DNA from: a virus
Reading direction: 5' to 3' (one strand)
IMG/VR virus record: IMGVR_UViG_3300045988_021623
Span: 1-42,484 of that record
Length of the DNA stretch: 42,484 nt
Part shown: one piece after another, positions 1 through 42,484 of the stretch
Numbering within the stretch: the first letter of the stretch is position 1
Layout: each line of letters begins with the position of its first letter
The notes under the pieces: generated by a model
What the model saw: only the letters and a program-made list of their open reading frames with translations
Databases searched by the model: none
What the model was told of the DNA's origin: nothing
Position numbers and translations under genes: made by a program

Positions 1-119
1 GCTTTTTTGCGTTTGCGGCATACGGTACAATATCCGCAAGCCGCCGCTTTGTGATTTCCATGCCATCCTCCTGTTTTGCTACCAGCCCCCGCCCCTTGGC
101 CTTACATAGCAGACTTTAC
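1..119. repeat. Terminal direct repeat copy 1 (identical to 42366..42484); overlap of a circular genome
   Basis: Bases 1-119 (gcttttttgcgtttgcgg...agcagactttac) recur exactly at 42366-42484. Copy 1 re-reads the first 61 nt and the RBS of the minus-strand ParB-methylase CDS. Confidence 0.95.
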
Positions 120-340
120 CCGCCCCGAGGGGCTACAACGCCGCCCACATTGGGCGTTAGTCTTTCCATTGGCCGTCTTCCCGCTTAGATTGTCACATCA
201 CCGATTGCTGCTTTACAAGTGCAGCACCATTACGCTGAGGCGTTTCCCTCCCACGGTGCAGTTTTCAGCGAGCTTTATCATTTCCATGTGAGCCATGACG
301 ACAACGGTCTCACATTGTCCGGGCGCTACCCGGCCTCTTG

Positions 341-414
341 TGCAGACGGCAGGACTCGAACCTGCGACATTTCCATTATTTGCGAAACGCTCTTGCCCAC
401 TGAGCTACGTCTGC
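341..414 (-). tRNA. tRNA-like gene with non-canonical anticodon loop (A33, anticodon reads AAU); isotype undetermined
   Basis: A 74-nt minus-strand cloverleaf: GCAGACG-TA-GCTC-AGTGGGCAA-GAGC-G-TTTCG-CAAATAA-TGGAA-ATGTC-GCAGG-TTCGAGT-CCTGC-CGTCTGC-A. The GG D-loop and the T-loop are canonical. No CCA is encoded. Confidence 0.7.
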
Positions 415-561
415 ATATCGCGGGGGTGGTGTGAAAAGATGAAAAGCACCGCGCCCCGCTATGGCGCAGGAGGTAAACGCCATAAATGAGAGAACCGCAA
501 AGGCTTTTACACCTCTGCGATTCTATTATCCCATAAGCAAATGGCTTTTTAAGGCCAACTT

Positions 562-873
562 TTAATCATCGAGCAGCCCATAGTTCCGTGCGACGCACTT
601 GATAAAATCCGTATGCCACCGTCTTGCCGTTCGATCGGAACAGTTGACTGCCATTGCCGCCCCTTCGAGCGTGTGCGTCTTGTCCCAAAACACAAGTCGG
701 ATAAAATTCAAGCGCTCTTCGCCGTCTTGCATGGATACTGTTTCGCTCACCGCTTGGCTCACAGCGCAACTTTCTTTTAGTGGCACACCGCGCAACCCCC
801 GTTCTCGGTCTGGGTCGTAGCGGCGGATAATGGCTTTTACATAGCCCCACCAGCTGTAACGAGGTTTACTCAT
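562..873 (-). CDS. RinA/ArpU-like late transcriptional activator (sigma region-4-like HTH)
   Basis: Internal ATG at 873 of ORF 562..1008 gives MSKPRYSWWGYVKAIIRRYDP...NCSDRTARRWHTDFIKCVARNYGLL. The C-terminal HTH pattern and the position just upstream of the packaging genes fit a late activator. Confidence 0.5.
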   Translation of the reverse strand: MSKPRYSWWGYVKAIIRRYDPDRERGLRGVPLKESCAVSQAVSETVSMQDGEERLNFIRLVFWDKTHTLEGAAMAVNCSDRTARRWHTDFIKCVARNYGLLDD

Positions 874-1345
874 GGCGCACCAGCTTCCTCTTCGCCCACG
901 CCCACAGGTTACGCCACGGGTGGGCTTCTGCGTAATTGGCGCGCTGCTCAGCATTGCTCCATTGCTGATGCATATAATCGCGTTCTTCTTCAACCTGTCG
1001 GCAGCCAACCGTCATTCTCGACACCTCTGCATTTACCCGCCCAAGCGCCGCCTCGGTGTCATTGAGTTTGTTTTTCAAGTCGGCAACTTCTCGCTTCGAT
1101 GCCTGCCACGCTCTCCAATACTGTTGCCCCTGATCGTTCAAAAGCTTAGACGCAGCGTTTGCCGCATCTAAATCCGCTTTCAGGTTTGCGATCACGTTCT
1201 CGCGGGTAATGGCTTCCCCGTTCATTTGGTCAAGCTTCTCGGTCAGGGCGACGTTTACCCGCTTTAATTCCTGCACTTCCGCCTGCGCATCCTCCACCAT
1301 CTTCGCCATCTGGTCTTTGGTGTACTTCTTTACGTTGATGCTCAT
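866..1345 (-). CDS. Hypothetical coiled-coil protein
   Basis: 159-aa ORF with heptad-like, charged sequence. It is overlap-coupled to both neighbours. Confidence 0.6.
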   Translation of the reverse strand: MSINVKKYTKDQMAKMVEDAQAEVQELKRVNVALTEKLDQMNGEAITRENVIANLKADLDAANAASKLLNDQGQQYWRAWQASKREVADLKNKLNDTEAALGRVNAEVSRMTVGCRQVEEERDYMHQQWSNAEQRANYAEAHPWRNLWAWAKRKLVRHE

Positions 1346-1809
1346 TCGGCCACCGCTTCCCCGACGATCACCCAGTCATCAGCCAGCATGTCGGCCTGCG
1401 AGGCCAGCCAGCCGAGCTGTACGCCGGACGTGCCGACAAAGGCAAGCGCTTTGTTTCCGATGGCCTCGTGATTGGCGTTAATTACCTCGTGCGCAGCGTT
1501 CTCGTAGCTGATACGCTCCGCAAGCTCGACGTACTGGTTCTTACCGTTCCAACCGCGGCGCGCGATCTTCATGCCCTTCTTTGCCGCCTCGATAGCAAGT
1601 CCAAAGCTTAGCCCGTCAGTCGGGCGATACGCCTCTTCAAAAACCTGCTTCGGGCTGAAAGATTCGTATCCATCAGGGTAGCGGACTTTGTAGCCGTCTT
1701 CCTCGCGCTCCATACTTCTCGGGATTGGCTGGGCCTTCTCGTAAACTTTGCCGCCCTTGCGGATAGCCGGTGCCGCCTCGATAAGTTTTGTTCCGATGTA
1801 CTTTTTCAT
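1342..1809 (-). CDS. DUF2829-domain protein (Tad2-like anti-Thoeris candidate) with N-terminal extension
   Basis: The C-terminal half (LSFGLAIEAAKKGMKIARRGWNGKNQYVEL...GWLASQADMLADDWVIV) matches the DUF2829 hallmark GKK..R.GW.GK ... W.aSq.DlLA.DW. Confidence 0.6.
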   Translation of the reverse strand: MKKYIGTKLIEAAPAIRKGGKVYEKAQPIPRSMEREEDGYKVRYPDGYESFSPKQVFEEAYRPTDGLSFGLAIEAAKKGMKIARRGWNGKNQYVELAERISYENAAHEVINANHEAIGNKALAFVGTSGVQLGWLASQADMLADDWVIVGEAVAE

Positions 1810-1838
1810 AGTAAAATTCCTTTCTTTTTCGCCCGTAG

Positions 1839-1994
1839 GCGTTATTCCATTCGTAGCTGTTCTTCTCGTCCCCGGTCACTTACGATGCTCACGACCTTAC
1901 AGTCTCCGTATCGCTCGATGTCCATGGCGATTCGCTCCTTGACGCCCTGCGCGTCAGCGGCGGGGACGTTGGCTTTAATCGTGATTGTCAGCAT
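1839..1994 (-). CDS. Small hypothetical protein (51 aa)
   Basis: ATG at 1994 preceded by GGAGGGAAC. Product MLTITIKANVPAADAQGVKERIAMDIERYGDCKVVSIV... It is below the ORF-track size cut-off. Confidence 0.45.
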
Positions 1995-2003
1995 GTTCCC
2001 TCC

Positions 2004-2225
2004 TTATGCAACCATAAAGAGCAGCTTCCAGATCAATGGGTGTTTCTCTATATTGCTTGCCAGCCTCAATGCGACTGCGGCATTTGCGTTCTCCCAATTC
2101 CCTGTGTCCATGACATAGCCGTGTTCAGAAACAAGCAGCCTTTGTATGAGAATAGAAAAATCAAATCCGCTCAGCCAGCCTTGTTGTTTGGCCTTGTAAA
2201 TCAGCTCTTTCGCTTCGTTAGTCAT
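2004..2225 (-). CDS. Hypothetical protein
   Basis: 73-aa ORF in the same-strand operon, with no recognisable motif. Confidence 0.5.
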   Translation of the reverse strand: MTNEAKELIYKAKQQGWLSGFDFSILIQRLLVSEHGYVMDTGNWENANAAVALRLASNIEKHPLIWKLLFMVA

Positions 2226-2490
2226 GTGTTGTCCCCTCCTTCGGCTCGCCGTAGCTGCAAAAATCGTCAGGCTCTACACACACCGCATCGCCGGAATACC
2301 CACGTTCGGTCTCTTTCGGTTCGGTGTGCAAATAGCACAGCCCGTTCGGGTGGTTGCGATAGTACTTGCAGTCCTTGCACCGAGTAACGACCTCTGGAAA
2401 GGCATTGCTGTCTCTCAGTCTTTTCGCCACAAAGGTTGCCCCGCAATTCTCCGCGAAGGCGGCGGCCGTGTCAGCGTCGATTAAGCGCAT
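2218..2490 (-). CDS. Hypothetical Cys-rich protein
   Basis: 90-aa ORF with CKDCKYY...C...C motifs. It overlaps both neighbours. Confidence 0.55.
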   Translation of the reverse strand: MRLIDADTAAAFAENCGATFVAKRLRDSNAFPEVVTRCKDCKYYRNHPNGLCYLHTEPKETERGYSGDAVCVEPDDFCSYGEPKEGTTHD

Positions 2491-2938
2491 TGCTGTCCCC
2501 TCCGTTCATCTTCTTGGTTCGCTTTTGCTTTGGCTTGGTGAGTGCATCTTCAATGCTCCACCCACTTTTCAACCTTCTCCATAAGGTGGAGCCTGATATT
2601 CCAAATCGTTCACACCAATCCGCCGCACAAAGTGTTTCCCCTAAAAACGTAATCAGATGATTTGTTCTTTTATTCCTTAGGTTTTCCGCTCTTGTAACAA
2701 ATTGGATATTATCTGGAGAATATCCCTTGTTATTATCAATCCTATCTACCTGCAATCCATATTCCCACCCATTGGAAAGGCAAAATTCTTCAAAAGCCGA
2801 AAAGTTTTCTCTCCATTCATTGCAAATACGAATCCCTCTACCTCCATAATTGCGATAATTTTTAGCATTAGGATTGCAACACCGCTGTATGATCCCGTCC
2901 CACACTCTATATAACCTAAAGTTGCTTTTACGACTCAT
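2471..2938 (-). CDS. Free-standing HNH homing-type endonuclease
   Basis: Contains YRVWDGIIQRC.NP....Y.NYGGRGI.ICNEW and DRIDNNKGYSPDNIQFVT.AEN (HNH_3-like), followed by a C-terminal HTH-like tail. The gene is visibly AT-richer than its flanks. Confidence 0.65.
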   Translation of the reverse strand: MSRKSNFRLYRVWDGIIQRCCNPNAKNYRNYGGRGIRICNEWRENFSAFEEFCLSNGWEYGLQVDRIDNNKGYSPDNIQFVTRAENLRNKRTNHLITFLGETLCAADWCERFGISGSTLWRRLKSGWSIEDALTKPKQKRTKKMNGGDSNALNRR

Positions 2939-2942
2939 GTGT

Positions 2943-3236
2943 TTACTCCATCATCTTTGCGCCGCAGTTGGGGCAGTAGTTTGTGCGCGCGCAAAAGTTA
3001 TCTGATTTCCCGCACTCGCTACAATGGCACCAATCAATGCCACCATTAACCCTGCACCCATCGTGAATCCACCGCCCATGCACCACCGGCACAACGTCAG
3101 CGGCGGGGATCGCCTTTATATCGGCGCAGATATTCCAAGCTACCGTGTCACCACAAAAATCACTTTTCCGCAGACACTCTCTATACTGTTTATCACAAAC
3201 GGTAACTGCCACTGCGCGCTCAATGTATTCAGCCAT
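2943..3236 (-). CDS. Hypothetical zinc-ribbon protein
   Basis: Internal ATG at 3236 gives MAEYIERAV... and overlaps the stop of the upstream ORF. The C-terminus has CHCSECG...CPNCG. Confidence 0.55.
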   Translation of the reverse strand: MAEYIERAVAVTVCDKQYRECLRKSDFCGDTVAWNICADIKAIPAADVVPVVHGRWIHDGCRVNGGIDWCHCSECGKSDNFCARTNYCPNCGAKMME

Positions 3237-3405
3237 TGTCAGCCCTCCTGTTCCACTTTTCGACGATAAATTTGGGCTCGCTATATACGCCACTTTCAAA
3301 ATCACACTCTGGGCAGTATATGTAGCACTCTTCTGAGCTGTTGCCATCTACTGTTTCAAGTATTGCTTCACCGCCGCAGAACGGGCAAGGTTTCAATTCA
3401 GCCAT
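3229..3405 (-). CDS. Lar-family restriction-alleviation-like zinc-ribbon protein (58 aa)
   Basis: The product is MAELKPCPFCGGEAILETVDGNSSEECYIYCPECDFESGVYSEPKFIVEKWNRRADNG. The LKPCPFCGG...C.EC pattern is typical of the Lar family. The ORF is not in the ORF track because it is under 60 aa. Confidence 0.5.
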   Translation of the reverse strand: MAELKPCPFCGGEAILETVDGNSSEECYIYCPECDFESGVYSEPKFIVEKWNRRADNG

Positions 3406-3759
3406 TCACTCCACCTCCTGACCCCAAAACTCGCGGCGGCAGTCAGAACACTCGCGTTGCATAGTTGCGCAGTTACCTCGGGCATTCCTGTGCGACGCAG
3501 AAATCGAGCAGGGATTTATCTGCAACATACCATCATCCCCGATGCGTGCCTCCGGGTACTGTTCCAAAAACACGCTCTGCCGCGTCTTGTGTGGGTGCTC
3601 CTTCGACCACTGCTCAACGGCAGCAATGATTTTCTCGTACTCTGCATCGGGTGCGCTGGTGCCAAGGCCACATCCAACTCTTTCAAGTGGGCAGCCCTTG
3701 CAATGCTTGCATAAGTTGCACATTCTCTTGCGCTCTCTCAAAAATTCTAACGCGTCCAT
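3406..3759 (-). CDS. Hypothetical Cys-rich protein
   Basis: 117-aa ORF containing CNLCKHCKGC and CSDC motifs. Confidence 0.55.
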   Translation of the reverse strand: MDALEFLRERKRMCNLCKHCKGCPLERVGCGLGTSAPDAEYEKIIAAVEQWSKEHPHKTRQSVFLEQYPEARIGDDGMLQINPCSISASHRNARGNCATMQRECSDCRREFWGQEVE

Positions 3760-4395
3760 TTATGCCTCCATTCTATCGATCACTTTTCGAATCACATCGC
3801 CGCCGTAAGCGTCTTTTGTCAACTCCAAAAACTCCGTAAGTGTCATCACGCCGCGCTCAAGATCAACACCGTGGTCACGGGCGAACTGCTTTCGCCCCAT
3901 GTCACATGAGCCAGTCAAGCGGTGATGCCAGTCGTAAAAATGCTGTGTCGGATATGCTTTCTCGCGGTCTGTTTCTCGCAAAAACGTGTCGATGCGTTCT
4001 TCTTCCGGCATATCCTCGAAAAGCTTGTCTCGCAACGCCTCCATTGCTTCGCGCAGCGTTTCGCCGTGTGCGAAAATGTCGCCCTGCTTGACAATGTAGC
4101 ACGACGTGAGCATCAAATCGCCGTTCAAGATTGCCCCGTGCGCAGTGTTGCCGCGCACGGAACGAATCAGCGTATTTACGCCGTCAATTTGATAGACAGT
4201 TTCCCTGTTGAAACTCTTAACTCCGTCGCCGTAGCCGGAGCCGTAGCCGTCGCCGTAGCCGTAGCCGGAGCCGTAGCCGTAGCCGGAGCCGTCGCCGGAG
4301 CCGTCGCCGTCGCCGGAACCGTCGCCGGAGCCGTCGCCGTCGCCGGAGCCGGAGCTTACAAGCAAAAAGGCTTTAATCCTATCGTCAAGCGTCAT
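3760..4395 (-). CDS. Hypothetical protein with an N-terminal G-[S/D/Y] low-complexity repeat
   Basis: ATG at 4395 overlaps the upstream stop (ATGA). Product has SGSGDGDGSGDGSGDGDGSGDGSGYGYGSGYGYGDGYGSGYGDG followed by a globular domain (AHGETLREA...WHHRLTGSCDMGRKQF). Confidence 0.6.
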   Translation of the reverse strand: MTLDDRIKAFLLVSSGSGDGDGSGDGSGDGDGSGDGSGYGYGSGYGYGDGYGSGYGDGVKSFNRETVYQIDGVNTLIRSVRGNTAHGAILNGDLMLTSCYIVKQGDIFAHGETLREAMEALRDKLFEDMPEEERIDTFLRETDREKAYPTQHFYDWHHRLTGSCDMGRKQFARDHGVDLERGVMTLTEFLELTKDAYGGDVIRKVIDRMEA

Positions 4396-4682
4396 CTCTT
4401 CCACTCCTTTACACCTCGAAGCGATGCAGATGCCGCATCTGTGCACGGGATAATCTGGATCGCGCCCAGCACGGTCATTTCCGGAATCGTCAAAGTAAAA
4501 CAGCAGTTACTTGGTGCTTTTGTGCCGTCCTGCGCCAGCTGCTCTACGGCACACGCGCCGTCCCAGCTCCACAGCTTACGGACCTCGGTCATGGTGACCT
4601 CGGAGCCGTTGCGCTCCTTGATCTTGCCGAAAAACACGCCTGCGCGGTCGCAGCGAACGATGTAGTCCTGATTGTTGTTCAT
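4392..4682 (-). CDS. Hypothetical protein
   Basis: 96-aa ORF with an RBS-like AGGAGGAATTTCATC before the ATG. Confidence 0.6.
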   Translation of the reverse strand: MNNNQDYIVRCDRAGVFFGKIKERNGSEVTMTEVRKLWSWDGACAVEQLAQDGTKAPSNCCFTLTIPEMTVLGAIQIIPCTDAASASLRGVKEWKR

Positions 4683-4730
4683 GATGAAATTCCTCCTGAT
4701 TTTTGTTAAAATTTAAAGCTCTCTCTGAGC

Positions 4731-5396
4731 TTATTTCCGTTGATATCCGCCCCACTGCTCCGCCATTGCTCTGGCGATGCCGGGGAAGGTCTTTGCGCGG
4801 TTTTTGGCTCTATCTGTGGTAAACATGCCTTTGTGCTGTTCCCCATGTTTATGGCTATAACTGCCGCTCGGGCACCATGTTGCCGTCGGCTCAACGATGT
4901 TTGTCGGCTCCAGCGGTGGGAGATTTCTCAACCATAAGCACGTTCTTTTAGTGTACGGATGTCCAAATTGATATGGCTGGATAATTTGCGAGTATTCCGG
5001 CATTACAAAAAGCTTGCTCGGTACAGGATTCTCAACCGCCACAAGCGGTATATCGGCACGATAAAACTCCATGAAGAAGTCACGTGCCTTTATTCCAAGC
5101 ATTACCCTGTCCGCTTGCAGTTGATGCCCTTTCCACAAGTGCCGAGCGCCTGCATTGCTGAGATATGTGCACGGCGGGTGTGCGATCAGCAAATCCCAAG
5201 TAACAATATGCGTTGCGCCGTCCATTGTGGTAATAAGCCCGGGCCTATTGACAACATCCACGGCATCGTCCAGAATATGCCACTCAGTGTGCCCGCCGGA
5301 CGGCTCCTGAATGTCGCACGAGTAGGCTTCATGCCCAAATGCGCGGAACGCTTTGCAGACTTCCTGCGATTCCTCGCAGGCAACTAAAACCGTCAT
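4731..5396 (-). CDS. Short phage-type DNA cytosine-C5 methyltransferase-like protein
   Basis: Internal ATG at 5396 overlaps the upstream stop. Product MTVLVACEESQEV... has HPPCTYLSNAG (PPC, motif IV), VENPV (ENV-like, motif VI) and RAKTFPGIARAMAEQW (motif X-like). There is no canonical FxGxG motif I. Confidence 0.5.
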   Translation of the reverse strand: MTVLVACEESQEVCKAFRAFGHEAYSCDIQEPSGGHTEWHILDDAVDVVNRPGLITTMDGATHIVTWDLLIAHPPCTYLSNAGARHLWKGHQLQADRVMLGIKARDFFMEFYRADIPLVAVENPVPSKLFVMPEYSQIIQPYQFGHPYTKRTCLWLRNLPPLEPTNIVEPTATWCPSGSYSHKHGEQHKGMFTTDRAKNRAKTFPGIARAMAEQWGGYQRK

Positions 5397-5638
5397 CTTC
5401 TCCCCTCGCATTCTCCAAACAGCTCCCGGAACGGCTTCCCCGTGATCTCTTCCAACTTGAGCAGGAATTTCACGGTGCACTCGCAGTCGCCGAACGTCCA
5501 CCGAATGATGGTCGACTGCGCCACGCCGCATTCTTTCGCCAGCTGGATCTGCGACAAGTCCGTCTTTTCCAGCGCTTCTTTTAGCGCCGGATAGACGCAG
5601 CGCTCGAACGGTGTCTTTGCCCGATGCACTCTCAGCAT
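5393..5638 (-). CDS. HTH DNA-binding protein (paralog B)
   Basis: Contains YPALKEALEKTDLSQIQLAKECGVAQSTIIRWTFG. It is clearly similar to the upstream ORF 5632..5874. Confidence 0.6.
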   Translation of the reverse strand: MLRVHRAKTPFERCVYPALKEALEKTDLSQIQLAKECGVAQSTIIRWTFGDCECTVKFLLKLEEITGKPFRELFGECEGRR

Positions 5639-5874
5639 GCGCGCACCTCCCCGAACGCCTCCTCAAACGTCAGTCCCGTCACTTGCAGCAGCGCTTTAAT
5701 CACGCGAATGCTGAATTCGTTCTTTCCCGTTGTCCATCTCCACAGGCAGAGTGGGGAGACACCGATCTTTTCGCTCAACTCCGGCGGCGTGATACCGGAG
5801 TCCTGCAATGCCGCCTTGAGCTGCGGATATACGACCGTCTTAAACGGCACGTGATTCATGTTCTCTGTCAACAT
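5632..5874 (-). CDS. HTH DNA-binding protein (paralog A)
   Basis: Contains YPQLKAALQDSGITPPELSEKIGVSPLCLWRWTTG. It is the tandem paralog of 5393..5638. Confidence 0.6.
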   Translation of the reverse strand: MLTENMNHVPFKTVVYPQLKAALQDSGITPPELSEKIGVSPLCLWRWTTGKNEFSIRVIKALLQVTGLTFEEAFGEVRAC

Positions 5875-5894
5875 CTTTTCGCTCCCTCATTTCG

Positions 5895-6101
5895 TCATTT
5901 CAGATTTTGCAGCCGCTTTTGTTCGAACCTGCGCGCCACACGAAAATCATCAATGGCGCGGTGTTCTTCCTCTTTCGCCCTGCGGCTTGCGTCGCTTTTT
6001 TCTTTGTCCGCCGCGTAGTATGGGCAATGATCTTGGCAGCCAGGATACCGCGTCGGCGGCTTACAGCTGTGGCAGTGTTCGAAGCTCATCTCACACCTCA
6101 C
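5895..6101 (-). CDS. Small Cys-rich hypothetical protein
   Basis: 68-aa ORF with a CHSCKPP..YPGCQDHCPYY motif. Confidence 0.45.
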   Translation of the reverse strand: MRCEMSFEHCHSCKPPTRYPGCQDHCPYYAADKEKSDASRRAKEEEHRAIDDFRVARRFEQKRLQNLK

Positions 6102-6528
6102 GGATCGTGATGCCGTACTTGTCCTGCATCAGCTTCTTTTTGAGCAGGTAGTCCTTCGTTTTCGCGCCTTTCGCGTCCTCGACCTCTCGCAGCCAATACA
6201 CCGTGCCGTTGCAGTCCGGCTCGGTCGCCCGCTCGTAGGTAAAATCCGCGCGGTAGACCATCGGCTTGATGCGTTTGCCCTCGATGGTCGTGTAGCCCTC
6301 AACGAGGGTAAAATTGGCTTGGAGCCGAAGGTCGCGAATCCTGCCCATCGCGCGCAGCACTTTCAGCTCGGCGAATCGCGCCGCCTCGCGCTCGGAATCA
6401 AACTTGATGCCGTCGCGCACGACCTTGCGGTTGCCGTACTTGCTGCGTTTCTTAACTTCCTGCACGGCCATCTTTGCCATGACTTGGGCTTGAGCGTCCT
6501 TGCCCAGCTGAGAAATATCAACGCCCAT
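6091..6528 (-). CDS. DUF1064-family protein (putative resolvase-like nuclease)
   Basis: Start at 6528 follows GGAGGG. The motif KYGNRKVVRDGIKFDSEREAARFAELKVL...GRIRDLRLQ is the DUF1064 signature. Confidence 0.65.
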   Translation of the reverse strand: MGVDISQLGKDAQAQVMAKMAVQEVKKRSKYGNRKVVRDGIKFDSEREAARFAELKVLRAMGRIRDLRLQANFTLVEGYTTIEGKRIKPMVYRADFTYERATEPDCNGTVYWLREVEDAKGAKTKDYLLKKKLMQDKYGITIREV

Positions 6529-7345
6529 TACTACCCTCCAACACCGACTTGACATACCGCAGGCGCTTATTCGCCTTGTCCCGTCGCAGGTTGTCGCCCT
6601 TGAATACCAGCGGCGTGCACATCTCGATCACGCGATCATAGATGCGCTGGTAGTCCATGTTCTTTGGCTTGCATAGCTCGTCCAGCGTCAGGTTCGTGGT
6701 GACAATCAGCGGCTTTTTGGACTTGTATCGCTCGTCAATGACCGTATAGACCGTCTCCATCGCGTACTCGCTGCTGCGTTCCGCGCCGAGATCGTCGATC
6801 ACCATCAGCGGATAGTAATGCACCTGCTCGATGATCTCCTGCTTGTCGTATCCAGCGTTGAGAATGCGTGGGAAACTCGTAATCATCGCCGGGATACCGC
6901 GGTCAATCAGCTCGTTGGCGATGCACGCCGCCGCGAAGGTCTTGCCGTTCCCGGTGTTTCCCCACAGCAGCAGGCCGCTATTCTCGCGCCGCATATCGTC
7001 CCATGCGTCGGCGTAGCGCTTGCACTTGACGATTTCCTCGCTCATCGTTGCCTTGTCGAACCGGCACGCCGTCAGGCTCTTGTCGCGGATTCCGTCAGCA
7101 CGCAGCGTTTCGATGCGCAGTCGCTTTTCGCGGTCAGCGCGTGCTTTTTTTTCGGCCTCGTATTCTCGCGCCGCGCAAGCACACTGACACCCGACAAGGC
7201 GGACGCCCCCGCCGATTGGGATCCGGCACTGCTTCGGCGTGTTGCAATGGCCGCAGTACAGCAGCCCGTCTTTCTCGTAGTCGACCAGATCGCGCACAGG
7301 CTCAGCCTTTTCCGCGATGCTGTCGATCAATGCGTCAACGTTCAT
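6518..7345 (-). CDS. DnaC/IstB-like AAA+ helicase loader with N-terminal zinc ribbon
   Basis: Walker A LLLWGNTGNGKTFAA, Walker B PLMVIDDLGAE, KPLIVTTNL, and an N-terminal CGHC...C.C motif. Confidence 0.8.
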   Translation of the reverse strand: MNVDALIDSIAEKAEPVRDLVDYEKDGLLYCGHCNTPKQCRIPIGGGVRLVGCQCACAAREYEAEKKARADREKRLRIETLRADGIRDKSLTACRFDKATMSEEIVKCKRYADAWDDMRRENSGLLLWGNTGNGKTFAAACIANELIDRGIPAMITSFPRILNAGYDKQEIIEQVHYYPLMVIDDLGAERSSEYAMETVYTVIDERYKSKKPLIVTTNLTLDELCKPKNMDYQRIYDRVIEMCTPLVFKGDNLRRDKANKRLRYVKSVLEGSNGR

Positions 7346-7995
7346 AGGCTTCCCTCCGTGTTGCCGTAGTCGTAGTGATACCCTCTGCCGCTCTCGGGCA
7401 GCTCATCGTCCCACCGGCCTTGATTCAGCCATGTGGCGGGGTGTGGAATAAACTGCCCGTTGTTCTGCGTCCATTGGTCGCTGCACTTCTGCCGCTCCAC
7501 TGCGGTCACAAGTGTTTCGAGTGGTACTTTGACCCGCTCGAAAGCTCTCTTAGCAGACTGTTTCCCGATTTTTCGCGGGTAAACTGACCAGAAACGCTCG
7601 AATGCGTCCCCCGTAGAGGGGGATTTAGGGGGTATATCGTCTTCTGTCTTATGTTCTATGTCTTCTGTCTTATGTCTTATGTTATTAGTAGGCTTGCATT
7701 TGCTTACATTTGCTTGCGTTTGCTTGCGTTTGCTTGCATTTGCTTTTGACGCTCTGCCGCCAGCCGCTCCGTTTTGAGCCAGCGCACCGGATTTTTGAGC
7801 GTCACGGTCGACGACCGCCTTAAATACTGGGAATAAAAGAGACTCTCTCCCGAGTGTATCGGGGATTTCACCCGACCTTGCATATTCCAAAATCGCAACA
7901 AACAAACGGCCTTTTTCGTCATCTTCCAGTGCTGCTGTTTGCTCGATCCAGTCGTAATATGCCTTTACATAGCACCTTGTAGATGCAGCTCCCAT
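7342..7995 (-). CDS. Replisome organizer (DnaD-like N-terminal domain) carrying internal origin iterons
   Basis: N-terminus YVKAYYDWIEQTAALEDDEKGRLFVAILEYARSGEIP. The central linker is encoded by tandem DNA repeats. The gene sits directly upstream of the loader gene. Confidence 0.65.
   Translation of the reverse strand: MGAASTRCYVKAYYDWIEQTAALEDDEKGRLFVAILEYARSGEIPDTLGRESLLFPVFKAVVDRDAQKSGALAQNGAAGGRASKANASKRKQTQANVSKCKPTNNIRHKTEDIEHKTEDDIPPKSPSTGDAFERFWSVYPRKIGKQSAKRAFERVKVPLETLVTAVERQKCSDQWTQNNGQFIPHPATWLNQGRWDDELPESGRGYHYDYGNTEGSL
7640..7746. repeat. Candidate origin of replication: two iteron families
   Basis: TCTTCTGTCTTATGT occurs twice (7640-7654 and 7661-7675). A 10-bp unit TGCTT(G/A)C(A/G)TT is repeated in about 6 tandem copies (7691-7746). 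Confidence 0.6.
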
Positions 7996-8007
7996 GCCGT
8001 CACCGCC

Positions 8008-8421
8008 TTAAAATGGTAGCTCGGATTCGTCCTCGCTGACTTCCGTAAAGTCGCCTGCGGCGCTCTCTGGGGCGATCTGAGGCTCGGTGCTATCGGTGCG
8101 CTTACTGTCACCGAAATAGATGTTGTCGGCGATGATTTCCGCGTTGCGTCGCTTATTGCCTTCCTTGTCTATCCAGTCGCGGACGGTGAGCTTCCCCTCG
8201 ACCACGACCATGCGGCCCTTGCCGAGATACTGGCAGACAAACTCGGCTGCCTGTCGCCATGCTACTACATCGAGAAAATAGGTTTTCTTCTCGCCGGTTG
8301 CCTTGCTCTTGAAATCGTCGTCGACGGCAACGGTGAAGCTCGTGACCGCCGTTCCGTCCTGCGTGCGGCGCAGTTCCAGATCGCGCGTGATGCGACCCAT
8401 GATGCAGACTCTGTTTAACAT
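8008..8421 (-). CDS. ssb: Single-stranded DNA-binding protein
   Basis: MLNRVCIMGRITRDLELRRT..G, an OB-fold pattern, and an acidic C-terminal tip DESELPF. Confidence 0.9.
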   Translation of the reverse strand: MLNRVCIMGRITRDLELRRTQDGTAVTSFTVAVDDDFKSKATGEKKTYFLDVVAWRQAAEFVCQYLGKGRMVVVEGKLTVRDWIDKEGNKRRNAEIIADNIYFGDSKRTDSTEPQIAPESAAGDFTEVSEDESELPF

Positions 8422-8723
8422 GATTCGTCCTCCAAATAGTTTTTCTTGAATACGTCCATAAAAGTGTCATGGCCGTAAAGCTCTTCAAAGCGTTTCTGGC
8501 ACTCGCGTTTCAGTTGCATATCCAGTTCGTGCCCGTCTTTCCCGTGCACGCCGTAGTCGGCCATGTTGTGCCAGTCGGCACGTAGCCACACCCAGCACCC
8601 CCAAATGTCGGATAGCTGTCTGCGACCGCCGCCATAAATGTGATGCCGCGCGAGGTTCGTCGAGAACCCAGAGATATAGCATTCTCTCTTGTCCTGCATG
8701 ATGCTTTTAGTCATCTGCCCCAT
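8415..8723 (-). CDS. His-Me finger (HNH/Ref-like) protein, putative nuclease
   Basis: Contains ECYISG...LARHHIYGGGRRQLSDIWG.WVWL....HN....GVHG. Confidence 0.4.
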   Translation of the reverse strand: MGQMTKSIMQDKRECYISGFSTNLARHHIYGGGRRQLSDIWGCWVWLRADWHNMADYGVHGKDGHELDMQLKRECQKRFEELYGHDTFMDVFKKNYLEDESC

Positions 8724-9232
8724 TCCTCCTTTAGTGCGTCAAGCTGTTGTGGGGTCAAGGTCTCAATGCCCAGCTCCTTGCAATCCTGCACGATGTTGTC
8801 AATCAGGCGAGACATTTGCCTTGTGTCAAAGGTGGACGAGCCGTAATACAGCACCACATTCTTGCAGCCGTCGAGTTTGCTATCCATCACTTCCGTCTGC
8901 CAGCCGATACCGTTCTTGTTCCAGCCGTCGCATAGCTTCTGCACGGCCTTCTCACGCACACAGACGGTTTCTGTGTTCCCTCCGACGTCCCGCACCTCTC
9001 TCCGGTAAATCTCGCTCTTGGGCGTTCCTGTGGCTTCTGCGAGCTTATCCAGCAGCACCCATGAGTAAGCATTGGCATCGAGGCTCCGTTTCTCACGGTG
9101 CTTTTTGACGGTCACATCAACATCAACCTCATGCAGCTCGTCATACAGTGTTCCGACGTTCTCCCGCGTTGCGATGGTGAGCAAATACCCACCATCGCGC
9201 GCAAGGGATAGATCATGCAGTCGGGCTTTCAT
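8711..9232 (-). CDS. NinB/Orf-like recombination mediator
   Basis: KRSLDANAYSWVLLDKLAE and YYGSSTFDTRQMSRLIDNIVQDCKELGIE parallel lambda NinB RSLDQNRKLWACLGDVS and GQSTSRMRVGEFAELLELIQ. Confidence 0.55.
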   Translation of the reverse strand: MKARLHDLSLARDGGYLLTIATRENVGTLYDELHEVDVDVTVKKHREKRSLDANAYSWVLLDKLAEATGTPKSEIYRREVRDVGGNTETVCVREKAVQKLCDGWNKNGIGWQTEVMDSKLDGCKNVVLYYGSSTFDTRQMSRLIDNIVQDCKELGIETLTPQQLDALKEEWGR

Positions 9233-9995
9233 TTGCTTTTCTCCTCGCCATCATGCACGCCCAGCAGAGCGGCGCTTTATAAGTCTTTCGCGCGTTCTCC
9301 GCGATCTCTGCAACGGAATACGACTTGCCGCCGTGCGTCACCGGGTAGATGGGCTTGCCGCAGTCCTTGCAGGTGTTTTTCTCAACATCGCGCTTGTACT
9401 GTGCGTTAAATGCGTCCATCTCTTCCTTACTCGGCTTCTTGTCCTGCTTGGGCAGTTTTTCTGCTTTCCCATTGCTCGGGGTTCTGGTATCATCAACCGG
9501 GTCGCGGAACGAATCACTCTCCGCTTCGCTGTAAATGCCGGAATAAGCGAGCTTGGAAAGTTTCAGCACAACGCGGTCAAACATACGCTTAAATGCCATC
9601 GCATACGGATAATCGTTCTTGCAGTTTTTCTGTGTGACTTCGCCAACCTCATATAATCCCTGGTCTTTATCGCAATAGGTAAACACCAGCGCGCCGCCGT
9701 ATCCGCACTTATCTTCGGTAACGGACATCGGATTAAACGGCTTTTCCAATTTGTCGTTGATTTTCAAGCAGCCGTTGTGAGAGATAATCAGACCTGTATA
9801 ACCCATCTTGCCGCTTTTCGTCTCGTTCATCAGAATCCAAAAATCTGCGGGGGAAAGTCCATACTTACCGCTTTCGATGATCTCGCAAGCCTTTTTCTTG
9901 CTCTCTTTGTACTTATCGGATTGCCAAACTGGGATTTTCTTCCCCTGCTTTTGGCTGTATTCCTCTTTGTTCTCACCAAAGTTGTACTCCATCAC
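9213..9995 (-). CDS. Putative single-strand annealing/recombination protein with C-terminal zinc ribbon
   Basis: Lies between the Gp157 and NinB-like genes. Contains YPYAMAFKRMFDRVVLKL and a C-terminal CKDCGK...CWAC. The family assignment is uncertain. Confidence 0.35.
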   Translation of the reverse strand: MMEYNFGENKEEYSQKQGKKIPVWQSDKYKESKKKACEIIESGKYGLSPADFWILMNETKSGKMGYTGLIISHNGCLKINDKLEKPFNPMSVTEDKCGYGGALVFTYCDKDQGLYEVGEVTQKNCKNDYPYAMAFKRMFDRVVLKLSKLAYSGIYSEAESDSFRDPVDDTRTPSNGKAEKLPKQDKKPSKEEMDAFNAQYKRDVEKNTCKDCGKPIYPVTHGGKSYSVAEIAENARKTYKAPLCWACMMARRKANESPTA

Positions 9996-10477
9996 TTCAC
10001 CCCCATGCTCATGCCCTGTACAAGCGTCGCACCGTCGATTTCGGCGCCGCTTTTCAGCAACGGGGCAAGGTCAGTCTTGCTCACCGTGGGGGCGTTGTAA
10101 GTAACCTCGCCGTCGTGACCGTTGGCGAGCATCCACGCCACCACCGCGCCCATGTCGGAGACCTCCACACTGGTGGTTTTGCGATAACTGATGGAGCATC
10201 GGGGAGTGGAAAACTTCTCGCCGTTCAGAACAGAATCGAGATATTTTTTCTTGCTCTCTGCCGCGCGCTCTAAAGCCTGTCTGCGTGCCGCAAGGGTCTT
10301 CTCTTCTTCGCGGATTGCCTTTGCTTCGGCAACATCGTTTTTAATCCAAAGCGCGATGTTCTCGATCTTCTGCTCTCTTGCCATGTTCAGCTCCAAGAGC
10401 TTTTCAACGTCAAGGATTTCGCCGGTCTCGGCATCTACACATCCCGCAAGCGCGGAATCAATCTGATAAAGGTTCAT
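9992..10477 (-). CDS. Siphovirus Gp157-family protein
   Basis: MNLYQIDSAL...EKLLELNMAREQKIENIALWIKN, a coiled-coil N-terminus typical of Sipho_Gp157. Confidence 0.7.
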   Translation of the reverse strand: MNLYQIDSALAGCVDAETGEILDVEKLLELNMAREQKIENIALWIKNDVAEAKAIREEEKTLAARRQALERAAESKKKYLDSVLNGEKFSTPRCSISYRKTTSVEVSDMGAVVAWMLANGHDGEVTYNAPTVSKTDLAPLLKSGAEIDGATLVQGMSMGVK

Positions 10478-10622
10478 CTTTTACCTCCGTAATATTGTCT
10501 GTGCCACAATAAGGGCACACGGTTTGAGTGGTAATCGTCCAGTTCTCATCGTCCAGATTTTCGCGGTATGCATAAAGAGCTGGCTTTCGGAAATCCGCGC
10601 CGCAAGACCAGCAGTGCATCAT
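10458..10622 (-). CDS. Small zinc-ribbon protein (54 aa)
   Basis: The product is MMHCWSCGADFRKPALYAYRENLDDENWTITTQTVCPYCGTDNITEVKDEPLSD. Its ATG overlaps the upstream stop (ATGA). It is below the ORF-track cut-off. Confidence 0.45.
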   Translation of the reverse strand: MMHCWSCGADFRKPALYAYRENLDDENWTITTQTVCPYCGTDNITEVKDEPLSD

Positions 10623-11158
10623 TCCTCCGCCTCCAAATACACCATTGCGCTCTGCACGCCGAACACGCGCGCCGCCTGATGGTCGTTGAAAAACACGTCG
10701 ATGTGGTTCCCGTTTACGCCGCCGCCGCAGTCTTCCGAGATGTAGCTGCGCTGCGTGCCGTCCGGACAGATCAGCAGGACGTGCGTGCCGTAAGGGATCA
10801 CCTTCGGGTCAACCGCAATCGTGCGTCCCTCGGTCGCCAGCGTGCCGGTCGCGGTGTAGCCGCTTGCCCATTTGCCGCAGCAGCAGCGCCCGGGGCAATA
10901 GGCCGTGAGCGTAAACTCACCGAGAAAAACGTCGTTGCACACCGCGCTTTCGGTCGCGGGAATGTCCCACGCAGGGTCATGCTCCTCTACGATGGGGGTT
11001 TCTTCCGGTTCCGCATCGACCGCCTGTGCGCTGGTGGCGAGGATTGAGATCGCGATCAAGAGGATCGTCGCGCCCAAACACGCCGCCGCAATCAGTGCCG
11101 ATTCGTCGGCCTTGCGCTGCTCTCTCGTGCGCTTGTAGTGCCGTCTCACCGCCTGCAC
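10619..11158 (-). CDS. Membrane-anchored 3D-domain (RlpA/MltA-like double-psi barrel) cell-wall protein
   Basis: N-terminal TM segment LIAAACLGATILLIAISILA. FTLTAYCPG..CCGKWASGYTATG...GRTIAVDPKVIPYGT...EDCGGGVNGNHIDVFF is the 3D-domain pattern. Start codon is GTG. Confidence 0.7.
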   Translation of the reverse strand: MQAVRRHYKRTREQRKADESALIAAACLGATILLIAISILATSAQAVDAEPEETPIVEEHDPAWDIPATESAVCNDVFLGEFTLTAYCPGRCCCGKWASGYTATGTLATEGRTIAVDPKVIPYGTHVLLICPDGTQRSYISEDCGGGVNGNHIDVFFNDHQAARVFGVQSAMVYLEAEE

Positions 11159-11301
11159 CCCCTGTCGAGATACGGCAGCAACTCATACAGCACCTTGCAC
11201 ACCGCGCACGCGCCGATGACGGCAAGCCCCGTCGTAAAGTCGCAGCCGTTCAGCGCGATCACCGCAGCGGCAATGCCGCCGAAAAACAACGTATCGATCA
11301 T
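11146..11301 (-). CDS. Small hydrophobic protein (51 aa)
   Basis: The product is MIDTLFFGGIAAAVIALNGCDFTTGLAVIGACAVCKVLYELLPYLDRGCRR. Its ATG overlaps the upstream stop (ATGA). Confidence 0.45.
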   Translation of the reverse strand: MIDTLFFGGIAAAVIALNGCDFTTGLAVIGACAVCKVLYELLPYLDRGCRR

Positions 11302-11543
11302 TTCGCGCCTCCGATCAGCATGAGCTTTTCCGCGTCCGTAAATTGCAAAACTCGGTCAAGCTCCCAAATTTCATCTAAAGTCCAGCGGGAACGCCCCGCC
11401 ATGCGATTGCAGATTTGCGTTTCCGATAGGCCGATTTCCTCGCCCAGCTCCTTGCCGGTGCGAATCAACGCCCGTCCCATCGCGCCGCGCACGGCTCGCT
11501 CAAGGTCGTTTCGCCGTCGCGTTAACTGTTGTGGCTTTAGCAT
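11298..11543 (-). CDS. Small HTH-like regulator
   Basis: Internal ATG at 11543 follows AAAGGAAAAGG. Product MLKPQQLTRRRNDLERAVRG...IGLSETQICNRMAGRSRWTLDEIWELDRVL. Confidence 0.5.
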   Translation of the reverse strand: MLKPQQLTRRRNDLERAVRGAMGRALIRTGKELGEEIGLSETQICNRMAGRSRWTLDEIWELDRVLQFTDAEKLMLIGGAK

Positions 11544-12286
11544 CTTGCCTTTTCCTTTCTTCCGTGCTACAATAAGCACGGACACAATATCTTGTGGTGA
11601 GATTTGTCCCACCCGCCCCGCTCGATGCTGCAACATTGGGCGGGGCATTTTTTATGCCTTGCGTTTCGAATCAGTACCATGCCAAGGCAAAACGTCGCAA
11701 CTCCTCTGCGGTTCTCTGCGGTTCTCTTCCACTGCTAATCAGAGCCACTCGAGCCTTCGCAACTCCGCTGCAGCACTTTGCTGAACTATTCCTCTGCGTT
11801 GCTATGCCTTGCTATGCCTTGCCTAGCTATGCCGTCGCTAGTCTCTGCTTTTCGCTACCATGCCGCCGCGAAACACCGCCTTGCCAAACCATTGCGTTAC
11901 CTTCCAATGCTGTACAGTTCACATCATTGCCGTCGCTCTCGCTACTCTGTGCAAAGCGGTTCAGTGCCGTTGCATCTCAAGGCCATACCGTAGCATCTCT
12001 AAGCGATTCCGCAGCGTATCACTGCTGAGCAGTTCCCTCGCTCTGCTCGGCGAATCATCGCCCTTCCTAGCTCTTCCCTTGCCATGCCCTGCCACGTCCG
12101 GCTGAGCGCTTCCATTGCTGCTCACGGCGAATCTGAGCAATCCCATTGCTGTGCTGTTACGACCCATGCAGTGCAGTTCCGACGCTAATCAAGGCAAGTC
12201 TATACCATCGCGCTGCTTCTCCGGTCCCTGCTACTCGCTACCAATGCTGTGCTGTGCTTCGCATTACGAAGCGATTCCTTTGCGCG
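11544..12286 (-). other. ORF-free, strand-skewed, repeat/hairpin-rich region inside the early operon (candidate long ncRNA or protein-binding array)
   Basis: No RBS-preceded ORF is present. The track ORFs here overlap in several frames and have non-protein-like composition. The plus strand is pyrimidine-rich and A-poor. There are tandem 10-mers at 11704-11723 and 11801-11820, plus recurring GCA(A/T)TGG words and duplicated hairpin modules. Confidence 0.5.
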
Positions 12287-12880
12287 TTACTCGATTTCCT
12301 CCCAGCGGAATCTGCCTTTTCCACTGTTTCGCCACTGGCCAATGCCGGAGAAGCGTCCATAGTCCAGCCAGTCGCGCACAACGTCGATGTGGTCGTCGCA
12401 CAGGCAGACCACCGTAAACTCGCACGTTGCCCCGGCGGGGATTTCCTCGCTCATGGCAAGGCTGACGCGCTCGCCCTGCGCCGTCTGCGCTCTCAGCGGG
12501 CGCTGGCACTCCTTGATCTCACCGTCAAAAAGAATTGGAATGGTGCGCGGCTCGGGGAAAATCAGCTTGTCGATTTCCTTCTTATAGGCCTTGATTTTGC
12601 TGCTGGACGAATCCTTGACCTTGCGCAGACCGCCGCAGGTGTCCTTGAAAAAGCCCTTGATTTGGTAGTCGTACAAAAACGGCGTGCCGTCGTCCAGTCG
12701 CGGGAAAATGGTCATGGACTTCTCGGCAACCGCATCCGCGCCGAGCGCCGCCACCTCGTCCTCCACGCTCGCCGCATCGGGCGCGTGGCTGCCGATAAAC
12801 TCGCGGTAAATGTCAGGGTTCGCAGGGCTGGTACCGAGAATTGGCTCGATAAACGTTAATTTAACTTTGAGTTCTTTCAT
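12287..12880 (-). CDS. Hypothetical early protein with RAMP-like C-terminal glycine-rich loop
   Basis: 197-aa ORF, first gene after the cro-like gene, preceded by AGGAGGAAATGAAAAG. It ends with YGRFSGIGQWRNSGKGRFRWEEIE. Confidence 0.7.
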   Translation of the reverse strand: MKELKVKLTFIEPILGTSPANPDIYREFIGSHAPDAASVEDEVAALGADAVAEKSMTIFPRLDDGTPFLYDYQIKGFFKDTCGGLRKVKDSSSSKIKAYKKEIDKLIFPEPRTIPILFDGEIKECQRPLRAQTAQGERVSLAMSEEIPAGATCEFTVVCLCDDHIDVVRDWLDYGRFSGIGQWRNSGKGRFRWEEIE

Positions 12881-12904
12881 CTTTTCATTTCCTCCTGTTG
12901 TGTG

Positions 12905-13111
12905 TTAGTTCTCTTCGCTGGATTTCAGCAGCGAATCCATGGTAACGCCGAAGTGCTTTGCCAGCTTCTTGACTTGGCGCGGATGCGGGCGGCACACGCT
13001 CTCTTTCCAGTTTTTGATCGATGTCTGCGATACGTCGATTTCTTTTGCAAGACGGTAATTCGTCTCGCCATGCTCGGCTTGCAGTCGAGCCAGATTTTCA
13101 GGGAAACTCAA
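12905..13111 (-). CDS. Cro-like XRE-family HTH regulator
   Basis: TTG start with GGAGGG 6 nt upstream. Contains NYRLAKEIDVSQTSIKNWKESVCRPHPRQVKKLAKHFGVTMDSLL. Confidence 0.75.
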   Translation of the reverse strand: MSFPENLARLQAEHGETNYRLAKEIDVSQTSIKNWKESVCRPHPRQVKKLAKHFGVTMDSLLKSSEEN

Positions 13112-13189
13112 ATTTTGCCCTCCTTCCTAAGTGTTGCCCCTCCAACTCCTGTGTGATAAAATGGAGTAAAGAAGGGAGGTGAATTACCT
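13112..13189. promoter_or_regulatory. Divergent switch region (early-lytic leftward and rightward promoters)
   Basis: Lies between divergent genes. On the plus strand, an extended -10 (TGATAAAAT) follows TTGCCC at 17-nt spacing. Confidence 0.4.
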
Positions 13190-13390
13190 GTGAAGCAATT
13201 TTCTGATTTTCAAAAATCCATAAACTTCGACAAATTGGATTACGATATGTCAAAGTTAGCCGATAAATCACTTTTGCAATCAAGTGATTTATTTACGCAG
13301 GAACAATACGATTTTTTGACAAAAACAACCGCCGTCATGCTTCTTGGGCTTCTTCGTCAGTATCACGAATGGCTGAACGAAAAGAATTAA
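13190..13390 (+). CDS. Hypothetical small protein
   Basis: GTG start after GAAGGGAGG; 66 aa. Its 3' end overlaps the convergent ORF 13335..13529. Confidence 0.45.
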   Translation: MKQFSDFQKSINFDKLDYDMSKLADKSLLQSSDLFTQEQYDFLTKTTAVMLLGLLRQYHEWLNEKN

Positions 13391-13529
13391 CCATCGTTTC
13401 AAGGCAGTCCGAGATTGTAGTTCGGCCAACTTCTTTCTCGCCGATCAAAACTGAAATTTCCCTGCTTCGCTGGCCTTGTAGTGCAAGTACAAGGTCAGCG
13501 ATTTCTTTCGCCGTTGCCTCAATTTTCAC
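13335..13529 (-). CDS. Hypothetical small protein
   Basis: GTG at 13529 lies 5 nt after GGAGGTG. Product VKIEATAKEIADLVLALQGQRS... Confidence 0.45.
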   Translation of the reverse strand: MKIEATAKEIADLVLALQGQRSREISVLIGEKEVGRTTISDCLETMVNSFRSAIRDTDEEAQEA

Positions 13530-13741
13530 TTTTTCACCTCCAAAATTAGAGTATTCTATTGACAAATTGGAGCATTGGTGTTACTCTAAGTTTTGCTACA
13601 AACATTGATTCGCGCCAGCTCGATTTGTCGGGGTGGTCTGGTCTTTTATTGCCTGTCCACGGTTTTTAGTATACTCCAGACTTGAGTATTTGTCAATAAA
13701 GACTTGACCGTTGGATTGCACAAGTATAGAGGATTGAATTT

Positions 13742-14095
13742 ATGCCATTTACTCAAAACTTCAATTACTGCATGGAGCAAAAGAAATACACCGCGTACAA
13801 GTTTGCAAAAATAATTGGCGCGAGTAACCAGGGTGTTTTGAATTGGCAGTCCGGAGAGTGCATTCCATATCCAAAAACCAAAAAGAAGATCGCTGACCAT
13901 TTCGGCATCACCCTTGCCGAGTTGGACGGCGACGAGTTTCCCGTCCTGCCGGAAGATGGCGCAAAAAAAGCCCCCGCCACAGATGGCGAGGGCGAAAAGG
14001 ACGCGCTTATTAAAGCTGTCAGGGAAATAACCGATAAAGATACGGCGCTGGCTGTTTTCGATGAGCTTAGTAAAAAAATGCGGGAGCTGATGTAA
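13742..14095 (+). CDS. XRE-family HTH regulator (CI-like repressor candidate)
   Basis: Contains YTAYKFAKIIGASNQGVLNWQSGECIPYPKTKKKIADHFGITLAEL. The region is AT-rich. Confidence 0.7.
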   Translation: MPFTQNFNYCMEQKKYTAYKFAKIIGASNQGVLNWQSGECIPYPKTKKKIADHFGITLAELDGDEFPVLPEDGAKKAPATDGEGEKDALIKAVREITDKDTALAVFDELSKKMRELM

Positions 14096-14286
14096 TGCCT
14101 ACTTTCTACCCATCGAATCCGCAAGACCCCATGAAAACCGAAGCGGAGCGGAAAGACCATGAGCGGCTGCAAAAAGAGCAAGGCGAAAAAGAACGCCGCG
14201 AGAAAATGCGGTTTATTATTACTGCTGTTCTTTCTGGCATTGCGGCGCTCGCTGCTGTTGCAGGAGTGATAATTCAACTTGCTTGA
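14095..14286 (+). CDS. Small tail-anchored membrane protein
   Basis: Charged N-terminus followed by a C-terminal TM segment MRFIITAVLSGIAALAAVAGVIIQLA. Its start overlaps the upstream stop (TAATG). Confidence 0.5.
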   Translation: MPTFYPSNPQDPMKTEAERKDHERLQKEQGEKERREKMRFIITAVLSGIAALAAVAGVIIQLA

Positions 14287-14410
14287 GCGCAATTAGCGTG
14301 TCAATCTTGTCTGAGATTTCCTTCAATCCAAATACAACGTCGTTGATCTGGCCTTTCATGATGATGCTGTTCTCTGCCAGTTTGGAAATGTCAAGCTCGT
14401 AGCTCTTCAT
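14219..14410 (-). CDS. Hypothetical small protein
   Basis: ATG at 14410 follows AGAGGTG. Product MKSYELDISKLAENSIIMKGQ... Its 3' end overlaps the convergent ORF 14095..14286. Confidence 0.45.
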   Translation of the reverse strand: MKSYELDISKLAENSIIMKGQINDVVFGLKEISDKIDTLIALKQVELSLLQQQRAPQCQKEQQ

Positions 14411-14595
14411 AGCACACCTCTTTCTTTTAATTTTAAAAATACTTCTGCGCAATCCGCAGCGGATAACTGGTCTATCATTTCAAGGATTTGTTTGCGCAAG
14501 CTCTCGGGGCAATTTTGATCGTTCGCGCTGCTTTTATTGCCTTTCCGCATAACCTGTCCTTTTATTGTACCATTTTTCACGTCATTACACAACAT
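14407..14595 (-). CDS. Hypothetical small protein
   Basis: ATG at 14595 follows GGAGGG, with TATAAT just upstream. Its stop overlaps the next start (ATGA). Confidence 0.45.
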   Translation of the reverse strand: MLCNDVKNGTIKGQVMRKGNKSSANDQNCPESLRKQILEMIDQLSAADCAEVFLKLKERGVL

Positions 14596-14679
14596 TTTGT
14601 GTCCCTCCAAGTAATTATAGTAACGGGGCTATATGTCGATTGTCGCACATAGCGGTGCAAGCATCAATATTTCGAAGTA

Positions 14680-14721
14680 AAGGCCCCGCCGCCCTCTGCA
14701 ACAAACGGCGGGGCCTTTTTG
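14680..14721 (+). terminator. Rho-independent terminator (plus strand)
   Basis: AAGGCCCCGCCG (14680-14691) pairs with CGGCGGGGCCTT (14706-14717) and is followed by TTT. Confidence 0.6.
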
Positions 14722-14884
14722 CAGCCAGCGGGGAGCGGTCGCCGCTGCTTGTTTTGACCATACTCCGCTTTACCTTGGCAATTCAACACCAAAACATTGC
14801 AATAAGACAGCGCTCGACGCGGTTCGACAAGCCCTCATCTTGCGATTTTGTGGCGCAAAAATCGGAAAAATTAAGGTGGCATAA

Positions 14885-15277
14885 ATGAACATTCAAGAAG
14901 TGTGTAGAATCCGTAAAGAAGAATTGAAACTGACCTATCAGGACATTTCCGATGCTTCCGGCGTACCACTGTCCACCGTGCAGAATTTCTTTTCCAAGTT
15001 TTCTAAATCTCCGTCGATCTACACCGTCGCGCCAATCTGCAAAGCGCTTGGAATATCCCTTGATGAGGTGTTCGGGATTTCCGAACACTTGACGCCGACC
15101 GAAGAAACTTTGCAAGCGCGGAATGATGAGCTGGAACGACACGTTGACGCGAAAGCGGACATGATTGAGATCATGCGGCGTGGAGTGCGTATCCGCAACG
15201 GCGTGATTGCTATAATGTTTGCCATTATCGTTCTGCTGGCCGCGTGGTGCTTGTACATTGATTGGAGGGGGATTTGA
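14885..15277 (+). CDS. XRE-family HTH protein with C-terminal transmembrane anchor
   Basis: Contains LTYQDISDASGVPLSTVQNFFSK...ICKALGISLDEVFG, then a coiled coil, then the TM segment VIAIMFAIIVLLAAWCLYI. Its stop overlaps the integrase start. Confidence 0.7.
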   Translation: MNIQEVCRIRKEELKLTYQDISDASGVPLSTVQNFFSKFSKSPSIYTVAPICKALGISLDEVFGISEHLTPTEETLQARNDELERHVDAKADMIEIMRRGVRIRNGVIAIMFAIIVLLAAWCLYIDWRGI

Positions 15278-16290
15278 TGAAGATACCGAAAGCAAAACTA
15301 CTACCGTCCGGCAACTGGAATGTCAGCGTCATGGTAGACGGAAAGCGCGTGTCCGTTACAGCGCCTGCCAAAAGGCAAGCGGAGAATGAAGCTGCCGCGT
15401 TAAAGTCCGGCGCAAAGTCTGCCGCTCGTGCGTCTGAGCGCACGGTTGGTGATGCTATCGACCGATATATTGACAGCAAGGACGCAATACTCTCCCCCTC
15501 CACCGTCAACGGTTACAGAAAACTCCGCAAGGTGGTTTTCCCGGAGCTGATGAGCGTTAAGTGCTCCGCGTTGACGCAGGATCGCGTGCAGCGTGCCGTG
15601 AATAAGATGGCACGGGAAAAGTCCCCTAAGTACGTCCGCAACGCTTACGGCTTATTTACGGCGGCAATATCGGAGGAATGCCCGGATAAAGTGTTCCGTG
15701 TATCTTTGCCGCAAAAGGAAGCGCCTAAAATCAAAATCCCTACCATGGACGAGATCAGAATTCTACACGAAGACTGCAAGGGCGCAGACTTTGAATTGCC
15801 TTTCCTGCTGGCCGTCTGGCTCGGCCTCCGTACATCGGAGATCAGAGGTCTAACATGGGATTGTCTTGACGGTGATATCCTGACGATCAAGCAAGCAATG
15901 GTAGACGGCGAAGACGGTCCGCAGCTCAAGCAGCCAAAAACCTACAGCGGCAACAGAAAACTAAAAGTGCCGCCGTATATTATGGGGCTGCTTGACGCAA
16001 CACCGCGAACAGATGAGTATATTGTCCACGCAACCAGAAATGTCCTGTATAAGCATCTGCAACGCGCGTGTGCCCGCTGCGGAGTTCAGCCGTTCCGCTT
16101 TCACGACCTCCGCCATGTAAACGCATCGGTTATGCTCAGGCTCAATGTCCCCGATAAATACGCAATGGAGCGCATGGGGCACTCTACAAACAACATGCTT
16201 AAAAACGTATATCAGCACACCATGGATGATAAAGCCGTAGCAGTGGCAGATGCCGTTGACGGCTTTTTTGAATCCGAATTTCATCTGTAA
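15277..16290 (+). CDS. int: Tyrosine integrase
   Basis: ATG at 15277 follows GGAGGGGGA. LGLRTSEIRGLTW, HDLRHVNASVML and MGHSTNNMLKNVYQH correspond to the R...HxxR...Y catalytic pattern. Confidence 0.9.
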   Translation: MKIPKAKLLPSGNWNVSVMVDGKRVSVTAPAKRQAENEAAALKSGAKSAARASERTVGDAIDRYIDSKDAILSPSTVNGYRKLRKVVFPELMSVKCSALTQDRVQRAVNKMAREKSPKYVRNAYGLFTAAISEECPDKVFRVSLPQKEAPKIKIPTMDEIRILHEDCKGADFELPFLLAVWLGLRTSEIRGLTWDCLDGDILTIKQAMVDGEDGPQLKQPKTYSGNRKLKVPPYIMGLLDATPRTDEYIVHATRNVLYKHLQRACARCGVQPFRFHDLRHVNASVMLRLNVPDKYAMERMGHSTNNMLKNVYQHTMDDKAVAVADAVDGFFESEFHL

Positions 16291-16313
16291 TTCCATCTGC
16301 AATTCATCTGCAA
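16281..16313 (+). repeat. Arm-type repeat cluster (3 tandem copies)
   Basis: TTCATCTGTAA-TTCCATCTGCAA-TTCATCTGCAA. Confidence 0.6.
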
Positions 16314-16402
16314 AACCGATATTTTTGACGCACTTAATTTGCAAATATCGCAAGTAATGTGCAAACAGGTAACCCCGAAAACCCTTGCAAATACAAGAAA
16401 AA

Positions 16403-16433
16403 CCCCGCAGTCGTTGAAACTGCGAGGTTTTTT
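16403..16433. terminator. Bidirectional hairpin terminator after int
   Basis: CCCCGCAGT (16403-16411) pairs with ACTGCGAGG (16419-16427) with one mismatch. It is followed by TTTTTT on the plus strand and preceded by an A-run, which gives a T-run on the minus strand. Confidence 0.65.
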
Positions 16434-16436
16434 CAT

Positions 16437-16464
16437 TGGTGGAGGCGGCGGGAGTCGAACCCAC
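16437..16464 (-). other. 3'-terminal fragment resembling tmRNA (ssrA) or tRNA-Ala (T-arm, acceptor 3' strand and ACCA); candidate attP core
   Basis: The minus strand reads GTGGG-TTCGACT-CCCGC-CGCCTCC-ACCA, and U70 is compatible with G3:U70. No complementary 5' acceptor strand lies within 100 nt, so it is a fragment and not a gene. Confidence 0.55.
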
Positions 16465-16510
16465 AACCGAAACCGCAAAAACATTGATATTGCAAGGTTT
16501 TTTGAACACC

Positions 16511-16531
16511 GTCTGCAATTCCATCTGCAAT
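16511..16531 (+). repeat. Arm-type repeat cluster (distal side)
   Basis: GTCTGCAA-TTCCATCTGCAA. The TTCCATCTGCAA copy is identical to the one at 16291-16302. Confidence 0.6.
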
Positions 16532-16852
16532 TTATTTTTCGAGCTTTCGCATGACGCTGTTGTATACGCGCTCGTTTACAATTTTCAAACTGTCCATCAG
16601 CTCGTCCATGATCTCCCACGCCTTGTCCGGTGGAACATCTGCCACTGAGCGCAGAAAGTCGCTATCGCCGTATGTTTCAACGTTGACCGGCGCGGGCGCT
16701 GCGGAATATGCCATCGGCAAAGCCCTCTCTCTGCTGCCGCTTTGCTGGTCACGGATGGCATACAGCACGGCAAGGCGCTCATAGTTTGTCCAGCTTGATT
16801 CCTCCGTTTCAAGGCGAGCTATCCAGCGTTTGACCTCATTCTCGTCGACCAT
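16532..16852 (-). CDS. Hypothetical protein (island gene 8)
   Basis: 106-aa ORF with ATG 7 nt after AAGGGGGTG. Contains ...GDSDFLRSVADVPPDKAWEIMDELMDSLKIVNERVYNSVMRKL. Confidence 0.6.
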   Translation of the reverse strand: MVDENEVKRWIARLETEESSWTNYERLAVLYAIRDQQSGSRERALPMAYSAAPAPVNVETYGDSDFLRSVADVPPDKAWEIMDELMDSLKIVNERVYNSVMRKLEK

Positions 16853-16867
16853 AGGGGCGCACCCCCT

Positions 16868-17275
16868 TTAGCCATCAATCGTGTCCATGCAGCGCTGAAT
16901 GGCTCTGCGGATGCTTTCGTCATCGGCGTTGTCCAGCATTTCCTGCAACTGGCGTTTCATGCTGTCCATGCTTCCGTCGCGGGAATAGTGTCCGCGTACA
17001 TAATGCGTGCCGCGTCTCGCGTTGGACATATCACGGTCATAAGCGCCGCGCATACCCGACTGCCAGTCTCCGTCGCGGGAATAGCGGCGAGAATAGTCCT
17101 CATCGCGGGAATAGCCGTCGTCCTCCAACATCTCGATTTTATCGATGTTTTTGATGGTGTCCGTCAGCTTGTGCGCAATTTCGAGGTCGCCCGCGCCAAG
17201 CTCGCCCTTACGGGCCAGCTCGTCGAGTTCGTCGCACAGCATATTGCGCAGATCATACATTGCTTTCTTGCTCAT
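16868..17275 (-). CDS. Hypothetical protein rich in R/D/Y/S repeats (island gene 7)
   Basis: ATG at 17275 follows GAAAGGAGAA. Contains DDGYSRDEDYSRRYSRDGDW...HYVRGHYSRDGS. Confidence 0.6.
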   Translation of the reverse strand: MSKKAMYDLRNMLCDELDELARKGELGAGDLEIAHKLTDTIKNIDKIEMLEDDGYSRDEDYSRRYSRDGDWQSGMRGAYDRDMSNARRGTHYVRGHYSRDGSMDSMKRQLQEMLDNADDESIRRAIQRCMDTIDG

Positions 17276-17288
17276 GTCCATTCTCCTT

Positions 17289-17711
17289 TCACGCGATTCT
17301 CTCAACCGTCAGATTCGAGTTAGCGAAGTTGACGGCCTGAGTGCTGGTGTTTTCCATTGCGACCGTCAAGCAGCAGCCTTTCGGAACGCAGACCTGTGCG
17401 GAAACATAAATGTTAAAGTAGTTTTCTACCGCCGCAGGCGTGACAGTCGCCGTTGCACTGGTCAACGGCTCTCCGTTGATGGCAAGCGCCGCCGTGATGG
17501 CCTCGACCGTGCCTCCGGTGGGAATAGCGATGTTGCCGCCATAGGAGACCCTAAACAGAGCGCGATTTTGATTGGTGAGGCCGCGAAGCGTGACAACGCC
17601 TGCGCCCTGACGATGCACGATACAGGGCTTGCTATTGACCGCCGTTTCAGTCAGGGGAACGTTCTGTCCAGCAGCAACGGTCTGAATTGCCGCAGAAGTA
17701 AATTCTGCCAT
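17289..17711 (-). CDS. BclA-C-terminal/C1q-TNF-like jelly-roll protein candidate (island gene 6)
   Basis: ATG at 17711 follows GAAAGGAA. The all-beta pattern QNVPLTETAVN...GVVTLRG...LFRVSYGGNIA...LAINGEPL...VAMENTS...NLTVERIA has the same layout as BclA C-terminal domains. Confidence 0.4.
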   Translation of the reverse strand: MAEFTSAAIQTVAAGQNVPLTETAVNSKPCIVHRQGAGVVTLRGLTNQNRALFRVSYGGNIAIPTGGTVEAITAALAINGEPLTSATATVTPAAVENYFNIYVSAQVCVPKGCCLTVAMENTSTQAVNFANSNLTVERIA

Positions 17712-17834
17712 TAAAATCATTCCTTTCTCAGTTAAAATACAGCGGCAGGGCTATTGCCCCGCCGCGTTGTTGTCAGTATCGGCACGGGGCCGACCATTTT
17801 CCCCATGTGGGGAAAAAGCTATGCTATGCAGTTG

Positions 17835-18560
17835 TCAGCAGCCGCAAGCGGAACCACAGCCGCCGTAGCCGCTACCCGCCCACGGGTTACAGGTAATGTA
17901 AGCCGGGGAAGGGCACGGGCGAAGCTGCGAAATGAGGTAGTTATTCTGTGCAGCCTGAGACGCAGCCAGCTTGAGATTCTGGTTCTCGGTCTGAAGATCG
18001 GACAGCTTGCTCTGCGTGAGGAAGTCGAGGATGGCACGGCTGTTCTGGTTGTTCGCGTCAATGATGTCGCGGGCTGCCGTGTTGACCGTGTTGCGCGTGT
18101 CGCACGCCTGCGTCGCCATATCATAGCGCACCTGCGCGATAGCCGCGCGATTCTCGCAGCAGCAATTTGCGGCCTGCATCTGCATGGCGTTGAGCTGCTG
18201 CATCAGAGCCGCCTGCTGGTTGCTGCGGGAAAGCTCGGCATTGCCGAAGCCGGTGTTGATGGCCTGTGTGGTCGCAGCAAAGCCGCCAGTAATGGCATTG
18301 TTCAACGCAAAGGTGGAATCGCAAATGCCATTTGCAATACTGTCGAGCTTGCGCTCAACGCTCGCAAAGTCAGATGTCAGAACGTAGCCGTCCATCACAC
18401 CGCCGCCGTTACCGTTGCCAAATCCGTTGCGGCCCCAGCCGAAGAGGAAAAGAACGATAATCCAGATCCAGTTGTCGCCCCACATGCCCATACCGCCGCC
18501 GTAATTGTTCGCGGGCGCGACCGGCATAGTCATCATGGGAGCCCCGTCGGAAAGAGACAT
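17835..18560 (-). CDS. Gly-rich membrane protein with Q/N-rich helical region and Cys-rich C-terminus (island gene 5)
   Basis: ATG at 18560 follows GAAAGGAGAG. Has NYGGGMGMWGDNWIWIIVLFLFGWGRNGFGNGNGGG (TM segment), ANCCCENR, and a C-terminal CPSPAYITCNPWAGSGYGGCGSACGC. Confidence 0.6.
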   Translation of the reverse strand: MSLSDGAPMMTMPVAPANNYGGGMGMWGDNWIWIIVLFLFGWGRNGFGNGNGGGVMDGYVLTSDFASVERKLDSIANGICDSTFALNNAITGGFAATTQAINTGFGNAELSRSNQQAALMQQLNAMQMQAANCCCENRAAIAQVRYDMATQACDTRNTVNTAARDIIDANNQNSRAILDFLTQSKLSDLQTENQNLKLAASQAAQNNYLISQLRPCPSPAYITCNPWAGSGYGGCGSACGC

Positions 18561-18611
18561 ATTATCTCTCCTTTCATAAATTTTATTTATCAAATCGTGG
18601 CCACGATAAGA

Positions 18612-18836
18612 TCAATGGAATAAATGCTCGAACTGTTTTGCCATAGATTGAAGTTGGTTTAACTCCTGCTGGCTCATCGCGCCAGATTGCAGGAGCTTAT
18701 TGACTTCTTCTTTCGGGTTCCCCTGAAAGCCGCTTTGGAACTGTTGGAATTTCTGCTTGAGCTGCATCAGCTCACCCATCGGCCCCGGCATCTGCCCGCC
18801 GCCGAGAGCACCGAAAAACGGATTAGTCATCGTCAT
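18612..18836 (-). CDS. Small G/Q-rich protein (island gene 4)
   Basis: 74 aa: MTMTNPFFGALGGGQMPGPMGELMQLKQKFQQFQSGFQG... Confidence 0.5.
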   Translation of the reverse strand: MTMTNPFFGALGGGQMPGPMGELMQLKQKFQQFQSGFQGNPKEEVNKLLQSGAMSQQELNQLQSMAKQFEHLFH

Positions 18837-19272
18837 CGTCCTCGTCCTCCTCGACCTTGCGTTTCTTTTTGCCCTTTATTTCGCCCACAAGCGCCGCCAG
18901 ACGGTCGAACTCCTCGCGGGTGACAAATTCCACGCCCTTTTCCTGCGGAGCCGTGCGGGGCGTTTCTGCGCGCTCTACAAGGTCGTAAATCTTGAGCGTC
19001 GGCTTGCCGCTTGCATCCGCTTGCTTGAGATACACAGTCGGCGCGGTAGAATCCCACAGCGCCACAGCGGAGTTGGGCGCGATGAGATAGCCCCTTGCCT
19101 CCTGCTCGCCGCTTACCCACTGCACGCCGCCCTGCGCGATGGGGTTCTGTTGCACTGGCTGCGACATAGGCTGCTGCATGGGCTGCATCTGTGGCTGCTG
19201 CATCTGCCGCATCTGCATGAGGTTGTCCGGCATTGGCTGCGGGTAATAGGGGTTGAAATAGGGATATGCCAT
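18823..19272 (-). CDS. P/Q/Y-rich N-terminus, globular domain and poly-acidic tail protein (island gene 3)
   Basis: ATG at 19272 lies 6 nt after GGAGGA. MAYPYFNPYYPQPMPDNLMQMRQMQQPQMQPMQQP...KKKRKVEEDEDDDDD. Confidence 0.6.
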   Translation of the reverse strand: MAYPYFNPYYPQPMPDNLMQMRQMQQPQMQPMQQPMSQPVQQNPIAQGGVQWVSGEQEARGYLIAPNSAVALWDSTAPTVYLKQADASGKPTLKIYDLVERAETPRTAPQEKGVEFVTREEFDRLAALVGEIKGKKKRKVEEDEDDDDD

Positions 19273-19274
19273 GT

Positions 19275-19658
19275 TCATTCCTCCGTTTCTTTGACCCAGT
19301 AATAAAGCGGGATTTCGTTCTCGCTGTTCCAACTGTCATAGATCACGCCGTCTTGCACGCACACTACATGGCCAGAGAGCGCGAGAATATATGTCCCGCG
19401 CGGGTGGTCATCGGCGAACTTACCGACCGTGTAGCAGTCCGGGTAAGTGTCCGGCATGATGTATCTCCGGTAGCCTAAAGACCGCAGATACACGCCCCAA
19501 CAAGCGTTTGCGTTGGGGAGGTCACCGTCCAAATACCCCTGTATGCAGAGGGCAAAATAGACCTCGCCCCAGTCTTTCCCGGTCGCCTTGCAGATCGCGC
19601 GCACAGTGCAGTCCGACACGTTGTGCCCTGCGGGATTGGGATTGAAATAGCTATACAT
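19275..19658 (-). CDS. Papain-like (C39-like) cysteine peptidase candidate (island gene 2)
   Basis: ATG at 19658 overlaps the stop of the 40-aa ORF. Candidate Cys-His-Asp triad: GHNVSDCTVRAICKATGKDWG, then LSGHVVCV and YDSW. Confidence 0.4.
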   Translation of the reverse strand: MYSYFNPNPAGHNVSDCTVRAICKATGKDWGEVYFALCIQGYLDGDLPNANACWGVYLRSLGYRRYIMPDTYPDCYTVGKFADDHPRGTYILALSGHVVCVQDGVIYDSWNSENEIPLYYWVKETEE

Positions 19659-19773
19659 GGAAAAGCTCCGCGAAATAGACATAAGTGCGCAACTCGTCAG
19701 GGTCAGGGAACAGCGTCAAAATGTCCATTGCCATTTGCTCCGTAAAACCCAAAGCTAAAAGTCGGTCGTACAT
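19651..19773 (-). CDS. Small protein (40 aa, island gene 1)
   Basis: The product is MYDRLLALGFTEQMAMDILTLFPDPDELRTYVYFAELFHV. The ATG follows GAAAGAAGGTG. It is not in the ORF track. Confidence 0.4.
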   Translation of the reverse strand: MYDRLLALGFTEQMAMDILTLFPDPDELRTYVYFAELFHV

Positions 19774-19830
19774 TTTGCGCACCTTCTTTCTTATTCTGTT
19801 TTTATGATGCCATAAAAGGCTGGCCTTGAA

Positions 19831-19869
19831 TGGTCAGCCTTTGGTCATCGTTTGGTCATTATTTGGTCA
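19831..19869. repeat. Four direct TGGTCA repeats phased at exactly 11 bp
   Basis: TGGTCA occurs at 19831, 19842, 19853 and 19864. The last three copies extend to TTTGGTCA. Confidence 0.85.
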
Positions 19870-19889
19870 AAAAATATTTCAAAAAGCCC

Positions 19890-19918
19890 TTGACATTACG
19901 CTAATATTAGCGTATAAT
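19890..19918 (+). promoter_or_regulatory. Consensus sigma-70/SigA promoter with embedded palindromic operator
   Basis: TTGACA (19890-95), 17-nt spacer, TATAAT (19913-18). The 18-bp perfect palindrome TACGCTAATATTAGCGTA (19897-19914) fills the spacer. Confidence 0.75.
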
Positions 19919-19958
19919 AAGAGCATAAAGAAAGGGGAAACCCAAGGAGGAACGAACC

Positions 19959-20228
19959 ATGAAGGGTACTGAGAAGCAGATCGCGTGGGCCGAAGAACTG
20001 AAAGCGAAGTCCATCGCCGCATTGGAGTGGATGAGAGAGAACCCAAGTGACCCAGGTAAGGCAAACATCGAAATGTGGAACAAGGGGATTGACTTCCAGA
20101 TCGGCCGCATTAACTCCGTAGAATATGCCGGCAAGCTGATTGATGTTCTTCGTTTTGTGAATTTTAACGGCACCCCGGAGCAGGTCGGCATGGCCGTGGT
20201 GTCCCAGACTAACCGCTATCTGAAATAA
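19959..20228 (+). CDS. Hypothetical protein (moron gene 1)
   Basis: AAGGAGG RBS; 89 aa; MKGTEKQIAWAEELKAKSIAALEWMRENP... Confidence 0.6.
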   Translation: MKGTEKQIAWAEELKAKSIAALEWMRENPSDPGKANIEMWNKGIDFQIGRINSVEYAGKLIDVLRFVNFNGTPEQVGMAVVSQTNRYLK

Positions 20229-20241
20229 GGAGGAAAGAACA

Positions 20242-20436
20242 ATGGAGAAAGAGGAATTGATCCGGAAATTGGGACAGGCCCCCGGCAAAAACTTTGTGGA
20301 AGACGGTTATTTTTACGGCTACGCGCTCATCAAGCGGGCAACCGGAGAAGAAACGACCGCCATTGTCAGGAAACCCGTCGGCGCGAAATATCGGGAGTAC
20401 GAGGTGCTTTACTACGCGCCGGAAATCGAACTCTGA
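20242..20436 (+). CDS. Hypothetical protein (moron gene 2)
   Basis: AAGGAGGAAAG RBS; 64 aa. Confidence 0.55.
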   Translation: MEKEELIRKLGQAPGKNFVEDGYFYGYALIKRATGEETTAIVRKPVGAKYREYEVLYYAPEIEL

Positions 20437-20449
20437 GGGAGGGCAACTG

Positions 20450-20731
20450 ATGCGCAGGAAATATGCAGACTGCCAGCGAGAAGACGGAGATTGCACCGCC
20501 TGCTCCTTGGTCAACTGCGGACGCGACTGCCACAACCGCGCGATATCAAAATTAGAATGGTCGCGCCGCATGGCCGAGATGACGCAAGCCAACCTCGCCG
20601 AGAAATCCGGCGTGAATATCCGCCAAATCCAGCGAGTGGAGCTGGGAGAATCCGACGCCGGGAATCTGACGGCCAGAAACCTGATCGCCATTGCCGACGT
20701 GCTCGGCGTAGATGCAAAATCTTTGTTATAA
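20450..20731 (+). CDS. XRE-family HTH regulator with N-terminal Cys cluster (moron gene 3)
   Basis: ATG at 20450 follows GAGGGAGGG. Contains CQREDGDCTACSLVNCGRDCHNR, then MTQANLAEKSGVNIRQIQRVELGE...LIAIADVLGV. Confidence 0.7.
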   Translation: MRRKYADCQREDGDCTACSLVNCGRDCHNRAISKLEWSRRMAEMTQANLAEKSGVNIRQIQRVELGESDAGNLTARNLIAIADVLGVDAKSLL

Positions 20732-20747
20732 CAGGGGAGCGGAGCAA

Positions 20748-20939
20748 ATGAGCAGTTTTTTTATCGCAAGCAAAACCCAAGCGGAAACTATCCTTGAAGA
20801 ATTTGAAAAATGCCGTGGCTGCGGGAATTGCGGCCTGAATACCGCCGAAGGATGGAAATGCAGTTACCTCGCGGAATGTGCCAGAGAATACCTGGAAAGG
20901 CACCGCAACGAGGAAAAACAAAAAGAGAGCACCGATTAA
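20748..20939 (+). CDS. Small Cys-rich protein (moron gene 4)
   Basis: ATG at 20748 follows GGGGAGCGGAG. Contains CRGCGNCG...C...C. Confidence 0.5.
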   Translation: MSSFFIASKTQAETILEEFEKCRGCGNCGLNTAEGWKCSYLAECAREYLERHRNEEKQKESTD

Positions 20940-20955
20940 ACTCGGTGCTCTCTTT
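20922..20955. terminator. Bidirectional hairpin terminator at convergent gene ends
   Basis: AAAGAGAGCACCGA (20922-35), loop TTAAAC, TCGGTGCTCTCTTT (20942-55). This is a perfect 14-bp stem flanked by A and T runs. Confidence 0.7.
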
Positions 20956-21181
20956 GCCCGTCTGCTATTTTTTGATATGCCCGCCTGCGGCAGCGGTTGA
21001 CTGCCTCCGGCGACAGGTGCAGTGCCTCGCACACTTGCGCGTAGCTCTTGCGCCGCACGTCGCACTCGATGATACACGCCGCCTCGTCCGCTGGCAGCTC
21101 AAACGATAAGATATACGCCACAGCCCGTTTCGGGGCCATAGAGGATAATTGCGCGCGGATTGACCTGTGCTGACTGTTCAT
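20936..21181 (-). CDS. Sigma-70 region-4-like small HTH protein
   Basis: Internal ATG at 21181. The sequence LSFELPADEAACIIECDVRRKSYAQVCEALHLSPEAVNRCRRRAYQKI matches the region-4 pattern LP..e......sy.eiae.L.is..tV...r.RA..kL. Confidence 0.5.
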   Translation of the reverse strand: MNSQHRSIRAQLSSMAPKRAVAYILSFELPADEAACIIECDVRRKSYAQVCEALHLSPEAVNRCRRRAYQKIADGQREHRV

Positions 21182-21258
21182 GCCCGTGTAGGGCTTGCAG
21201 AGGCGCTTGCGCGTGGGCTTTCGCCGCCCGCTCCTTCCTGTGCCCGAATCGGGCACCG

Positions 21259-21876
21259 TTATTTTGTCGCTCTCTGGATCATCGTCACGACTTCCTGTCG
21301 CGTGATAAGTCTCTGCGGCGAGCTGCCGTCCGTGATGCCCGCCGCCTTTGCCGCCGCCCAGTCCTTCGCCGCCCACGAAGAAACGGGCTTGGTGCCGAGC
21401 TGCGCCAAATAGGTATCCATCATCTTGTTAAAAGTCACCTGATCCATGTACTCCTCCATTTCCGGCGGGTAGTGCCCCGTCAAAATCGAACTCCCTCCGT
21501 ATCTCCCATGATCGTCCCACTGGAAGTGGGGCTTGTCCGGAAATTTCTTCCAGTCCCCGCCCCACGAAAAGCCGACCTGTTTTCCAATCTGCCCGCAGCG
21601 GGCGAAGAACGACGGATCGTCGTACTCATGCCCCTTGACGTTTTTGCAGATATCAAACGCCAGCCCAGCCTTGACGCTGTGGAACGTCGGCCTTGTCGCG
21701 GTTTTTGCCGCGTAGCCCATGCGCGCAAGATAGCGCTGATACTCGTCGTCCCGCACCGTTTCCGTTACCAGAACCGGAAGCCCCGCCTCCTTGCAGAGGT
21801 CGAGGAAGATGACGCAGTTTCGCCGCACGTCCGCCCGCAGGTCGGCAATGTCCCTACTGTGATACATCGCTGTCAC
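21259..21876 (-). CDS. Endolysin, peptidase M15 (VanY/L-Ala-D-Glu peptidase-like)
   Basis: Contains VTETVRDDEYQRYL, PTFHSVKAGLAFDI and SWGGDWKKFPDKPHFQW. The gene follows the holins. Confidence 0.75.
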   Translation of the reverse strand: MTAMYHSRDIADLRADVRRNCVIFLDLCKEAGLPVLVTETVRDDEYQRYLARMGYAAKTATRPTFHSVKAGLAFDICKNVKGHEYDDPSFFARCGQIGKQVGFSWGGDWKKFPDKPHFQWDDHGRYGGSSILTGHYPPEMEEYMDQVTFNKMMDTYLAQLGTKPVSSWAAKDWAAAKAAGITDGSSPQRLITRQEVVTMIQRATK

Positions 21877-22075
21877 CCTTGCTGTCGATCACGTCCTGCG
21901 CCTTCTGGCTCTGCGTGCCGAAGTAAAATGCGATGATGACCGCATAGATCGTCATGAAGTCCTGCGAAATGTTCCCCGTGACGGCCATGTACGCAAATAC
22001 TCCCGTCAGCACCAGCGTCACGATGCTCTTGACGCTCAAAAGGTTTGCGATACGCTTGATGATTCTTTCGTTCAT
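21854..22075 (-). CDS. Holin candidate (two TM segments)
   Basis: ATG at 22075. Contains SIVTLVLTGVFAYMAV and FMTIYAVIIAFYFG, with a charged C-terminus. Confidence 0.6.
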   Translation of the reverse strand: MNERIIKRIANLLSVKSIVTLVLTGVFAYMAVTGNISQDFMTIYAVIIAFYFGTQSQKAQDVIDSKGDSDVSQ

Positions 22076-22076
22076 G

Positions 22077-22271
22077 TTATTCGTCCTTTCCTTTGATTTT
22101 GATTCCCGCCAGCAGGCCAAGCTCCGCCGTCCATGCGGCGAACCATGCGACCGTCAGGCTGTCCGGCACGGTCTTGTTAAATGCTGTCAGGATCAGCGCC
22201 GCAATGCAGTACCAGCAAAGGTTGAGCACTGCCGCGATGACGTACTTGTCCCGCTTTCTCAGTTTCTTCAT
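22077..22271 (-). CDS. Small membrane protein (holin-associated)
   Basis: ATG at 22271 overlaps the upstream stop (ATGA). Product MKKLRKRDKYVIAAVLNLCWYCIAALILTAF...AWFAAWTAELGLLAGI. Confidence 0.5.
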   Translation of the reverse strand: MKKLRKRDKYVIAAVLNLCWYCIAALILTAFNKTVPDSLTVAWFAAWTAELGLLAGIKIKGKDE

Positions 22272-22570
22272 AAGGCAACACCCGACAGCAGCCACGCGAT
22301 AAACGCGCCCGCCAGCGCCGCGAGAGCCTTGTCGACCAGACCGTCCCACCGCTTCCCTGCCTTTCCAGTGATGGCTTTCACATCCTCTTTGATCTCCTTG
22401 ACATCGCCCTCCACAGTCTCCTGCTTCGTGGCCAGCACTTCGACCGAAGTCGCCAGCCTGTCAAGCGCCGTTTGGTGCTCCTGTAACTCGTTGATTCGGT
22501 GGGTATTGCTTTTGCATCGGCTTTCGATCAGTGCGATCGCCGCGTCATCGTAGTGCTTTGCATTATCCAT
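22268..22570 (-). CDS. XhlA-like lysis-associated membrane protein
   Basis: Coiled-coil N-terminus plus a C-terminal TM segment KALAALAGAFIAWLL. This is the XhlA architecture and the position is next to the holins. Confidence 0.5.
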   Translation of the reverse strand: MDNAKHYDDAAIALIESRCKSNTHRINELQEHQTALDRLATSVEVLATKQETVEGDVKEIKEDVKAITGKAGKRWDGLVDKALAALAGAFIAWLLSGVAL

Positions 22571-22594
22571 ATCCCGCTCCCTTTCTGCGGCGTA

Positions 22595-23368
22595 TTACAC
22601 CGCCTTAAAATAATTCCCCACCAGCTCATGCGGCAGATACTGCAAGACGATCTTCCCGCCCGCGGCCTCGCCCGTGCGCTCACAGAGGTACACCTTGCCG
22701 TCCTCGCTGTCGAGGTAGTACTTGCCATATTCGTACTCCATGCCGCGGCTTGCGGGAATGGGGTCGTCCTGCGTGCCCGCGTGGTCGACGTTGATGATCG
22801 TCCACATGGCAGGGGTGGAGTGCGGCGGCCAGTTCTCTTGCGTGGTGTGGCCCTGACCTTTGTTGACGCGGTAGACGTGCAGTACGCCGCTTTCGTCCGT
22901 ATCGCTGCGGCGGTCGCCGGGCTTGACGGTCTCGCCGATGTGATCCGCCCAGCGCGGGAACAGCTCAACGGCCTTTGCTGCGTCGCTGTCCGACAGGCTC
23001 GTTGCCGCCGCCTCGATCATCGGTCGCAGCTCTGCGGCGCGCGCCATGGTCACGGCCTCGCCCGTGAGGGCGACCACCGCGCCGACGGCGCTCTCCGCCT
23101 CCGTCAGTGGTATTGCCGCGCCCATTTCTTCGTAGCTGCCCACAGGCTCTGTGCCTCTTAGCTCATGCCCCGCAAGGCAAAATACCGTGTCCGACAAGCC
23201 GTGATACTCGTTTCCGGATTCGTCTTTCATCGGCACTGCCATCTTCGCACAGAACCCATCGGCTTCATCATCTGCACACGGTACATAGCTACCGTTTTCG
23301 TGTAGGCGGATGTTGACAACGCTATCAGCGTAACCGACAAAGGCCCCCTCTTTGCTCACTGCATACAT
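22595..23368 (-). CDS. Tail-associated protein with carbohydrate-binding-like C-terminal region
   Basis: LHVYRVNKGQGHTTQENWPPHSTPAMWTII...YEYGKYYLDSEDGKVYLCER resembles CBM5/12-type W/Y motifs. Confidence 0.45.
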   Translation of the reverse strand: MYAVSKEGAFVGYADSVVNIRLHENGSYVPCADDEADGFCAKMAVPMKDESGNEYHGLSDTVFCLAGHELRGTEPVGSYEEMGAAIPLTEAESAVGAVVALTGEAVTMARAAELRPMIEAAATSLSDSDAAKAVELFPRWADHIGETVKPGDRRSDTDESGVLHVYRVNKGQGHTTQENWPPHSTPAMWTIINVDHAGTQDDPIPASRGMEYEYGKYYLDSEDGKVYLCERTGEAAGGKIVLQYLPHELVGNYFKAV

Positions 23369-23727
23369 GGTATCACCCCGAATTTCTCAAAATAGATTTT
23401 CCTCAGCCGTTCCGTGCTGGCTGTTCTCAGTCTGTTCTTCCAGTAATTGTTCCCCGCATCTGGCCATTTCTCATCAGCAAAATCATCGCCGCAGTCGTTT
23501 TTACAATACCACTGGCACAGTGCTGCCAACATTTCTTGACGATATGCACCCTCCGGTGTGTTTGGCCTGAAATGTTCCCATCCGTTTTCAGACGTTGCGG
23601 CGCAAATCTTTCGCCCGTCTGCGGCAAAGAGAAAGCCGTTTCTCTCCGTGACAAGCGTACCGTATCGGAGATTAAATGATCCGTCGATGCCATCGGCCTT
23701 GAATCGCCGATAAACGATATACTCCAT
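23356..23727 (-). CDS. Hypothetical protein
   Basis: ATG at 23727 follows GAGGAGG. Product MEYIVYRRFKADGIDG... Confidence 0.55.
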   Translation of the reverse strand: MEYIVYRRFKADGIDGSFNLRYGTLVTERNGFLFAADGRKICAATSENGWEHFRPNTPEGAYRQEMLAALCQWYCKNDCGDDFADEKWPDAGNNYWKNRLRTASTERLRKIYFEKFGVIPCMQ

Positions 23728-23784
23728 AGTTTGTCCTCCTCGCCGACTATGCTCCCATTGAGGGCGCAAGTCTCGATTTCCGAA

Positions 23785-24915
23785 TTATACGCAAAAGCCG
23801 GGCGCGAAGCCGGAGGAAAAGGGTGCGTAGTTGTAGTAGCTTTCCGCTCCGACACTCACAAGCGCGAAACGGTAGGAGTATTTTGCAGTCGGAGAACGGA
23901 GCCACCAATTAGCAGGGGTACTCGTGTCGTCGTGCTTGTACCTTATTTTGCTATTCCCAGCGGAATAGTAAGCATACTGCGCTTGTATGTGCCTCTCGTT
24001 CGCGTTTGCGTAGGAAATGCTACCGAAAACCTCGAACTCCGATAGGAGGAAAAAGTAATCCGTCGTCGCCGTGACGTTGCTATCCACTGTACTCCCGTCG
24101 CCGGTGTTGTCCGTGTACTTGGTAACGGACTTGAGGACGGCACGGAGCGCCGCCGGAATGACTGCGATAATCGTCCCGGAATAGTTCGAGAGGCTCGTTC
24201 CACAAATGTTTGTGCGCATTTGTGAGCTTTCCCATCCGCCGGAGTTGGTATTCCTACTGTTCATGGAGAAAAAGCCGGTTGTCGAAACGATCGAGTTATA
24301 GGAACTGTCGTGGAAACACACGTCCGTACCACCGGAGAGCGCTGCCTTTGCAAGCTGGAAATGAATGCGGTTTGTGCCCTCGACCATCGCATTATGGTTA
24401 AACCCGATAATGAAAGCATAGGTCGTGACATTCGAGAGCGAGAGATTTCCGACAGTGCCGTTAAGCGTGACCGCCTTTCGGTCGCCGATGCTCCAATAGT
24501 TTGCGCCCTGTCCCGCGTCGGAAACGGACTTGATGGTCGCCCAGTCGTTATTGTTGAGTGTAGAGCTCACGAAAGAGAGCTCCACCGCGTAGCTATCTAC
24601 GACGAAGACGTTTTTTGTCTTGGACGTTTGCCCGCCCATCGTAGCCTTAACGCTCCATGTGCCAGCCTCCGGAACAACAAGCGTGCAAACTCCGTTGACC
24701 GACATACCACTCACGGTATTGCTCCCCTTCGTCGCCGTCACCGCCGCCCCAGAGGGAGTGCTTACCACAATTTTTAACTCCGTCCCTGTGGTGATAGCGT
24801 TGATTGCAGAAACGTATTCATCGGGGTAAGACAGCGCAGCGCTGGTTCCGCCTTTCGTCCTGATTGCGTCTGCGACTTTTCTGAGGTCGACGTCATTCGT
24901 CAAATATTCAGTCAT
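23785..24915 (-). CDS. Tail fibre / receptor-binding protein candidate
   Basis: 376 aa in the distal tail module. C-terminus FLLSEFEVFG...ANWWLRSP...GFAPGFCV. Confidence 0.5.
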   Translation of the reverse strand: MTEYLTNDVDLRKVADAIRTKGGTSAALSYPDEYVSAINAITTGTELKIVVSTPSGAAVTATKGSNTVSGMSVNGVCTLVVPEAGTWSVKATMGGQTSKTKNVFVVDSYAVELSFVSSTLNNNDWATIKSVSDAGQGANYWSIGDRKAVTLNGTVGNLSLSNVTTYAFIIGFNHNAMVEGTNRIHFQLAKAALSGGTDVCFHDSSYNSIVSTTGFFSMNSRNTNSGGWESSQMRTNICGTSLSNYSGTIIAVIPAALRAVLKSVTKYTDNTGDGSTVDSNVTATTDYFFLLSEFEVFGSISYANANERHIQAQYAYYSAGNSKIRYKHDDTSTPANWWLRSPTAKYSYRFALVSVGAESYYNYAPFSSGFAPGFCV

Positions 24916-25988
24916 CAGAAACTCACCCCATTTGCATTATCTATGGTCGCTGCTGCCCACACGCCATTTACCACGCGCAGGAATTTTCCATTGTCTGCAG
25001 CCGTGACAGGAACGTTGACCGCGCTGTCTGCCCTGCTGAGACTCTCCTTGATGCCCGCAGAAACATCGTTGGTCGTCACCGTGTCCTTAAAGGCAAGCCA
25101 GCCGAGGTCTGCGAACCACTTCGCGATTTTGCCAAACAGCACAGAGAGCTTTTCCCCTGTCGCAACGTTTGCGCGGGTGCTCGCCGCAGTGAACGCCGCC
25201 GTGACGTTGCTGCCGTCGCCGGTCTTATCCAGCTTATTGGTGAGGGCCGAGAACACGCCGCCAGACTGCACAGGGTTTGTGCTGCCCTGCGTAGGCGTTG
25301 CGTCAGTAGTTACCTTGACGTCCTTGATAGCATTGTCAACGTATGCAAAGATGTCCTGGTGCTTATTGTTAGGGTCATACACAGACGCCAGCATGTCACC
25401 CGTACCAGCACCGGAAGCGCCTCGGCAATAACCCGCGTCGTAGCTCGTGCCGTCCGAGAGCGTGACGATCATGTGATAGTCACTTTGCCGGATCGTGATG
25501 CCTGTGATGGTAGGCGCATCTGCACCGGGGTTGCCTTGTGGACCAATTTCACCCTGAATACCTTGCTTGCCCTGTTCACCCTGAATACCTTGCTTGCCCT
25601 GTTCACCCTGTTCACCTTTTTCGAGTACAAGGTTCAGAACCTGATTTGGAGCTTCGCCAGTAATGGTCGCACTCGCCACCTTGCCGGACGTGACCGAGCC
25701 GATGGTCAGCACGTTTGCGGCGCCGATCGCGCCGGTTGCGCCGGTGTCGCCCTTGCTGCCCTGCGGAATGCCGAGTGCCAGCGTACCAGTCGCTTTGTCG
25801 TAAGTCGCCGTTGCCGAGCTTCCTGCGGGCAGCGTTGTCACCGTGACCGATACAACGCTCAGCGTGACAAATTTCAGCAGCGTTTCACCATTCAGCTTTT
25901 TTGCCTCGCCGCTCTGCTCAAGCACAAAAAGGTCTTCGTTGGTAATCTGTAACGCTTGGGTGAGGTCGGAAATTGCTTTATCAGCCAT
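24915..25988 (-). CDS. Collagen-like repeat tail fibre protein
   Basis: GEQGEQGKQGIQGEQGKQGIQGEIGPQGNPG Gly-X-Y repeats, encoded by a tandem 27-bp DNA repeat at about 25552-25610. Confidence 0.65.
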   Translation of the reverse strand: MADKAISDLTQALQITNEDLFVLEQSGEAKKLNGETLLKFVTLSVVSVTVTTLPAGSSATATYDKATGTLALGIPQGSKGDTGATGAIGAANVLTIGSVTSGKVASATITGEAPNQVLNLVLEKGEQGEQGKQGIQGEQGKQGIQGEIGPQGNPGADAPTITGITIRQSDYHMIVTLSDGTSYDAGYCRGASGAGTGDMLASVYDPNNKHQDIFAYVDNAIKDVKVTTDATPTQGSTNPVQSGGVFSALTNKLDKTGDGSNVTAAFTAASTRANVATGEKLSVLFGKIAKWFADLGWLAFKDTVTTNDVSAGIKESLSRADSAVNVPVTAADNGKFLRVVNGVWAAATIDNANGVSF

Positions 25989-26187
25989 CAGTTACCTCGC
26001 TTTCCTTCTCGAGCTTCGCTTTGCCCTCTTTGGCGGGCGGCTCGTCCGGCTTGTCCAACTCAGCAAGAGCATTTTCAAGGTGCTGCATTGCGATTGCCAC
26101 GCGCTTAGCGTCCGCGCCCTTGACATAGACGCCGGTAATCATGCTGTAAGCACCATCGATCTGTTTTTTGAGTTTTTCCTTATCCAT
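25981..26187 (-). CDS. Small hypothetical protein
   Basis: The ATG at 26187 is preferred over the TTG at 26196 used by the ORF track. Product MDKEKLKKQIDGAYS... Confidence 0.45.
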   Translation of the reverse strand: MDKEKLKKQIDGAYSMITGVYVKGADAKRVAIAMQHLENALAELDKPDEPPAKEGKAKLEKESEVTDG

Positions 26188-27776
26188 CAAAACCAACTCC
26201 TTTTTTCCAAGGCTTCCACTCTTTTCACGAGCTCCTGGATCATCAACGTGTTTAGGGGGATCAGGCTATCATAGCGAATACCATAGGTGTAGCCTGTGAT
26301 ATTGTGATTTTTGTCTCGCATCGGCATTTTGCACCAACCGGAAAACTCAGACGCAGCAATGCCGTTGTCAGCAAGGCTTTGCTCCATATCCTGCGCGATC
26401 ATACCGATATGGTATCGTCCACTCTGCCCCTCGTTGTATTTGAAGCGGCAAGGCTTGAGATCGAGCAGAAATTGACGATAACGGGATAGATCATAGTCGA
26501 TGCTGTTTTTCACGTTTTTGTCGGAGCTGTAAATGACTGTTCCGTCGGTTGCCCATACCGTTGGGCCAATTTTGGCTGCATCATCGTCTAATTGGAGTCT
26601 CGTCCTGTATGCGCTCGTGATATACACGTTACCGCCGGAATCAAGTTGAATGCCTCCATCATACGTGCTGATGCTGATGCCGTAGCCTGTGGAGGTGTCT
26701 ACCAGCTCGATAGTCCCGATTTCTGTCCTGCGGTTAGCCATAAGAGAGACGGTTCGCCCACGTAATATTTCGGCGGTGATCGAAGTGCTATCGATGTAGG
26801 TATCGATACGATCATCGACCTCTGTTTGGCTCAGCCCTGCATTGTTGTCCACATAGTTCTTAGTTGCGTAATCCGACCCATCAGCAAGGTCTCCAACATA
26901 AATGCCTCCCGCCTGGATTTGGTTTGCCTTGAGCGTTCCCTCGATGTTGACCGCATTGACGTGTAAATCGAGCATGTTTGTGCTCAGTATGGTGCTTCCT
27001 GCCTTGAGGGTAAACGTGCTGCCATCGCCGCCGCTGGACACGCTCAACTCAATTTTATCGATGCTCTGGTCGATAAGGCTCTGTGCCGTATTGCCGTCGA
27101 TTTTCCCGCTGACCTCAGATCGCACGTTGCCAAGCTCCACACGCAACGTAGAAATATCGTTATCCACACCATCAACGCGCAACTCGATTTTGTTTACACT
27201 CTGATCGATCATACTTTGCGCGGTTTTCCCATCGATCTTAGTGGATACGACCGATTGCACGTTGCCAAGGGACACACGCAGAGAGGACACGTCACCATCA
27301 ACCCCATCAATACGGAGATTGATTGCATCGCTCGTCTTGGTGATAGAAGATCGTGTTTCGGCAATTTTCCGGTCAAATTCCTGCTTGATGTAGCCACCGG
27401 AAGGGTATTCATCTTCCATTTCCAATTCCCCGGGAGAGGAAATGTCAGCATAACCACGCCCATCATCGGCAATGCGGGAAAGCGGAGAATACAGACCGCC
27501 GACATTCACGCCGTCTCCAAGCTCCGCAGCGGGGTCAATGTTTGCCGCTCCTGCTTCGTAAGCTTGGTATTGATACCCTTTCATTTTTTGCAGCAGCGCG
27601 TTTACCATTGCCTGTGTTGCGTGCGGGCAGCTCGCGGTAATTTCCATGCCTGTGTCATCGCCAGCGGTCAAACTCTTCTCATCATCGAGTAAAAGAGTCA
27701 CGCGGGAGATAGGTTTGTATCTGCCATTGTCGGCAAAACTGGTCATATCCTGACCAACAAAATATTTTTCAGACAA
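26187..27776 (-). CDS. Tail spike/fibre protein with C-terminal S74 intramolecular-chaperone domain
   Basis: SSDKNVKNSIDYDL...HIGMIAQDMEQSL...YGIRYDSLIPLNTLMIQEL is the peptidase_S74 pattern. There are two tandem repeats of about 45 aa (RIDGVDGDVSSLRVSLGNV... and RVDGVDNDISTLRVELGNV...). Confidence 0.7.
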   Translation of the reverse strand: MSEKYFVGQDMTSFADNGRYKPISRVTLLLDDEKSLTAGDDTGMEITASCPHATQAMVNALLQKMKGYQYQAYEAGAANIDPAAELGDGVNVGGLYSPLSRIADDGRGYADISSPGELEMEDEYPSGGYIKQEFDRKIAETRSSITKTSDAINLRIDGVDGDVSSLRVSLGNVQSVVSTKIDGKTAQSMIDQSVNKIELRVDGVDNDISTLRVELGNVRSEVSGKIDGNTAQSLIDQSIDKIELSVSSGGDGSTFTLKAGSTILSTNMLDLHVNAVNIEGTLKANQIQAGGIYVGDLADGSDYATKNYVDNNAGLSQTEVDDRIDTYIDSTSITAEILRGRTVSLMANRRTEIGTIELVDTSTGYGISISTYDGGIQLDSGGNVYITSAYRTRLQLDDDAAKIGPTVWATDGTVIYSSDKNVKNSIDYDLSRYRQFLLDLKPCRFKYNEGQSGRYHIGMIAQDMEQSLADNGIAASEFSGWCKMPMRDKNHNITGYTYGIRYDSLIPLNTLMIQELVKRVEALEKRSWF

Positions 27777-28446
27777 GGATCCTCACCCCTCCGAATGTGA
27801 TTGCATCGCCGTGCTCGGTGATAAGATAATTGGTTTCGGCTGGCATGGACAAGAGCGGGACAAGAAAAAGTTCCCCTGCGTCTGTAATAATCCAGTTGCC
27901 GCCGTGCGCCGCAGCGATAAAGCATAGCTCGTTGCGGATCGTGTAATCGTTCGATGGATAGTCGATGGTATACGCGCTATTCAGCACTGTCCGCTTGTCC
28001 AGTTTCACCCCCATCATCTGGCAAAACAGGTTCACAGCGGTAGGCATAGACATCGGGAATGTCAACGACTGAGCCGGTTCCCACACAACATCTGCTTTTC
28101 GCATTGCGTCGTACGCTTCAATTTCCCAATAGTCACCGTCTCGGGAACGTTTATTGGTGAAAAACGTCCCCTTTGGGATCCATGCGGTCGCCTGAGTGCC
28201 GTTTACCAGTCTGAGATAGCGATTGATCGTCGCACCGCGCGGGATATTGTCCGCAACGACTGCGAGCTTCAGCGTCGCGCAGCAGGCATTGCCGATGCCA
28301 AACGCTTCAAACAGCTGGGATTCTACGGAGTGTGAAACTTCTGCATTCTTCCCGTACTCCACGTCGTTGATGACAAATTTGTATTCACGTTCCGTTCCGG
28401 GCTTGTGGAGCAAATCATGCCACAGTGCGCTTGTTTTCTGCCCCAT
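27769..28446 (-). CDS. Tail tip/baseplate protein
   Basis: 225-aa ORF between the distal-tail-like gene and the tail spike gene. Confidence 0.45.
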   Translation of the reverse strand: MGQKTSALWHDLLHKPGTEREYKFVINDVEYGKNAEVSHSVESQLFEAFGIGNACCATLKLAVVADNIPRGATINRYLRLVNGTQATAWIPKGTFFTNKRSRDGDYWEIEAYDAMRKADVVWEPAQSLTFPMSMPTAVNLFCQMMGVKLDKRTVLNSAYTIDYPSNDYTIRNELCFIAAAHGGNWIITDAGELFLVPLLSMPAETNYLITEHGDAITFGGVRILV

Positions 28447-28447
28447 G

Positions 28448-28807
28448 TCACACCTCGATCAGGTTAAACGTCGCGCCGCCCCACACCTCATTATCGCCTG
28501 CCGCTTCCTCAAGCGTGCATTCCATCGACGAGCAGTAAAACGTGCTTGTTCTTACGCCATGCAGGTCAAGGTATTGGACGGTGCAGGTGGTTTTATTGAG
28601 ATCATCATCAAGCTTCGCCAGCACCTCGCGTTTGACGGAGCGCGTTGTATAGCTCAGTTTCCGCTTGGTGGTGATCTTGTCGCGCCGCATTTTGCCGTCT
28701 TTGGTGCGAGTGGTCTTATCGCTGTCAAGGTCGTTTCTGCTCCACCCGTAGCCTTTAGTTGCGATTGCGGACGAGTAGTCCGTGCCGTTGATAATAAGGA
28801 CTTCCAT
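28448..28807 (-). CDS. Distal tail protein-like
   Basis: First ORF after the tape measure gene; 119 aa. Confidence 0.4.
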   Translation of the reverse strand: MEVLIINGTDYSSAIATKGYGWSRNDLDSDKTTRTKDGKMRRDKITTKRKLSYTTRSVKREVLAKLDDDLNKTTCTVQYLDLHGVRTSTFYCSSMECTLEEAAGDNEVWGGATFNLIEV

Positions 28808-28818
28808 GTTGCCCCTCC

Positions 28819-31005
28819 TTAGTACAGCAGCACGGGCTTACCCGCCGCGCGCGTCATGTTGTTAATGTTCTTCACGGTGCTGCGTGCGATTTCCTTGCCG
28901 TCGAGCTGCACCACGACCGTGGTTGTTCCGCCGCCAGATTCCGCCATAGCCTGTTTAAATGCATCAACCATCGTTGCAAGCGGCGTTTCGATATTCGTTC
29001 CGCTCTTCTGGTCGCCCAGCACGGCGAGAAATTCTTTGTTCGGGGGAATGACTGCACCGCGAGCCAATGCAGGAGCGGAGACACGGCTAATCGAAGGAGC
29101 GCGAGAAGGACTTCCAAAGCCGCCACTTCTGGTTCCAAATCCTCCGCTTCGGCCAGAATTCGATTTTGCAATAGAATTCTGCGCTTCAACAAATTTTTTC
29201 CCGAACCAGCTAACGGCATTAGCCACCCACGTTTTTACAGCCTCCCATGCGGATTTTATGCCCGAAAGGAAACCGTTAATCATCTTCTTCCCTGTCTCTT
29301 TCCAATGGGAAACTCCAACATATTTAGCAACACTGTTCTTCCACCACTGCTTAATGTTACTCCACACGCCTTTGAGTTTCTCAAGGATTGCGTCCCAATT
29401 GAGCGCAGCCGCAGTAACGAGAGAAGCGCCGCCTGCAAGCATCATTCCGAATGCAATAGGCCAAGCCGCTGGGCAGAAAATTGCAAGCATGATACCAAGC
29501 GCAAGCAAACTCTTTGCGGCAAAAAGGAGAATTTCCGTTAACTTGCTTTTTGTCTTTTCCGTTGTGCTATTCCAATTCAGAGCAACAGCACTTGCAAGGG
29601 AAGCCGCCCCGATAATGATAAGTCCAATTCCGAGTGCGATATGAGCACCGGACAGACAGAGAATTACGCCGATTGCAAGCGCCGCAAGCCCAATGTAAAC
29701 AAGAAGCGTCTCAAGGGTTTCCTTCGTTTTGTCTGCGACCGCGTTCCAGTTCAAGGCGACTGCCGTTCCCAGCATAGCCGCTCCTGCAATCATTAGCCCA
29801 ATGCCGAGGGGAATATTCGCCCCAGAAAAGCAAAGAATCGCGCCAATCGCAAGGGCAGATACGCCAAGAATCATAAGTACGTTGGTAATCGCCGCCCTTA
29901 ACTTGTTTGGCATACAGTCCCAATTCTCTTTAATAAGCGTTACAAGTCCCACCGCACCAGCGGCCATAAGCGCAATACCAAGCGGAATATTTGCACCGGA
30001 AAAGCAGAGTATCGCGCCAAGAGCCAAAAGCGCACCGCAAAGATAAGCCGTGATTTCGTCAATCTTCGCTTTATACGCATCGCTCTTGAATTGCTCAAAT
30101 ACAGGGGATAAACGGTCTGCAAGCGCAGATGCCGCGCCACCGCCTCCACTCGAACTCGACAGAGTGTTGATCTCATCAAAACTCGCAAGATTTGCTTGTG
30201 CGTCCTTTGCCGCCGCGCCGACTTTTTCAACAGCATTTGCCTCTTTATAAAGGCTCTTTGCTGCTGCCTCCGATTTTTTTGCCGTAGTCCCAAAAATCAT
30301 AGAGACGATATTTGCAATTGCACTAACAACTGCATTGAGGATGTTCACAAGCGCAATAAACGCCGGAACGACTACGCCAAGAAGCGGCTGTGCCAAAGTG
30401 AGAAGCGACCCCTTTAAGTTTCCAATGGCCGCAACTGCTTCATCGTTTGTCTGGATAACCTTCCAAACATAATCGCGAACAACAGATAATGCTTTTGCAA
30501 TAATCGTAAAGACAAACGCCCTAAGCGCCAGCCGCTTAACTCTGTTGGAAAACCGCGCAAGAAATGCGTCTGCTTTCTTTGTAGCTTCCCCCATTGCCAC
30601 CATGCGAGTTCCTGCGCCAGAAATTTTTTCAGAAAGCGCCCCTGCGTCTGTTTTCATCTTGTCAAGGCTTCGAGTATCTGCGCGAATAGCCGCGTCCATT
30701 TTCTCAACTTTAGAAGTTACGGAATCATATTCTCGTTGCAAGGATTTAACAGTTCGCTCTTGCTCCTTCACGGAATCGGCGGTAAAAAACTCATTGCCAC
30801 TGCGCATAGATTCAAGAGTTGCTTTTGCTCGGTCAAGGCTTGCCGCAAGCTCTTCCGATTGTTTTGCAAGCGGCATTTTTTGCTGCTGTTTTTGATAGAT
30901 TTTATCGTTTAGAGTGTCGATCTTTTTGACAAGCTTGTTTAGCTCTTTTTGCGCATCTTTATCGTCCAACTTTGCGCTAAAAACTACGGAACCGTCAGCC
31001 GCCAT
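28819..31005 (-). CDS. Tail tape measure protein
   Basis: 728 aa with a coiled-coil N-terminus. It has four internal hydrophobic repeats (ILCFSGANIPLGIALMAAGA-type). The position is after the chaperone genes. Confidence 0.85.
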   Translation of the reverse strand: MAADGSVVFSAKLDDKDAQKELNKLVKKIDTLNDKIYQKQQQKMPLAKQSEELAASLDRAKATLESMRSGNEFFTADSVKEQERTVKSLQREYDSVTSKVEKMDAAIRADTRSLDKMKTDAGALSEKISGAGTRMVAMGEATKKADAFLARFSNRVKRLALRAFVFTIIAKALSVVRDYVWKVIQTNDEAVAAIGNLKGSLLTLAQPLLGVVVPAFIALVNILNAVVSAIANIVSMIFGTTAKKSEAAAKSLYKEANAVEKVGAAAKDAQANLASFDEINTLSSSSGGGGAASALADRLSPVFEQFKSDAYKAKIDEITAYLCGALLALGAILCFSGANIPLGIALMAAGAVGLVTLIKENWDCMPNKLRAAITNVLMILGVSALAIGAILCFSGANIPLGIGLMIAGAAMLGTAVALNWNAVADKTKETLETLLVYIGLAALAIGVILCLSGAHIALGIGLIIIGAASLASAVALNWNSTTEKTKSKLTEILLFAAKSLLALGIMLAIFCPAAWPIAFGMMLAGGASLVTAAALNWDAILEKLKGVWSNIKQWWKNSVAKYVGVSHWKETGKKMINGFLSGIKSAWEAVKTWVANAVSWFGKKFVEAQNSIAKSNSGRSGGFGTRSGGFGSPSRAPSISRVSAPALARGAVIPPNKEFLAVLGDQKSGTNIETPLATMVDAFKQAMAESGGGTTTVVVQLDGKEIARSTVKNINNMTRAAGKPVLLY

Positions 31006-31078
31006 AAAATCACCACCTTGCTTTTAGTTTTTTGTTGTGCTATGGTAAAAGAACAGTATTTAATGGGAGGGAAATAGA

Positions 31079-31717
31079 ATGAAAGCCGTGAAAAGAATCT
31101 TGGTGTTCCTTATTGTCTTCTTTGCATCGTTTCTTCTTATCATGATTGTGGGAGTTGCTACAACACCGGACGAACAAGAAACTATGCCGGCATGGGTTGG
31201 TGTTGCCCTTATAGCAATACCTATTCCGTTAGGAATTTTAGCTGTTAATAAAGCCGTCCCACAAACTTATGATGAAAAAATCAAGATGCAAACAGTAAAG
31301 TGCAAACTTCAACTTGTCGGTGGGCTTGATCTCGCAACAGGGTCTATTTGCTCTGCCGTTTGTTCCCCGGAATCCATTTCATTTTCAGCGAGCGGGCAAA
31401 CCTTCACCCTTTCGCCAAGCAAGCTTATCGATGTTTCTGTTATGACGCCGCAGGAAATTCAAACTCAATACGTTTCGAGTATTGGAGGTGCAATTGCGGG
31501 AGGAATTTTACTCGGCCCAATCGGCGCAGCTCTTGGCGGGTCAACACAGAAAAAGCAGTCCAAGATTGTCCGACAGTACCTTATTTTCGCGTACCAAAGC
31601 GATTCCGATGTTAAATACATCGTATTTGACGTAACCGCTGCTCCGCAAAACGGTAAGAGGATTAGCAAGATTTACGCGCATCTAAAGAAAACCGAGAATA
31701 AGCAAATAACCCTTTAA
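31079..31717 (+). CDS. Membrane protein moron, opposite strand inside the tail operon
   Basis: GGGAGGG RBS; AT-rich. It has two N-terminal TM segments and a glycine-zipper segment IGGAIAGGILLGPIGAALGG. It has its own terminator. Confidence 0.7.
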   Translation: MKAVKRILVFLIVFFASFLLIMIVGVATTPDEQETMPAWVGVALIAIPIPLGILAVNKAVPQTYDEKIKMQTVKCKLQLVGGLDLATGSICSAVCSPESISFSASGQTFTLSPSKLIDVSVMTPQEIQTQYVSSIGGAIAGGILLGPIGAALGGSTQKKQSKIVRQYLIFAYQSDSDVKYIVFDVTAAPQNGKRISKIYAHLKKTENKQITL

Positions 31718-32319
31718 TCCGAACCGGCTCGCTCGTGGGCCGGTTCTTTTTTGCCAAGCCACGCACTAAGAGCATCTGATTCCTCCTTTGACAGCTTCTT
31801 CGGAATGTCAATGAGGTCTTTGTTTCGCCTGTAAAAGTCCCTATCCGACTTGTCAAGAGGCCTCCCTTTCGCTTTCAGTTCTCGGATTCGGACAATCTGC
31901 GCAAATAAGCAATCCCCAATTTCCATATACGCAGACAAAAACGTGAACCAGTGAACCCCACCAGAGTTTGTATTCGCGTCATATTCGCTTTCTCTAATCT
32001 CTCTCCCAAGGACGCGGTTGATAGGGGAAACGATGAGTTGAAAATCCTTCTCCCAGTCCACTATCTCTGGTTCTTTTTTCTTGTCATCGTGAGTTTTCCC
32101 ACCGTTAATAAACCAAAACATTCTTTCAATTGCCGAATCATAGTCTGGGATATTATCAAAATCAACGAAGAAGAGTTTAAGGGCGGTATAAGCCCGTTCT
32201 TCATCGCTTAGTTCTTCATCGTCCAAAACTTCAAAAATTGTCAAAATAACCCGAAAGTCATATCGAATAAAAAAGTTTTGGCCGTTGATCTCTACGCTTT
32301 TAGGAAGTCCGTAGCCCAT
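31714..32319 (-). CDS. Gp15-family tail assembly protein
   Basis: Contains MGYGLPKSVEINGQNFFIRYDFRVILTIFEVLDDEELSDEER. It lies upstream of the tape measure gene. Confidence 0.55.
   Translation of the reverse strand: MGYGLPKSVEINGQNFFIRYDFRVILTIFEVLDDEELSDEERAYTALKLFFVDFDNIPDYDSAIERMFWFINGGKTHDDKKKEPEIVDWEKDFQLIVSPINRVLGREIRESEYDANTNSGGVHWFTFLSAYMEIGDCLFAQIVRIRELKAKGRPLDKSDRDFYRRNKDLIDIPKKLSKEESDALSAWLGKKEPAHERAGSD
31721..31752 (+). terminator. Rho-independent terminator of the moron
   Basis: GAACCGGC (31721-28) pairs with GCCGGTTC (31739-46), followed by TTTTTT. Confidence 0.7.
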
Positions 32320-32331
32320 ACCGCCCTCCGT

Positions 32332-32754
32332 TTAATGCTTCTGGACTTTATCGAGATACTTTTTAATTCTCGGATTCGTGAATTTCTGTTCACGGGAGAA
32401 CGTATTATCGATTTCGTCCATTACGGCAAGCATAAAATTGCACCACACAGGAACGCCCTCGGCCAGTGCGTAAACATTCATGCCGCCAAAAAGATCATCT
32501 GCAATGTGTGCCCCGAAAACGGCGTCAATGATCTCGCGCATCTCCTTGTCGCGCTCACGGGTAAATTCAAAGATGAGCTTTTTGTCTCCCATCTTTTCAA
32601 TCTGCGTTTTGTATCCTTCCTGCTTTTTGTCGAGGTCTTCAAAGGCAAGGTAGAGCCTTTCGACAAAGTTGCTGTCGGTAGGGTTAAACGACACCTCGCA
32701 CTTCCCATTTACGGCGTAAGTTACAAGGCCGTCGCCAAAATTAAGTTCCTGCAT
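32332..32754 (-). CDS. Tail assembly chaperone
   Basis: 140-aa acidic ORF directly after the major tail gene. Confidence 0.55.
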   Translation of the reverse strand: MQELNFGDGLVTYAVNGKCEVSFNPTDSNFVERLYLAFEDLDKKQEGYKTQIEKMGDKKLIFEFTRERDKEMREIIDAVFGAHIADDLFGGMNVYALAEGVPVWCNFMLAVMDEIDNTFSREQKFTNPRIKKYLDKVQKH

Positions 32755-32765
32755 GATGTTCCTCC

Positions 32766-33290
32766 TTATTCGCCCTCGGTAAACGTGATCGTGCTGCCAG
32801 AGATAGCGGCAGTGCCGACCGTGCGCGTGCCGCCAAGCGTCACGTCGATAGGCATACCGATAAAGCCTCCACCCTCGCCGCCGAGGGAAGAGGGCTTAAC
32901 CATGCAGGACGAATAGCGCTCCGCGAATACTGCGGTCTTTGCCGTGCCTGCATAAGCGTGGACAATCAGCACGTCCTGATTCGCCAGCGCCGCCGCGTTC
33001 TGCTCCTTGACCGCGAGATTCCAAATCTTGACGATGGCAGGATCCCCAGCGTCCAGATCGGACGGGTCAAAGGTCTGCGTGATGATGGGTTTCTTCATGG
33101 TCGTGCGCGTCGTGCCAAGAATATCCTTCGAGGAATCCTCCTGCCAGTCATATTCCATGCTGGAATCTGTGACGCGCGTACCGAAGGGCGACCACGTGGG
33201 GGTTCCAGTTTCGCCCGTGTTGAGACACGCAATCAGAAGTTCTCGGTCTACGGTCTGCCCCGCCGTGGTGTTAAAGGTCATATCAGCCAT
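32766..33290 (-). CDS. Major tail protein
   Basis: 174 aa: MADMTFNTTAGQTVDRELLIACLNTG...TPTW. The position and size fit phi13-type major tail proteins. Confidence 0.65.
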   Translation of the reverse strand: MADMTFNTTAGQTVDRELLIACLNTGETGTPTWSPFGTRVTDSSMEYDWQEDSSKDILGTTRTTMKKPIITQTFDPSDLDAGDPAIVKIWNLAVKEQNAAALANQDVLIVHAYAGTAKTAVFAERYSSCMVKPSSLGGEGGGFIGMPIDVTLGGTRTVGTAAISGSTITFTEGE

Positions 33291-33693
33291 TTTTAATCAC
33301 CTCGTAGTTCATTTTCATAAGGATTTGGTGATCCTCGTCGCCGTTCTCATACATGGCGAAAAGCGAAGATCGCGTTGTCGGCTCAATGCGAATGACGCGC
33401 CGGCCGTCGCCAATGTCAGGCGGTGTCTCGCTTGCAGCCCAATCGCCCAAGGCGTTAAGCAGCTCGTCAGCTTTGAGCCGTTTGTCGTTGCTATTTCCCG
33501 GCTTCATGCGGTAGATGACCTTGAATTGGTATTCCGCCTGATACCCGCCGAGAATATATTTCTGTACGATGTATGCCGCCTGAATCGTAGACAGCGCCAT
33601 CGCCGCAGTATCGGCGGGAAGAAATTCGAACCGAATCAAATCAACCGGCTTGTCAGGGAATGTGTTTAACCACGCAAGCAGCTTTCGGGACAC
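33283..33693 (-). CDS. Tail completion / head-tail joining protein
   Basis: 136-aa ORF in the connector block. Confidence 0.45.
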   Translation of the reverse strand: MSRKLLAWLNTFPDKPVDLIRFEFLPADTAAMALSTIQAAYIVQKYILGGYQAEYQFKVIYRMKPGNSNDKRLKADELLNALGDWAASETPPDIGDGRRVIRIEPTTRSSLFAMYENGDEDHQILMKMNYEVIKNG

Positions 33694-33724
33694 TTGATCT
33701 TCTTCCGCTGCCGATACCGTCTTT

Positions 33725-34144
33725 TTAATCTGCTCCGTACTTCTTCACCGCCTTTTCTGCTACGCGCAACCATTTATCAAGGTTCTGTGCTTTCGATGCT
33801 TCGCACCAATGGGCTTGTGCCTGTGGATGCGCCGTGTTGTTGAACACTAAATTGCGGTCAGTCACGACCTTTGTACCGCCTTTCGGCGCGTATGTGCTGC
33901 CGGTATTTGGGTCAACCATGACTTTCCCGTAATACAGGGGCCTCGCATAAGGGCCGGGGTAGATGATGTCGTTGCCAACTACCCTTGTACGCTGCGTTAA
34001 CGAGCCTGTGAGCATCGGCACAAAGGGCTGAGTGTCTTTCTCCATCTGCTCGGCTAAAACGTGCTCAGCGCGCGTACAAGCCTTTGCAATGGCAGCCCTT
34101 ACAACGTCCATTCCATCGGTATGCACGGAAAACTTGATGCCCAT
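33725..34144 (-). CDS. HK97 gp10-like/minor capsid-2-like head-tail joining protein
   Basis: LAEQMEKDTQPFVPMLTGSLTQRT...IIYPGPYARPLYYG. Confidence 0.5.
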   Translation of the reverse strand: MGIKFSVHTDGMDVVRAAIAKACTRAEHVLAEQMEKDTQPFVPMLTGSLTQRTRVVGNDIIYPGPYARPLYYGKVMVDPNTGSTYAPKGGTKVVTDRNLVFNNTAHPQAQAHWCEASKAQNLDKWLRVAEKAVKKYGAD

Positions 34145-34593
34145 TACGCACCTCCGACTTCCCAGTGCTGCATATCGGGGCTACCGTAGTCCATAGCGTC
34201 AACCTTGGTCACGTTGTAGCAATCGTCATGGCTTAATACGACGGTCATGTCGTCCGATACAAATTCGCCCTTCACAAAGCACGTCATGCCACCGTTTCCC
34301 TTGTATGAGAGCGTCCACAAATCGGACTTATCCGCCGACTTAAAGAATGATTGCGGACCGATGTAAGTTTTTGGTTTACCTGTTACCCCGTCCACCGCTT
34401 CCGCGGCGAACGGGATATACAGATTCACAGCGTCAGCGCCCTCAAGACCGCTTTCGCGCACATTCACGCCCTTCGACGCTTGCAGCATCACGCCACGCAG
34501 GATTGTGGTATAGACCTTTTCGACCTCATCAAGAGTTGCCGGGTCGGTCTCCTGCACGATATTGTAAATCGTTACAGTGTGGGGAGCATACAT
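34144..34593 (-). CDS. Head closure/minor capsid-like protein
   Basis: 149-aa ORF in the connector block. Confidence 0.45.
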   Translation of the reverse strand: MYAPHTVTIYNIVQETDPATLDEVEKVYTTILRGVMLQASKGVNVRESGLEGADAVNLYIPFAAEAVDGVTGKPKTYIGPQSFFKSADKSDLWTLSYKGNGGMTCFVKGEFVSDDMTVVLSHDDCYNVTKVDAMDYGSPDMQHWEVGGA

Positions 34594-35009
34594 CTACAAC
34601 CACCTCCGCGATACAGCAGCCCGGTATGGGCAAGGTATTCCATGCACGTTTCCGCAAGCAGTTTCTTTGCCCCGTCCGTCGCATTGAGTGCAAACAGGGC
34701 GGATTCCCCGCCCGTTGCAAGCGTTCTGGAATGACTGCCTACCGTCTCGCTTTTGACTTCTGCGTCCTTCGCCGCAGCGTTGGTGAGGTTCTTCATGGCA
34801 AGCGCTTGCGCCGCCTCGATGACCGCATACTTGTCAACCAGCGCACAGCAGCACATCTTTACCGCGTCAAGATCGGCGTGGTCTTGTGCTCTGTTGCGCG
34901 TGTAGTAGTCGAGGAAGGAGCTGGCGCGGACAACAAGACGCGGGAAGTCATTTTCGCTCACAGCGCCCATGTAAGTGCCGGAGTAGTATTCAAAGTCTGC
35001 GTAAGTCAT
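34572..35009 (-). CDS. gp6-like head-tail connector protein
   Basis: MTYADFEYYSGTYMG...FPRLVVRASSFLDYYT; directly after the capsid gene. Confidence 0.5.
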   Translation of the reverse strand: MTYADFEYYSGTYMGAVSENDFPRLVVRASSFLDYYTRNRAQDHADLDAVKMCCCALVDKYAVIEAAQALAMKNLTNAAAKDAEVKSETVGSHSRTLATGGESALFALNATDGAKKLLAETCMEYLAHTGLLYRGGGCRCMLPTL

Positions 35010-35029
35010 ACGAGTCAGCTCCTTTCAAA

Positions 35030-36244
35030 TCAGGCAGAAACAGTAACGGTGGCAGTGCCGGTCTTGGCCCCGTCCTGCTTGGACTTCGCGGTAACGGTGA
35101 TGCTGCTCTTGGTTTCGGTAGCAGAAACAGTCAGAACGCCCTCATCGCTGATCTTGCTCTTCGTGCCGTCCTGAGACCATTCGACCTCACCGTTGATGAT
35201 GCCTTCGCCGTCGACCTTGGCGGTAAACAGTTTGCTCTCGCCCTTTTTTACGGTGGCGGTAGCAGGGGTCACGGCGACGGTGGAAATAGCGCCGCCCTTG
35301 CCATAAACGGAGAAGGGGAACGGATTTGCCTTTTCCGCATTGTAAGCGTTGATGGGGTTCGCGATCTCCCAGCCGAGACGCATGACGGCGCGCAGCGCGA
35401 CCATATCGTTCTGCATGAGGTTGTAGGTGATGGCTTTGGTGGTGGGATCCTGAATAACGCCCTCAGTGAAAATCTTGAAGGTCATGTCCTGACGAATGGC
35501 ATAGACAAGCTGGCTCCAATCGCCGACGATCATCTGAGCCTGTGCGGGGTCAAACGCGCCGTTCATGGGGAAGTACATGTCCATGCCGTCAAGGCCATAG
35601 CGGGTAGCCCCCTGCATATCGGTCTTGAAAATAGGCTGACCGGAAGTGTCGCGAAGGCCGCGCAGCTTACCGCGCATCTGGATAGCGGACATAACGCCAT
35701 TGGGGTTGAAGCCGTCAAGCTCGACCTTGGAAATCAGGCCGCCATCGCCCATGATGTCGCTGAAAATGTCGGAGCTGATGGGCACACCGTTGCCGGCAGC
35801 GACAGCAGCAGGAACAACGCCGGTGCGCCAAGTGCTCGGCTTGTTCGTGCCAAACAGGATTGCCGCGTCAATGACCTTGCCGAAAGCCTCGGTCAGGCGG
35901 GGCTTGACCTCGCCCCAAATGTCATAGTCCGCATCATCGAGAGCAGCCTCGGGAATGGGGACGATAACCGCGATTTCCTCGGCGTACAGCTTCTTCTTGT
36001 CCCACGCCATCTTGGTGGTCTGCTTGAATGCCTCGCCTGCGCCACTGTCAGCGGCTTCGCCATTGACAAAGTATGCAGAGGGAAGTGCGTCAAGCACGTT
36101 GATGGTCTGCGTCTTGCTGGACATATTCGCCAGACGACGGCCCATGCGCAGGACAGCGGATTCCGCGATAGCGCCCTGCATGATCTCGCGGGTTACGGGT
36201 TCCGGAATAAGTCCGGAAAGTGCGGAACGATCAATACTTGCCAT
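35030..36244 (-). CDS. HK97-fold major capsid protein with C-terminal Ig-like (Big_2) domain
   Basis: 404 aa with a capsid-like N-terminus. The C-terminus VAVTPATATVKKGESKLFTAKVDGEG...VEWSQDG...GVLTVSA is a Big_2 pattern. Confidence 0.85.
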   Translation of the reverse strand: MASIDRSALSGLIPEPVTREIMQGAIAESAVLRMGRRLANMSSKTQTINVLDALPSAYFVNGEAADSGAGEAFKQTTKMAWDKKKLYAEEIAVIVPIPEAALDDADYDIWGEVKPRLTEAFGKVIDAAILFGTNKPSTWRTGVVPAAVAAGNGVPISSDIFSDIMGDGGLISKVELDGFNPNGVMSAIQMRGKLRGLRDTSGQPIFKTDMQGATRYGLDGMDMYFPMNGAFDPAQAQMIVGDWSQLVYAIRQDMTFKIFTEGVIQDPTTKAITYNLMQNDMVALRAVMRLGWEIANPINAYNAEKANPFPFSVYGKGGAISTVAVTPATATVKKGESKLFTAKVDGEGIINGEVEWSQDGTKSKISDEGVLTVSATETKSSITVTAKSKQDGAKTGTATVTVSA

Positions 36245-36262
36245 GTTGTAATCTCCTTTTCG

Positions 36263-36760
36263 TTACTTTAGTGCGCCGCGAATCAGACTGTTCATCGCGG
36301 CATTATTCGCGTTCGGTTTGTCGCCGCCGCCCGCAGGAGCCGTCCAGTCAAACTTGACTTTCTGGCGATTTTCCGTGAGCTTATCAACGGCCTGCTCAAA
36401 AGTGGTCTTGTCGTCCACCATTCTGAGAGCCTTGAACGCGATAAACTCTGCATCATCGCCAGTCAGGCCTTTGGAAAGCACGTACTTATCACGCTTGACC
36501 TGTTCAAGCTCAGACTGTGCAGCGGATAAAGCGCTCTTGCTGTCTGCAAGCTCCTTATCGCGTTTTGCCTGTCGCTCCTGTTCGGTCTGCTGGACGTCTT
36601 TCCACGTGCGGTATGCGGTGATTTCTTCTTCGCTGGGGTACTTCTTCCGTTCTCTGTCAAGCCTCGCCTGAATCATCTTGTCAACGTCAGCCTGAGTGAA
36701 CGTCTTTTCCTGCTCTTGCGCAGTCGTTCCCGTGCTCTGCACGGTGGGTTCTTCTGCCAT
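36263..36760 (-). CDS. Capsid scaffolding protein (DUF4355-like)
   Basis: Charged helical protein FTQADVDKMIQARLDRERKKY. It lies immediately upstream of the capsid gene. Confidence 0.7.
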   Translation of the reverse strand: MAEEPTVQSTGTTAQEQEKTFTQADVDKMIQARLDRERKKYPSEEEITAYRTWKDVQQTEQERQAKRDKELADSKSALSAAQSELEQVKRDKYVLSKGLTGDDAEFIAFKALRMVDDKTTFEQAVDKLTENRQKVKFDWTAPAGGGDKPNANNAAMNSLIRGALK

Positions 36761-36798
36761 AAAAATCTCCTTGTTTAACGACCTGTCGGTCAGTGTTG

Positions 36799-36844
36799 AT
36801 AAAACAAAAGAGCCAACCTGTAAGCGTTCCTTACAAGTTGGCTC
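36799..36844 (-). terminator. Strong Rho-independent terminator inside the head module
   Basis: On the minus strand, GAGCCAACTTGTAAG pairs with CTTACAGGTTGGCTC (15-bp stem with one mismatch), followed by TTTTGTTTTAT. Confidence 0.7.
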
Positions 36845-36867
36845 CTATTGCCCTTTCCCGCGCCCTA

Positions 36868-37026
36868 TTACGCGGGAGTGCTGTATTTGATTGTTTTCTT
36901 GACTTCTAAAACGACGTACCCGTCTCCTTTGCGGCGAATTTCCACATCGTTACCGCGCTTCAAAATTGCATCGATTGCCTTTTTGACTTCTTCCCAGTTC
37001 AATACAGCATCTTTGTCCTTTCCCAT
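36868..37026 (-). CDS. Small hypothetical protein (52 aa)
   Basis: The product is MGKDKDAVLNWEEVKKAIDAILKRGNDVEIRRKGDGYVVLEVKKTIKYSTPA. It overlaps the end of the MuF-like gene and is not in the ORF track. Confidence 0.4.
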   Translation of the reverse strand: MGKDKDAVLNWEEVKKAIDAILKRGNDVEIRRKGDGYVVLEVKKTIKYSTPA

Positions 37027-38174
37027 TGCAGCGGCAACCCCGCCGCTTCACTAAAAGCCTTATATTTGGCGTTCAGCCTTACAAGTTTCGCTTTTGCGGC
37101 ATAATATTCGTCCTTTTGCTCACTTGCCTTATACGCTGTTGCAAGCCTTTTCTGCTTGATAATCTGGCGTTCAACACGCCGCTGCATCTGTGTCGCTTCG
37201 TATGCGGTATATTCCTTTCCGTCAAGCTCACAGCCGAGATCATCATCAATATGCTCAAGCTGCTCATCTGTATATGTTCGTTCGCTTACGCCCTCAACCC
37301 AAACGTTGCGGCGGTGGCGGCAGTTGGCTCCTTCCAGACCGTCAACAGCCCCCAGACCGCACACCTCGTAGATATTCGGGTAGATGTCATTTGCGCGAAT
37401 ACTGTAAACCTTGCCTTGCCAGTCCTTATGGCTTGACCACGGTGACGGCCCCGGCTTATCACGCGCGCCAGCATGGGCGGAAACCTCGAAATACGGAGTT
37501 TCGAGATACTGCGCCGACTGCTCCGTATATTTAGCGCAAATTTGATTTACACCAGTCATCACGGCTCTGCGCGCCGCCACATCGATCTGATCTCGATGCC
37601 CGCTCTCATAGTCGACGACCTTCAATCCGCTGTCTGCAAGTTGCTTTACTGCCGTCTTGATTGCCTGATTGTAATTGATCGAGCCACTCTGGATTTGCAT
37701 TGTAGCATTATCCAGCGCCCATTGATATGCTTTGGCGGGGGGCAGCATTGTGCGCCCAGCGTCCACCAGAAAGCCCATAGATGCGGTTAGGTTGCGGAAT
37801 GTATCAAGTGTCTGCGTCCTGATTGCATCCACCGTGGCAGCATCAACCAGCGTCTCGGGCTGGGTGATGTGCGCAAGGTCAATCAACTCGGTGTAATACT
37901 TCTGGTTGCGCTCCACCACATCGTCAAGCAGCTCATTCAACTTCGTTTCGCTGATACCGGAAGTTTTGCGAATTGCTTTCTCAATCTCTTTTAGGTCGAT
38001 GCCATGTGAGCGGAGCGCGCGAATGTCTTGCACGGTTACTTCGTTTAGTTGGTCTGACGCTTTGAGACGGGAGCAGATTTCTTCCAGCAGCGTGATTTCA
38101 AGCGCCCGGAACAGTTCTGCAAGCTCTTCCGGCAACGCGTCAAGCAGGTCTGGGCTAAAAGGGTAAGGCCGCAT
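36999..38174 (-). CDS. Head morphogenesis protein (SPP1 gp7 / Mu F family)
   Basis: 391 aa directly after the portal gene. The family call rests on position and size, plus a conserved-looking C-terminal stretch LEGANCRHRRN. Confidence 0.75.
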   Translation of the reverse strand: MRPYPFSPDLLDALPEELAELFRALEITLLEEICSRLKASDQLNEVTVQDIRALRSHGIDLKEIEKAIRKTSGISETKLNELLDDVVERNQKYYTELIDLAHITQPETLVDAATVDAIRTQTLDTFRNLTASMGFLVDAGRTMLPPAKAYQWALDNATMQIQSGSINYNQAIKTAVKQLADSGLKVVDYESGHRDQIDVAARRAVMTGVNQICAKYTEQSAQYLETPYFEVSAHAGARDKPGPSPWSSHKDWQGKVYSIRANDIYPNIYEVCGLGAVDGLEGANCRHRRNVWVEGVSERTYTDEQLEHIDDDLGCELDGKEYTAYEATQMQRRVERQIIKQKRLATAYKASEQKDEYYAAKAKLVRLNAKYKAFSEAAGLPLQWERTKMLY

Positions 38175-38185
38175 ACCCCGTCACC

Positions 38186-39616
38186 TCACTCAATCTCTTC
38201 TTCCGGCTCTTTTGTCATGTCCTGCATCTTCGGCAGCGCCGCCTTTGCGGTCGCTTCGTCCTCGTTCATCCACCGCATGCGGAATTCCCAATCGTTCATA
38301 ATGCCCGCCTGCAAGAGCTGCATATCACGGGAAAAGTCGGTCTGCTTGTCCTCAATGATGCTGTCATCAAAATCGATGGAGATCTCCACATCCTCATTCA
38401 GCCCAGCATTCATGGCCGTGTTGCCCAGCCGAAGCAGAATGCGGCACAGCTCCACGAGCGCTTGTTCCAGCACGATCTCATGCTTTTTAATGGTGCGGAA
38501 CATGGTGGAGTTCTCGCTGATAACTTGCGTTGCTGTCGCGACGCTGCCGCCGTCGAAACGGTAATAGGTTTCGCCGAAGCCACACTTGCTGGACAGTGCG
38601 TTCAGTTGGTCTTGAAGTCCTACATTCAGCTGCTCAGTTCTGAGCGTCGGGGAAATTGTCTCTACGACGTTTCCTTGCTGCGTATCCTCCGGAAGCAGAT
38701 AGAAACGCCGGTCATGGTCATCAAGCGTCGGTTCACCGTCTTCCCACCTTGTGGCGGGGATTTTGACCATCATCATCATCGGGCCGTTTTCGAACTCGTT
38801 GACGTAGCAGTCATAGGCACAGTCAACGCCGCGCAGAACGTCGATTGCATTTGCATACACAGGGATACCAACCGGAAGCAGGTAGTCAAGATTATTTGCG
38901 ATGTTCGGTCTGTCGATGACGAACTGCCTCTTGTCGCTTCCCGTATGTACCACAGGGGGGATTCGCTCAAAGCCCGGAACATCGGTGAGCAGCGCGTCGG
39001 CAAGCGTTTCGTTTTCGTATCGGTAAATGATGTTCTCGATGACGTAAAGTCCGTTTTCGTCTTTCCGGTGAATCTGCAAATACAGATAGTTTTTTCCAGC
39101 CCGTGTGACCACGCTGTCAAAAGCACACTCTGAAATAAAGCCATTCTGCCAAGCCAGCGGAAAGATGTGCTCAATCGTCACATAGTCCAGCTCGATTCCG
39201 GAAACATCTCCCGGTATAACCTCGCCACTTTCGTTAACGGCCTGCCCAACCACACGCGGAATGTATGCCACGGTTCCGAGCGCTGACTTCATTTCCTGCA
39301 TTTCGTTTGCCTTGACCGTGAAGTTGTTCGCCGTCAGAACCCTGTCAATAAACTCCTGTTCCTTCTGGCCTTCAAGCGTGATCTGGACTTTCTCATTCAT
39401 CAAGAGGTTTGCCCAGTCCTCACAAACCTTTTTCGCCATACCGAGACTTGCACGGTTGCACTTTGTCCACTTATGCCCGTTATATCGCCGGTATTGATGA
39501 AAATCCTTTACTTTACCCACATACCAGGACTTCCAGAGGTCAACTTGGCTGTAGAACTCTTCCGGGATTGTCGTATAGCCAAGTTTTTTTAACTTTTGGA
39601 TAACTGCACTGCTCAT
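38186..39616 (-). CDS. Portal protein (SPP1 gp6-like)
   Basis: 476 aa between TerL and the MuF-like gene, with an acidic C-terminus. Confidence 0.85.
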   Translation of the reverse strand: MSSAVIQKLKKLGYTTIPEEFYSQVDLWKSWYVGKVKDFHQYRRYNGHKWTKCNRASLGMAKKVCEDWANLLMNEKVQITLEGQKEQEFIDRVLTANNFTVKANEMQEMKSALGTVAYIPRVVGQAVNESGEVIPGDVSGIELDYVTIEHIFPLAWQNGFISECAFDSVVTRAGKNYLYLQIHRKDENGLYVIENIIYRYENETLADALLTDVPGFERIPPVVHTGSDKRQFVIDRPNIANNLDYLLPVGIPVYANAIDVLRGVDCAYDCYVNEFENGPMMMMVKIPATRWEDGEPTLDDHDRRFYLLPEDTQQGNVVETISPTLRTEQLNVGLQDQLNALSSKCGFGETYYRFDGGSVATATQVISENSTMFRTIKKHEIVLEQALVELCRILLRLGNTAMNAGLNEDVEISIDFDDSIIEDKQTDFSRDMQLLQAGIMNDWEFRMRWMNEDEATAKAALPKMQDMTKEPEEEIE

Positions 39617-40854
39617 GCAATAACTCCCATTCTGCGGCTGACAGGCTCTAATGCATATCTCGTCGCGTCAATCAGGTGGTTGTTCGCGTCAGGGTAGCCG
39701 CTAATAATGTCGCCGTCTTTGTTTCTTTCGTATTCGTATCCCACAAACTCATTGTAAGCGTTTGGTGTGCGTCGCCTATCAATGACGATTGTTCTCCGCT
39801 GCAAGAACTTCATGCCATATTCCACAGAGCCGGGGCCTTTGACCGCTTCATATGCAGGTAGCCCCATTGCGCGCAGGTCAGCAACGCTTTTCGGTTCGGC
39901 GTTGTCGCATATTGTTCTCACGTTGTTATATCCGCGCTGCTTAATCATGGTCGCGCTTTGCTCGTTGGATAATTTGTTTTGGTAAATCTCGTCCAGCAGA
40001 TAGATGGTCTCTCGCGCCCGATCATAATGCAGCCGGATAAAAGCAAACGGGTCTGGGAACCAGCCGAAGTCCACCCCCTGATAGATGCGGTCGAAACTCT
40101 TGACTTCTTCATCGGCAATCTCCCGTAGCTCCAGCTTGTCAAACACGTTCCCGCCCGTTCCGACCGGAATGCCGAGATATTCGTGCTGATATGCACGCTC
40201 GTCCGTCTCTTTTAAGTGTTCCGCCTCATCGATAAACTGCTGTCCCAGCCACTCAGGCGGGGCTTGCAAGTACGTTGACTTGTGGCACAAGCGGTCGGCG
40301 CGTTCCTCCAAGCTGTCCTTGTTTGCCCAGTTGTCTCGCGAGATAGGCGGGTTATAGCTCTCAAAGTTCCAAAACACCGAGCCGCCGCGCATGGTAGACT
40401 GCAAAATGGTTCGGATTTCCGCGCGTCCGGCAAACTGGTCTTTTTCCTCAAAGTGCGTCACGGCGATATAGCCAAACGGCACCTTGATAGACTTGATCTT
40501 CATCGGGTCGTCAGCGCCGCGAAACATGATCTTCTGCCCGGTAGGCTTATAAATCAGCTCCATCGGGGATACCTTTGCTTCCCAATACGCCGCCATGCCC
40601 AGTTCACCGATTGCCCAGATATACTGCGCGTATACGCTGTCACGAATGGTATTTGCCACCTTACGCAGCACCAGCGCGTGTGTACCCGGATTGTTTATCA
40701 GCAGCAGGGGGACGAGTACAGACACCGTGGAGGATTTTAGTGAGCCGCGCCCACCGCTGAAATCGTAGTGCGTGTGACCGTGGTGGAACACGTCATGCGC
40801 CACGGCGTAGAACGCAGAGCCGATTTTTTCAGACAGGCGAATGTCAGACATCAA
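39613..40854 (-). CDS. terL: Terminase large subunit (PBSX-type)
   Basis: Walker A-like FSGGRGSLKS and Walker B-like ALVLRK, with a C-terminal RNaseH-like nuclease region (GVDFGW...D). 413 aa. Confidence 0.9.
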   Translation of the reverse strand: MMSDIRLSEKIGSAFYAVAHDVFHHGHTHYDFSGGRGSLKSSTVSVLVPLLLINNPGTHALVLRKVANTIRDSVYAQYIWAIGELGMAAYWEAKVSPMELIYKPTGQKIMFRGADDPMKIKSIKVPFGYIAVTHFEEKDQFAGRAEIRTILQSTMRGGSVFWNFESYNPPISRDNWANKDSLEERADRLCHKSTYLQAPPEWLGQQFIDEAEHLKETDERAYQHEYLGIPVGTGGNVFDKLELREIADEEVKSFDRIYQGVDFGWFPDPFAFIRLHYDRARETIYLLDEIYQNKLSNEQSATMIKQRGYNNVRTICDNAEPKSVADLRAMGLPAYEAVKGPGSVEYGMKFLQRRTIVIDRRRTPNAYNEFVGYEYERNKDGDIISGYPDANNHLIDATRYALEPVSRRMGVIA

Positions 40855-41170
40855 TTATCACCTTGACACCCTCTGTGTTGATGTTCTGCTCCACAATATC
40901 CTTCTGGTCGAGGTACTGTTTCCCCAGCCAAATAGCCATATTCGCGTTCTTTTCAGCCAATCGCCACTGACTTCTCCGCAGTGAAATTTTCCCCGCTCCT
41001 CGCTTTTGCTTAAATACCTCGGAAAAACTGGCATGATAGGTGCGTTTACACCAACTATCCAATGTTTTATCGGTCACATCAAACCAGCCGCAGATTTCCT
41101 CAAGCGTGCATTGCAGGCCGCAGAGGTTCTCGAACTGCTTCTGGTCTATTTCCTTTCTTGGCCTTGCCAT
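40844..41170 (-). CDS. terS: Terminase small subunit
   Basis: MARPRKEIDQKQFENLCGLQCTLEEICGWFDVTDKTLDSWCKR is an HTH. The ORF overlaps the TerL start. Confidence 0.65.
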   Translation of the reverse strand: MARPRKEIDQKQFENLCGLQCTLEEICGWFDVTDKTLDSWCKRTYHASFSEVFKQKRGAGKISLRRSQWRLAEKNANMAIWLGKQYLDQKDIVEQNINTEGVKVIIDV

Positions 41171-41265
41171 ACGCGCCCTCCTTTCTCTGCTGGCGTTTGA
41201 TAAACTTCTCCATATCCCGCTTTAGGTGCGGGCTGCTTGTTTTGGCGATGATCGCCCGCGCTTCT

Positions 41266-42426
41266 TCAATCGTCATGCAGAAGCACCGCCTTTCCCCCTG
41301 TCAGGTTTTCCCATCGCTTTACAATCACGTCGCAATAGCGCGGGTCAAATTCCATAGCGTAAGCATTTCTGCCGTTTTGCTCACATGCAACAACGGTTGT
41401 TCCACTTCCCGCAAATAGGTCAAGCACAATATCGCCGCCCTTGGTGTTGTTTTTGATCTGATAGTCAAAAAGCGCAACGGGCTTCATTGTCGGGTGCTCT
41501 TTGTTCTTCGTCGGTCGGTCAAACTCAAGCACCGTTGTCTGCTTCCTGTCAGATGCCCACAAATGCCCCGCTCCAGATTTCCAACCGTAAAGGCAAGGCT
41601 CGTGTTTCCACTGATAGTCTTGCCGTCCAATAACCATTGCGTTTTTAACCCAAATCAAAACCTGTCGGACTTCCCACCCGATCATCTGGCACGCCATTCT
41701 GAAAACGTACGCCTTCGAATCGGCGTGCCAGATGTAAAACACCGCGCCGGGCTTCATCACGGAATTGGCCGATTCAAATGCCGCCTGCAAAAATGCAATA
41801 AACTCGTCATCACTTTTTGCATCATTCTCGATCTTGAGCGCGTCCTTTGTCTTGCCCGTATAATCAACACCATACGGCGGGTCTGTAAGCAAAAGATCTG
41901 CTTGTGCCCCCCCCATGAGCTTTTGTACGCAATCCGTGGACGTGCTGTCTCCGCACATCAGCCTATGTCTGCCCAACTGCCAAATATCACCCATCTTGGT
42001 AATGGGCTCCGATTCTTCGTCAACCTCCGGTGCTTCGTCCTCAATGACTTCATCTGTTGTGTCTTCCGGCAAGCCCCAATCAAAATCAAACGCCGACAGG
42101 TCAAGACCAGGGAGCTCATCAGCCAGGAGGTCAAAGTCCCAGTCGCTCTCGTTGCTCTTGTTATCCACCAGCCGCAGGGCGTTCACCTGCTCCGGTGTCA
42201 GATCGTCCACGCAGACGCAAGGCACTTCTTCCATGCCCAGTTTCTTCGCCGCCAGAGCGCGGCAATGCCCGATTACGATCACGCCGTCACGGTCAATCAC
42301 AATCGGCTGTACAAATCCGTACTGCTTGATGCTCTCCGCAACGTTGTTGATTTGCCGCTTATCATGCTTTTTTGCGTTTGCGGCATACGGTACAATATCC
42401 GCAAGCCGCCGCTTTGTGATTTCCAT
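41266..42426 (-). CDS. ParB-like nuclease domain fused to N6-adenine/N4-cytosine DNA methyltransferase
   Basis: N-terminal ParB/Srx motif PIVIDRDGVIVIGHCR. The methyltransferase has motif IV LLLTDPPYG and a C-terminal SAM-binding LDLFAGSGTT. Confidence 0.85.
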   Translation of the reverse strand: MEITKRRLADIVPYAANAKKHDKRQINNVAESIKQYGFVQPIVIDRDGVIVIGHCRALAAKKLGMEEVPCVCVDDLTPEQVNALRLVDNKSNESDWDFDLLADELPGLDLSAFDFDWGLPEDTTDEVIEDEAPEVDEESEPITKMGDIWQLGRHRLMCGDSTSTDCVQKLMGGAQADLLLTDPPYGVDYTGKTKDALKIENDAKSDDEFIAFLQAAFESANSVMKPGAVFYIWHADSKAYVFRMACQMIGWEVRQVLIWVKNAMVIGRQDYQWKHEPCLYGWKSGAGHLWASDRKQTTVLEFDRPTKNKEHPTMKPVALFDYQIKNNTKGGDIVLDLFAGSGTTVVACEQNGRNAYAMEFDPRYCDVIVKRWENLTGGKAVLLHDD

Positions 42427-42484
42427 GCCATCCTCCTGTTTTGCTACCAGCCCCCGCCCCTTGGCCTTACATAGCAGACTTTAC
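42366..42484. repeat. Terminal direct repeat copy 2 (identical to 1..119)
   Basis: Exact 119-bp identity with the window start. Confidence 0.95.

What the first reader, a model, noticed from the sequence alone, without database searches (positions are those of the whole stretch)
11544..12286. 740-bp ORF-free, purine-skewed, repeat- and hairpin-rich tract inside the early operon: candidate long ncRNA (protein or RNA sponge) or protein-binding array
The genome is otherwise tightly packed, with overlapping start and stop codons, yet this tract has no RBS-preceded ORF.
- The ORF-track entries here overlap each other in four frames. They translate to Cys/Leu/Ser/Pro-rich sequence that does not look like protein.
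- The plus strand is pyrimidine-rich and A-poor (for example 9 A in 11761-11820). A transcript in the direction of the flanking minus-strand genes would therefore be A/G-rich.
- No intrinsic terminator follows the upstream gene, which ends at 12287, so the tract is probably co-transcribed with it.

Several kinds of internal structure are visible:
- Tandem 10-mers CTCTGCGGTT x2 (11704-11723) and GCTATGCCTT x2 plus a degenerate third copy (11801-11835).
- About ten GCA(A/T)TGG or GCATGG words on the minus strand.
- A pair of related modules, GATTCGCCG(T)GAGCAG...GGAA...GCTCAG, at about 12026-12060 and 12100-12140. Each folds into a 5-7 bp hairpin that presents a GGA-containing loop.
- Duplicated words GGAATCGCTT (12001 and 12269) and TCGCTACCA(A)TGC (11852 and 12234).

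Arrays of GGA-loop hairpins recall the Csr/Rsm-type sponge RNAs. Irregular arrays of one short word recall iteron or centromere-like DNA sites. Neither is expected at this position in a phage.
Basis: partly seen in the sequence, partly recalled or inferred. Interest (0 to 1): 0.75.

Follow-up and report, generated by a model that had tools for sequence, protein, structure and literature searches.

The report
Phage VIPR guide-RNA array, variant repeat
The "ORF-free tract" is an array of about 20 short guide-like RNAs built from 5-base repeats with a G at every fifth base, and together with the neighbouring 197-aa Cas7-like protein it forms a phage VIPR system, a kind of RNA-guided DNA-recognition system first described in 2026 preprints.

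Summary
On the minus strand (the gene strand), 12277-11655 parses into pentamers G-[C/A]-N-N-N. G occupies 143 of 148 phase positions. The pentamers form about 20 units of 21-41 nt (5n+1), each closed by a GCAAYG|G step.

The adjacent 197-aa protein (12287-12880) is a single-RRM RAMP/Cas7-like protein. Protein and array travel together:
- 135 of 139 protein-anchored loci carry an adjacent same-strand array.
- 96 of 112 arrays found by DNA pattern alone carry the gene, and none carries it on the opposite strand.
- Among 63 phages with the same Cro-like gene, 4 have both parts and 59 have neither.

A second, very distant RAMP family carries GG-Y-N-N arrays and matches the solved SUSP1 "Vipr" protein. 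That led to two 2026 bioRxiv preprints on VIPR (Viral Interference Programmable Repeat) systems. In these, one protomer binds each pentamer, the conserved bases are sequestered, and the variable bases read double-stranded DNA (dsDNA) to silence competing phages.

The window holds a VIPR of the "YNNNG" repeat kind, with unusually short units. Its targets could not be found. The CsrA-sponge, iteron and pseudogene readings are not supported.

The parts
12287..12880 (-). vipr-like gene: 197-aa single-RRM RAMP (Cas7-like) protein
   Evidence: No hit in Pfam, PHROG, NCBIfam or PADLOC. A profile of 46 homologues hits type VII Cas7 (E 4e-6) and Csm4. The AF2 model has pLDDT 83.7. The top 50 Foldseek PDB hits are all type III, type VII or Cas7-11 effector-complex entries (prob 1.0, TM about 0.56). 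A BFVD homologue is auto-named 'Cas system-associated RAMP superfamily protein'. Invariant residues include R127 and R130 (thumb hairpin) and G175, G179, W183, G189 (G-loop).
11655..12277 (-). vrRNA-like array: about 125 pentamers G-[C/A]-N-N-N in about 20 units of 5n+1 nt
   Evidence: Viterbi phase parse gives G at 143 of 148 phase-0 positions, with +1 steps at GG. No RNA structure beyond shuffles. No Rfam family and no hammerhead.
12242..12277 (-). unit 1 (36 nt, 7 pentamers + G)
12206..12241 (-). unit 2 (36 nt)
12180..12205 (-). unit 3 (26 nt)
12144..12179 (-). unit 4 (36 nt, one pentamer off phase)
12113..12143 (-). unit 5 (31 nt)
12077..12112 (-). unit 6 (36 nt)
12036..12076 (-). unit 7 (41 nt)
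12010..12035 (-). unit 8 (26 nt)
11989..12009 (-). unit 9 (21 nt)
11968..11988 (-). unit 10 (21 nt)
11931..11967 (-). unit 11 (37 nt, one extra inserted base)
11890..11930 (-). unit 12 (41 nt)
11864..11889 (-). unit 13 (26 nt)
11833..11863 (-). unit 14 (31 nt)
11792..11832 (-). unit 15 (41 nt; holds the GCAAGGCATA tandem 10-mers)
11766..11791 (-). unit 16 (26 nt)
11730..11765 (-). unit 17 (36 nt)
11704..11729 (-). unit 18 (26 nt; holds the GAACCGCAGA tandem 10-mers)
11683..11703 (-). unit 19 (21 nt)
11655..11682 (-). unit 20 (last, about 28 nt; runs into the A-tract)
11544..11654 (-). structured 3' segment after the array (four hairpins). Role unknown: it could be a cap or tail of the array RNA, a leader of the next gene, or an antisense-terminator module.
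   Evidence: MFE -45.2 against -30.5 +/- 3.1 kcal/mol in shuffles, z = -4.7. Conserved in close relatives whichever gene follows. On the plus strand it reads as a promoter-like site at 11545-11573 plus an intrinsic terminator at 11615-11646 with T6.
12905..13111 (-). context: Cro-like HTH gene directly upstream. It is not part of the module.
   Evidence: HTH_3 and P22_Cro hits. Of 63 phages with a homologue of this protein, only 4 carry the module.
11298..11543 (-). context: 81-aa HTH gene downstream. Possible accessory gene, but not conserved with the module.
   Evidence: PHROG 4583. No downstream gene family is shared by more than 37 of 139 loci.

Best explanation
The tract and the 197-aa gene together form a VIPR (Viral Interference Programmable Repeat) system.

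**Shown here**
- The protein is a minimal RAMP: one RRM, a helical insert, a long beta-hairpin 'thumb', and a G-loop reading GIGQWRNSGKGRF.
- The tract is a same-strand array of pentamers with an almost invariant G, a preferred C (or A) after it, and three variable positions.
- The pentamers are grouped in 5n+1-nt units.
- Gene and array are gained and lost together.

**Inferred by homology with the VIPR systems characterised in the 2026 preprints**
- The early (PR-type) transcript carries the array.
- One protomer binds each pentamer and forms a helical filament.
- The conserved G-Y bases are flipped into protein pockets. W183 and R184 of the G-loop and the thumb arginines would correspond to W178, R179 and R138 of SUSP1 Vipr.
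- The exposed variable bases read a gapped sequence in double-stranded DNA. This represses transcription of a competitor such as another prophage, phage or satellite.

**Register.** In canonical numbering G1 G2 Y3 N4 N5, the window's repeat is N1 G2 Y3 N4 N5, the 'YNNNG' alternative listed in the preprint. This family lacks the two residues that read G1 in SUSP1: H17 aligns with T17 and D177 with Q182. The family that keeps GG in its repeats keeps His and an acidic residue at those positions.
For: **Array anatomy**
- Window parse and statistics.
- 557 clean units from 56 non-redundant arrays have lengths 21/26/31/36/41/46 nt (24/147/183/118/44/20 units). Of 741 phase slips, 656 are +1 steps at GG.
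- The junction GCAANG|G(A/C)AW is conserved from >=95% down to <65% protein identity.

**Selection**
- Substitution per phase among homologous units is 0.025 (G), 0.091, 0.113, 0.121 and 0.179.

**Linkage of gene and array**
- 135 of 139 protein-anchored loci have the array: 120 downstream, 8 upstream, 7 on both sides.
- Of 112 arrays found by DNA pattern alone, 96 have the gene within 1.5 kb on the same strand and 0 on the opposite strand. Nine of the remaining 16 sit at a locus edge.
- Co-presence and co-absence are 4/4 and 59/59 among phages with the same Cro-like gene.

**Protein**
- RAMP/Cas7 fold.
- Natural tandem fusions of two such domains exist, which fits head-to-tail oligomers.

**Second dialect**
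- A distant RAMP family (F2a) is followed in 41 of 46 loci by a lag-5 phased array, G-phased in 37 of them. The arrays read are GG-Y-N-N pentamers with a -1 junction, GGCA|GG, spaced 44/49/54/59/64 nt.
- The F2a profile hits PDB 36pp 'SUSP1 Vipr protein' at E 1.5e-8.

**Literature**
- bioRxiv 10.64898/2026.04.26.720920: YNNGG repeats; alternatives NNNGG, YNNNG and NNNNG; staggered arrays; phage-encoded minimal RAMP; 1-nt-skip dsDNA code; silencing of cro and cI.
- bioRxiv 10.64898/2026.04.26.720927: one protomer per repeat; contacts H17/D177 for G1, R138/W178 for G2, R179 for Y3.
- The G-loop and N-terminal motifs of the three families are visible.
Against: - The window's protein family is not detectably similar in sequence to SUSP1 Vipr. 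No 36pp hit appears at E <= 10. Profile-profile comparison with the SUSP1-like family aligns only the G-loop (E 0.017).
- Units hold only 4-9 repeats. That is 8-18 guide bases if two bases are read per repeat, against 9-16 repeats in the characterised vrRNAs. There is no conserved tail or ribozyme between units.
- No natural target was found under any tested rule (2 or 3 read bases, skip 0-3) in 2.85 Mb of related phage DNA. The same database also gave nothing for canonical GGYNN guides, so that test had no power.
- Array divergence between close relatives is about what neutral drift plus unit gain and loss would give: 75-90% identity in aligned columns, against 93-97% DNA identity in most pairs for a gene whose protein is 98-100% identical. 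This does not by itself show selection on guide content.
- Transcription, processing and binding were not observed.
Confidence: 0.8

Rival explanations
1. Scaffold only. The Cas7-like protein polymerises on the phased-G RNA, but the variable bases carry no target information. The ribonucleoprotein acts as such, for example as a decoy for host type III CRISPR subunits, as protection or antitermination of the early transcript, or as autoregulation.
For: Only G, and weakly the next base, are constrained. Divergence at the other positions is roughly neutral. Units are short. No targets were found. The module sits first after cro in the early operon, a typical slot for anti-defence or regulatory genes.
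Against: The related VIPR systems have been shown experimentally to be guide-programmed. Unit diversity is very high: 691 distinct units in 486 families across 110 loci. Each of the three window units searched, with the phased G masked, occurs in only one IMG/VR contig. The target searches here had no power.
Confidence: 0.12
2. DNA-level element. The tract is a protein-binding array on double-stranded DNA (iteron, centromere, origin or packaging site) whose 5-bp phase follows the DNA helix.
For: The mean period in this family is 5.17-5.18 nt, so two periods span 10.3-10.4 bp, close to the helical repeat of B-DNA. The tract lies near replication genes.
Against: The sister dialect has a mean period of 4.9 nt because its junctions are -1 steps. 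Each unit holds exactly one +1 step whatever its length, from 4 to 9 pentamers. The signal is on one strand and always the strand of the RAMP gene, whether the array lies upstream or downstream. The partner protein has an RNA-binding RAMP fold.
Confidence: 0.03
3. Csr/Rsm-type sponge RNA that titrates host CsrA through GGA-loop hairpins.
For: A few hairpins present GGA in their loops, for example at 12100-12140.
Against: GGA occurs 15 times against 13.6 +/- 2.7 in shuffles, and ANGGA 4 times against 3.6. The MFE z-score is +0.24. The conserved features across hundreds of loci are the 5-nt G phase and the GCAAYGG step, not GGA.
Confidence: 0.01
4. Decayed pseudogene or recoded gene.
For: None beyond the length of the gap.
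Against: All frames hold mixed stop codons, so no single reassignment opens one. Relatives differ by indels of 21-46 nt that are not multiples of 3. The periodicity is 5 nt, not 3.
Confidence: 0.01

Closest known systems
VIPR systems (Vipr protein plus vrRNA); type II of Escherichia phage SUSP1 and a Pseudomonas fulva prophage (bioRxiv 10.64898/2026.04.26.720920 and .720927)
   Same: Phage-encoded. A roughly 20-kDa single-RRM RAMP with thumb, G-loop and helical insert. No CRISPR array and no other cas genes. Flanking non-coding arrays of tandem pentanucleotide repeats, with conserved G/Y positions and variable N positions. Gene and array are co-oriented. Repeat types other than YNNGG, including YNNNG, are reported in the preprint.
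   Different: The repeat is G-Y-N-N-N rather than G-G-Y-N-N. Y is only about 65% pyrimidine, and A takes about 30%. Units hold 4-9 repeats rather than 9-16. Units are joined by a 1-nt spacer step (GCAAYG|G) with no tail, pseudoknot or ribozyme between them. About 20 units lie in one 620-nt block. No conserved vap gene was found. The protein shows no detectable sequence similarity to SUSP1 Vipr beyond the G-loop. Which of the seven VIPR types it belongs to could not be determined.
Class 1 CRISPR effector backbones (Csm3/Cas7 of type III, Cas7 of type VII) on crRNA
   Same: The closest solved folds. Oligomers form along a guide RNA, a thumb flips bases at a fixed period, and RNA length varies in steps of one subunit footprint.
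   Different: The period is 5 nt, not 6. The flipped bases are sequence-specified. There are no 23-50-nt repeats or spacers, no Cas5/Cas6/Cas10/Cas1-2, and the protein has a single RRM.
Periodic RNA motifs read by protein oligomers: TRAP with 11 (G/U)AG repeats at 5-6-nt spacing, and the TMV origin of assembly with G every third base (from my own knowledge)
   Same: A short base signature is repeated at the footprint of one subunit and sets the register of a protein oligomer on single-stranded RNA.
   Different: The proteins are unrelated. Those RNAs have no variable 'information' positions and no array of many units.
RNA anti-CRISPRs (Racrs; PMC10651486) and type III toxin-antitoxin RNA arrays (ToxI)
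   Same: Phage or mobile-element non-coding repeat RNAs that act by being bound by a RAMP or an endoribonuclease partner.
   Different: Racrs mimic host CRISPR repeats and use host Cas proteins. ToxI repeats are near-identical 36-nt units cut by their own toxin. Neither has a 5-nt phase.

Membership tests
VIPR | Vipr protein: minimal RAMP with one RRM, G-loop, thumb and helical bundle, and no second RRM | tested here: met
   The AF2 model (pLDDT 83.7) has the order beta1, two helices (22-44), RRM helix 71-85, long hairpin 123-147, G-loop 175-190 and a final strand. Foldseek gives prob 1.0 to type III, type VII and Cas7-11 effector-complex entries. The profile hits the G-loop region of type VII Cas7 and of Csm4.
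VIPR | Sequence or profile homology to an experimentally characterised Vipr (SUSP1, PDB 36pp) | tested here: inconclusive
   The window family (A1) has no 36pp hit at E <= 10. A1 against the SUSP1-like family (A2) aligns only the G-loop, E 0.017. A2 itself hits 36pp at E 1.5e-8. The preprint states that RAMPs share little sequence similarity and were found by structure.
VIPR | Tandem pentanucleotide repeats with conserved G(G)Y and variable N positions | tested here: met
   The variant consensus is G(0.92) C/A(0.51/0.31) N N N. The preprint lists YNNNG and NNNNG repeats as alternatives.
VIPR | Array flanks the vipr gene on the same strand, in a virus or provirus, without CRISPR or other cas genes | tested here: met
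   The window is a temperate siphovirus-like genome.
VIPR | Variation concentrated in the N positions | tested here: met
   Substitution fractions by phase are 0.025, 0.091, 0.113, 0.121 and 0.179. The contrast between N positions is modest.
VIPR | vrRNA architecture: 9-16 repeats plus a conserved 3' tail (type II), or staggered, ribozyme-separated or single vrRNAs | tested here: inconclusive
   Units hold 4-9 repeats and are separated by a +1 step with no tail. No hammerhead was found. One structured segment follows the whole array. The sister family's -1 junction fits the preprint's 'staggered, 1-nt overlapping' arrays. The +1 form may or may not be the same thing.
VIPR | vrRNAs are expressed and co-purify with Vipr | not testable with these tools
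   No expression data are available. Only the lack of a terminator between gene and array is known.
VIPR | Natural targets in competing mobile elements under the 1-nt-skip rule | tested here: inconclusive
   No rule gave an excess over permuted or reversed controls in 2.85 Mb. The control with canonical guides was also negative. Collection scans were exhausted.
VIPR | vap accessory gene | tested here: inconclusive
   The only common neighbours are the phage's own cro and cI genes, and the Cro-like gene occurs mostly without the module. The preprint also reports stand-alone vipr genes.
CRISPR-Cas | Array of near-identical 23-50-nt repeats separated by unique spacers; adaptation genes; multi-protein or large effector | tested here: not met
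   No such repeats are present. No other cas-like gene lies in the neighbourhood.
Csr/Rsm sponge RNA | Many GGA motifs, mostly in hairpin loops, beyond what composition predicts | tested here: not met
Iteron or centromere DNA array | Direct repeats of about 10-22 bp bound as duplex, independent of orientation relative to transcription | tested here: not met
   The phase is 5 nt, confined to one strand, and always co-oriented with the RAMP gene.

The most novel reading that the evidence does not exclude
This very large gut-phage family may use a VIPR dialect whose rules differ from the published one. The differences would be:
- one specified G rather than GG, matched by loss of the two G1-reading residues in the protein;
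- possibly three read bases per repeat;
- very short guides of 4-9 repeats strung together by single-nucleotide spacers.

These guides might be read as one continuous, stuttered filament, or act cooperatively on clustered sites. Either way, specificity would be built in a way not yet described. The modal unit of six repeats equals one turn of the published binary filament.
Probability: 0.3. Interest if true: 0.75.

Novelty: new member of a known kind. Interest (0 to 1): 0.68.

Why it matters
VIPR was first reported in 2026 preprints, from 667 representative systems drawn from NCBI. This window shows that an unannotated protein family carries the same kind of system in temperate phages of gut Clostridia (Oscillospiraceae and relatives).

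- **Size of the family.** It has at least 8,000 clusters at 90% identity and 1,768 representatives at 50% identity. It has no Pfam, PHROG, NCBIfam or PADLOC model, no Rfam family and no name in any source.
- **Position.** The module sits right after cro at the lysis-lysogeny switch.
- **A natural experiment on the code.** The repeat keeps only one of the two guanines, and the protein has lost exactly the residues that read the other. This protein-RNA co-variation can be tested directly.
- **An open question.** The short, spacer-joined units raise the problem of how enough specificity is reached.
- **Practical use.** The 5-nt G phase with 5n+1 or 5n-1 junctions is a simple signature for finding such arrays in raw sequence. 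CRISPR finders and ORF callers both miss them.

Tried and rejected
- **Stop-codon reassignment.** All frames hold mixed stops. The only tRNA in the window is tRNA-Ile.
- **Rfam.** Nothing at gathering threshold, and only chance-level hits at E <= 1; no hammerhead.
- **CsrA sponge.** GGA is not enriched and there is no excess structure.
- **CRISPR-like targets spaced 5 nt.** The 16-of-16 spaced-seed search over roughly 1 Mb of related phage loci matched only other arrays. Three window units, searched in IMG/VR with the phased G masked, occur in a single contig that holds the same array. After reading the VIPR papers I saw that this geometry was wrong, because targets are read with a 1-nt skip.
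- **VIPR-type target search.** I tried read positions (2,3), (3,4), (1,2), (2,3,4) and (1,2,3) with skips 0-3, using 646 units of at least 7 repeats against permuted and reversed controls. No rule gave an excess. A control with 93 canonical GGYNN guides was equally negative. The 2.85-Mb database is too small, so this does not count against targeting.
RecT stacks on every fifth nucleotide (PMC9772228). It is rejected because the recombination genes differ between loci while the RAMP gene stays.
- **B-DNA helical phasing.** Rejected because the sister dialect has -1 junctions and a mean period of 4.9 nt.
- **Type assignment.** The preprint's supplementary tables are not held as text, so the VIPR type could not be assigned.
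- **Other collections.** No homologue in PLSDB plasmids. The GenBank phage collection holds only four uncultured gut records.
Full report
**1. The observation**

- The stretch 11544-12286 has no credible ORF in any frame. No single stop-codon reassignment opens one.
- The minus strand, which carries all the flanking genes, is 61% purine.
- No minus-strand terminator separates the tract from the 197-aa gene ending at 12287.
The words are enriched about tenfold over dinucleotide shuffles.
- Two claims do not hold. The array RNA folds no better than shuffles (z = +0.24). GGA and ANGGA are at shuffle level.

**2. What organises the tract**

I aligned 210 GCAAYGG sites from 56 non-redundant homologous tracts. 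G appears at about 90% at positions -10, -5, 0 and 5, and then at 6, 11 and 16, each followed by C at 50-65%. Spacings between successive words peak at 26, 31, 36, 41 and 46 nt (5n+1), then at 57-77 nt (5n+2).

In the window:
- P(G at +5 | G) is 0.61, against 0.33 +/- 0.026 in shuffles.
- The best global period is 5.18 nt.
- All 12 top-scoring 300-nt windows of the 42 kb lie inside the tract.
- A phase parser reads 12277-11655 as about 20 units of 21-41 nt, with G at 143 of 148 phase positions.

Across 557 clean units, the lengths are 21/26/31/36/41/46 nt (24/147/183/118/44/20 units). Each unit reads G[A/C]A.. (GCNNN)n GCAAN G. Among homologous units, substitutions per phase are 0.025, 0.091, 0.113, 0.121 and 0.179. 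The G is therefore under strong purifying selection and the other positions are much freer.

**3. The partner protein**

- The 197-aa protein has no Pfam, PHROG, NCBIfam or PADLOC match, and no name in any source.
- Its family is very large: at least 8,000 clusters at 90% identity and 1,768 representatives at 50% identity.
- A profile of 46 members hits type VII Cas7 (E 4e-6) and Csm4.
- The AlphaFold model has pLDDT 83.7. Its Foldseek matches are all type III, type VII or Cas7-11 effector-complex entries, at probability 1.0.
- A 68%-identical gut-virome protein is auto-named 'Cas system-associated RAMP superfamily protein'.
- Natural fusions of two such domains exist.
- Titles of host MAGs (metagenome-assembled genomes) point mainly to Oscillospiraceae and other Clostridia.

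**4. Linkage of gene and array**

- *Starting from the protein:* 135 of 139 loci have a phased-G region next to the gene on the same strand. It lies downstream in 120, upstream in 8 and on both sides in 7.
- *Starting from a DNA pattern only:* 112 of 119 IMG/VR matches are arrays. Of these, 96 have the gene within 1.5 kb on the same strand and none has it on the opposite strand. Most of the rest sit at a locus edge.
- *Starting from the Cro-like gene:* among 63 phages with a homologue, 4 have both gene and array and 59 have neither.

The only other recurrent neighbours are the phage's own cro and cI genes. The module is a two-part cassette placed first after cro.

**5. A second dialect and the link to the literature**

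A different, very distant RAMP-like protein (218 aa, G-loop CGVGEWRPE) is followed in 41 of 46 loci by its own lag-5 phased array, G-phased in 37 of them. Read directly, these arrays are pentamers GG-Y-N-N with a -1 junction, GGCA|GG, spaced at 44, 49, 54, 59 and 64 nt.

Its profile hits PDB 36pp, 'SUSP1 Vipr protein', at E 1.5e-8. That name led to two bioRxiv preprints of April-June 2026.

- *10.64898/2026.04.26.720920* describes VIPR systems:
  - a phage-encoded minimal RAMP (Vipr);
  - vrRNAs of 9-16 YNNGG repeats, in which GGY is conserved and NN is hypervariable;
  - recognition of dsDNA by a gapped '1-nt skip' code;
  - silencing of competing phages, for example at cro or cI;
  - seven types, with alternative NNNGG, YNNNG and NNNNG repeats, and staggered or ribozyme-separated arrays.
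- *10.64898/2026.04.26.720927* gives the structures:
  - one protomer per repeat in a right-handed filament;
  - G1 read by H17 and D177;
  - G2 held between thumb R138 and G-loop W178;
  - Y3 held in a pocket with R179.

**6. Placing the window**

In canonical numbering the window's repeat is N1-G2-Y3-N4-N5, that is 'YNNNG'. The motifs line up as follows.

| Family | G-loop | N-terminal strand | Source |
|---|---|---|---|
| SUSP1 Vipr | CGVGDWRP | PFLSHAD | |
| GG-dialect family | CGVGEWRP | PLIMHAW | |
| Window's family | GIGQWRN | EPILGTS | |

- The Trp and Arg that hold G2 and Y3 are kept in all three families.
- The His and the acidic residue that read G1 are kept where the repeat keeps GG. 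They are replaced by Thr and Gln where G1 is free.
- This co-variation is an inference from motif alignment, not from a structural superposition. It fits the published contacts.

**7. What remains open**

- The window's family shows no detectable sequence similarity to SUSP1 Vipr beyond the G-loop. Membership therefore rests on fold, context and array anatomy.
- The units are short, at 4-9 repeats. They are joined by a 1-nt spacer and have no tail between them. A single structured segment (11544-11654, z = -4.7) follows the whole array.
- Arrays differ strongly between phages whose proteins are 98-100% identical. Their genes are only 93-97% identical at the DNA level in most pairs (two pairs 99-99.7%). 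Drift plus unit gain and loss could therefore account for much of the array difference.
- My searches for natural targets found nothing. They also found nothing for canonical guides, so they carry no weight.
- Expression and binding are inferred, not shown.

**8. Verdict**

The finding is real and is a member of a newly described kind of system. It carries a repeat dialect and an array layout that deserve experimental follow-up. The sponge, iteron and pseudogene readings are not supported.

Noticed in passing
window 11545-11655 (plus strand): A promoter-like site (TTGCCT-17-TACAAT, TG-extended; 11545-11573) is followed by a strong plus-strand intrinsic terminator (13-bp stem at 11615-11646, then T6). 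Together they would give a plus-strand RNA of about 75 nt, antisense to the 3' edge of the array transcript and to the leader of the next gene. The terminator could equally serve to stop antisense transcription into the array. The segment is conserved in close relatives whichever gene follows.
   Followed up: partly
L242:7804-8645 and loci L333-L377: A second RAMP family related to SUSP1 Vipr has GG-Y-N-N arrays with -1 junctions (GGCA|GG) and units of 5n-1 nt, with a mode of 49. This probably matches the 'staggered, 1-nt overlapping' arrays of the preprint. In L364, L365 and L371 the strongest lag-5 score was for A rather than G, although the arrays of L364 and L365 read directly show GG pentamers.
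   Followed up: partly
L264:4034-4666 and L379-L408: A third RAMP-like protein (211 aa, G-loop GFGLGIGSGRSSGYGRY) occupies the post-cro region in relatives of this phage that lack the window's module. Upstream of it is an A-rich (42% A) tract of about 360 nt with only a weak A-every-5 signal (0.2-0.35). It may be another VIPR dialect.
   Followed up: partly
P0134 (458 aa), P0199 (432 aa): P0134 is a natural tandem fusion of two Vipr-like domains; each half is 36% identical to the window protein. P0199 matched the query over two stretches in the representative search and may be another such fusion, but I did not compare it directly.
   Followed up: partly
L163, L182, L149 (IMG/VR): Short phased-G arrays (200-300 nt) occur with no recognisable Vipr-like ORF in the DNA fetched. 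In L163 and L182 a Cys-rich ORF of about 215 aa lies next to the array. These may be orphan arrays, or the gene may lie elsewhere in the genome.
   Followed up: no
L242:9125-9460: One phage carries both dialects. A GG-Y-N-N array follows its SUSP1-like vipr gene. About 500 nt further on, after an unrelated ORF, lies a G-Y-N-N-N array with GCAACGG junctions but no window-type vipr gene nearby.
   Followed up: no
window 340-414 (minus strand): A tRNA-Ile gene with the unusual anticodon AAT, at the end of the early region.
   Followed up: no
array junctions, e.g. window 12113-12121: The junction GCAAYGG(A/C)A(W) resembles the 8-nt 5' tags of type III crRNAs (ACGGAAAC, ACGAGAAC, AUUGAAAG). This resemblance comes from memory only and was not tested.
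   Followed up: no

Follow-up and report, generated by a model that had tools for sequence, protein, structure and literature searches.

A self-contained gene cassette built around a Cys-rich membrane protein and very probably mobile among tailed viruses of gut anaerobes

Introduction

What are the eight tightly packed minus-strand genes (g1-g8, at 16532-19773) that lie between the lysis genes and attP of a tailed virus, and what would their products do? The window is the whole stretch of DNA analysed, 42,484 nucleotides of IMG/VR record IMGVR_UViG_3300045988_021623. Here we describe the locus and its relatives, the individual products, and the functions that they could serve.

Results

Layout and transcription signals

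In Table 1, we list the features of the locus. An initial annotation, made from the sequence alone, had described eight co-oriented genes with ribosome-binding sites; all eight are found on the minus strand, each with a GGAGG-type site 5' of it, and the spacing from g1 to g8 is -8, -1, -14, +51, +123, +13 and +15 nt. ORF calls and the attP core agree with a single unit in the slot adjoining attP, and the flanks (lysis cassette, sigma-region-4 gene, attP) are as first described. Only the placement of the sigma-region-4 gene, sig4, just upstream has to be qualified: it is directly 5' of the cassette in 67/80 IMG/VR relatives, but here a plus-strand insert intervenes, which is found in just 11 of the 80. 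No product of g1-g8 has a match in Pfam, NCBIfam or PADLOC, and their PHROG matches are all labelled 'unknown function', in line with the earlier view that none belongs to a virion, lysis, replication or defence family.

Table 1. Features of the cassette and its flanks (positions in the window).
Feature	Position	Strand	Description
lysis region	21259-22570		M15 endolysin, holin-like ORFs, XhlA-like ORF
sig4	20936-21181	-	81 aa, sigma-70 region-4-type helix-turn-helix only
terminator-like hairpin, bidirectional	20922-20955	.	closes the lysis-sig4 transcript
insert between sig4 and g1	19959-20939	+	about 1 kb, own consensus promoter
g1 leader	19774-19830	-	-10-like element and ribosome-binding site, no -35 box; putative promoter
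g1	19651-19773	-	40 aa, acidic; stop overlaps g2 start
g2	19275-19658	-	127 aa, counted from the start codon used by most relatives; candidate papain-like Cys-His-Asp hydrolase
g3	18823-19278	-	P/Q/Y-rich N-terminus, small conserved beta domain, short coil, KKKRK and acidic tail
g4	18612-18836	-	74 aa, helical, Gln/Met/Gly-rich (18% Gln); GALGGG present
g5	17835-18560	-	241 aa; cassette core, membrane protein with CCC
three-hairpin element	17731-17837	-	directly 3' of the g5 stop, between g5 and g6
g6	17289-17711	-	140 aa, all-beta, TNF/C1q-like jelly roll (model)
g7	16868-17275	-	R/D/Y/S-rich disordered stretch between helical ends
g8	16532-16852	-	106 aa, acidic (pI 4.7), helical
terminator-like hairpin	16398-16432	.	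closes the cassette, just before the attP core
attP core	16439-16471		32-nt tRNA 3' fragment
tyrosine integrase	15262-16290

The product of sig4 matches Pfam Sigma70_r4_2 (E 3.3e-7) and NCBIfam sigma70-ECF (E 2e-4). In distant cassette types, small r4-like HTH genes (f14, f70) occupy the same position, and sig4 is the probable regulator of the cassette. Relatives without the plus-strand insert have a hairpin and T-run between sig4 and g1, and relatives carry a TATnAT-like element about 15-20 nt 5' of the g1 ribosome-binding site, immediately after a terminator. We infer that the g1 leader acts as a -10-only promoter. The hairpins that had been noticed between g5 and g6, at 17721-17834, prove to be a terminator-type element conserved in relatives, with compensatory pair changes, of which the last hairpin and its U-run resemble an intrinsic terminator or attenuator. 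A search of Rfam finds no family for this element, and a covariance model built on it has matches behind g5 only, in this phage lineage only.

Conservation and mobility

The gene neighbourhood, which the initial annotation had proposed to compare across genomes, is co-conserved. Gene order is collinear in 15/15 genome loci and 80/80 IMG/VR loci, far beyond chance, with a mean amino-acid identity per gene of 64-81% among collinear relatives, and the order sig4-(g1)-g2...g8 is common to about 95 related contigs. Across 95 diverse loci, the same roles recur with non-homologous substitutes. Next to g5, the membrane protein that is invariant, these roles comprise an HTH regulator, small and of r4 type; g3, which is P/Q-rich and includes a small beta domain; g4, an M/Q-rich protein of ~75 aa; a small protein of all-beta type, filled in this virus by the TNF/C1q-like g6; g7, a helical protein in which one disordered stretch is rich in R/Y/D/S; and a small peptidase, a role filled by unrelated folds (the candidate papain-like g2 here, an HExxH protein elsewhere).

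The core recurs at other positions in unrelated phages. We find it in an integrase-less Clostridium perfringens phage genome, in crAss-like phages and a cultured, plaque-isolated Bacteroides uniformis phage, C3_41T2LP, in viruses whose recorded host is assigned to Methanomassiliicoccales, and in a prophage of Vescimonas fastidiosa MM35. Several lineages place it near lysis genes: in the lineage of the window it is downstream of the endolysin, in bajarodcaudo virus 5 it follows holin and lysin, in PMQ04 amidase and holin lie upstream of it, and in three crAss-like phages it is inside or adjoins the holin/lysin block. Elsewhere it lies after tail fibres, after an integrase, among recombination genes or in head modules, as in a large phage group where the gene for the minor capsid protein flanks it on one side and the scaffold/major capsid genes on the other. 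A peptidoglycan hydrolase occurs within 3.5 kb upstream in about 8/30 dereplicated loci, and the association with lysis genes amounts to a roughly estimated three-fold enrichment. The crAss-like copies contain in-frame recoded TAG codons, and late and lysis genes have been reported to be enriched in such recoding (PMC10136315). In these phages, a separate candidate FtsL/LysB-like gene adjoins the cassette. The earlier reading of the island as purely lysogenic-conversion cargo is not supported, given the integrase-less and crAss-like phages and the head-morphogenesis modules. Together with sig4, g1-g8 very probably form a self-contained cassette that is horizontally mobile among tailed viruses of gut anaerobes. 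The cassette is very common in gut viruses and is built around the Cys-rich membrane protein g5.

Products of the cassette

The g5 protein (phrog_16490, E 2e-37) has a short acidic leader, a Gly-flanked W/I/L/F hydrophobic segment, a Q/N-rich helical region of ~170 aa with an invariant CCC, a P-x-PAY motif and a Cys/Gly/Tyr tail (CNPWAGSGYGGCGSACGC). Clustering of its family at 50% identity gives 1576 clusters, in which every protein is stand-alone and 200-300 aa long, and at 90% identity there are at least 7992 clusters; in the family alignment, the Cys count is 10-16, the CCC included. In a hydrophobic-segment analysis, g5 alone among the cassette products has such a segment, and no signal peptide or lipobox is found in the others. 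Profile matches of g5 to coronavirus S2 HR1 and influenza HA2 are non-significant (E 0.007-0.06). Depositors have labelled g5-like genes of crAss-like and Bacteroides phages 'spike protein' or 'outer capsid protein/viral fiber'.

The best conserved protein of the cassette is g6 (phrog_20016, E 1e-53; 4912 homologues). Its AlphaFold model (pLDDT 75) is a TNF/C1q jelly roll, and the top Foldseek matches in the PDB (E about 1e-4, TM 0.6-0.7) are ExsFA, BxpB, the C-terminal domains of BclA and F-BclA, TNF and C1q. Thus the BclA/C1q-like layout first proposed for this protein holds up in the model. With the TNF-like proteins of the Bacillus exosporium (BclA C-terminal domain, ExsFA/BxpB, F-BclA), g6 shares the jelly roll of ~140 aa and synthesis without a signal peptide. 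Unlike them, it has no sequence-family match (the structural alignments are at 10-16% identity), lacks the collagen-like or anchoring N-terminal region of BclA-type proteins, and also occurs in phages of non-spore-formers; in many cassettes, unrelated small beta proteins take its place.

For g2 (phrog_3754, E 2.6e-33; motifs DCTVRAI, GHVV and DSW), the suggested papain/C39-like Cys-His-Asp hydrolase is compatible with the data. C17, H97 and D108 are invariant across 42 homologues, and the AlphaFold model (pLDDT 85) puts the Cys at a helix N-terminus and the His at the start of a strand of the following sheet, with the three residues in the canonical order of papain-like hydrolases (C39, Josephin, AvrPphB/C58, NlpC/P60, transglutaminases). 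Unlike the known members, g2 is minimal and without a Pfam match, and its top PDB folds (Josephin-2, AvrPphB, Tae4) score weakly (E 0.07-0.4). In BFVD, 22 uncharacterised phage proteins match the fold at E<1e-3, and this fold family is widespread in phages without the cassette. The candidate may act as a peptidase, an amidase or a transglutaminase.

Of the remaining products, g3 (phrog_21718, E 5e-33; C-terminal end KKKRKVEEDEDDDDD) is also present in distant cassette types, and g4 (phrog_22984, E 3e-19) has positional equivalents there (f3). Equivalents of g7 (phrog_28802, E 1e-9) elsewhere are G7, f19, and DUF7841 or ferritin-like proteins with R/Y-rich tails. Among the 80 IMG/VR relatives, g1 is detected in 48 and g8 in 66; an HMM of g8 also has a match in PMQ04, a phage of C. 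perfringens (E 1.2e-7).

Discussion

We tentatively favour, at a probability of roughly 0.3, a function in which a protease-matured assembly on g5 targets the cell membrane in the late phase of infection. The r4 protein, whose gene closes the lysis operon, would probably switch on a cassette that appears to be its own transcription unit, with a terminator, the -10-only promoter before g1, an attenuator after g5 and a terminator after g8. Most likely, g5 would serve as the platform for assembly of the soluble partners on the cytoplasmic side of the membrane (a topology assigned from charge counts only), because g5 alone has a hydrophobic segment and the others have neither signal peptide nor lipobox. 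The product would be a Cys-rich, low-complexity, protease-matured complex that, as the lytic programme ends, would assist egress or lysis or remodel the membrane, and would not act on spores. The conservation and mobility of the cassette, its late-gene context near holin/lysin genes in several lineages, the membrane anchor, the recurrent peptidase, the transcription signals and the weak resemblance between g5 and the helices of class I fusion proteins argue for it. Like spanins and the class I fusion proteins HA2 and S2, g5 combines a Gly-rich hydrophobic segment with long Cys-containing helical regions that come after it, and it is often near lysis genes, with a protease alongside and the depositor label 'spike protein'. 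Unlike them, it has no partner lipoprotein or C-terminal anchor, and its matches fall short of significance. In searches of Pfam, PHROG and NCBIfam, none of the products shows homology to a holin, a spanin or another lysis protein, and the link to lysis genes fails in head modules, after an integrase and among recombination genes. Accessory genes in general tend to collect at the end of a late operon; this phage lineage has hosts among the Bacillota, and in monoderm hosts an outer-membrane step is not required; the crAss-like phages already have their FtsL/LysB-like candidate. The terminator-promoter-terminator arrangement is also the classical moron layout, which expression from the prophage would fit equally well.

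Close behind this late membrane role comes a possible self-protection, of the cell that is infected or lysogenic. Here the cassette would be a moron, expressed autonomously also from the prophage, for superinfection exclusion, membrane defence or tolerance to stresses of gut anaerobes (oxygen, metals). Its place at the prophage end next to attP, its own small regulator, and its behaviour as an optional accessory inserted at many genome positions are all moron-like; the hosts that are recorded or named are all obligate anaerobes, g5 is Cys-rich, and some variants include a ferritin-like protein (PDB ferritins, E 1.2e-4), although the metal ligands, read by eye, are not conserved family-wide. 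Known exclusion and defence morons usually have one or two fast-evolving genes, against a rigid set of six to eight co-conserved genes here; PADLOC matches no defence family, and integrase-less and crAss-like phages carry the cassette too. It is rather unlikely that the products are virion-associated, with g5 inserting into membranes as an ejection or pilot protein and g4 keeping it soluble, g6 as a trimeric decoration or knob, and g2 as the maturing enzyme. The insertions between capsid genes, the co-orientation with structural genes almost everywhere, the depositor labels and the frequency of TNF-like jelly rolls among viral knobs suggest such a role; yet a single add-on would need to fit siphovirus, crAss-like and archaeal-virus particles, the cassette keeps its own regulator and terminators even within a head module, g6 is the most conserved protein, contrary to receptor-binding knobs, and no virion family is matched in Pfam or PHROG.

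We regard as scarcely credible a secreted product, bacteriocin-like or a polymer, for which g2 would cleave the leader of g4 or g5 before export. The C39-like arrangement of the g2 residues, Gly-Gly motifs near the g4 and g5 N-termini, the Cys/Gly-rich g5 tail and the AgrB-like genes adjoining two cassette variants are set against absent transporter, immunity and modification genes, no Pfam Peptidase_C39 match, a g2 fold common in phages lacking the cassette, and supposed precursors of 74-250 aa with conserved folded regions. One option raised by the initial annotation was a phage-borne module altering the spore surface, which would mean the coat or exosporium of a host that sporulates. Spore coats combine low-complexity proteins and enzymes such as GerQ, CotG, Tgl and YabG, and the cassette resembles them in its Q/P-, R/S/Y- and Cys-rich proteins, a small putative papain-fold enzyme and a GerE-sized HTH regulator (sig4). 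The exosporium matches of g6, soluble products without export signals, as in mother-cell coat proteins, and the C. perfringens phages point the same way. Nevertheless, the likeness is compositional, with no Pfam match to BclA_C, GerQ, Cot or Tgl, and g6 is replaced in many cassettes. A spore-coat role is unlikely because the core recurs in phages of unrelated hosts, including non-spore-forming ones (Bacteroides and crAss-like phages, Methanomassiliicoccales viruses, and a prophage of Vescimonas, a genus with a type species that reportedly does not form spores; PMC11334427), and the module as first proposed is very improbable. This particular host may nonetheless be a spore former, since SpoIID is encoded near the prophage on a host contig with an identical g5.

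Gene content and conservation of the cassette

The window is a whole viral contig of 42,484 bp. It resembles a temperate siphovirus, and its genes are mostly on the - strand. The eight ORFs described in the initial annotation are all found, with each motif quoted there. They are g1 (40 aa), g2 (a papain-like candidate), g3 (P/Q-rich), g4 (M/Q-rich, 74 aa), g5 (a Cys-rich membrane protein of 241 aa), g6 (a 140-aa beta protein), g7 (R/D/Y/S-rich) and g8 (acidic, 106 aa), spaced by -8, -1, -14, +51, +123, +13 and +15 nt and preceded by GGAGG-type ribosome-binding sites. Upstream of g1 is sig4, a gene with a sigma-70 region 4 only. The table below reports the positions of these and other features. 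The direct repeats in the attP region are likely integrase arm sites. Elsewhere in the window there is a tRNA-Ile with anticodon AAT, which is unusual for a bacterial-type tRNA-Ile.

Features of the window and of related loci
Feature	Locus	Position	Strand	Remarks
Cassette g1-g8	window	16532-19773	-	
sig4	window	20936-21181	-	
M15 endolysin	window	21259-21876		lysis block with an XhlA-like ORF and two holin-like ORFs, on one side of the cassette
Tyrosine integrase	window	15262-16290	+	other side of the cassette, beyond the tRNA fragment
attP region	window	16283-16535		
tRNA 3' fragment	window	16439-16471	-	32 nt, GGTTGTGGGTTCGACTCCCGCCGCCTCCACCA; between direct repeats
TGCAATTCCATCTGCAATT-type direct repeats	window	about 16283-16312 and 16510-16535		both sides of the tRNA 3' fragment
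Three-hairpin element	window	17731-17837	-	directly 3' of the g5 stop; last hairpin and U-run intrinsic-terminator-like
Insert	window	19826-20939 (genes 19959-20939)	+	nested between sig4 and g1; three or four small genes including HTH_3
Insert promoter	window	19890-19918		perfect TTGACA-17-TATAAT
TGACCA(A/T) repeats of the insert	window	about 19826-19868		four, 11-bp spacing
tRNA-Ile (AAT)	window	340-414	-	ARAGORN; Rfam tRNA 57 bits
Annotated 'endonuclease', Dulem virus 33	L002	5046-5597	-	between g4 and g5
Unannotated 303-aa ORF	L004	about 3040-4075	-	AP2/HNH-like by eye; between g4 and g5
g5-like gene, crAss-like phage cr52_1 gp23	L019	3674-4597		two in-frame TAGs needing readthrough
Ferritin-like protein	L106	6341-7120		
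Ferritin-like protein	L001	7648-8175		
Ferritin-like protein	L020	7386-8384		
AgrB-like membrane protein	L142	4081-5106		
AgrB-like membrane protein	L175	4004-5213		
Prophage with g5 identical to that of the window	L191	12030-18201		117.6-kb metagenome contig; g1-g8 lengths matching

In scans of all cassette products, Pfam, NCBIfam and PADLOC return nothing significant, and the PADLOC defence models have zero matches at E<=1 for all nine proteins. PHROG gives strong matches for six products, a weaker one for g7, and marginal ones only for g1 and g8; every family is labelled 'unknown function'. These results bear out the earlier view that none of the products looks like a virion, lysis, replication or known defence component. 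The best 120 matches listed in the large protein searches are all near-identical 'hypothetical proteins', so that no names or domains are gained from them.

The proposed operon also holds together across genomes. Genes g2-g8 are collinear in 15/15 loci from bacterial and MAG assemblies, mostly Oscillospiraceae, and in 80/80 IMG/VR loci fetched by g5. For the 80 IMG/VR loci, mean identity per gene is highest for g6 (81%) and lowest for sig4 (64%), and sig4 is directly upstream of the cassette in 67 of them. The prophage at L191 ends in a different attachment site and junction, with no tRNA fragment; since its g5 is identical to that of the window, the cassette must ride on phages with different integration modules.

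Some relatives have additional genes. Two of them have homing-type endonuclease genes exactly between g4 and g5, on the strand opposite to the cassette, which makes this junction a likely hot spot for insertions. In roughly a third of the close relatives (L007, L008, L009, L012, L021, L023, L025 and others; the window is not one of them), an additional ORF (MKTVDELKQEF..., about 70 aa) separates the g5 terminator element from g6.

Transcription signals

Terminator-like hairpins are found 3' of sig4 and 3' of g8. In relatives that do not have the + strand insert, a hairpin with a T-run precedes a TATnAT-like element, which lies 15-20 nt ahead of the g1 ribosome-binding site and has no -35 box. 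The cassette is thus flanked by terminator-like hairpins at both ends, with a -10-like element upstream that marks a putative promoter. The insert is present in just 11/80 IMG/VR relatives. Its TGACCA repeats were considered as a cassette operator and rejected, as they accompany the + strand HTH insert.

The intergenic hairpins of the initial annotation, which fall between g5 and g6, form a conserved three-hairpin element. Compensatory changes are seen in hairpins 2 and 3; for instance, one base pair is GC (n=24), AU (n=12) or CG (n=1). The element matches no Rfam family, and its covariance model finds it only behind g5, in the window lineage and its nearest relatives, a Vescimonas prophage (L101) and Dulem virus 33 (L002). 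A 21-codon ORF within the element is ruled out because 1-nt indels break its frame in relatives. In the head-module variant of the cassette, a terminator-like hairpin likewise precedes g3. Given these signals in and around the operon, the idea of differential expression within it is a reasonable one.

Predicted folds of g6 and g2

The AlphaFold model of g6 (37 homologues, pLDDT 75) is an all-beta jelly roll of the TNF/C1q type. The top Foldseek matches in the PDB (7r1m, 9h3d, 9h38, 8d02, 3tyj and 2z5w; E about 1e-4, TM up to 0.69) include the exosporium protein ExsFA/BxpB, the C-terminal domains of BclA and F-BclA, TNF and C1q. At the level of the predicted fold, the model and these matches uphold the description of g6 as BclA/C1q-like. 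The TNF/C1q-like fold is common to g6, BclA_C and ExsFA/BxpB, whereas a sequence-family match is absent in g6: no Pfam BclA_C or related profile matches it at E<=1. Family-profile searches against PDB sequences likewise return no match for g6, g2 or g3.

For g2, the AlphaFold model has pLDDT 85, and Cys17, His97 and Asp108 are invariant in 42 homologues. In the model C17 starts a helix (16-26) and H97 is placed at a strand (98-102), which is a papain-like layout. The Foldseek matches are weak (E range 0.07-0.4), led by Josephin-2 (E 0.07, probability 0.77) and followed by AvrPphB and Tae4, and Pfam gives no match. In a viral structure library the fold is shared by 22 uncharacterised phage proteins with diverse hosts. 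Based on the invariant residues, the layout, the weak fold matches and the viral relatives, we describe g2 as a candidate papain-fold hydrolase. Of the earlier papain/C39-like assignment, the Cys-His-Asp set and the Cys at the helix N-terminus are as in C39 and papain-like peptidases, but a C39 match is absent and the fold matches to characterised members are weak.

The membrane protein g5

The family of g5 is large, with 1576 clusters at 50% identity and at least 7992 at 90%, and it is carried by hundreds of IMG/VR contigs. Almost all of the best 150 proteins listed are stand-alone, of about 100-310 aa and mostly 200-300. Across phyla, g5 has a short net-acidic leader, then a W/I/L/F-rich segment of 13-18 residues between Gly/Asn runs, a long helical, Q/N-rich region in which several cysteines are conserved, an invariant CCC, a P-x-PAY motif, and a Cys/Gly/Tyr/Asn tail. 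We looked by eye for co-variation between the type of tail and the type of beta protein and saw none. The N-proximal segment is the only hydrophobic one in g5. Among all cassette products checked, none other than g5 has a hydrophobic or signal-like N-terminus and none has a lipobox. As a result, we infer from the sequences that the partners would meet g5 in the cytoplasm or at the inner face of the membrane.

Against the PDB, the g5 profile has sub-threshold matches of coiled-coil type, to coronavirus S2 HR1 (E 0.007) and to influenza HA2 residues 20-94 (E about 0.04-0.06). This resemblance is the reason for the 'spike protein' labels that depositors gave to g5 relatives, and it cannot be taken to show homology. 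Class I viral fusion proteins have a C-terminal membrane anchor, which g5 does not, and the similarity of g5 to the HR1/HA2 core is not significant. The putative membrane layout of g5, as read from sequence, is also comparable to that of an i-spanin, an N-terminal TM segment followed by a periplasmic coiled coil. No spanin family in Pfam or PHROG matches g5, and two-component spanins have a cognate o-spanin lipoprotein, while the cassette has no lipobox product. We reject g5 as a spanin, given that it has no lipoprotein partner and that crAss-like phages have a separate LysB/FtsL-like gene.

The cassette in distant viruses

Using HMMs and de novo clustering over 95 diverse loci, we find that the same roles recur and are often filled by unrelated proteins. 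The g5 membrane protein is always present. The other roles belong to a small HTH regulator of r4 type, a P/Q-rich protein that includes a small beta domain, a protein of about 75 aa rich in M and Q, a small beta protein (of g6 type, N-terminal-CxxC type or crAss type), a helical protein whose tail is R/Y/D/S-rich (g7 type, a DUF7841 protein or ferritin-like), and a small peptidase, which is the papain-like g2 in some cassettes and an HExxH protein in others. That peptidases of two unrelated folds recur in this role suggests a part for proteolysis in the action of the cassette. The ferritin-like helical protein (family f13, about 16 loci) replaces g7/g8 in some variants. With its profile, PDB ferritins are matched across helices A-B (E 1.2e-4). 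Several of the proteins end in R/Y-rich tails, and conservation of the metal ligands is not apparent in the family.

The site of the cassette varies. The window lineage, bajarodcaudo virus 5 and C. perfringens phage PMQ04 have it after the lysis genes. It is inside or beside the holin/lysin block in three crAss-like phages of two families and between the minor capsid and scaffold/major capsid genes in a large phage group, and Bacteroides uniformis phage C3_41T2LP, a plaque isolate, has it among recombination genes. In other cases it comes after the tail fibres or after an integrase. Relatives of g5 are also found in viruses recorded with host Methanomassiliicoccales. The cassette crosses phyla and, by database host labels, domains. 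The literature was searched for the PHROG numbers, for DUF7841 and for phage C3_41T2LP, with no result. In two large-phage relatives (L142 and L175), an AgrB-like membrane protein (Pfam AgrB, best E 1.5e-6) is encoded just upstream of the cassette, and 3' of it a membrane protein with an apparent C-terminal r4-like HTH.

The cassette is enriched beside lysis genes, but not in every phage. In about 30 dereplicated loci, the ORFs of the 3.5 kb upstream of the cassette include about 8 peptidoglycan hydrolases (CHAP x2, ELLD, DUF5675, Amidase_3, GH25, NlpC/P60 and C39_2), compared with a rough expectation of about 9% for 3.5 kb taken at random from a 40-kb genome. The same stretches include one holin and three minor capsid proteins. 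The association is confounded, since accessory genes in general tend to land at the end of the late operon. Cassette copies of crAss-like phages have in-frame recoded TAG codons. Such recoding is enriched in late and lysis genes, according to a review (PMC10136315), and the TAG codons of cr52_1 gp23 are consistent with stop-codon recoding of late genes.

Possible functions

As a multi-gene unit the cassette is real, mobile and very common, and it fits no known system. It is among the commoner unexplained gene sets of gut viromes, and it keeps fixed roles while non-homologous parts are swapped. Our preferred reading, held tentatively with a probability of about 0.3, is that the products would assemble on g5 as their anchor, be matured by a protease and act on the cell membrane late in infection. 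Self-protection by an autonomous moron is also possible, if doubtful. A phage moron is a set of accessory genes with its own promoter and terminator in a prophage; the cassette has terminator-like hairpins on both sides and, upstream, a -10-like element as a putative promoter. The initial annotation placed the cassette in the classical slot of lysogenic-conversion cargo; it is not simply such cargo, because PMQ04 carries it and has no integrase among 68 annotated features. We consider it unlikely that the products are virion-associated; the position beside capsid genes in one phage group is to be set against the lack of any virion profile match. Somewhat less probable still is a portable egress or membrane-fusion machine, with g5 as a protease-primed, class-I-fusion-like fusogen or disruptor. 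Here the cassette peptidase would cut off the g5 leader, which would lay bare the Gly-rich hydrophobic segment. A trimeric TNF-like protein would cap g5, a low-complexity matrix would surround it, and the machine would be exchanged among viruses of Bacillota, Bacteroidota and methanogenic archaea. Least probable of all is a secreted processed product. Its double-glycine bacteriocin form is ruled out, there being no transporter and no C39 match. Knowing what the cassette does would give at least six 'unknown' PHROG families a function together, and might uncover a new mechanism by which phages in anaerobes carry out late infection or protect themselves. Cultured carriers are the Vescimonas fastidiosa MM35 prophage, Bacteroides uniformis phage C3_41T2LP and several C. 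perfringens phages.

The initial annotation was right about the observation and partly right in its interpretation, as to anatomy, folds and co-conservation; its spore-specific conclusion fails. In cultured V. fastidiosa MM35 the cassette, g6 included, is at the prophage end, so unlike BclA_C and ExsFA/BxpB it is not restricted to spore formers. This species reportedly does not form spores, and neither Bacteroides nor the hosts of crAss-like phages are known to sporulate, although their phages also carry the cassette core. The type species of Vescimonas is likewise reported as non-spore-forming (PMC11334427). A spore function cannot be the general function of the cassette, and remodelling of the spore coat by it is very improbable. 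What speaks for it is the bacterial contig L191, where a SpoIID-domain protein is encoded about 5 kb past the end of the prophage with the identical g5; the host of the window phage may thus form spores, and a spore role is conceivable in this lineage. The same host flank also encodes HtrA and a two-component system.
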